Translations under genes and position numbers: made by a program | Shown: positions 1-10,841 of the stretch, in pieces | How the letters are laid out: each line of letters begins with the position of its first letter | Numbering within the stretch: position 1 is the first letter of the stretch | Assembly (NCBI GenBank): GCA_027013865.1 | Contig: JALWFW010000177.1 | Span: 406-11,246, forward strand | Reading direction: 5' to 3' | DNA: 10,841 nt | DNA from: Polyangiaceae bacterium | Lineage (GTDB): Bacteria > Myxococcota_A > Polyangia > HGW-17 > JALWFW01 | The notes under the pieces: generated by a model | Told to the model about the DNA's origin: nothing | Databases searched by the model: none | The model's input: the letters and a program-made list of their open reading frames with translations, nothing else

Positions 1-481
1 CAACGGAAGCGGAAAGAGTACTCTGGCACGTATCATTACAGGTATTTTGCTTCCAGACGAAGGTGCCGTCGAAGTGGATGGCGAACCTTCCGTACCACTG
101 TGCGGTTACTGCGATCAGGAAGGAAGTGTTTTTCATGATTCCATAGAAAGTAACATCACCTTGAACAGGGGACCTCTGGACGTGTCCTATCCCATGGGCC
201 TGCCGCTCCCTGAGGATCCTGGGCAGCATGCAGATGAACTTTCGAGGGGGCAGAAAAAGTGTGTCGCTCTTCTCAGAGCCCTTTACGGCAGTCCTGCCCT
301 GGTGGTGGTAGACGAGCCCGAGGCCTATCTGGACGGTGAGACCAGGCAACGGGCCATAGAACTCATCCTGTCGGGAAGAGACGACTCCATGACAGTGGTT
401 TTCTCCCATGATCCCGAAATACTGACGGCATGTGACACGGTTTATGATCTCGCCCGGCCCCATACATGGAATGACGATTGA
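1..481 (+). CDS. ABC transporter ATP-binding domain, 3' portion; the CDS starts upstream of the window, reads in frame 2 and has its stop at 479-481
   Basis: Frame-2 translation from nt 2 gives NGSGKSTLARIITG (Walker A), then a Q-loop Q, the signature LSRGQKK (degenerate LSGGQ), Walker B VVVDEPEAYLD and the H-loop FSHD. The ORF-track M at 47 is an internal TTG. Confidence 0.85.
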   Translation, partial: NGSGKSTLARIITGILLPDEGAVEVDGEPSVPLCGYCDQEGSVFHDSIESNITLNRGPLDVSYPMGLPLPEDPGQHADELSRGQKKCVALLRALYGSPALVVVDEPEAYLDGETRQRAIELILSGRDDSMTVVFSHDPEILTACDTVYDLARPHTWNDD

Positions 482-528
482 TGCTTTCGGGTATGGCATG
501 ACATGATTCATGATATTGAAGTCGTAAC

Positions 529-544
529 TGTGACCTGGAAGTCA
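529..544. promoter_or_regulatory. Inverted repeat GTGAC-N6-GTCAC about 100 bp upstream of the candidate sigma-54 element; possible enhancer/activator (bEBP) site
   Basis: Perfect 5-bp arms read directly. Position relative to the -24/-12 element fits typical UAS spacing. Three CATG cores (498-514) lie just upstream, and the interval 550-610 between the palindrome and the promoter element is AT-rich and bendable. Confidence 0.3.
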
Positions 545-640
545 CGTATATGGTATGAGATATTTTGGTCTTATTAGCTTTATTTGCCTAATTGCTTGAG
601 ATTAAAAGACTTTTTGCACTATCGCATTGCGGGGGTAAAC

Positions 641-656
641 TGGCATGTATATTGCA
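641..656 (+). promoter_or_regulatory. Candidate sigma-54 (RpoN) -24/-12 promoter, TGGCATG-N4-TTGCA, driving the OMP gene at 685
   Basis: TGGCATGtataTTGCA matches the TGGCACG-N4-TTGCW consensus with one mismatch. GG (642-643) and GC (654-655) are spaced exactly 10 nt apart. The predicted TSS near 667 precedes the GAGGAGGAG RBS (672-680) and the ATG at 685. Confidence 0.45.
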
Positions 657-684
657 AATCCTCTGACGTACGAGGAGGAGTACC

Positions 685-1533
685 ATGTTCACCACAATGA
701 TTACTGCCATGACGCTCATGATGACCCAGCCGGTTCCGGCTGATTATCAGTCCTATTCTAGATGTGAAACAGCAGACAGTCAGTGGGGTTACGACGAATC
801 ATGTGATTCGGGGTGCGACTGCGGGTGCGAGGAGGCGGCTCCGGCAGCAGTCGGAACCACTCCTGTGGTGCGTCCCATGTCGCAACCATCTGTACCAAAG
901 GATCTGGCAACACCAGAGAACCATTTTGAACAGTCCCTGGACACTTCTCTTTTGACCCTGGACACTGCCAAGGCACTTCCCAGGGATGTCATGGTCTTTG
1001 GTACCAACTTCTATATAGTCCCTTCATTGAGAGCGGGTTTGGGTTATGGACTCGAGGCCGGAGTCACCATGTTCGGCGTATATCCCATGTTCACTCTCAA
1101 GAAGGAGATCATAAGCACCGATTCCCTCGTGGTGTCGGGTTCAGGCGCCGCCCTTATTGCCGATGATGGTGAAGGCCTGATGTTCGCGGGCCTCAAGTCT
1201 CAATTGAGTGCCGGACCGCTGAACCTTTACGGTGATATTTACTTCGGGGTGCCACTGAAGGAGACTGATTCCTCATCCAGTACCATCAAGTTGGCGAGAC
1301 TCGGGGCCAAGGCCAGGCTGACTCCCACCCTCTCCCTTCTGGGTGAGGTCTGGAGTGCCTCGGGCAACCTTGCCATGGAGGACGGTGTGATTGCACTGAT
1401 GGGCATGAGGTTCACCTGGTATGTGGCTTCCAAACCCCGTTATGTGGATGTTTTCATGGTTTCTCACATAGATGAGTATGGCTCCACGGACTATCTACCC
1501 ATGCTCATGATGAACTATGGCCTGACCTTCTGA
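685..1533 (+). CDS. Putative outer-membrane beta-barrel protein with an N-terminal Cys6 cluster (C-x12-C-x3-C-x-C-x-C)
   Basis: Strong RBS GAGGAGGAG 5 nt upstream of the ATG. Hydrophobic N-terminus (possible signal peptide, although there is no basic n-region). Amphipathic beta-strand alternation throughout the C-terminal ~200 aa and a terminal ...NYGLTF (C-terminal Phe OMP signature). No family recognised by eye. Confidence 0.7.
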   Translation: MFTTMITAMTLMMTQPVPADYQSYSRCETADSQWGYDESCDSGCDCGCEEAAPAAVGTTPVVRPMSQPSVPKDLATPENHFEQSLDTSLLTLDTAKALPRDVMVFGTNFYIVPSLRAGLGYGLEAGVTMFGVYPMFTLKKEIISTDSLVVSGSGAALIADDGEGLMFAGLKSQLSAGPLNLYGDIYFGVPLKETDSSSSTIKLARLGAKARLTPTLSLLGEVWSASGNLAMEDGVIALMGMRFTWYVASKPRYVDVFMVSHIDEYGSTDYLPMLMMNYGLTF

Positions 1534-1555
1534 TCCGCTTCCCTAATTTTTGCCC

Positions 1556-2371
1556 TTATAGACTGAAAGGTGGAATGAAAAGGGTGTTGCCGTCTATGTG
1601 TACGTCTGCCCCAAGGACAACCGGGTGGTTTTCGGGTCCGTGTCCTGCAGGAAATCCGTACAGTACTGGAACTTCAGGCAGCAACGAGGTTACTAGGGCT
1701 GCTACATCCCGCTCGTCCAGTCCAGAAAACCGGCCGAGCACCACAGCCAGGGCTCTGTCTAAACCAGAACACCTTATCAGTTGCACCAAGGCGCGGTCTA
1801 TGCGGTACATGGGTTCGCCCACGTCCTCCAGGATGACGATGTAGCCGCTCAAATCTGGAGAGGCTTCAGTTCCACACATGGATGCCAGTACGGTCAGATT
1901 GCCTGCTGCTGCAGGACCTTGGACGCGGATTTCTTCCCCGTACAGTCGGTATGAGCGGGCAGGCATGTAGCCATCATCGAGCAGCATGGCAGTAAGGGCT
2001 CGGGAAGTACTGTCTAGACGTGGGAACTGGGTCACCACGGGTCCGTGGATGGCAGTGTGTCCGTTTGCGTGCCAGGCAAAGAGCAGGGCCGTGACATCAG
2101 AAAATCCCAGGAGCGCAGCCGATGGAGTTATGTGGTGGACTATGCGTGTAGCACCGTAACCACCGCGTGCTGCCCACAGAAGATCTGCGTATTCGGCTGC
2201 CTGTTCGAGGAGGCGTATCCTCGTGGCATCATCGGCAGCCAGGTAACTACACGGGCCTGAGGGCGGATCGGATACCTCGTGAAACACGGGTTCGCCTCCC
2301 CACTGCCTTAGTCCCTCTGCCACTTTTTCAGGATCTGCTGCCCCTGACGGATATACGATCGCTATGCGCAT
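1556..2371 (-). CDS. ldcA: LD-carboxypeptidase (peptidase S66, LdcA/MccF family)
   Basis: N-terminal IAIVYPSGA and the nucleophile motif GFSDVT, then the Glu in VILEDVGE and the His in FPAGHGPEN, give a Ser-Glu-His triad at the usual positions over the right length (271 aa). No obvious SD. Lies 21 nt after the upstream gene. Confidence 0.85.
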   Translation of the reverse strand: MRIAIVYPSGAADPEKVAEGLRQWGGEPVFHEVSDPPSGPCSYLAADDATRIRLLEQAAEYADLLWAARGGYGATRIVHHITPSAALLGFSDVTALLFAWHANGHTAIHGPVVTQFPRLDSTSRALTAMLLDDGYMPARSYRLYGEEIRVQGPAAAGNLTVLASMCGTEASPDLSGYIVILEDVGEPMYRIDRALVQLIRCSGLDRALAVVLGRFSGLDERDVAALVTSLLPEVPVLYGFPAGHGPENHPVVLGADVHIDGNTLFIPPFSL

Positions 2372-2392
2372 CAGATGTGTAACTATAGGAAA

Positions 2393-3412
2393 TCATTCGG
2401 TTTCTGTGGATTTCTTCTTTTTGCGACTTTTGCGTTTTTTACGGCTTTTGCGTTTTTTCTTTTCTCCAGAGGTGTCTGCAGGTTTGTCGCCGGATCCATC
2501 AGATTTCTCAGAGGACTCTTCAGAGTTATGGACTGAAGCGTCTTTCTGATCTTCTTCTGGGTGAGACGAGGGCTGCCCAGCATCTATCATGGAGGCCTCT
2601 TCCTCTACCTGTTCTGATGAAGTGGAGCCTGCGTCCCCAGGCTGATCATCTGAGGTCTGTGTATCGGATGGTTCCTCTTCAGTAGTGTCCTGGGTCATCT
2701 CACTGTCGGTATCCTGTGACAGTGCGCTACCTGGCTTGGCTTCAGTCTGTTCGGCGGGTTCAGTCTGTTCGGCGGGTTCAGTCTGTTCGGCGGGTTCAGT
2801 CTGTTCGGCGGGTTCAGTCTGTTCGGCGGGTTCAGTCTGTTCGGCGGGTTCAGTCTGTTCGGTGGCTTCAGTCTGTTCGGCGGGTTCAGTCTGTTCGGCG
2901 GGTTCAGTCTGTTCGGCGGGTTCGCCGCCTATGTCGGGGCTGATATCGTTTTCATCGGAAACAGACTGTGCTGCCATCTCTTCAGGCTGATCAGAAGTCA
3001 CGTCGTCTCCGGAGAGTTCAGTGGCCTCTTCAGCAGCGGGTTCCGGTTCATCTTGCGTTGTGGTAGCCGGGGATATGTCACTTTCAGAGGTATCTTCCGT
3101 ATGTTCATCCTGTAAGGTCTGGACATCTGAGTCTCCTGCTTCCAGCCATCTTTCGAAGACGTCCAGATGGCTATCACTCATCTCGTCCAGTCTCAGGAAC
3201 ATACCTGGGGCCTGATCGCCGATAGCTTCCCTCGATGTGCCCACTATCACCATGCAGTCAATGGTCTCTTCTCCCCTGGTTATTGTCATGGAGAGGCTGG
3301 TTCCCACAGGCATGGGGTCTTTGACCTGTACCTCGAACCCATCTAGGGATATGGCTTCCAGAGGTAGGTCACTGTATAGCGTTATGTCATGGTAGGTAAT
3401 AGATGCTTTCAT
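2393..3412 (-). CDS. Chimeric protein: non-canonical PilZ-like N-terminal beta-barrel domain, a highly acidic disordered region with ~10x PAEQTE tandem repeats, and a polybasic C-terminal tail (KKKRKSRKKRKSRKKKK)
   Basis: ATG at 3410-3412 is preceded by GAGAGGTG (preferred over the in-frame GTG at 3421). The first ~95 aa, with AISLDG and a ...GMFLRLDEMSDSHLDVFERWL C-terminal end, resemble a PilZ domain. They lack the RxxxR and D/NxSxxG c-di-GMP motifs. The remainder is D/E/T/S/Q-rich low complexity ending in a K/R run. Confidence 0.75.
   Translation of the reverse strand: MKASITYHDITLYSDLPLEAISLDGFEVQVKDPMPVGTSLSMTITRGEETIDCMVIVGTSREAIGDQAPGMFLRLDEMSDSHLDVFERWLEAGDSDVQTLQDEHTEDTSESDISPATTTQDEPEPAAEEATELSGDDVTSDQPEEMAAQSVSDENDISPDIGGEPAEQTEPAEQTEPAEQTEATEQTEPAEQTEPAEQTEPAEQTEPAEQTEPAEQTEPAEQTEAKPGSALSQDTDSEMTQDTTEEEPSDTQTSDDQPGDAGSTSSEQVEEEASMIDAGQPSSHPEEDQKDASVHNSEESSEKSDGSGDKPADTSGEKKKRKSRKKRKSRKKKKSTETE
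2738..2924. repeat. Near-perfect 18-bp tandem repeat (unit GGGTTCAGTCTGTTCGGC), 10 full copies plus a partial one; in frame, encoding (PAEQTE)n on the minus strand
   Basis: Read directly. Units run 2738-2755, 2756-2773 and so on to 2900-2917, with a partial unit at 2918-2924. Only three units carry single-base variants (units 1 and 8 have GGC at their 5' end, unit 7 ends GGT). Confidence 0.95.
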
Positions 3413-3453
3413 GGTGTGCACCTCTCAAAAGGAGACAGTGGGTAAAGGATGCC

Positions 3454-4776
3454 TTAGACCGGCTGAGCCGAACCGCAGTAGGGACAGAACTTCATGCCTG
3501 GCATGATTTCCTTGCCACAGGTTACGCAGTGGGGAGCTGCCTGGGCATGTTGGGTAGCTCCACAGAAAGGACAGAATTTCGATCCTTCCGGAATCTCCTT
3601 ACCGCAGTTCACGCATTTGACTTTGGGAAGTTCTGATAGTGGATTGCCGCAGTTCGGGCAGAACTTGAGTCCTGGACCCACAGGATAACCACATTTCGGA
3701 CATGCAGAAGAGCCCGGCGCCTGCTGTGGTGGAGTTTGCGTTGCTCCTGGTGCTGCCATGGTTGCCGCTGCTCCGGCTGCTGCTCCGGCTGCCATCTGTG
3801 CCTGATGAGGCTGTTGGGGCATGGCCCCTGCGGCTCCCTGGGGTGGCGGTGGCGGGGGGTATCCTCCAACACCTGCTCCCTGTGGCGGATATCCCTGCTG
3901 TCCGTACATTGCCTGCATTCCGGGATTCATGGACTGCGCCACCATTCCTGGCATCATGAATCCCATGCCAAGCCCCATGCCCATGCCCATGCCTGCACCT
4001 GCGGTTCCGTCTCCACCCGAGTTCTTGGCCAGATCTCGCATTGCATAGGCCATCTGGTACTGCTGGAATGCTCCCATGGAGTTTTCGAACAGCCCCATTC
4101 CACTGCGCTCGTCGATTTTCTTCTGTACTTCCGGCGGCGGGGTAATTGCTCCTATACGCAGATCTTCCAATTCGAGGCCGTTTTTGGCGAAGTCATCGGC
4201 AAGACGGGCCTTGGTGGCAGTGGCTATCTCATCGAAGAGGCCGGCCAGCTCCATGATACTCTTCATGATCTCGCCAATTACGTCGATGAGACGCTGCACC
4301 ACGGCATCCCTTGCCCAATTTGCCATGTCACTGGCCGTGTAGATGCGGCTGCTCTTGAGACGTTTGTTCACGAACAGAACCGGATCCACTATGCGGTATG
4401 TCAGGGAACCGAAAGAGCGCAACCTTACGACTCCCATCATGGAATCCCGCATGGGGATGGGTTCCTTGGTACCCCACTTCTGGTCGTCGATGAGTCCCAC
4501 GTCAACGAAGACCACTTCGGCCTTGAAAGGAGTTCTACCGTCGAAGGCCGCGCCGATGACCTTGCCGAGCAAGGGTAGGTTGCCTGTGGACAGGGTATAG
4601 CGACCTGGACCGAAGGTGTCCAGTGCCTGACCGCCCCTGTAGAAGATTGCCACCTGTCCTTCCCTGACGATGAGCTGGGAACCCCACTTTATGTCAGCCT
4701 CGCCGTCCTGGGGTATGCGGACGGCCATGACCTCTCGCGAATCATCTAGATATTCTATGAGATCGAGTAATGGCAT
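3454..4776 (-). CDS. SPFH/Band-7 family (Band_7_1-like) protein with a Gly/Met/Pro-rich linker and three C-terminal zinc ribbons
   Basis: RBS AAAGGAG 7 nt upstream of the ATG. The N-terminal ~250 aa (LIVREGQVAIFYRGGQALDTFGPGRY...) is typical of Band_7_1 SPFH proteins. It is followed by GMGMGMGLGMGFMMPGM / PPPPPP low complexity and then 3x [CxxCG-x8-10-KFCPxCG]. The (CATGCC)n DNA at 3963-3992 encodes the GM run. Confidence 0.85.
   Translation of the reverse strand: MPLLDLIEYLDDSREVMAVRIPQDGEADIKWGSQLIVREGQVAIFYRGGQALDTFGPGRYTLSTGNLPLLGKVIGAAFDGRTPFKAEVVFVDVGLIDDQKWGTKEPIPMRDSMMGVVRLRSFGSLTYRIVDPVLFVNKRLKSSRIYTASDMANWARDAVVQRLIDVIGEIMKSIMELAGLFDEIATATKARLADDFAKNGLELEDLRIGAITPPPEVQKKIDERSGMGLFENSMGAFQQYQMAYAMRDLAKNSGGDGTAGAGMGMGMGLGMGFMMPGMVAQSMNPGMQAMYGQQGYPPQGAGVGGYPPPPPPQGAAGAMPQQPHQAQMAAGAAAGAAATMAAPGATQTPPQQAPGSSACPKCGYPVGPGLKFCPNCGNPLSELPKVKCVNCGKEIPEGSKFCPFCGATQHAQAAPHCVTCGKEIMPGMKFCPYCGSAQPV
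3963..3992. repeat. Short hexamer repeat (CATGCC)n inside the SPFH gene, encoding the GMGMGMG linker
   Basis: Three perfect tandem CATGCC units at 3975-3992 plus a degenerate copy at 3963-3968. Confidence 0.7.
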
Positions 4777-4779
4777 GGA

Positions 4780-5262
4780 TTACTCCTTTCCTTCGCCGGA
4801 GCTCAGAATGTGTTCCCTGTCGTTCAGTGCCTGATCTATTTCTCTCAGAACGGAGGAGAAATTGATGAAGGCCATTTTCGGATCGCCACTAGCCATGGCG
4901 CTTTCGATGGCATCCATGGCATCGAAGGCCTTCTGGCGCAGTGTTTCGAGTTGCTGATCGTATTCTTCCACCTTGCGCAGTGCGTCTATTTTGGATGTGA
5001 AGAGACCGGGTGCGAAACCCATGTTGGACCAGTTGAGGCGGTCCCTAACTTTCCTGAGAAGCATGGTTGCCTGTTCTGCGTCATTGAGAAGCTGCATCTT
5101 GGTGAGATCACGTGAAATCATGACCTTTACCTGCTCCATGCGTGAATGAAGTTCGCCTAGTTTGGTACTCATGTATTCACGCAGAGCCCGATCCGTATTG
5201 CGACTCTCCTCACGTTGTCTGTAACCTTTGTAACCGGGAATTATATAATCCAAGATAGCCAT
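4780..5262 (-). CDS. Hypothetical cytoplasmic protein (~160 aa), helical/coiled-coil character, no transmembrane segment
   Basis: The ORF stop lies 3 nt before the SPFH start. GAGGAG sits 6 nt upstream of the ATG at 5262; the ATG at 5268 has no spacing to the SD and is rejected. Charged heptad-like segments (LRKVEEYDQQLETLRQKAFDAMDAIE). No family recognised. Confidence 0.65.
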   Translation of the reverse strand: MAILDYIIPGYKGYRQREESRNTDRALREYMSTKLGELHSRMEQVKVMISRDLTKMQLLNDAEQATMLLRKVRDRLNWSNMGFAPGLFTSKIDALRKVEEYDQQLETLRQKAFDAMDAIESAMASGDPKMAFINFSSVLREIDQALNDREHILSSGEGKE

Positions 5263-5277
5263 GCTCATCTCCTCTTA

Positions 5278-5622
5278 TCAGTCGTCTTCCGATTCTTCCT
5301 TTTTACCGGCTGATGCCCTGCGGTAGCCGGAGTATACGAGTCCTGCGATCACTAGGAGCAGCAATGGCCACGTACGGCCTAGACCTGCCAGCCCTGATGA
5401 GGACAAGAACCAGAAGAAGAATAGCACGGACCAAAAAGCCCAGAATTCTTTGGTGAAGGTCACCAAGGCCAGGGATCCGAACAGCGCAGTACCCACGAGG
5501 GGCCACAGTCTACTGACGGAACTGATGCCGAAAGTGACAGGAAGGGCAAAGATCAGTCCTGCTGTGATGAGGGTGGTCAGTACAGGAATGAGTACTTTGT
5601 TTTTGGAAGATTTGTCACCCAT
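5278..5622 (-). CDS. Small integral membrane protein (114 aa, ~4 predicted TM helices, acidic C-terminal tail)
   Basis: RBS CGAGGT 8 nt upstream. Starts 11 nt after the OmpA-family stop. Four hydrophobic 18-22 aa segments (VLIPVLTTLITAGLIFALPVTF, LWPLVGTALFGSLALVTF, FWAFWSVLFFFWFL..., WPLLLLVIAGLVYSGY). Confidence 0.7.
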   Translation of the reverse strand: MGDKSSKNKVLIPVLTTLITAGLIFALPVTFGISSVSRLWPLVGTALFGSLALVTFTKEFWAFWSVLFFFWFLSSSGLAGLGRTWPLLLLVIAGLVYSGYRRASAGKKEESEDD

Positions 5623-5633
5623 GGTGGACCTCG

Positions 5634-7886
5634 TTATTTGGCAAGTTTGAGTATGTGGAATTCAACCCGTCTGTTTTTGGCGCGGGCACGCTCCGAGATG
5701 TTGGGATAAATGGGTCTGGAACGACCGTATCCCTTGGTCCTGAGACGTGATGACTCGACACCCTTGGATATGAGGTAGGCACGCACTGCATCCGCACGCT
5801 TCTGGGACAGACGTCTGTTGTACTCATCGCTGCCCTTGTTGTCGGTGTGACCGTCTATGCGCACCAGTTTGATCTCTGGATGCTCTATGAGGAATGCCGC
5901 GATCTCGTCGAGCAGGAGTTTAGACCTTTCGGTCAGTCGTGCCGTATTGCGTTTGAAGTAGATCTTGCGTCTGAGAAGAATACGCGTTTTGCGGCGGTTG
6001 AGTTTGATGTGAGACTTGCGCGGCTTGCGCTTGAGGGATACCGTGACCTTTGGAGCCGGACAGGATTTGATGTCTAATTCCTTTGATACTGTAAGATATT
6101 TCCGTGATTTGATGACCACACGGTAGGTACCTGTGGGAACGGTGACGTTCTTACCGCTGGCAGGAATGGTCTCTTCCATGGAGATGTCTTTGCCTGCACT
6201 GTCCTTGCCTCTGATTGTGATAGAGGCTTTGATCTTCCGGTTTTTCTTGGCATCACGGATTTCGAAGGCCACGTCGCAGCCCTGGGCAGCCTTGTGTTTG
6301 AGTACAAGTGATACAGAGGCCTTTTTGCCGGGTTCGACCCTGACTTCCGTAGTGGCCTGCTCGAATCCCTTCTTGTATGCGATCACCTTGTATGAACCGG
6401 CCTTCAGGCTGCATGTCGAGAAACTGCCGCTCTCGTCGGCCAGTACGTCACTCATGCCAACTCCCGGAAGTGAGACTGCAGCACCAGGAACCGGATTACC
6501 CTTATCGTCCTTGATGAGACCAACGATGGCCCCAGTGACCGGGGCAGCCGCCTTTGCAGGCTCCTTGACCACTTTGATGATCTCTTTGGGTTTGCACACA
6601 GGGCAATTGCATGCAGGACACTGGGCGGAAGACGAGGTTTGAGAAGAAGGCACGAAAGTGATGGAGGCCAGGACATTGTATGGAGGAAGTGATGGAGCGA
6701 CCTTGTACCCTGGCTGCGAAATATTGATGTCTGCTCCTAGTCCTATGCTCACTTCCGGCGTGACCATGGCATTCAGGCCCAGGGTGAGTACCTGGCTTGT
6801 ATTGCCGTTTTTGGCAGCTTCGGTATCTACTGACAGATACTGCTCGATGTTACTGAGATTGGAATCGTCATCCACGAAGTAAATGAGGGAATACTCCATG
6901 AATGGGGTGAGATATACGGGACTTCCGGCCACCATGAACCTGTGGGTGTAGTCTGCGGCCAGCCGTAGCAGCGCTCTCGAAGGCATGACGCCCATGGCGT
7001 AACGGTGGACTATATATGTATAGAAGAGTTCTGGAAGGACGTCGGACTCTGCGTTGGCCCAGTCAGGAGAATCAAGCAGAGAATAGGAATTGTCCTGGAT
7101 ATAACCGGCATTGAGATGAAGTCCCACAGGGATACCCGCAGACTGTTTCAGACTGTAGGAGGCCAGGAGCATGGCAGCTATGGACGTCGCTCCAATGTCG
7201 GGAGCTATGTCGCCGACACCTGAATAAAGTCTGACGAAGCCCTCGAAACCTATATCAAGGCCAGGTGCCGCGTCTATGGGCATCGCCCACTTGCCGCCAA
7301 GCATGAAATCACCCATGGAACGTTGAACCTCTGGCTCGTAGGTGTCTGCTTCCCGGGTACGCTCATTGCGGTTGCTGGATGACAGGAGTGCCAGTTGCAG
7401 TTCGATGGAAGGGTATACCCGAAATGCCATGTGAAGGCCACCTGCCAGTCTGGTATTGGTCTCGTCATGGCCTGCAATGAGGAAATCCGACTGACGGAAC
7501 CATTCGAGGTGTAGTCCCATGGCGACACGATGGTTCAGGTCGGTAAGTACCGTGTGCATCAGTCCTGTTCCAAGGCCTGATGTCAGAGGAATCATGTGAG
7601 CGTGTTCGGTGTTGGGACGTGTACCGGATGCAGGTGGTAGGTCGGCAGTGGCCGGTTCTGCGGAGGGGGTTCTTTCGGGCTGAGTCTCGGGTTTGGGGCT
7701 GGTGACCTGAGGAGATGTCGTCACGGTAGCCTGAGGCTGAGTCTCGGGGGCTGTCCCGTTGCCCGGATCCGATGCCTGAGAAGTTGCCTTGTTCTGCTGT
7801 GCCTGTGTAGGCAGCGCCATGGCCAGTGCGATAACCATGGTTGCCATCGCCACTACAGAATTTCTGACCCGCGTCCTTACGTACAT
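5634..7886 (-). CDS. OmpA-family outer-membrane protein (750 aa): signal peptide, Pro/Thr-rich linker, ~330-aa beta-barrel-like region ending ...ASITF, CPACNCPVC cluster, two CarboxypepD_reg-like Ig-fold domains, C-terminal OmpA/MotB peptidoglycan-binding domain
   Basis: ATG at 7884-7886 with GGGAGG 6 nt upstream (preferred over the TTG at 7913). Signal-peptide-like YVRTRVRNSVVAMATMVIALAMALPTQAQQ. OmpA_C motifs are conserved (IDGHTDNKGSDEYNRRLSQKRADAVRAYL...NRRVEF). Two ~80-aa GxY...G.Y.V prealbumin-like repeats. Confidence 0.85.
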   Translation of the reverse strand: MYVRTRVRNSVVAMATMVIALAMALPTQAQQNKATSQASDPGNGTAPETQPQATVTTSPQVTSPKPETQPERTPSAEPATADLPPASGTRPNTEHAHMIPLTSGLGTGLMHTVLTDLNHRVAMGLHLEWFRQSDFLIAGHDETNTRLAGGLHMAFRVYPSIELQLALLSSSNRNERTREADTYEPEVQRSMGDFMLGGKWAMPIDAAPGLDIGFEGFVRLYSGVGDIAPDIGATSIAAMLLASYSLKQSAGIPVGLHLNAGYIQDNSYSLLDSPDWANAESDVLPELFYTYIVHRYAMGVMPSRALLRLAADYTHRFMVAGSPVYLTPFMEYSLIYFVDDDSNLSNIEQYLSVDTEAAKNGNTSQVLTLGLNAMVTPEVSIGLGADINISQPGYKVAPSLPPYNVLASITFVPSSQTSSSAQCPACNCPVCKPKEIIKVVKEPAKAAAPVTGAIVGLIKDDKGNPVPGAAVSLPGVGMSDVLADESGSFSTCSLKAGSYKVIAYKKGFEQATTEVRVEPGKKASVSLVLKHKAAQGCDVAFEIRDAKKNRKIKASITIRGKDSAGKDISMEETIPASGKNVTVPTGTYRVVIKSRKYLTVSKELDIKSCPAPKVTVSLKRKPRKSHIKLNRRKTRILLRRKIYFKRNTARLTERSKLLLDEIAAFLIEHPEIKLVRIDGHTDNKGSDEYNRRLSQKRADAVRAYLISKGVESSRLRTKGYGRSRPIYPNISERARAKNRRVEFHILKLAK

Positions 7887-7911
7887 ATCCGCCTCCCTTA
7901 CTGATGGTGAC

Positions 7912-7940
7912 AATATATAAGAAACCTCGTGCGGTTTCCA
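7912..7940 (-). promoter_or_regulatory. Candidate sigma-70-type promoter of the six-gene envelope operon: -35 TGGAAA (7935-7940), 17-nt spacer, -10 TATATT (7912-7917)
   Basis: Read on the minus strand as TGGAAAccgcacgaggtttcttaTATATT. Lies 26 nt upstream of the ATG (7884-7886) and immediately upstream of the GGGAGG RBS. A T6 run (7945-7950) follows the rluA stop. Confidence 0.3.
7921..7938. promoter_or_regulatory. Perfect palindrome GAAACC-N6-GGTTTC overlapping the -35 element and spacer of the operon promoter; candidate repressor operator
   Basis: 6-bp perfect inverted arms read directly. The position over -35 and the spacer is typical for a repressor site. The half-sites have a GAAC/GTTC flavour, but the spacing is N8 between GAAAC cores. 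Confidence 0.35.
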
Positions 7941-7968
7941 CCTGAAAAAATAGTGAGCCTTGTCGGCC

Positions 7969-8895
7969 TTACGTCAGATACTCTGCTGAAACGAAGGGAA
8001 CGAAGGATTCGGGAATGAGGGGATCGGTCACTTCCATGCGGCTGCGTTTCTGGCGTACCGGTTCTGGGGTATCGAAGCGTATGGTTCGAGCCCACAACAG
8101 GAAGTGGTCGTCTCCGTTGTCCAGTGGCTCTCCTCCATAAAGTAAGTCGCCCATGATGGGATGGCCTTCATGGGCCAACTGTACCCTCACCTGGTGGCGT
8201 CTGCCGAAGCGCGTGACCACCCTGACCACTGACCATTCCTGTGTATGACGCAGGGGAATGACCAGAGACACTGCCCGCTTACCTCGACCATGGGGACCGC
8301 TCTCGTAAGAAACCCGATCCCTGCCCGTGGTCATGATGTGTCCTTCGGCCCAGAAACGTTCTGTCAGGCTTCCGCGCACTACGGCAATGTATTCCTTCTC
8401 CACCTGGTGGTTGGCGAAACTTTGACGCAGGCGGTGTGCAGCTTCCTTGTCCAGGCCCACTAGGAGCAGACCACAGGTCCCGTTGTCTAGGCGGTTTAGT
8501 ATTCCTGCTTCCCGGGGCGGGTCGGCCTGAATGTCAGGGAATAGGGCCAGCACTCCACCGGCTGCCGTGGGACAGTCTTCCGGAAGTATGGGCATGGTGG
8601 GCAGGCCATGGGGTTTTCTCATTACGGCCCACCTCTCCGCACGTTGCAGGAGTTCGACAGTGTCAGGGCAGGGTTTGGGAAACCATTCGTCATCGCGAGG
8701 TGGAATCGACAGCGTGAGCTCTACGACACTTCCCTGGGACATACGGTCACCGAACGACAGGGTACGGCTGCCCAGACGTACACCTCCTGCTGAAAGGAAA
8801 GACTTCCACTGTCTTCTCGTGCGTCCCGGATACAGCGTGTCCAGGATTTTCTCAATTCTCCATCCGTGCCACTGGGAATCTATTGATAGCTTCAT
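7969..8895 (-). CDS. RluA-family 23S rRNA pseudouridine synthase (RluD/RluC-like) with an N-terminal S4-like domain
   Basis: Catalytic-Asp motif NRLDNGTCGLLLVG (HRLDxxTSG-like), KEYIAVVRG, and VRVQLAHEGHPIMGDLLYGG at the C-terminus. 308 aa. Confidence 0.85.
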   Translation of the reverse strand: MKLSIDSQWHGWRIEKILDTLYPGRTRRQWKSFLSAGGVRLGSRTLSFGDRMSQGSVVELTLSIPPRDDEWFPKPCPDTVELLQRAERWAVMRKPHGLPTMPILPEDCPTAAGGVLALFPDIQADPPREAGILNRLDNGTCGLLLVGLDKEAAHRLRQSFANHQVEKEYIAVVRGSLTERFWAEGHIMTTGRDRVSYESGPHGRGKRAVSLVIPLRHTQEWSVVRVVTRFGRRHQVRVQLAHEGHPIMGDLLYGGEPLDNGDDHFLLWARTIRFDTPEPVRQKRSRMEVTDPLIPESFVPFVSAEYLT

Positions 8896-8942
8896 GAAAA
8901 GTGCTTTGATTTCAAGTAGTTATAGAGATAGCTCTGGTGGGT

Positions 8943-9530
8943 TCAGTCATAGAACGGTTCGGGTGGCGGTGGTGCTGGCTGAGCACTTCCATCATCCTGT
9001 TCGCTGCCGTCATCCTGCTGGATGGGCTGCGGAACTATGGGCGGAGCTGCCGGAGCCGGTGGACGTACACCGAAACCGGTGTCGGATTCAGGAGACTTGT
9101 CCTGGATGGCATTTCGATGGTGTGCGGTTCCGTGAGCTACTTTGCGTCTGAGTCGCCTTCTGTGTGGTTTCCTCGAAGCTGGCCTCCTGACTGAACAGCG
9201 GAAGGCCATGCCGGAAACGAAAATCTCGAGGAACTGACCTTCTCGTTTGGCCCCGTACGTGTTTACGACCACGACGTTGGCACCCAAATTGAAGGCTTTG
9301 TTCCGGGCATCGGTAAGCGCTGCCTCCCAGATTGCCTCCTTGGAAGAGGTCCCCCGCGCAACTCCCTTTATTTGATCAGTGGCTGTACACCCGCTGCCAG
9401 GGGATGTCTTCATGAGAACACGGATATTCTCACTTCCTGGCACGGGTCTTGGCATGTGGGCCTCCGGCATCCCCGTGCATGCTGAAAGACCCAGAAATAC
9501 GATGACTGCTGTGATGCTGTAAGGCTTCAT
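8943..9530 (-). CDS. Lipoprotein (lipobox LSAC) with a YbjQ/UPF0145-like domain and a polybasic, Pro-rich C-terminal tail
   Basis: RBS AAGGAG 7 nt upstream. N-terminus MKPYSITAVIVFLGLSAC. The segment ...ARNKAFNLGANVVVVNTYGAKREGQFLEIFVSGMAF resembles the YbjQ LGADAVVGI...MVSVSGTAV core. The tail is RRPASRKPHRRRLRRK followed by PPAPAAPPIVPQP...PPPPEPFYD. Confidence 0.7.
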   Translation of the reverse strand: MKPYSITAVIVFLGLSACTGMPEAHMPRPVPGSENIRVLMKTSPGSGCTATDQIKGVARGTSSKEAIWEAALTDARNKAFNLGANVVVVNTYGAKREGQFLEIFVSGMAFRCSVRRPASRKPHRRRLRRKVAHGTAHHRNAIQDKSPESDTGFGVRPPAPAAPPIVPQPIQQDDGSEQDDGSAQPAPPPPEPFYD

Positions 9531-9583
9531 GGTCGGCTCCTTGTGCAGGGATAACGATACGTCATAAATCCAAGAATTCTACC

Positions 9584-10060
9584 TCACAGACGCATGTCTC
9601 TTATTATTGCCGCCACGGTGCCCACGGCCTCGCCGGAGTCAAAGGAAAAACGCCTGCCGCTGCGGTACATGCGGTAGCCTGAATCGAGCTCTTTGGCCAC
9701 CACTATGAGATCTCCCGGTTTGAAAGGGCCTAGAGCTTCATCCATCTCCACTGCGAAAAATTCGCCTTCTCCTGTGTAGGATGCATCTACTGTTATGTAC
9801 CTTACGAGATGGCCGCTACGGGTATAAAGTGGGATGGACAGTGCCTGGGTCACAGGCACCAGGGAACGGGCGATTCCCTTTTCTCTCTTGAGATATCCTT
9901 TCTCCACCAGTTGGTTCACATGAAAGCTCACGGCGTTGGTGGACTTGAAGTTGAGCTCTTGGCAGATTTCCCTGTATGACGGCGCGTATCCGTGGCTTTT
10001 GAAGTATTTTTCGATGAATCGTAGTACTTCGTTCTGACGTGGAGTAAGCCCGTCTGCCAT
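9584..10060 (-). CDS. LexA-like transcriptional repressor (158 aa): LexA-type winged-helix DNA-binding domain plus a short, divergent C-terminal domain
   Basis: ATG at 10058-10060 with AAGGAGG 7 nt upstream. N-terminus MADGLTPRQNEVLRFIEKYFKSHGYAPSYREICQELNFKSTNAVSFHVNQLVEKGYLKREKGIARSL matches the LexA_DNA_bind pattern. The C-terminal 88 aa contain GDLIVVAK (LexA GDLLAVHK-like) but no GxSM Ser and no Ala-Gly cleavage site by eye. The 391-aa ORF in the track is an out-of-frame extension over the peptidase gene. Confidence 0.7.
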   Translation of the reverse strand: MADGLTPRQNEVLRFIEKYFKSHGYAPSYREICQELNFKSTNAVSFHVNQLVEKGYLKREKGIARSLVPVTQALSIPLYTRSGHLVRYITVDASYTGEGEFFAVEMDEALGPFKPGDLIVVAKELDSGYRMYRSGRRFSFDSGEAVGTVAAIIRDMRL

Positions 10061-10841
10061 TATTTGCCCTCCTTGCTCCACGCTTTGCCCCGCACCATGT
10101 CGGTTATGTCCCATGGTGACGGGCCACCGCCCAGATAGCGGTGGAACCAGTCGAGATGAGCTGCGTAATAAAGAGGCATGGATTTGACGAAGTTGGGCCA
10201 GTGACCGTCGTTGGGGAAGATGATGATTCTTGCGGGAATGCCACGTCTGCGCAGTGCCGTAAACAGCTGCATGCTCTGGGTGTATGACACGCGGTAGTCC
10301 TTCTCTCCGGTGATGATGAGGGTTGGGGTCTTCATGTTCTTGACATAGGTGGACGGAGACCACTTCCTGTAGCCTTCGGGGTTGTCCCATGGCGTGCCGC
10401 CCACGTCCCACTCGGGGAACCACAGCTCCTCGGTTACGCCGTACTTGGATGGCAGGTCGAACACGCCCATCATGGAGGCGATGGCCTTGAACCTGTCGGT
10501 GTGGCCCAAAAGCCAGTTCATCATGTAGCCTCCGTATGACCAGCCCATGGCTCCCATGCGGTTGGGATCCACGTAGGGCAGAGAGGCCAGATAGTCGGTG
10601 ACCTTCATCACGTCCTCGTAGACCTTGCCTCCCCAGTCTTTGGAGATGGCGGCTGTGTACTGCTGTCCGTATCCAGTGGAACCGTGGGGATTTGGGAACG
10701 CCACCACGTATCCTGCGCCCGGATATACCTGCCAGTCTCCTCTGAAGGAATCGGACCACTGTCCCTGGGGACCTCCGTGAACGTTGAGGATGAGCGGATA
10801 TTTCCTGCCAGGCGTAAATCCGTGGGGCTTTACTATGAATA
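10060..10841 (-). CDS. S9-family serine peptidase (prolyl oligopeptidase / acylaminoacyl-peptidase type), C-terminal catalytic domain; the 5' end lies beyond the window
   Basis: The reading frame is open to the window edge (…KPHGFTPGRKYPLILNVHGGPQGQWSDSF…). Nucleophile elbow GWSYGGY, Asp in ITGEKDYRV and His in PNDGHWP form the catalytic triad. The TAA stop at 10060-10062 overlaps the LexA-like ATG (TAATG). Confidence 0.9.
   Translation of the reverse strand, partial: FIVKPHGFTPGRKYPLILNVHGGPQGQWSDSFRGDWQVYPGAGYVVAFPNPHGSTGYGQQYTAAISKDWGGKVYEDVMKVTDYLASLPYVDPNRMGAMGWSYGGYMMNWLLGHTDRFKAIASMMGVFDLPSKYGVTEELWFPEWDVGGTPWDNPEGYRKWSPSTYVKNMKTPTLIITGEKDYRVSYTQSMQLFTALRRRGIPARIIIFPNDGHWPNFVKSMPLYYAAHLDWFHRYLGGGPSPWDITDMVRGKAWSKEGK

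Follow-up and report, generated by a model that had tools for sequence, protein, structure and literature searches.

A cluster of six minus-strand genes from a Polyangiaceae bacterium proves to be real and conserved, and it is built around a pair of genes, one coding for a small cytoplasmic four-helix protein (hereafter cc) and the other for a soluble SPFH protein with C-terminal zinc ribbons (SPFH-ZnR), which together form a universal core found across phyla. All six genes occur together in only one Polyangia-type clade (12 species-level genomes and the window, by which we mean the entire 10,841-nucleotide stretch analyzed here). We propose, with a probability of about one half, that the module is a membrane scaffold resembling YdjGHI/SamGHI, which in this clade would be coupled to surveillance of the cell wall and envelope. 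The features of the locus are listed below in the order of transcription, each with the evidence by which it was defined.

7912..7940, minus strand: promoter-like hexamers TGGAAA-17-TATATT (consensus scan)
7921-7938, minus strand: inverted repeat GAAACC-N6-GGTTTC, overlapping the hexamers (inverted-repeat search)
5634..7886, minus strand: OmpA-like envelope protein, 750 aa (Pfam, NCBIfam, N-domain alignment), with Shine-Dalgarno site AAGGGAGG before the ATG at 7886
5278..5622, minus strand: 114-aa inner-membrane protein with four transmembrane (TM) segments, 4TM (hydropathy, alignment)
4780..5262, minus strand: cc, 160-aa cytoplasmic four-helix protein (alignments, profile search, AF2 model)
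3454..4776, minus strand: soluble SPFH protein, 440 aa, Band_7_1 (YdjI) type (Pfam, hydropathy)
2393..3412, minus strand: 339-aa acidic/PilZ-like protein, ACID (family conservation, weak PilZ signals, composition)
2741..2923, minus strand: 18-nt tandem repeat, 10.2 copies, encoding PAEQTE in the acidic linker of ACID (TRF)
1556..2371, minus strand: 271-aa S66 LD-carboxypeptidase, LdcA-like (Pfam, alignment to 1ZRS/1ZL0)

Layout and start signals of the locus

A preliminary description of this DNA had proposed six compact minus-strand genes, and an open reading frame check recovered all of them between 7886 and 1556, each at the start assigned earlier and separated, in gene order, by gaps of 11, 15, 3, 41, and 21 nt. 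Its statement that most of the genes have their own Shine-Dalgarno sites was borne out on inspection of all six start codons: GGAG-type sites lie 6 to 9 nt ahead of five of them, the exception being LdcA, where no such site is present. The domain assignments were likewise mostly right, the less secure ones being the second Ig-like domain and barrel of the OmpA-like protein and the PilZ-like call.

Between about 10.7 and 1.5 kb, every annotated gene lies on the minus strand, and the co-directional RluA-family gene upstream is separated from the OmpA-like gene by only 82 nt; hence, the upstream boundary of the operon is not fixed by sequence alone. The candidate promoter with a palindromic operator put forward in the preliminary description does not rise above chance, as the consensus scan returned three promoter-like matches in the region versus 4.6 expected. 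The palindrome lies 30 nt past the stop codon of the RluA-family gene, is also listed as a terminator-like hairpin in the same scan, and does not fit the Geobacter-type LexA box. The RNA fold of the 7912..7940 element has an energy of -15.7 kcal/mol (z, -2.0). This element could be a promoter with an operator or could equally well terminate transcription of the RluA-family gene upstream.

The cc and SPFH-ZnR pair and its membrane partners

The cc family is recognizable by an invariant N-terminal motif, MAxLDYxIPGYKGYR, and by a second motif, KVRDRLRxxNxGF, and an exhaustive profile search recovered 1,095 representatives (about 1,100 clusters at 50% identity). It has no Pfam model and matches NCBIfam NF047596 only below the cutoff. 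The AF2 model (pLDDT 89) is a generic four-helix bundle that returned no specific or informative fold match, with resemblance to ESCRT-III/Vipp1 at the level of a hairpin only, and hydropathy analysis found no hydrophobic segment in the protein.

Its neighbor is a YdjI-type SPFH protein, matching Band_7_1 (PF13421) with 166.6 bits against a cutoff of 24. The SPFH domain (residues 26 to 228) is followed by a low-complexity linker rich in G, M, P, and Q (residues 250 to 355) and then by three C-terminal zinc ribbons, which are evident both as six CxxC motifs and as zinc-ribbon Pfam matches. It has no TM or hydrophobic segment by hydropathy and no solved structure related to it by sequence. The preliminary description had presented the fusion of zinc ribbons to the SPFH domain as a difference from B. 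subtilis. [quoted passage not shown]

The association of the two genes is seen from either side. Among 69 metagenome loci picked by cc homology alone, there are 66 in which the next gene downstream of cc encodes a Band_7_1 SPFH protein; conversely, in five distant loci picked by SPFH-ZnR homology alone, including those from Coatesbacteria and “Ca. Alcyoniella” genomes, cc directly precedes SPFH-ZnR in all five. One member of the cc family is itself fused to a zinc ribbon and a linker. These observations point to cc being a dedicated, near-obligate SPFH partner family. Neither this family nor the cluster is described in the literature that we consulted on Band_7_1, COG4260, PF13421, LIMLP_15305, and neighborhoods combining SPFH domains with zinc ribbons.

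The gene preceding the pair is more variable. A genome scan with an alignment of 19 cc sequences found the triad 4TM-cc-SPFH in 20 of 20 Myxococcota genome loci with enough sequence, as well as in locus L030, such that the 4TM gene, two genes upstream of the SPFH gene, is kept across Myxococcota. In a sister clade of Myxococcota, the triad is accompanied not by the other partners but by an acyltransferase and an epimerase. When 80 distant pair loci were searched with a 4TM profile, no homologue turned up, which indicates that this partner is lineage restricted. Outside Myxococcota, the position immediately before the pair is taken by a different small membrane or zinc-ribbon protein, and this variation fits a variable membrane anchor. 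Internal duplication is apparent in the 4TM protein, which is made up of two hairpins and has an invariant W40 and W85-P86. Below threshold, 8 of 13 members match LiaF-TM (PF22570; best E, 0.0022) and 7 of 13 match PF18917 (LiaI-LiaF; best E, 0.003), while the protein from the window itself matches neither at E values of up to 1. From these profile matches, it appears that the family weakly resembles LiaI/LiaF-TM, short of established membership.

Parallels with known systems and a proposed role

The preliminary description named the pspA-ydjGHI operon of B. subtilis as the nearest analogy, and it is indeed the closest studied analogue. In that organism, YdjG and YdjH recruit YdjI to the membrane, and PspA is a YdjI client. 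YdjI connects PspA to a membrane sensor, and cell wall synthesis is mislocalized when YdjG/YdjH are lost. Several parallels are apparent: the SPFH protein is of the soluble Band_7_1 type, with a low-complexity linker followed by one or more C-terminal zinc ribbons; its gene directly follows genes for small membrane and helical partners; by analogy, it would be expected to need partners for recruitment to the membrane; and a link to cell wall integrity is predicted for it. However, three zinc ribbons are present here versus one in YdjI, the OmpA-like, PilZ-like, and S66 genes are additions, and the present cluster has no PspA gene. More generally, neither the window nor the gene tables for the inspected loci contain a PspA_IM30/ESCRT-III gene, a result that applies to the loci rather than to whole genomes. 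As previously noted, the partners also differ: YdjG (zinc ribbon, NTF2-like, and TM) and YdjH (TPM domain) are unrelated to the LiaI/LiaF-like 4TM protein and the four-helix cc.

YdjGHI, also named SamGHI, forms a membrane stress-sensor complex (bioRxiv 10.64898/2026.02.06.704340). Other systems offer partial parallels. The Lia system (LiaI, LiaI-LiaF-TM; Ravi et al. 2024, PMC11237479) also features a small 4TM protein, to which the subthreshold LiaF-TM/LiaI-LiaF-like_TM1 matches relate the present one, and as with LiaI, which anchors LiaH, the 4TM gene adjoins a gene for a soluble helical protein; however, LiaH/PspA, the Toastrack domain, and the LiaRS two-component system are absent from the present cluster. 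The operons that join SPFH genes of the stomatin, flotillin, and YqfA types to NfeD (Hinderhofer et al. 2009, PMC2636767) likewise combine an SPFH gene with a conserved, dedicated partner, but the partner here is not NfeD, and the SPFH protein is without the TM anchor or the long C-terminal coiled coil that builds HflK/C or flotillin cages. Finally, archaeal ESCRT-associated SPFH/coiled-coil/zinc-ribbon proteins (Makarova et al. 2024, PMC11188069) share the zinc-ribbon SPFH and a membrane-remodeling neighborhood but belong to another lineage with other partners, and no ESCRT genes are found here.

Taking these parallels as a guide, we infer the physical interactions, order of recruitment, stress role, and cell wall coupling of the module to be as follows. 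The LiaI/LiaF-like 4TM protein would lie in the inner membrane, with cc as an obligate partner or adaptor at its cytoplasmic face, and the two would bring the soluble SPFH-ZnR protein to the membrane, as YdjG/YdjH do with YdjI. At the membrane, SPFH oligomers might organize a patch that senses stress or carries out repair. The Polyangia-type clade would cotranscribe this core with the OmpA-like, PilZ-like/acidic/polybasic, and LD-carboxypeptidase genes: the OmpA-like protein would tether the outer membrane and peptidoglycan, the N-domain of ACID probably binds a protein and its polybasic tail an anionic membrane, and the LD-carboxypeptidase would be a cytoplasmic enzyme of the peptidoglycan-recycling type. 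Most likely, the hexad would thereby connect the membrane scaffold to the monitoring of envelope and peptidoglycan integrity. The envelope-spanning character of such an assembly is a prediction from localization signals only.

The roles of bacterial SPFH proteins are poorly understood, those of the soluble YdjI type most of all, the Bacillus protein being, to our knowledge, the only studied example of the latter. The present cluster points to a modular rule in which the pair is combined with a lineage-specific membrane anchor, and its six-gene myxobacterial version provides a concrete hypothesis for how a diderm cell connects an SPFH scaffold to its peptidoglycan. It is conceivable, though we regard so broad a reading as speculative and rather unlikely, that cc and YdjI-type SPFH-ZnR constitute an unrecognized cross-phylum two-protein scaffold with lineage-specific anchors, in which cc would make up in trans for a helical adaptor or wall missing from Band_7_1 proteins, and that the trans-envelope complex of this clade physically couples an outer membrane/peptidoglycan tether, an inner-membrane microdomain, and peptide recycling.

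The partner genes of the Polyangia-type clade

Twelve species-representative genomes and one metagenome contig, with GC contents of 0.39 to 0.70, carry the six genes in colinear order; hence, the neighborhood check suggested in the preliminary description found its six-gene order kept in related genomes. Its treatment of the six genes as one unit holds within this clade but not elsewhere, where a nested pair and then a triad are found, with other partners in the sister clade. One possibility, which we consider doubtful although not negligible, is that the functional unit is the triad or the pair only, with the OmpA-like, ACID, and LdcA genes being vertical-synteny neighbors or operon hitchhikers that have independent envelope or recycling roles. 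The occurrence of the triad or pair with entirely different neighbors in the sister clade and other phyla is in line with this, as is a promoter-like site found by the consensus scan directly ahead of LdcA (2410-2382), the one gene missing a Shine-Dalgarno site. Moreover, conservation among the ten hexad loci other than the window spans more than 15 kb and takes in flanking housekeeping genes that are plainly unrelated to the cluster (upstream, an ABC ATPase; downstream, a biotin ligase and an oxaloacetate decarboxylase), and much of the hexad conservation could hence be lineage synteny. Yet the window, rearranged on both flanks relative to those loci, keeps the six genes adjacent, 3 to 41 nt apart and in unchanged order, so that the common block runs exactly from OmpA to LdcA, its boundaries being defined by this single contrast of the window with ten loci. 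The gene order has also survived the shift in GC content from 0.39 to 0.70 and the divergence of OmpA, ACID, and LdcA to 25 to 40% identity across the hexad genomes, and the ACID family, conserved in 12 genomes, is found inside the hexad cluster only. We retain the scaffold coupled to envelope surveillance as the preferred reading.

The OmpA-like protein begins with a signal-like hydrophobic segment (residues 7 to 29), the only one detected at its N terminus by hydropathy. This is followed by a P/T/Q-rich linker, a conserved 314-aa N-domain, a CarboxypepD_reg beta-sandwich, a PEGA-like sandwich, and OmpA_C. The preliminary assignment to the OmpA family stands with respect to OmpA_C (PF00691; 88.6 bits against a cutoff of 27.2), whose TD..G....N..LS..RA..V motif is visible in the alignment, and to the first Ig-like sandwich (CarboxypepD_reg; 56.6 bits against 32.3). 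The second Ig-like domain gives only a weak PEGA match (E, 0.008). As for the barrel, the 314-aa N-domain lacks Pfam and PDB matches in profile searches, and 2 of its 11 homologues weakly match OMP_b-brl (E, 0.018); it is possibly an outer-membrane barrel.

The S66 protein exceeds the cutoffs for both of its domains (PF02016, 50.9 bits; PF17676, 89.7 bits), and its catalytic motifs GFSD, LEDVGE, and GHG, which constitute a Ser-Glu-His triad, are intact and align with Pseudomonas aeruginosa LdcA (1ZRS/1ZL0; E, 2e-27). Hydropathy analysis found no signal peptide or hydrophobic segment, and the peptide-trimming enzyme of the preliminary description is a homologue of the cytoplasmic recycling enzyme LdcA rather than a periplasmic enzyme; from its sequence, the carboxypeptidase is predicted to be cytoplasmic. 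It shares fold, triad, and location with LdcA of Escherichia coli and P. aeruginosa but is about 40 residues shorter and, with 92.1 bits, does not reach the cutoff of 378 for the equivalog NF008424. We know of no operon linkage of LdcA to an SPFH module.

The S66 family also includes the immunity enzyme MccF, which is among the PDB matches, and in ten related loci, a CHAT-domain protein directly follows LdcA. Together with the scores of the OmpA_C domain against ZorB models, this raises the prospect of a conflict or programmed-death system, in which envelope damage by phage or toxin would be sensed by a membrane or SPFH component that activates the S66 peptidase and, in relatives, the CHAT caspase-like protease. 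We find this very unlikely: PADLOC yielded only a generic MotB/OmpA_C match to ZorB and a 15-bit ZorG match for cc, neither the window nor the contig it comes from encodes a CHAT protein, and most of the roughly 1,100 sequence clusters in which the pair is found have no effectors of this kind. The cluster also differs from defense islands in that, even between genomes that have diverged widely, it stays at one chromosomal location flanked by housekeeping genes. In keeping with the preliminary description, the Pfam/NCBIfam, profile, and PADLOC searches did not assign the small proteins to unrelated well-known pathways.

ACID comprises a PilZ-fold-like N-domain of about 95 aa, an acidic disordered linker of about 220 aa (31% D+E), and a polybasic C-terminal tail (KKRKSRKKRKSRKKKK), with no hydrophobic segment detected by hydropathy. 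Its N-domain may be PilZ-like, an assignment below threshold: 7 of 12 members weakly match TIGR02266 (best E, 3.5e-4) and 4 of 12 weakly match PilZ (PF07238; best E, 0.018), hhalign places it on the PilZ core with an E of 0.02 to 0.08, and the top Foldseek matches of its low-confidence single-sequence AF2 model (pLDDT 52) are PilZ domains (E, 0.2 to 2). These signals, along with canonical stand-alone PilZ genes that in loci L004 and L006 precede the triad by about 3 kb, could suggest an envelope module controlled by c-di-GMP, with ACID as the receptor that switches the SPFH scaffold. We hold this to be highly improbable, given scores far under the family cutoffs (20.7 bits versus 68.7) and an N-domain that begins about 18 residues ahead of the position equivalent to DxSxxG. 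The family alignment reveals no RxxxR and no Arg-rich N-terminal segment, and in place of DxSxxG, the window protein has AISLDG and most relatives have LSMENA. Because RxxxR is missing and DxSxxG is degenerate, the second-messenger adaptor role considered in the preliminary description is unlikely.

A homologue search with the whole of ACID was swamped by its low-complexity repeat, returning three irrelevant matches. In an ENA scaffold from the same population, about 100 Ns stand where the window has positions 2814-2921.

Layout, Start Sites, and Neighboring Genes

The cluster comprises, in transcription order, genes for an OmpA-like protein (gene 1), a protein with four transmembrane segments (4TM; gene 2), a ~160-aa four-helix "coiled-coil" protein (cc; gene 3), a YdjI-type SPFH protein with zinc ribbons (SPFH-ZnR; gene 4), an acidic, PilZ-like protein (gene 5), and an LdcA-like S66 enzyme (gene 6). 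All six are present as co-directional ORFs on the minus strand, where the preliminary description had placed them, in a window sequence free of Ns and with gaps of 11, 15, 3, 41, and 21 nt, in order. The suggestion that most genes have their own Shine-Dalgarno site holds on reading the junctions for five of the six starts, with GGAG-type ribosome-binding sites 6 to 9 nt 5' of the start codon, but not for the LdcA gene, at whose start none was found. A strong AAGGGAGG precedes ATG 7886 of the OmpA gene and favors that codon as its predicted start, while the cc start is confirmed as ATG 5262 rather than 5268 by the family alignment, which begins at MA(I/V)LDY.

A promoter with a palindromic operator had also been proposed upstream. 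The palindrome GAAACC-N6-GGTTTC is indeed present 30 nt past the RluA stop codon and overlaps a promoter-like site before the OmpA gene, but 8.3 kb holds three such sites where chance would give 4.6, and the palindrome scores as terminator-like too. A second promoter-like site lies just 5' of the LdcA gene, and a scan found the five intergenic gaps of the cluster free of terminator-like sites. The neighboring genes are as follows.

685-1533, plus strand: convergent 282-aa ORF without a family match, ending 22 nt from the LdcA stop codon, with a Cys-rich N-terminal stretch (CDSGCDCGCEE) and a C terminus (...NYGLTF) reminiscent of that of an outer-membrane barrel
7969-8895, minus strand: RluA-family pseudouridine synthase, separated from the OmpA gene downstream of it by only 82 nt; none of the related loci shows it close to the cluster
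8943-9530, minus strand: DUF4156 lipoprotein-like protein whose C terminus is extended by a long Pro/Arg-rich stretch
~9584-10060, minus strand: small protein matching the LexA DNA-binding domain (E 2e-21), the S24 peptidase domain being undetected; it apparently starts right at the stop codon of the peptidase S9 gene upstream of it
10060-10707, on towards the window end: upstream peptidase S9 gene

Products and Their Possible Roles

Checked against Pfam and NCBIfam, most of the earlier domain calls were confirmed, with CarboxypepD_reg and OmpA_C both above cut-off in gene 1, Band_7_1 at 166.6 bits plus three zinc ribbons in gene 4, and both S66 domains in gene 6; genes 2, 3, and 5 match no Pfam family. 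By hydropathy, the gene 2 product has four hydrophobic segments, that of gene 1 has one signal-like segment, and the products of genes 3 to 6 have none. The OmpA-like protein reads, from its N terminus:

Part 1: signal peptide, then a P/T/Q-rich linker
Part 2: conserved N-domain of 314 aa without a family match, OMP_b-brl being matched weakly by 2 of 11 homologues
Part 3: one clear beta-sandwich, plus one weak PEGA-like sandwich
Part 4: canonical peptidoglycan-binding OmpA_C domain

The S66 protein aligns with Pseudomonas aeruginosa LdcA (1ZRS/1ZL0) at E 2e-27, conserves the catalytic motifs GFSD, LEDVGE, and GHG, and scores 92 against the NCBIfam LdcA equivalog model, far under its cut-off of 378; it is a predicted cytoplasmic S66 enzyme, not assigned to that equivalog. 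In the 4TM family, two hairpins form an internal duplication, and residues W40 and W85-P86 are invariant. Eight of 13 members match PF22570 (LiaF-TM) and seven of 13 match PF18917 (LiaI-LiaF-like_TM1), all below threshold (best E 0.002-0.003); LiaI-LiaF-TM was defined by Ravi et al. as a 4TM partner domain in PSP systems (PMC11237479).

Despite its repeat, the acidic protein is a real gene because its architecture, an N-domain of ~95 aa containing the motif P(L/M)PVAT and then an acidic linker and a polybasic tail, recurs in 12 genomes. Three lines of evidence, each weak but in agreement with the others, suggest a PilZ-type fold for the N-domain, as proposed from sequence: sub-threshold TIGR02266 and PilZ matches, the hhalign register over a DxSxxG...P.G core, and a Foldseek list headed by PilZ domains, although from a poor query model. 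The c-di-GMP-binding motifs are absent or degenerate in this domain. Two repeats fall in the gene.

2741-2923: 18-nt tandem repeat encoding PAEQTE within the acidic linker; 10.2 copies, number uncertain because ~100 Ns replace window 2814-2921 in L001
2418-2458: second 18-nt repeat, encoding the polybasic tail

L001, an ENA scaffold of the same population, is 99.9% identical, and there the gene caller missed the acidic-protein gene. In relatives the acidic composition is kept and the repeat is lacking.

The analogue chosen earlier, Bacillus subtilis pspA-ydjGHI, is the closest studied one. The SPFH protein is of the Band_7_1/YdjI type, whose studied counterpart is YdjI/SamI; the partner proteins are unrelated to YdjG, YdjH, or NfeD. 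A psp or lia operon was rejected because PspA was not found in the window or any inspected locus. A literature search found no paper describing the cc family or the six-gene cluster, in line with the view that this is not a described system. In B. subtilis, YdjI/SamI recruits PspA, and to form foci at the membrane it needs the membrane proteins YdjG and YdjH; loss of either of these two mislocalizes cell-wall synthesis (PMC8581546; bioRxiv 10.64898/2026.02.06.704340). By analogy, with every interaction step inferred, we propose that the 4TM protein and cc bring the SPFH/zinc-ribbon protein to the inner membrane, and that the clade-specific OmpA-like tether, PilZ-fold/acidic/polybasic protein, and S66 enzyme join this scaffold to peptidoglycan.

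Conservation of Gene Order in Myxococcota

Myxococcota loci (n=20) were collected from contigs of graded homologues and a cc-alignment scan of one genome per GTDB species, and the six-gene content (hexad) was determined by tblastn and motif searches. Bearing out the expectation of conserved synteny, the six genes are colinear in 12 species-representative genomes (L008-L018, L027) and one metagenome contig (L007), the L009 and L015 loci being cut by contig ends. These loci span GC contents of 0.39 to 0.70. Their cc is 51-59% and their SPFH 55-72% identical to that of the window; OmpA, the acidic protein, and LdcA reach only 25-40%.

The main rival to the proposed scaffold holds that function lies in the 4TM-cc-SPFH triad alone, with the other genes as syntenic neighbors. 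A sister group (L004/5/25, L006, L019-L024) retains only the triad. Further, the ten non-window hexad loci have common flanks (ABC ATPase upstream; CHAT protease, biotin ligase, and oxaloacetate decarboxylase downstream); hence, part of the hexad conservation is lineage synteny, which weakens the case for the hexad. Only the window has both flanks different, with the RluA-family gene upstream and the convergent ORF downstream, and the block it shares with the other hexad loci is exactly OmpA to LdcA.

In ten related loci (L002, L003, L007, L010, L012, L014, L016, L017, L018, L027), a CHAT (caspase-like) protease gene (~520-530 aa) comes right after the LdcA gene, either overlapping it or separated from it by a short gap. 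Its presence suggests a defense or cell-death reading; against this, PADLOC hits are absent and the chromosomal context is stable. The CHAT gene is absent from the window and its contig L001.

The genes that come after the triad in the sister clade, for a PlsC-type acyltransferase, an NAD-dependent epimerase, and a Cys-rich acidic secreted protein, hint at a link to lipids. L004/L005/L025 and L006 also carry genes for a DksA-like protein and for a canonical, stand-alone PilZ protein a few kb upstream.

The cc and SPFH-ZnR Pair across Phyla

The predicted core of the cluster is the cc + SPFH-ZnR pair, which, occurring across phyla, is the more general lead. The SPFH/zinc-ribbon architecture is very common (>2,400 matches). 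An exhaustive profile search with the cc alignment yielded 1,095 representatives (50%-identity clusters) at E <=1e-3 and 475 at E <=1e-10, mostly of 165-180 aa, with conserved motifs IPG(Y/F)xGY...RExRRxADK and D-R-x-R-(F/Y)-A-x-Y-G-(Y/F) and with disordered C-terminal tails in some members. Family members have no match in Pfam, and all fall below the cut-off of NCBIfam NF047596 ("LIMLP_15305 family"), a model with a name and no function.

When metagenome contigs were scanned with a distant cc subgroup, a Band_7_1 SPFH gene lay directly 3' of cc in 66 of the 69 loci with at least 300 nt downstream. Conversely, five distant SPFH-ZnR genes picked by SPFH homology only, including those of a Coatesbacteria and a Ca. 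Alcyoniella genome, are each immediately preceded by a cc gene (E 1e-41 to 1e-54). The only examined Band_7_1 homologue without zinc ribbons, on metagenome contig L113, has no cc gene upstream; from this one case (n=1), cc presence and zinc ribbons may go together. The gene 5' of cc differs between loci: in Myxococcota and L030 it encodes a LiaI/LiaF-like 4TM protein, in 14-16 others a protein of the form 2TM + HTH-like + zinc ribbon, and in four a double-zinc-ribbon protein.

One cc-family member, the metagenome protein P0201 (258 aa), fuses an N-terminal zinc ribbon and a P/T/Q-rich linker to the cc domain, which mirrors the SPFH partner with its own linker and zinc ribbons. Other members, of 330-435 aa, have long disordered tails rich in G/S/T/P. 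In the high-GC genome of L028 (7105-9570), the genes after the pair encode two zinc-ribbon proteins, one of them YdjG-like in outline with a TM segment at its C terminus, and a 201-aa protein without a known family.

Follow-up and report, generated by a model that had tools for sequence, protein, structure and literature searches.

This study revealed that one open reading frame of the window (the whole stretch of 10,841 nucleotides of DNA that was analyzed) is, on comparative evidence, a genuine and conserved gene of a clade-restricted Myxococcota family that has no established name. Its product comprises an N-terminal barrel related to the PilZ domain, a long acidic linker and a short C-terminal polybasic tail, and the gene keeps a fixed place beside the gene of an SPFH protein. 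We tentatively propose, at slightly less than an even chance, that the protein is a c-di-GMP-blind PilZ-fold adaptor with a polyanionic spacer, which would be fixed to an anionic surface through its tail and serve as a membrane tether of the SPFH module. The protein varies a type that is already known and does not represent a novel kind of system.

Identification of the gene and of its family

The gene, its parts and its neighbors are located in Table 1. The true start is likely to be the ATG at position 3412, which is favored over a GTG at 3421 because of the Shine-Dalgarno-like motif upstream of it. The GTG would add just three residues, and a longer N-terminus is impossible because of an in-frame TGA two codons upstream of the GTG, adjoining the GAG codon that precedes it.

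Table 1. Features of the window discussed in the text (aa, residues of the target protein).
Feature	Position	Strand	Basis
Complete CDS, 339 aa plus stop: degenerate PilZ domain, polyanionic linker, polybasic tail	2393..3412	-	ORF and orthologue architecture
GAGG Shine-Dalgarno-like motif, 8 nt 5' of ATG 3412	3421..3424	-	Read from sequence
PilZ-related domain, aa 1-95: six predicted beta-strands plus C-terminal helix (aa 80-97)	3128..3412	-	AF2 model and remote homology
Polyanionic, predicted-disordered linker, aa 96-317, net -66	2462..3127	-	Composition, charge-hydropathy
18-bp tandem repeat, 10.2 copies, 9 PAEQTE and 1 ATEQTE (aa 165-224)	2741..2923	-	TRF
Polybasic tail KKKRKSRKKRKSRKKKKSTETE, aa 318-339, 15 K/R, zero hydrophobic residues	2396..2461	-	Composition
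Two exact copies of CTTTTGCGTTTTT in tail-coding DNA (2427-2439, 2445-2457), encoding KKRKSR duplication	2427..2457	+	Shuffles, TRF
LD-carboxypeptidase (Peptidase_S66), downstream neighbor, 21-nt gap	1556..2371	-	Pfam, NCBIfam
SPFH (Band_7_1) protein, upstream neighbor, 41-nt gap to target	3454..4776	-	Pfam Band_7_1 E 7.6e-49
Conserved 162-aa helical protein, 3-nt gap to SPFH gene	4780..5268	-	ORF; weak family matches only
114-aa hydrophobic protein, probably multi-pass membrane	5278..5622	-	Sequence, hydropathy
OmpA-family peptidoglycan-binding envelope protein, first gene of same-strand cluster	5634..7913	-	Pfam OmpA E 3.6e-25, CarboxypepD_reg

Ten further full-length orthologues and one partial orthologue were found among Myxococcota genome bins and metagenome clusters. 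All 11 full-length members exhibit the same plan of barrel, acidic linker and C-terminal polybasic tail in a single frame. The first-pass annotation had called the protein chimeric, which is misleading because this three-part plan is the ancestral conserved architecture of a small family and not a recent fusion. Close pairs of members are 96, 78 and 69% identical in the barrel and 100, 81 and 62% in the tail, with linkers that are only 28-57% identical and carry many indels. Across eight of the nine family sequences, the barrel is 24-34% identical.

These data effectively refute the reading of the ORF as a spurious, untranslated by-product of a low-complexity repeat region, which we regard as extremely improbable. 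It could draw on the fact that Pfam gives zero matches for the window protein, on the lack of the exact protein in the gene-call collection, and on the opening of other frames as ORFs by the tandem repeat. Against it stand, besides the barrel identities, the basic tail, which in every one of the 11 members stays in frame behind 97-223 hypervariable codons, the Shine-Dalgarno-like motif, and the tight packing of the gene between its neighbors. The earlier annotation had named frame-disrupting variants in relatives as a ground for doubting translation; in all ten further full-length relatives the three modules remain in frame in spite of extensive indel turnover. Exact-sequence look-ups of the target protein and of the SPFH protein returned zero records, and the names given by a cluster look-up were limited to 'hypothetical protein'. 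A degenerate DNA pattern for EPMPVATE yielded, among the matches listed, only chance ones, none of which passed the family HMM.

A PilZ-related N-terminal domain

The N-terminal ~95 residues are predicted to adopt a PilZ-type six-stranded barrel followed by a C-terminal helix, an assignment of the first-pass annotation that is upheld by modeling, by fold comparison and by remote sequence homology. This region has a net charge of -12 by composition. The AF2 model (pLDDT 87) places strands at residues 2-7, 10-19, 25-28, 39-46, 49-61 and 70-78, and the helix at 80-97. As two of the six sequences in its input alignment are genuine PilZ domains, the model may be biased; a model from the single sequence was poor (pLDDT 51). 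When the AF2 model was submitted to Foldseek, about 40 of the top 41 matches were annotated PilZ domains, with TM-scores of at most 0.76. The structure-prediction check that had been suggested for the N-terminus thus came out PilZ-like.

The sequence evidence for a PilZ relationship is independent of the AF2 model. Remote homology to bona fide PilZ domains can be detected: phmmer, run on a library of 1.8 billion proteins, matched a tandem-PilZ protein, P0004 (E 1e-5), which is itself Pfam PilZ at E 6e-24, and hhalign aligned the family profile with P0004 at a probability of 92.8% (E 4e-7). Against the PDB, the family profile gave a weak match to MotI/YpfA (E 0.25) and phmmer gave zero matches. 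Word-indexed homologue searches with the N-domain and with two profiles returned nothing, or only the partial P0007.

The top phmmer matches were DUF11-type repeat proteins (P0001-P0003, E 6e-11). They were rejected as relatives because their score is a sum over five identical repeats and the family profile gave an hhalign probability of 0.5%.

With regard to the curated families, Pfam PilZ (PF07238, gathering score 22.5 bits) did not match the window protein at E<=1 and matched one of nine orthologue N-domains, at E 0.19. TIGR02266 matched the window N-domain with 20.4 bits (E 4e-4), below its cut-off of 68.7 bits, and gave sub-threshold matches in six of nine members. Because the domain falls below both thresholds, we have chosen to refer to it as PilZ-related rather than as a PilZ member by curated cut-off. 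These two families represent the best sequence relationship of the target, sharing with it the xPxPxGT core motif and the C-terminal helix, whereas the target scores far under their cut-offs and has lost both nucleotide-binding motifs.

Loss of the c-di-GMP motifs

The absence of RxxxR and [D/N]xSxxG, which had been noted for the window protein, was confirmed by alignment, and both motifs are missing in all orthologues as well. The window protein begins with MKASITY, its first strand starting at residue 2; the orthologues have leaders of 6-8 residues that contain no arginine. In the alignment with PilZ domains, the RxxxR of P0004 falls upstream of the N-terminus of the family. The sequence AISLDG (residues 20-25), previously read as a PilZ landmark, does occupy the [D/N]xSxxG position, opposite the DLSxxG of PilZ domains. 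Compared with [D/N]hSxxG, it has lost the D/N and retains h, S and G; the orthologues exhibit NFTTDT, DFSLDK, ISSSNK, ELSNLS, SLDMEN, DVGMEM or QISLEK at this position. Owing to this loss of motifs, c-di-GMP binding is not predicted, and the barrel is most likely c-di-GMP-blind.

A conventional c-di-GMP receptor, in which ligand binding to the PilZ domain switches the conformation or localization of the charged C-terminal region, is therefore very unlikely. Such a receptor would fit the fold and the remote homology, both of which are PilZ, as well as the h, S and G retained in the window protein, and binding is known to persist in some PilZ domains with an imperfect second motif (bioRxiv 10.1101/814665). 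However, the RxxxR arm is missing in every member, there is no room for it in front of a barrel that starts at residue 2 or within the Arg-free leaders of the orthologues, and the second motif is not kept across the orthologues.

The acidic linker and the polybasic tail

The annotated acidic, disordered segment of ~220 residues corresponds to residues 96-317, which hold 70 D/E against 4 K/R and are rich in E, T, S, D, A, Q and P. Residues 101-323 contain zero aromatics and 6% hydrophobic residues and lie deep on the disordered side of the charge-hydropathy boundary, which is a composition rule and not a disorder predictor. The array within the linker (97% matches, TRF score 352) had been described as ten copies of PAEQTE; the count of ten units stands, whereas the sequence holds for nine of them. 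In the 11 family members the linkers span 97-223 residues with 22-49% D/E and a net charge of -20 to -80. Their composition and charge are conserved and their sequence is not; a short linear motif common to the whole family was sought in the linkers and found to be absent, with only a subgroup motif present. Expansions of acidic-unit repeats arose independently in several lineages, and the linker evolves through repeat expansion.

The polybasic tail reported to end the acidic body is equally clear. It has a net charge of +13 in a protein of net -65, and the last 22 residues hold 15 of the 25 K/R of the protein (hypergeometric P = 9e-15). All 11 full-length members end in a polybasic tail of 12-33 residues with a net charge of +7 to +23, and several orthologues carry a second basic patch. 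Outside the barrel, the charges of the window protein are more segregated than in 500 of 500 shuffles; in the family, at least 497 of 500 shuffles were exceeded in nine of 11 members. The direct DNA repeat that encodes part of the tail is an exact duplicate as claimed, spanning 2427-2457 rather than 2426-2459. This duplication of CTTTTGCGTTTTT was matched in 0 of 200 shuffles, and TRF reports a period of 18 with 2.3 copies in the tail-coding DNA.

A further alternative regards the protein as a soluble polyanion, the linker of which is a sink for cations, polyamines or basic proteins, a DNA or polyphosphate mimic, an entropic bristle or a stress protectant, with a tail that only serves as an intramolecular switch by folding back onto the linker. 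The conservation of linker charge and composition over sequence, the independent repeat expansions and the significant charge-block segregation in nine of 11 members all speak for it. It nevertheless leaves unexplained the conservation of a folded PilZ barrel and of a strictly C-terminal basic tail, as well as the fixed position beside the SPFH gene, and we consider it quite unlikely. A stoichiometric binding role is disfavored because the linkers differ about 2- to 4-fold in length and charge.

Genomic neighborhood

The target gene lies directly downstream of the SPFH/zinc-ribbon gene in all nine loci that carry it (L001-L005, L007 and L009-L011), and an LD-carboxypeptidase gene (LdcA) follows 3' of it in all eight loci that reach that far. 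The SPFH protein comprises, in addition to Band_7_1, a Gly/Met-rich segment, a P/Q-rich low-complexity region and three zinc ribbons (Pfam DZR, Zn_Ribbon). The 162-residue protein is encoded upstream of it in eight of the nine target-carrying loci, L011 starting inside the SPFH gene, and also in a sister clade; the 114-residue protein was detected by BLAST in six of the nine (L001-L005 and L010). The target is missing from the sister clade, which retains only the 162-residue protein and the SPFH protein, and from 25 more distant SPFH loci.

In the window, the six genes lie on the same strand with gaps of 3-41 nt, a spacing that suggests co-transcription. A promoter and terminator scan gave sites no more numerous than in shuffles. 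PADLOC returned no defense-system signal beyond generic MotB/OmpA-domain and weak ZorG matches in the neighbors, and no PspA homologue was detected in the cluster with Pfam and NCBIfam. A complementary basic partner was sought by net charge, and none was found among the likely cytoplasmic products of the cluster; the OmpA-like envelope protein and the small membrane protein, with net charges of +23 and +3, respectively, are the only basic ones.

Proposed function

We propose that the barrel, stripped of the RxxxR arm and of [D/N]xSxxG, docks onto a member of the SPFH envelope module, with the SPFH protein as its most likely partner. Over its length of about 100-220 residues, the linker would form an extended spacer that repels itself, and it might in addition be an intramolecular counter-ion for the tail. 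The polycationic tail would anchor the protein electrostatically to a polyanionic surface, preferably the anionic surface of the inner membrane, so that the whole protein could link the SPFH envelope module to the membrane over a long reach, as a tether or adaptor. We infer the docking partner and the tail ligand from the gene context: a tail at the inner membrane and docking to the SPFH module are preferred because the gene always lies between the SPFH/zinc-ribbon and LD-carboxypeptidase genes, in a cluster that also encodes an OmpA-like and a small membrane protein. It is synteny that points to the partnership with SPFH. The SPFH scaffold itself does not need the target, since the SPFH gene is present without it in many other loci, and the membrane protein already encoded in the cluster could be an alternative SPFH anchor.

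Soluble Band_7_1 SPFH proteins require partners to reach the membrane, as shown for YdjI/SamI of B. subtilis (PMC8581546; bioRxiv 10.64898/2026.02.06.704340), and PilZ proteins that lack the motifs act via protein contacts, including PA2960, XAC1133 (bioRxiv 10.1101/814665) and PlpA (PMC8316039). A literature search returned nothing relevant linking PilZ with SPFH, or PilZ and disorder, or polybasic tails, with Myxococcus.

A tail of K, R and S that lacks hydrophobic residues binds lipid no more readily than DNA, RNA or polyphosphate. The protein might be a nucleoid or nucleic-acid adaptor, with a tail that binds DNA or RNA, an acidic region that tunes or auto-inhibits this binding and a barrel that recruits a partner. 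The lack of hydrophobic or amphipathic character in the tail, which is typical of non-specific nucleic-acid binders, and the second basic patch of several orthologues are consistent with such a role. Myxobacteria also offer the precedent of CarD, with its small N-terminal interaction domain, acidic region and basic DNA-binding C-terminus (PMC2919716), and Myxococcus PilZ proteins such as CdbS are tied to chromosome organization (PMC10313047). On the other hand, AT-hooks (RGRP) and H1-like A/P/K repeats are absent from every tail, a linker of -20 to -80 would repel DNA from a tail of just 12-33 residues, and the invariant context (SPFH, OmpA-like, membrane protein, LD-carboxypeptidase) is related to the envelope and not to DNA. 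We consider this role unlikely.

If the SPFH-module tether is correct, a PilZ barrel that no longer binds a second messenger has been put to new use at the head of a long electrostatic tether, and the family provides a candidate for an accessory factor of the soluble Band_7_1 SPFH proteins of Gram-negative bacteria, which are poorly understood. It would also be a compact natural model for the conservation of charge patterning over sequence in bacterial disordered regions. The family opens no long-standing question, and the scope for immediate testing is limited because metagenome bins are the sole source of its hosts. A bolder version, which we hold to be rather improbable, sees in the family a new bacterial class of charge-block tethers, with the ligand-blind barrel on an SPFH scaffold, the polycationic tip on the anionic membrane or the nucleoid and a repeat-expandable polyanionic brush, tunable in length, as spacer or electrostatic exclusion zone. 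SPFH assemblies would then gain a previously unrecognized electrostatic organizer, and switching by Ser/Thr phosphorylation of the K/R/S tail would be possible.

Comparison with known systems

PA2960, XAC1133/XC1028 and PlpA resemble the target in possessing a small PilZ-related barrel without RxxxR and [D/N]xSxxG, and they act, or are thought to act, by protein-protein contacts (bioRxiv 10.1101/814665; PMC8316039). In contrast to the target, these adaptors are single domains without a charged extension. The target shows no link to type IV pilus genes. The target does not exhibit the barrel remodeling of xPilZ either (inverted strand 1, a helix replacing strand 2, five strands).

The PspA-YdjGHI (SamGHI) system of B. 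subtilis is similar in that a Band_7_1 SPFH protein is encoded beside the target. The B. subtilis protein depends on other products of its operon to reach the membrane and has links to envelope stress and to cell-wall synthesis (PMC8581546). Unlike the target, YdjG and YdjH are integral membrane proteins without a PilZ domain or a charge-block tail.

The C-terminus of K-Ras and the effector domain of MARCKS share with the target tail a short unstructured K/R cluster interspersed with serine. Eukaryotic polybasic clusters bind anionic lipid head-groups electrostatically, and phosphorylation can switch this binding (PMC10771482). The K-Ras and MARCKS anchors cooperate with lipid modification or aromatics, whereas neither is present in the target. 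A bacterial precedent for a polybasic membrane anchor or electrostatic switch was sought in the literature, and none was found.

M. xanthus CarD and eukaryotic HMGA display a similar order of modules, with a small N-domain, an acidic stretch and a basic C-terminus that binds polyanions (PMC2919716), but this is an analogy only. The N-domain of CarD is unrelated to that of the target, which shows no match to Pfam CarD_CdnL_TRCF, and the fold search with the target barrel returned PilZ and not Tudor-like CarD domains. AT-hooks are a feature of CarD and HMGA, whereas the target tails consist of K/R/S/T runs, with GRP in 0 of 11 members. In addition, the acidic part of the target is several-fold longer and dominates the protein, and its genomic context is the envelope and not transcription.

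Identity and architecture of the protein

The gene between those of the SPFH protein and the LD-carboxypeptidase (LdcA) encodes a 339-aa protein whose identity and architecture we assign with high confidence. GAGG precedes ATG 3412 at a spacing of 8 nt, and no N-terminus longer than that from GTG 3421 is possible because a TGA lies two codons upstream, abutting the GAG codon before this GTG. The composition of residues 1-95 is unremarkable and slightly acidic. E, T, S, D, A, Q and P abound in residues 96-317, where 70 D/E stand against 4 K/R (net -66), and residues 318-339 are KKKRKSRKKRKSRKKKKSTETE; 15 of the 25 K/R of the protein fall within the last 22 positions (P = 9e-15). The linker, computed for residues 101-323, has no aromatic and 6% hydrophobic residues; in a charge-hydropathy plot it falls deep in the disordered region, and the N-domain in the folded one. 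This composition bears out the division into a barrel, an acidic linker and a basic end that had been proposed in the first-pass annotation. The ten PAEQTE copies described there correspond to ten units that are not all identical, nine being PAEQTE and one ATEQTE, while the direct repeat noted in the tail-coding DNA was recovered as a 13-mer, CTTTTGCGTTTTT, which occurs exactly twice and in none of 200 shuffles. Two antisense ORFs, which carry SVCSAG and VRRVQS repeats, simply reflect the 18-bp array read from the other strand and are not genes.

Features of the window and carriers of the linker motif in related loci
Feature	Position	Strand	Description
Gene 1		-	OmpA-family peptidoglycan-binding envelope protein
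Gene 2		-	114-aa hydrophobic membrane protein
Gene 3	4780-5268	-	162-aa helical protein
Gene 4	3454-4776	-	SPFH protein: Band_7_1, Gly/Met-rich segment, P/Q-rich region, three zinc ribbons
Gene 5	end 2393, start ATG 3412 or GTG 3421 (three codons earlier)	-	PilZ-like protein with acidic linker and basic tail
Gene 6	1556-2371	-	LD-carboxypeptidase
18-bp tandem array	2741-2923		10.2 copies, 97% matches; encodes the PAEQTE repeats
13-mer repeat	2427-2439, 2445-2457		tail-coding DNA
Antisense ORF	2685-2990	+	101 aa
Antisense ORF	2716-2943	+	75 aa
ORF	685-1533	+	282 aa
ORF	9584-10759	-	391 aa, GTG start
ORF	10060-10707	-	215 aa, overlapping the 391-aa ORF
Carrier of linker motif, L007	7355-8056
Carrier of linker motif, L009	7348-8055
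Carrier of linker motif, L010	7307-8008
Carrier of linker motif, P0006

With regard to the N-domain, Pfam returned no match for the window protein, and its PilZ family matched one of nine orthologues (E 0.19). An exhaustive phmmer search found P0004, a 220-aa tandem PilZ protein (Pfam E 6e-24), at E 1e-5, and the family profile aligned with it in hhalign at a probability of 92.8% (E 4e-7). The myxobacterial PilZ-type model TIGR02266 matched six of nine members, best the window protein (E 4e-4), at a score of 20 bits that is below the cut-off of 68.7. MotI/YpfA was among the PDB sequence matches of a profile search (E 0.25). The AF2 model (pLDDT 87, pTM 0.74) shows six strands and a C-terminal helix (residues 80-97), and when it was compared with the PDB by Foldseek, about 40 of the 41 best matches were annotated PilZ domains (highest TM-score 0.76, MotI), although the model is possibly biased by a shallow alignment of six sequences that includes both P0004 domains. 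The sequence evidence for relatedness to PilZ is independent of the model and agrees with the PilZ-like N-terminus predicted at first reading. The top phmmer matches, P0001-P0003 (E 6e-11), were rejected as relatives: they are large tandem-repeat proteins in which a 61-residue stretch around V.V.DPMP, 38% identical, recurs five times, and their score sums these five identical repeats, whereas the family profile gives an hhalign probability of 0.5%. Summed scores are inflated by such repeat proteins.

The RxxxR motifs of P0004 (RKDAR, RVAPR) align upstream of the start of the family, whose short N-terminal leaders contain no arginine. Its DLSxxG motifs lie opposite AISLDG in the window protein, where D/N is lost and the hydrophobic residue, Ser and Gly remain, and opposite NFTTDT, DFSLDK, ISSSNK, ELSNLS, SLDMEN, EVSMEN, DVGMEM and QISLEK in the orthologues, so that none of the second-motif positions is conserved across the family. 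Both c-di-GMP motifs are therefore absent, as first suggested, and the protein is unlikely to be a conventional c-di-GMP receptor.

Conservation of the family

The exact protein is absent from the gene-call collection, and a word-indexed homologue search gave no match; related loci were collected with the upstream SPFH protein as query. In nine of them (L001-L005, L007, L009-L011), tblastn and the family HMM located an N-domain relative right behind the SPFH gene. The nine loci all come from bins labelled Myxococcota, Polyangia, Kofleriaceae, 'Haliangium' or unclassified 'Deltaproteobacteria'. Two further members, the metagenome clusters P0005 and P0006, came from the exhaustive phmmer search. 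All 11 full-length proteins are built alike: the barrel measures about 100 aa and the linker 97-223 aa (22-49% D/E, 2-7% K/R, net -20 to -80), and the C-terminus is a K/R run (net +7 to +23), exemplified by KRKKARRRKKST, KKKVRRRTKKS, (KKKKS)x6, KKKKRRKKKSSKKEE and KKRRRRTKKK.

In three close pairs, the barrels are 96, 78 and 69% identical, the linkers 57, 47 and 28%, with many indels, and the last 16 residues 100, 81 and 62%. In every lineage the reading frame of the basic tail is preserved even though 97-223 hypervariable codons precede it, which is strong evidence that the entire ORF is translated. A spurious ORF, a possibility raised at the outset, is contradicted by these comparative data and effectively excluded. 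As had been asked of homologues, the linker repeats and the tail length both vary. Different lineages have linker repeats of their own, so that the linker evolves by slippage or expansion, with selection on composition and charge rather than on sequence; the L004 tail is a six-fold KKKKS repeat, so that the tail, too, evolves by repeat expansion.

Within otherwise unconserved sequence, the linkers of a Haliangium/Kofleria-like subgroup have E-[RK]-T-[IV]-P-[IV]-[DQ] in common (ERTIPVD, ERTIPID, DKTIPIQ, ERTVPID). This short motif, absent from the window protein, may be a linear binding motif. Additional basic patches occur directly after the barrel (KPTKRKRKSKK in L001, KKPKKKPAAK in L005, KKSRKKSK in L010) or shortly before the tail (KKRQKKKK in L005, KPTKKRKKK in L011).

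Genomic neighbourhood

The six minus-strand genes are separated by successive gaps of 11, 9, 3, 41 and 21 nt; co-transcription is probable from this spacing, the promoter/terminator scan being uninformative. The PilZ-like gene directly follows the SPFH gene in 9/9 loci that carry it, and LdcA follows in all eight loci reaching that far. The OmpA-like gene and the gene for the 162-aa protein are each present upstream in 8/9 loci (L011 starts inside the SPFH gene), and the small membrane protein in 6/9 (BLAST). A CHAT-like protein is usually encoded further downstream in related loci; in the window, LdcA is followed by an unrelated plus-strand gene (685-1533), with no CHAT-like gene. In the sister clade (L006, L008, L012-L016), the genes for the 162-aa protein and SPFH are the only ones retained, with an acyltransferase gene behind them, and 25 more distant SPFH loci lack all other cluster genes. 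This pattern suggests that the PilZ-like protein is accessory to an SPFH core that one clade has elaborated with genes of an envelope flavour.

The 162-aa protein, which gives only a weak match to the Leptospira LIMLP_15305 family, and SPFH are conserved together, as the core, in 15 loci; the genes for the OmpA-like protein, the small membrane protein, the PilZ-like protein and LdcA are confined to the subclade with SPFH identity of at least 63%. The SPFH protein itself has an unusual architecture, in which Band_7_1 is followed by a hydrophobic Gly/Met-rich stretch (GMGMGMGLGMGFMMPGM), a P/Q/G/Y low-complexity region with QGYPPQ-type repeats that vary in number between orthologues, and the C-terminal zinc ribbons. 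YdjI/SamI of B. subtilis is a soluble Band_7_1 protein that depends on other products of its operon to reach the membrane and connects envelope stress with cell-wall synthesis (PMC8581546; bioRxiv 10.64898/2026.02.06.704340).

Possible mechanism

Four features are established: a PilZ barrel without the ligand motifs, a long polyanionic linker whose composition is that of a disordered region, a polycationic tip that is conserved, and a fixed position next to an SPFH gene. The barrel may act as a docking domain, and the tail, which has no hydrophobic residues and hence no amphipathic helix, would bind a polyanionic surface by electrostatics alone. The linker could space both ends apart, form a charged brush or mask the tail in cis. 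Since the neighbouring genes point to the envelope, we tentatively favour the inner-membrane surface as the target of the tail and the SPFH module as the partner of the barrel, a mechanism that we consider somewhat less than an even bet. The main alternative is that the tail binds DNA or RNA, with the acidic region as a modulator. CarD of myxobacteria has the same order of modules (PMC2919716), but the window protein lacks AT-hooks and H1-like repeats and its genomic context is not DNA-related. A further alternative is a soluble polyanion or a self-neutralising switch.

Taken singly, degenerate PilZ adaptors, acidic disordered regions and polybasic anchors are familiar; new are their conserved combination and the invariable linkage of that combination to an SPFH cluster within a small clade of Myxococcota. 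The sole family member with a database name is a 'hypothetical protein', and the full texts searched describe neither a PilZ protein built in this way nor a connection of PilZ with SPFH. The family is a good subject for a short biochemical study, and the evidence points to no new principle.

Other open reading frames

The 391-aa ORF has a composite look; by eye, its C-terminal part (MADGLTPRQNEVLRFIEKYFKSHGY...) resembles the winged-helix N-domain of LexA-type proteins. The 215-aa ORF that overlaps it looks, again by eye, like the catalytic C-terminal part of a hydrolase of the S9 prolyl-oligopeptidase type. The 282-aa protein gave no match in family searches and is not conserved in related loci. 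It has a Cys/Asp-rich N-terminal segment, CETADSQWGYDESCDSGCDCGCEE, ends in F and is possibly an outer-membrane beta-barrel.

Follow-up and report, generated by a model that had tools for sequence, protein, structure and literature searches.

The window analysed here, a stretch of 10,841 nt on contig JALWFW010000177.1 of a Polyangiaceae bacterium, carries on its minus strand a cluster of six genes that is conserved in Myxococcota MAGs: genes for an OmpA-like protein, a small membrane protein, a 162-aa protein and an SPFH-zinc-ribbon protein, a gene bearing a tandem repeat array and a gene for an LD-carboxypeptidase (Table 1). The upstream three (4780..7913) were assigned using Pfam and NCBIfam together with tblastn synteny in loci L001-L005, L007, L009 and L010. 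The SPFH-zinc-ribbon gene is the conserved partner of the array-bearing gene, with synteny in nine MAG loci; in the window it has the same orientation and is separated by 32 bp (3422-3453) from the GTG codon at 3421. The content of the cluster suggests a housekeeping-like context of the envelope-maintenance type. Scans of the window for Rfam families and tRNAs yielded no matches, and a promoter/terminator scan gave results no better than those for shuffled sequence.

Table 1. Features of the array-bearing gene and its cluster in the window.
Feature	Position	Strand	Description and evidence
OmpA-family protein	5634-7913	-	759 aa; upstream cluster member
Membrane protein	5278-5622	-	114 aa; upstream cluster member
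162-aa protein	4780-5268	-	Upstream cluster member
SPFH (Band_7_1) protein	3454..4776	-	Upstream; three C-terminal zinc ribbons; Pfam Band_7_1 (7.6e-49), DZR, Zn_Ribbon_1
Array-bearing gene	2393..3421	-	342 aa from GTG 3421; ORF list, upstream sequence, syntenic orthologues of the same architecture
PilZ-fold domain (predicted)	3131..3412	-	Six-stranded beta-barrel and C-terminal helix; AF2 (pLDDT 88 and 92-96), Foldseek
Acidic linker	2468..3130	-	About residues 98-318 (~220 residues); predicted disordered; holds the array
Array	2741..2920	-	Ten full 18-bp units; minus strand CCCGCCGAACAGACTGAA = PAEQTE; TRF edge 2923
Variant unit	2849..2866	-	Minus strand GCCACCGAACAGACTGAA = ATEQTE; sole deviating unit
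Polybasic tail	2411..2461	-	KKKRKSRKKRKSRKKKK, then STETE; translation, TRF
LD-carboxypeptidase (Peptidase_S66)	1556..2371	-	Downstream, 21-bp gap; Pfam, synteny; conserved cluster member

The array-bearing gene ends with a stop codon at 2393-2395 and has two candidate start codons, of which the ATG at 3412 (giving 339 aa, with a ribosome-binding-like GAGAGG motif 8 nt upstream) is more likely than the GTG at 3421. Within the 342-aa ORF, the array corresponds to residues 168-227; it is internal, with 498 nt separating it from the GTG start and 348 nt (116 codons) from the stop codon. An earlier first-pass annotation of this DNA described an in-frame array that lengthens an acidic (PAEQTE)n segment, and on the minus strand the sequence indeed reads (PAEQTE)10. 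The same annotation held that the repeat creates spurious long ORFs in all frames of both strands, which is overstated: five of the six frames of the unit are stop-free, the third minus-strand frame (with a two-base offset from the PAEQTE frame) contains a TGA, and the spurious ORFs that have a start codon and run across the array number just two (2685-2990 and 2716-2943, each on the + strand). That the former of these, with its SVCSAG repeats, is the true coding frame, or that the region is non-coding, is scarcely credible. This ORF has a length of 101 aa and a GTG start in its favour, but it owes its existence to a unit without stop codons in that frame, whereas the minus-strand ORF is continued on one side by a domain with a confident predicted fold and on the other by a tail, both of which are conserved, with synteny, in other genomes; the + strand gene was rejected on these grounds. 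The minus-strand gene is real, because proteins with a homologous N-terminal domain are encoded immediately downstream of SPFH in Myxococcota MAGs (tblastn 6e-11 to 8e-7 at five loci and 0.03 at the truncated locus L003).

Tandem Repeats Finder (TRF) identified a single array at 2741-2923 with a period of 18, 10.2 copies, 97% matches, 0 indels and a score of 352, and a unit-by-unit reading gave ten complete units (2741-2920; + strand unit TTCAGTCTGTTCGGCGGG). The array is real and very homogeneous, as first annotated at 2738-2924, and its limits differ from that earlier estimate by at most 3 bases. Three single-base variants had been counted; two were found, both in the unit at 2849-2866 (+ strand TTCAGTCTGTTCGGTGGC), while the third is the edge codon at 2738-2740 (GGC vs GGG). 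The remaining nine of the ten units are identical at every base, including synonymous positions, and the variant unit divides the array into two stretches of perfect periodicity, 122 nt (2741-2862) and 57 nt (2867-2923) long. A chance origin is excluded because ten matches to the unit were observed at three or fewer mismatches, compared to a mean of 0.01 in 200 dinucleotide-preserving shuffles, and because only ~0.002 identical 18-mer pairs are expected by chance across the whole window. The units exceed microsatellite units in length and stand head to tail with high inter-unit identity, as in a VNTR. A CRISPR array was ruled out, as the units abut without spacers inside a conserved ORF. Single-stranded folding of the array DNA produced weak, ill-defined hairpins (MFE z-score -3.8, centroid essentially unpaired), and no structural signature promoting slippage was found in it. 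The copy number rests on one assembly, in which the longest stretch of perfect periodicity measures 122 nt; a short-read assembler that uses a small k can count the units of such a stretch wrongly. Both substitutions in the variant unit are non-synonymous and fall at first codon positions. Their confinement to a single unit, together with their non-synonymous character, runs counter to simple neutral decay; the variant could have arisen in one complex event, or it could be an ancestral seed unit.

No Pfam match was obtained for the repeat protein. AF2 structure prediction, which used a 4-sequence alignment, produced a model with six strands and a helix at residues 83-97 (pLDDT 88), and with pLDDT 88-96 over residues 1-93. 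The predicted model thus shows the six-stranded beta-barrel and C-terminal alpha-helix of PilZ domains, and the best 37 Foldseek matches in the PDB are almost all PilZ domains (TM-score 0.6-0.74), including MotI, PA4608, Alg44, MrkH, YcgR and BcsA. At the sequence level, weak TIGR02266 matches were found in seven of 11 family members, the TIGR02266 score of 20.5 bits lies below the curated cut-off of 68.7, a phmmer search matched the tandem-PilZ protein P0007 (1.1e-5), and Pfam PilZ (PF07238) did not match the window protein and matched only one of 11 members, at E=0.17. Residues 31-75 were also matched by phmmer to DUF11-like repeat proteins of great length (P0004-P0006); these matches were discounted as short local similarity (V.DP.P..G) and not domain homology. 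The family shares the motif (E/D)P(M/L)PVAT, which in the window reads DPMPVGT. Two motifs define c-di-GMP binding in PilZ domains, RxxxR and [D/N]xSxxG (10.1101/814665). A motif scan showed that all 12 family members lack both RxxxR in the N-terminal loop and [D/N]xSxxG; the sole RxxxR match in the family, RGTGR at residue 58 of L005, is internal, and the window protein has AISLDG where [D/N]xSxxG would stand (alignment A1). In this PilZ-fold barrel both c-di-GMP-binding motifs have been lost.

From residue 95 to the C-terminus the AF2 model has pLDDT values of 41-54 and no secondary structure, and the linker is predicted to be intrinsically disordered. Over the 215 residues scored it is 32% D+E and 1% K+R, contains no aromatics and has a net charge of about -65; the share of the array is 60 residues and a charge of -20. 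A further short tandem repeat, likewise in frame (2418-2458, period 18, sub-period 9, 2.3 copies by TRF), encodes part of the polybasic tail that follows. A K/R tail is present in all ten complete family members, and the eleventh, L003, ends at a contig end. Because the product sequence shows no visible export signal peptide or membrane segment and a PilZ-type barrel stands at its very start, the protein is not an obvious surface antigen; it looks cytoplasmic.

Searches for relatives and alternative alleles recovered no conspecific or near-identical sequence in any collection searched. The exact 36-nt repeat dimer had 0 matches in metagenome contigs and 0 in viral contigs, exact look-ups of the SPFH protein, the 162-aa protein, the repeat protein from the ATG and the LD-carboxypeptidase found none on record, and cluster look-ups of ten family proteins for repeat-length variants returned singleton clusters only. 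When compared with a set of 5.8 billion proteins, the full-length protein matched only low-complexity look-alikes in unrelated proteins and the N-terminal domain alone matched nothing, while a profile search with alignment A1 recovered the L003 protein only. When the family alignment was used to scan metagenomes, 130 pattern matches were obtained, 0 of which were confirmed against the window; as confirmation relied on a divergent first sequence, distant relatives were probably lost. The family was extended by ORF inspection and alignment (L004, L005 and L011) and by an exhaustive phmmer search of 1.8 billion representatives, which added P0008 and P0009.

Among the orthologues the barrel and the tail are conserved and the linker varies in length from 86 to 215 residues. 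Seven of ten family genes carry in-frame linker arrays with mutually unrelated units of 15, 18, 39 or 69 bp. Besides the window, these are found in L003 (39 bp x2.8, 95%), L004 (69 x3.6, 98%), L007 (15 x4.7, 92%), L009 (18 x5.2, 80%) and L010 (15 x11.1, 84%), with a minimal array in L001 (12 x2.6, 84%) as the seventh. No tandem array was found in L002 or L005, and L001 and L011 have minimal short matches only. The units of the orthologues include EEPVA, APPAVE, GAIET, SDEEPAEEASDEV and one 23-residue unit. Between close family members the differences comprise entire repeat blocks: L007 has an array that is absent from L009 and vice versa, and L002 and P0008 are 97% identical in the barrel and 64% identical elsewhere. 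Hexapeptide runs of PxEQT(E/K) also occur in linkers of the unrelated proteins P0001-P0003, which fits a generic spacer sequence and not a specific motif. These comparisons suggest that the linker is constrained in composition (acidic, Pro/Ser/Thr/Gln-rich, no aromatics) and not in sequence. They further point to the window array as the youngest case of recurrent repeat birth within the family linker, because seven of the ten genes carry unrelated arrays at differing stages of decay.

Based on these results, the array is most probably a young in-frame coding minisatellite in the acidic disordered spacer of a cytoplasmic adaptor-type protein belonging to the conserved SPFH-zinc-ribbon cluster. 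The first-pass annotation proposed recent expansion, and recent expansion or ongoing homogenisation is the natural reading because nine units are identical, synonymous sites included, compared to the 80-84% to which decayed orthologue arrays have fallen. In a linker constrained only in composition, duplications of whole codon blocks would be tolerated; they would arise by replication slippage or unequal recombination, so that arrays may appear repeatedly, grow while their units are identical and later decay via point mutation. Here, one 18-bp block would have grown to ten copies, adding 60 residues and 20 negative charges. Each unit gained or lost would change the spacer by 6 residues (an estimated contour length of about 2 nm) and 2 charges and leave the frame unaffected. 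As judged from the architecture of the protein, the linker may act as a spacer of given length and charge, or may pair electrostatically with the basic tail, and would span the distance between the barrel and the target of the tail, which may be an anionic membrane or nucleic acid. Copy number may plausibly vary among present-day strains, for which the rapid turnover of linker repeats between related species of this family is indirect evidence; VNTR mutation rates are reported to increase with copy number (PMC3777172).

The array could instead be a functional multivalent peptide module (e.g. ten docking sites or a metal-binding acidic array) kept homogeneous through selection and gene conversion. 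The occurrence of only two substitutions, both amino-acid-changing and in one unit, and the recurrence of acidic repeats at the same position in orthologues would fit such a module, but we consider it unlikely: no specific peptide is conserved, because the orthologues have unrelated units or effectively none, the region is predicted to be disordered, similar PxEQTx runs are found in unrelated linkers, and selection on the peptide would not hold synonymous positions identical across nine units. A different concern is that faulty assembly produced the copy number or some of the array, in which case a loop of the de Bruijn graph was collapsed or expanded and the true allele is shorter, longer or heterogeneous. 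The source appears to belong to an uncultured-type lineage absent from all collections searched, and many assemblers work with k-mers shorter than a perfectly periodic stretch of 122 nt. We nevertheless give an artefact little credence, as the interior variant unit anchors the array and leaves two runs, of 122 nt and 57 nt, each of which could be spanned with 150-nt reads or with a k exceeding roughly 105 (k being an estimate), and as the frame is preserved and both flanks continue into conserved parts of the protein.

The array was also annotated initially as a candidate contingency locus. In a true contingency (phase-variable) locus, hypermutable repeat changes cause adaptive phenotype switching, and the high purity and ten copies of this array are features tied to high slippage rates; as a precedent, the accessible text of one study of Mycobacterium tuberculosis describes tandem-repeat copy number as phase-variable (PMC12817950). 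The array cannot, however, switch the gene on or off because its 18-bp unit (6 codons) is inside an ORF, where a change in repeat number would neither shift the frame nor alter promoter spacing or strength. A surface, host-interaction or restriction-modification function is likewise not apparent in a protein that lacks a visible signal peptide or membrane segment and has a PilZ-type barrel first, the source lineage is of a free-living Myxococcota type and the gene lies within a conserved housekeeping-like envelope cluster. With in-frame changes, an array internal to its ORF and a product that looks cytoplasmic, we consider a contingency locus very improbable.

The minisatellites and VNTRs used for MLVA typing of Yersinia pestis and E. 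coli O157:H7 consist of head-to-tail units of 6-20+ bp with high identity, some of them within ORFs and with lengths divisible by three, and they mutate by gain or loss of whole units (PMC3777172; PMC3689786). The window array is alike in its head-to-tail, highly identical, in-frame units; VNTRs are polymorphic by definition, whereas this array is known from one genome of an uncultured-type Myxococcota lineage. In the ClfA/Sdr proteins of Staphylococcus aureus, an 18-bp Ser-Asp repeat region encodes an acidic low-complexity stalk, the length of which varies by unit without loss of frame; these are secreted, wall-anchored surface proteins of a pathogen. The window protein likewise has an 18-bp unit, a short acidic low-complexity peptide and an extended spacer between functional ends, but it has no export signal and instead carries a PilZ-type barrel at its start and a polybasic tail at its end.

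PilZ adaptors that do not bind c-di-GMP (Xanthomonas XC1028/XAC1133 and tPilZ Xcc0612) are thought to act via protein-protein contacts (10.1101/814665). Xanthomonas adaptors are among the structural matches of the window barrel (3dsg, 3ph1, 3rqa and 7lkm). Beyond the fold, XC1028/XAC1133 and Xcc0612 have no detectable sequence relationship to the window protein and lack the acidic disordered linker and polybasic tail that it possesses, and their context is one of type IV pilus genes and not an SPFH/OmpA/LD-carboxypeptidase cluster. The order of folded N-terminal domain, acidic region and basic tail is that of Myxococcus xanthus CarD, in which an N-terminal interaction domain precedes a highly acidic region and a basic DNA-binding tail; its C-terminal region combines the acidic stretch with basic AT-hooks and is histone-H1-like in Anaeromyxobacter (PMC2919716). 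The CarD N-terminal domain, however, belongs to the CarD_CdnL_TRCF family, the tail has RGRP AT-hooks that do not occur in the window protein, and the context of the window gene points to the cell envelope and not to transcription. An HMGA/histone-H1-like CarD-type domain was rejected based on the lack of RGRP, the PilZ-fold N-terminal domain and the lack of a Pfam match.

With respect to the neighbouring gene, the Bacillus subtilis YdjI/SamI module is a system in which an SPFH Band_7_1 protein works with partners of zinc-ribbon and membrane type and which, according to the available text of its descriptions, forms at the membrane when the envelope is stressed (PMC8581546; 10.64898/2026.02.06.704340). 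The window neighbour similarly combines Band_7_1 SPFH with zinc ribbons beside small membrane and helical proteins. No PspA was identified in the window, the link is one of gene neighbourhood only, and the available text of the same descriptions mentions no PilZ-fold/acidic/polybasic partner (PMC8581546; 10.64898/2026.02.06.704340). It is conceivable, though we regard it as doubtful, that proteins with a PilZ fold, acidic linker and polybasic tail form an undescribed class of adaptors for Myxococcota SPFH-zinc-ribbon scaffolds. The barrel would dock to the SPFH complex or a cluster partner, the tail would bind an anionic membrane or nucleic acid, and the linker would serve as an adjustable ruler or an auto-inhibitor, an "evolvable spacer" with length and charge adjusted under selection by repeat birth and loss.

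The array itself is an ordinary kind of coding minisatellite and biologically unremarkable, and neither it nor the family changes current understanding of repeats or PilZ proteins. Its use as a typing marker is plausible if isolates or long-read metagenomes of the lineage appear, and it marks a spot where short-read assemblies may mis-count units. The greater value lies in the small uncharacterised family to which the gene belongs, which joins a PilZ fold without c-di-GMP motifs to an acidic spacer and a polybasic tail and is always encoded beside an SPFH-zinc-ribbon gene. The repeated gain and loss of tandem repeats in the spacer of this family provides a clean natural example of disordered-linker evolution through repeat turnover.

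Tandem Repeats Finder (TRF) identified a single strong array in the window, built from the plus-strand unit TTCAGTCTGTTCGGCGGG. The first-pass annotation had described a highly homogeneous, in-frame array, and both points were borne out: nine of the ten complete units are identical at every base, and the minus-strand codons CCC GCC GAA CAG ACT GAA encode PAEQTE. Of the three single-base variants counted at that time, two lie in one unit, where both changes are non-synonymous, while the third falls in a partial edge codon outside the complete units. Spurious ORFs had also been described in every frame of both strands. The unit is indeed free of stop codons in five of six frames, but a TGA interrupts the third minus-strand frame, which lies two bases out of step with that of PAEQTE. 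Of the spurious ORFs that have a start codon, just two run across the array, both on the plus strand. Chance cannot explain the array: with up to three mismatches allowed, the unit has ten matches compared to 0.01 expected (200 shuffles), and ~0.002 identical 18-mer pairs are expected by chance in the whole window. No further copies were found elsewhere in the window. Perfect periodicity extends over 122 nt at most. This places an assembly caveat on the ten-unit count, but the variant unit inside the array speaks against a pure assembly loop. We conclude that the array is a real, ordinary coding minisatellite of a known kind, located in a predicted disordered acidic spacer.

Positions of the array, its gene and other features in the window
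Feature	Positions	Strand	Remarks
282-aa ORF	685-1533	+	Opposite strand; no family assignment; Cys-rich N-terminal stretch CETADSQWGYDESCDSGCDCGCEE
Array gene	2393-3421	minus	342 aa from GTG; ATG at 3412 more likely the start, with a GAGAGG motif 8 nt ahead of it
Tail repeat	2418-2458	minus	In frame; period 18, sub-period 9 bp, 2.3 copies, 91% identity; encodes polybasic KRKSRK KRKSRK
Partial edge codon	2738-2740		
18-bp array	2741-2923	minus	Period 18, 10.2 copies, 97% matches, 0 indels, score 352 (TRF)
Ten complete units	2741-2920	minus	In register
Variant unit	2849-2866	minus	ATEQTE; two base differences
SPFH (Band_7_1) gene, three zinc ribbons	3454-4776	minus	Upstream neighbour of array gene
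SPFH linker repeats	3742-3793, 3962-3993	minus	Low complexity, between SPFH domain and zinc ribbons; one of 27/12-bp period (Ala/Gly-rich), the other of 6-bp unit, 5.3 copies (GMGMGLGMG)
162-aa protein	4780-5268	minus	No Pfam family; weak NCBIfam LIMLP_15305 match (1.5e-5, far below cut-off)
DUF4156 lipoprotein-like protein	8943-9530	minus	Pro/Ala-rich C-terminal extension with short imperfect duplication QQDDGSEQDDGSAQ
158-aa LexA-type protein	9584-10060	minus	Clear LexA DNA-binding domain (2.7e-21); no S24 peptidase domain detectable; directly downstream of Peptidase_S9 gene
Peptidase_S9 gene, C-terminal part	10060-10707		Probably extends beyond
Mechanical GTG ORF	9584-10759		Fuses LexA/Peptidase_S9 region in a different frame

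Residues 1-97 of the window protein (the array gene product) were confidently predicted by AlphaFold2, from a four-sequence alignment, to fold into a six-stranded barrel with a C-terminal helix (mean pLDDT 88). Nearly all of the top 37 PDB matches found with Foldseek were PilZ domains (TM-score up to 0.74), including MotI/DgrA, PA4608, Alg44, MrkH, YcgR and BcsA as well as non-binding Xanthomonas PilZ proteins. A weak but consistent TIGR02266 match was present in 7 of 11 members of the protein's family (best 20.5 bits, cut-off 68.7), and none of the family proteins reached the Pfam PilZ threshold. [quoted passage not shown] In a motif scan, neither [D/N]xSxxG nor an N-terminal RxxxR was found in any of 12 family members, the sole RxxxR match being internal (in L005). 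Because both motifs are missing, we consider the PilZ fold to be present but do not class these proteins as c-di-GMP-binding PilZ domains; PilZ-fold adaptors working via protein contacts are the best functional analogy. From residue 95 to the C-terminus, the full-length model has a pLDDT of 41-54 and no secondary structure. The linker contains 32% Asp+Glu, 1% Lys+Arg and no aromatics (net charge about -65), while the last 30 residues carry a charge of +12.

Relatives of the SPFH gene were found at 42 loci in a scan of one genome per GTDB species, in which there was no close representative of the source organism. The closest relatives are from Myxococcota/Deltaproteobacteria MAGs (60-61% identical from end to end and up to 74% in the SPFH domain). 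At L001, L002, L007, L009 and L010, the next ORF downstream of the SPFH gene aligns with the first ~100 residues of the window protein (tblastn 6e-11 to 8e-7). The truncated locus L003 gave a weaker match to the N-domain (E 0.03), and L004, L005 and L011, which encode more divergent members, were added following ORF inspection and alignment. When 1.84 billion representative proteins were searched exhaustively with the N-domain (phmmer), only two more members came up, P0008 and P0009, together with P0007, a tandem-PilZ protein. The best matches in this search, P0004-P0006 (E 1e-10 to 5e-6), are very long proteins of 1,215-2,013 aa that carry DUF11-like repeats in tandem. Alignment is confined to residues 31-75, around V.DP.P..G, and occurs in up to 6 repeats per protein; this resemblance is treated as local similarity between beta-rich modules, with a distant relationship possible. 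All complete members have a ~95-residue conserved N-domain (invariant Y10, P36, P38, V39, T41, V60, E65 and M74; motif (E/D)P(M/L)PVAT), followed by an acidic middle part of low complexity and, at the C-terminus, a tail rich in K/R. On these sequence comparisons, the array gene is real and part of a small conserved family.

In nine MAG loci the gene order is kept: OmpA-like, small membrane protein, 162-aa protein, SPFH-zinc-ribbon, array gene and LD-carboxypeptidase. A second clade (L006, L008 and L012-L016, Myxococcota) retains only the 162-aa and SPFH pair, followed by ORFs of ~285 aa and ~310 aa, conceivably acyltransferase-like and NAD-epimerase-like, respectively, that stand in place of the repeat protein and LD-carboxypeptidase. 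Because the downstream genes differ between the clades, it is the SPFH pair that forms the conserved core, and the genes that follow can be exchanged. The 162-aa gene directly precedes the SPFH gene in 15 of 17 Myxococcota-type loci, including those of the clade lacking the repeat protein, and its product seems to be an obligate SPFH partner. At orthologous loci, the gene after LD-carboxypeptidase encodes a conserved ~530-aa protein rather than the 282-aa ORF of the window, and synteny therefore stops at LD-carboxypeptidase. The array gene may be co-transcribed with its neighbours, since little sequence separates them: 32-41 bp from the SPFH stop codon, according to the choice of start codon, and 21 bp to the LD-carboxypeptidase gene.

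When ten family genes (L003 being incomplete) were analyzed with TRF, seven proved to have in-frame arrays, of unrelated units, within the acidic segment.

In-frame arrays in the acidic segment of family genes (TRF)
Gene	Unit (bp)	Copies	Identity
Window	18	10.2	97%
L003	39	2.8	95%
L004	69	3.6	98%
L007	15	4.7	92%
L009	18	5.2	80%
L010	15	11.1	84%
L001 (minimal)	12	2.6	84%

Closely related members, compared pairwise, differ by entire repeat blocks. An APPAVE array is found in L009 but not in L007, while a GAIET/GAIEG array is found in L007 but not in L009. L003 and L004 have barrels that are 78% identical but arrays that differ entirely; the barrels of L002 and P0008 are 97% identical, against 64% for the remainder, with the last ~45 residues almost identical again. 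Family linkers are 86-215 residues in length, the longest being that of the window protein, of which 60 residues come from the array. As similar hexapeptide runs, PxEQT(E/K), also occur in linkers of unrelated proteins, the sequence is that of a generic spacer. Most simply, codon-block duplications repeatedly arise, expand and decay in the family linker, whose composition is constrained and whose sequence is not. The window array would be the youngest instance because its units are identical even at synonymous sites. In the tail of L004, (KKKKS)n is encoded by 5.9 copies of a 15-bp unit; as the window tail is also repetitive, the basic tail likewise evolves through repeat expansion.

The array had been proposed as a candidate VNTR and contingency locus. 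The second term does not apply, because there is no on/off effect and the product is neither a surface protein nor a restriction-modification protein. The first requires copy-number polymorphism, and no second allele came to light: exact look-ups of four window proteins returned no record, and word-indexed protein searches and cluster look-ups of the family proteins were empty or gave singletons only. Contigs from metagenomes and viruses held no exact match to a 36-nt query, and a family-pattern scan of metagenomes was likewise empty. Copy number may still vary among strains. Expansion probably occurred via replication slippage or unequal recombination, from what is generally known of such repeats and from reports that VNTRs mutate faster at higher copy number (PMC3777172); folding of the array DNA gave no hairpin signature.

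Each PAEQTE unit adds six residues and two negative charges, and the linker may serve as a spacer in both length and charge or may pair electrostatically with the basic tail. For the putative tail target, an anionic membrane is favoured by the envelope context (SPFH, OmpA, LD-carboxypeptidase). Nucleic acid is an alternative suggested by myxobacterial CarD, in which an acidic region is combined with a basic DNA-binding tail (PMC2919716), much like the acidic linker and basic tail seen here. The gene neighbourhood provides a further lead: in Bacillus subtilis, SPFH Band_7_1 proteins with zinc-ribbon and membrane partners are reported to form membrane-stress assemblies (PMC8581546; 10.64898/2026.02.06.704340). 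The value added to a known kind of repeat is modest: an uncharacterised family in Myxococcota, tied to SPFH genes and composed of a PilZ-fold barrel, an acidic linker and a polybasic tail, which gives a clear picture of linker evolution through repeat turnover.

Follow-up and report, generated by a model that had tools for sequence, protein, structure and literature searches.

The lexA-like gene and its setting

The window analysed here is a 10,841-nucleotide stretch of a Polyangiaceae contig, in which every gene from the right end down to position 1556 lies on the minus strand. At its right end, the 3' part of a gene for an S9 family serine peptidase is followed directly by a short gene with a lexA-like product. 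The features of this region are as follows.

10841-10060, minus strand: S9 family serine peptidase, truncated by the window end so that the last 259 codons and the stop are present
10058-10074, minus strand: junction of the two genes by direct reading, with the Shine-Dalgarno (SD) sequence AAGGAGG at 10074-10068, the peptidase TAA at 10062-10060 and the lexA-like ATG at 10060-10058
9584-10060, minus strand: lexA-like open reading frame (ORF), 158 aa by translation, plus a TGA stop at 9586-9584
9866-10051, minus strand: LexA-type winged-helix DNA-binding domain, aa 4-65 (Pfam LexA_DNA_bind)
9587-9856, minus strand: shortened S24-like C-terminal domain (C-domain), predicted to be catalytically dead, aa 69-158 (~90 aa; hhalign, MAFFT and Foldseek)

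The initial annotation of this DNA had described a one-nucleotide overlap between the peptidase TAA and the repressor ATG, together with a strong AAGGAGG within the end of the peptidase gene, and both are indeed present at the positions listed: the two codons have one A of the TAATG in common, and the AAGGAGG is found 7 nt upstream of the lexA-like ATG by direct reading. It had also called the pairing of the two genes unusual; the junction in itself is not, as a TAATG overlap of one base is one of the most frequent arrangements of co-directional bacterial genes. The layout would permit translational coupling between the peptidase and the lexA-like protein. As a coupling element, a hairpin at 10038-10082, which takes in both the SD and the ATG, was considered and then dropped, since it is no more stable than shuffled sequences (z -0.53). 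The promoter of the peptidase/lexA-like unit is located outside of the window. As for the lexA-like gene, its ATG and SD are well placed, its reading frame is unbroken down to the stop, and its GC3 of 0.585 is like that of its neighbours. With an intact frame, a strong SD, neighbour-like GC3 and an identical sequence in three assemblies, the gene looks real.

The N-terminal portion of the 158-aa product was matched by the Pfam model LexA_DNA_bind (PF01726) at 2.7e-21 and 75 bits over model positions 3-64 of 65, which confirms the clear LexA-type winged-helix N-domain reported previously. Foldseek likewise matched this domain to solved LexA structures, with 33% identity to 1lea. In our own reading of the alignment, S45 and F46 stand where E. 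coli LexA has its base-contacting E44 and E45. The ORF probably encodes a LexA-family transcription factor that has retained the LexA winged-helix head, which forms one part of the overall explanation presented below.

Ancestry and catalytic residues of the C-terminal domain

The remainder of the protein was far less easily classified. The initial annotation had estimated a short C-terminal region of ~88 aa, and indeed the C-terminal ~90 aa were not matched by any S24 model from Pfam (PF00717) or NCBIfam, even at E<=1, while the LexA equivalog model TIGR00498 from NCBIfam, whose cutoff is 110.95 bits, scored no more than 61.8 and covered only positions 3-66. The ancestry of the domain was judged from several other comparisons. 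In hhalign, the C-domain alone scored 24.5 against canonical LexA C-domains, versus 11.6 +/- 2.4 for shuffled sequences, and none of the 200 shuffles reached the real score. When the window protein was combined into a two-sequence profile with P0139, a metagenomic relative described below, the score rose to 30.9 (P 5e-5) over 70 colinear columns that span the whole domain including its terminal strand, and none of 150 column shuffles equalled it. The corresponding HMMER result was weak, as the canonical C-domain profile gave 3.7 bits for the window C-domain and ranked it 4 of 2001 among shuffles. When only the C-domain was used in a phmmer search of 152 retrieved proteins, every top match was to the C-domain of an S24-type LexA and kept the same register, and an annotated Streptomyces lexA could be aligned to query residues 5-155 by tblastn. 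A transitive chain leads to the same family: P0139 aligns to window residues 5-155 and matches the protein P0109 at 9e-29, and P0109, like P0089 and P0058, is a significant Pfam S24 match that nonetheless lacks the Ser. Given a LexA alignment, AF2 modelled residues 70-125 with a pLDDT of 72-81 and those beyond with only 46-66, while the single-sequence AF2 model of the protein had a pLDDT of 40. The best Foldseek matches of the AF2 model were full-length LexA structures, at E ~1e-8 versus 6e-4 for the DNA-binding domain alone. Taken together, these alignments and the model make it quite probable that the C-domain is derived from an S24 domain.

One could instead suppose that the C-domain is a small domain of other descent, for sensing or oligomerisation, which has become joined to the LexA-type winged helix, as is the case in many other architectures that carry this head. 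Such a fusion would explain why Pfam and NCBIfam hold no S24 match and why the canonical C-domain profile yields so few bits in HMMER, and the head itself is promiscuous: the 149 nearest cluster representatives comprise 56 with tandem DNA-binding domains, 36 that are short or consist of the DNA-binding domain only, 32 with a DNA-binding domain and an undetected tail, 13 with a DNA-binding domain and an S24-like domain without GxS[ML], and 12 canonical LexA proteins. It would leave unexplained, however, the colinearity in hhalign with a score that no shuffle matched, the shared register of the best phmmer matches, the link through P0139 and P0109 to the Pfam S24 family, and the preference of Foldseek for full-length LexA over the DNA-binding domain alone by 4-5 orders of magnitude. 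We consider an unrelated domain unlikely.

If the domain is of S24 origin, its catalytic residues can be located by alignment. Cleavage of LexA requires Ser119 and Lys156 (Slilaty & Little 1987, as cited in PMC1524924). In the translation of the window protein, there is no serine between S94 and S127 and no lysine beyond K123, and an Ala-Gly dipeptide is absent from the entire 158 aa. The position of Ser119 is filled by D107 in an ungapped register of our own count, by L110 according to MAFFT, or by A109 according to hhalign, and thus by Ser in none of the three. The catalytic K156 of E. coli (in EVTVKRL) aligns with Tyr129 in both MAFFT and hhalign, whereas the Lys of GDLIVVAK (K123) is the counterpart of E. 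coli K135 (in DLLAVHK). The loop in which cleavage would occur is IPLYTRSGHL; here S82-G83 occupies the position of Ala84-Gly85, and there is a 2-residue deletion directly before it. By hhalign, the S24 fold has also lost ~13 residues ahead of the lysine strand and ~20 residues of the distal hairpin. Both deletions are in frame, and the conserved C-terminal strand has been kept as VGTVAAIIRD (GxVxxxxR).

These results agree with the initial annotation in that a GxSM catalytic Ser and an Ala-Gly cleavage site are both missing, but they overturn its view that the GDLIVVAK Lys is the retained catalytic Lys. It had proposed an S24 alignment as a check on the loss of the Ser-Lys dyad, and in such alignments (MAFFT and hhalign) both residues are gone. 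Its suggestion of a LexA-family protein that does not cleave itself is well supported, given the missing Ser, Lys and Ala-Gly and the two deleted S24 segments; by sequence, the loss of self-cleavage is more complete than had been supposed. We infer that the protein would be incapable of either RecA-stimulated or alkaline autocleavage.

Relatives and interpretation of the lexA-like protein

The lexA-like protein is an orphan. It forms a singleton cluster in a collection of 15 billion proteins, a word-indexed homologue search retrieved only the protein itself, and an exact-match contig look-up gave no match. HMMER, run in full over 1.84 billion representatives, likewise produced no close orthologue, and therefore a conservation-based case for selection on the C-domain cannot be made. 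The next-best HMMER matches, at 96 bits or less, were proteins containing two tandem LexA DNA-binding domains. Within phage and plasmid collections, the matches were either limited to the DNA-binding domain or were end-to-end alignments to canonical lexA genes, and there is no sign in these sequences of a mobile-element origin for the gene. Although the window protein itself is an orphan, LexA heads with inactive or replaced S24 domains are common in sequence space. Among the 149 nearest cluster representatives, canonical LexA is outnumbered by the non-canonical architectures, i.e. tandem heads, dead S24 domains and other tails, which bears upon annotation as well: an automatic "LexA" label based upon the DNA-binding domain alone would wrongly suggest an SOS function.

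Six uncharacterised metagenomic proteins (P0139, P0089, P0109, P0058, P0120 and P0130) resemble the window protein in combining a LexA DNA-binding domain with an apparently inactive S24-like domain lacking GxS[ML]. Three of these (P0089, P0109 and P0058) differ from it in having a full-size S24 domain that is detected by Pfam. P0139 is the closest in architecture. This 181-aa protein is only 32% identical to the window protein, but it also has a short C-domain with no Ser/Lys and with a VGTV..I.RD ending. The two differ in gene neighbourhood, as P0139 is accompanied by mraZ-rsmH and a metallophosphoesterase and not by a peptidase.

The explanation that we favour, with a probability of roughly 0.7, is that the lexA-like gene encodes a non-cleavable and probably dimeric DNA-binding regulator of the LexA family, with a dead and shortened S24 remnant behind its head. 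The C-terminal domain would be a shortened, inactive descendant of the self-cleaving S24 peptidase domain, and what is left of this beta domain, including the terminal strand VGTVAAIIRD, would serve mainly as a dimerisation module and possibly in sensing; its dimerising role is taken solely from what is known of canonical LexA. As a dimer that stays intact, the repressor would bind to an operator of palindromic form, and relief of repression, if it occurs, would come about by some route other than self-cleavage, such as the action of a ligand or of a partner protein, or degradation by general proteases.

A palindrome within the window had been put forward as such an operator:

7921-7938, no strand assigned: inverted repeat GAAACC-N6-GGTTTC, exact match, in the intergenic region that separates rluA (stop) from the ompA-like gene (start)

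The initial annotation had raised the possibility that the repressor regulates the neighbouring envelope operon through this element, which is not supported by its distribution. There is one exact copy and one 1-mismatch copy, the latter inside the DUF4156 ORF, and 2 or more matches were also obtained in 13 of 200 shuffles, which is not above chance. The palindrome overlaps both terminator-like and promoter-like calls on the minus strand and also scores as the rluA terminator. With a chance-level count, this overlap, and no link to the repressor, it was rejected as evidence of an operator.

Two further readings of the protein were weighed. In the bolder of these, the window protein and P0139 would represent an unrecognised class of "mini-LexA" proteins, in which the truncated, dead remnant of S24 has taken on a new role in sensing or heterodimerisation and the output is controlled without proteolysis of the repressor. 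This is speculative, and we would not expect it to be correct. If it were, such a protein could, for example, pair with canonical LexA and thereby modulate the SOS response, or sense the peptide products of the co-expressed exported peptidase. The other reading is that of a decaying gene, the remnant of an earlier lexA whose C-domain is being lost and which is either functionless or left with residual DNA binding only. Its status as a singleton with no orthologue is what one would expect of such a gene, as are the two C-domain deletions, the absence of all catalytic residues and the low modelling confidence of the last 30 residues. However, decay does not sit well with a frame that is intact from a well-placed SD/ATG to the stop, with a DNA-binding domain scoring 75 bits, comparable to functional LexA proteins, or with deletions that are in frame and spare the conserved terminal GxVxxxxR strand. 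Furthermore, P0139, from an unrelated organism, is similarly shortened, has no Ser/Lys and ends in the same VGTV..I.RD. Decay thus seems improbable, and we retain the non-cleavable regulator as the preferred reading.

Compared with canonical LexA (E. coli; TIGR00498; PF01726 plus PF00717), such a regulator would have the same winged-helix N-domain and domain order and a colinear C-domain, with the VD.S..G...FA strand, the GDL(I/V)V motif and the terminal G.V....R strand all recognisable. It differs in its length (158 aa vs ~200), its missing equivalents of Ala-Gly, Ser119 and Lys156, its two S24 deletions, its scores below the family cutoffs, and the S45/F46 at the base-contact positions. Relatives of LexA that do not cleave themselves are already known from Synechocystis sp. 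PCC 6803, and LexA types with an inactive S24 domain are common in metagenomes. In Synechocystis sll1626, the Ala-Gly is replaced and an Asp stands in for Ser119; the protein is considered non-cleavable, and the genes under its control lie outside the SOS response (PMC3091678, PMC1524924). As in the window protein, a LexA DNA-binding domain is retained while the Ser nucleophile and the Ala-Gly are lost, and the residue at Ser119 is also Asp (D107) if the ungapped register is followed. The Synechocystis LexA-related protein is without only two of the three cleavage residues and hence keeps the Lys (PMC1524924); in the window protein, the Lys is missing as well and the domain is truncated. We found no specific sequence relationship between the window protein and cyanobacterial LexA. 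A literature search for S24-dead LexA paralogues gave nothing relevant, and a related search added only the Synechocystis crhR paper (PMC1524924). The window protein would accordingly stand as an extreme addition to the LexA relatives without self-cleavage: its head is fully conserved, but it has neither nucleophile nor base nor scissile bond, and roughly one third of the S24 fold is missing. As it comes with no identified target, signal or conserved partner, the finding by itself neither opens nor closes a major question.

The S9 peptidase and its pairing with the repressor

The identity of the upstream gene was correctly called by the initial annotation. It matched Pfam Peptidase_S9 at 3.9e-64, its best NCBIfam match was Dpp5 (225 bits, positions 413-654 of 655), and its translation includes the motifs GWSYGG, GEKD and NDGHW, which places it with the Dpp5-like dipeptidyl/acylaminoacyl-peptidases. 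The family is widespread and highly conserved, with 4285 matches at E<=1e-20 and 65-75% identity among the best 120 of these; the few matches with organism names among those listed are from Ignavibacteria and Acidobacteria. Orthologues of 63-75% identity are annotated as dipeptidyl/acylaminoacyl peptidases, and they are ~685-705 aa in length, with a typical Sec N-terminal signal peptide in most of the 25 full-length orthologues examined. Since the N-terminus of the window peptidase falls beyond the window end, its export is judged from these orthologous signal peptides. On this basis, the enzyme is probably exported and thus could not meet a cytoplasmic repressor.

To judge the pairing of the two genes, orthologous peptidase loci (63-75% identity) were scanned by HMM for an ORF with a LexA DNA-binding domain within 2.5 kb, and none was found at any of 83 loci, made up of three orthologue contexts and 80 metagenome loci. 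The same HMM did detect LexA genes in control loci. The peptidase fragment also stands apart in codon composition, with a GC3 of 0.746, where the other nine genes on the minus strand have 0.579 (Fisher p 1e-7). Because the pairing is not conserved and the GC3 of the peptidase is deviant, the adjacency appears to be lineage-specific and looks like a single chance arrangement of genes, and the peptidase may be a newcomer at this locus.

These observations bear directly upon another possibility raised initially, namely that the repressor is controlled through a partner protease, with the co-translated S9 peptidase cutting it in trans upon some signal. The adjacency of the genes, their one-base overlap with a strong SD, and a repressor that has no cleavage apparatus of its own all speak for the idea, and it has precedents in IrrE/DdrO of Deinococcus and ImmA/ImmR of ICEBs1, in which a peptidase gene likewise adjoins the gene of a repressor that does not cleave itself. 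In both of these systems, the protease is cytoplasmic and its pairing with the repressor is conserved. S9 dipeptidyl/acylaminoacyl peptidases, for their part, are exopeptidases that act on short peptides. IrrE/DdrO and ImmA/ImmR consist of COG2856 metalloproteases with XRE-family repressors (PMC6868357), whereas the window combines a serine exopeptidase, whose orthologues have signal peptides, with a winged helix of LexA type in a pairing that is not conserved. Such a switch is very improbable here: with a working positive control, 0 of 83 orthologous loci were paired, the peptidase belongs to a family that is exported while the repressor is cytoplasmic, its best family match and the annotation of its orthologues are of the dipeptidyl/acylaminoacyl type, its GC3 deviates from that of all of its neighbours, and P0139, the nearest architectural relative of the repressor, has no peptidase beside it. 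In the reading of a non-cleavable LexA-family regulator, the lexA-like protein would be made from the mRNA of the upstream peptidase in this lineage only, and the peptidase would be a probably exported enzyme of housekeeping type rather than a dedicated regulator of the repressor.

The window contig is the only assembly that extends across the peptidase/lexA-like junction. Two independent assemblies of this population, from ENA and Logan, agree with it at 100% identity where they overlap and end within the lexA-like gene at 9936 and 9914, i.e. 124-146 nt before the junction, such that they cover the 3' two-thirds of the gene. While this single bridging contig and the clearly different GC3 of the peptidase might suggest an assembly chimera of genes from two genomes, we regard such a join as highly unlikely because neither reading frame is interrupted and the two meet precisely where they join. 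In addition, orthologues match the peptidase right to its end (query residues up to 259), and a false join would therefore have to fall inside the DNA-binding domain, requiring a second LexA-type gene behind a peptidase, an arrangement seen at 0 of the 83 loci. It should also be noted that the ENA scaffold that carries the downstream genes extends away from the peptidase promoter.

Small relatives of the LexA-like protein and the P0139 locus

The nearest relatives of the DNA-binding domain of the LexA-like protein are small proteins of ~150 to 230 aa, among them P0004-P0039, which were found together with similar proteins to carry two LexA_DNA_bind domains in tandem without an S24 domain. Of the 149 representatives closest in sequence, 56 have this arrangement, which is not known to have been described in the literature. 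The closest relative in architecture, the metagenomic protein P0139, is encoded at locus L023:

L023 9208-9753: P0139 gene, closest in architecture to the lexA-like gene

In this locus, the P0139 gene is followed by a metallophosphoesterase gene and lies divergent from mraZ-rsmH, the beginning of a cell-division cluster.

The S9 peptidase fragment and its junction

The S9 peptidase fragment (window 10060-10839, minus strand) has a GC3 of 0.746 vs. 0.579 for the nine other minus-strand genes pooled (window 1556-10060; Fisher p 1e-7). The peptidase may have been acquired horizontally or else may be subject to strong expression-linked codon bias. Two contigs from the same population, L021 (ENA) and L022 (Logan), are 100% identical to the window, and both stop within the lexA-like gene (window 9914-9936), 124 to 146 nt short of the peptidase junction, which may reflect a local drop in coverage or strain variation.

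Other features of the window

Three further minus-strand features were noted:

7912-7940, minus strand: inverted repeat GGAAACC-N6-GGTTTCT between rluA and the ompA-like gene, overlapping a promoter-like site
3454-4776, minus strand: SPFH/Band-7 protein (440 aa) whose linker is rich in Gly, Pro and Met and whose C-terminal part carries several zinc-ribbon motifs
2393-3421, minus strand: PilZ-like ORF with an acidic tandem repeat, (TEPAEQ)n

The inverted repeat overlaps TGGAAA-17-TATATT, upstream of the ompA-like gene (start at 7886, Shine-Dalgarno GGGAGG). At the same time it is scored as a terminator downstream of rluA, which leaves its role ambiguous. The fusion of an SPFH/Band-7 domain to zinc ribbons is unusual in appearance. 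Across the (TEPAEQ)n repeat, blastn against the ENA scaffold L107 (4769-4941) returned staggered matches separated by unequal gaps (108 nt in the window vs. 100 nt in L107), which suggests that repeat copy number differs between the two.
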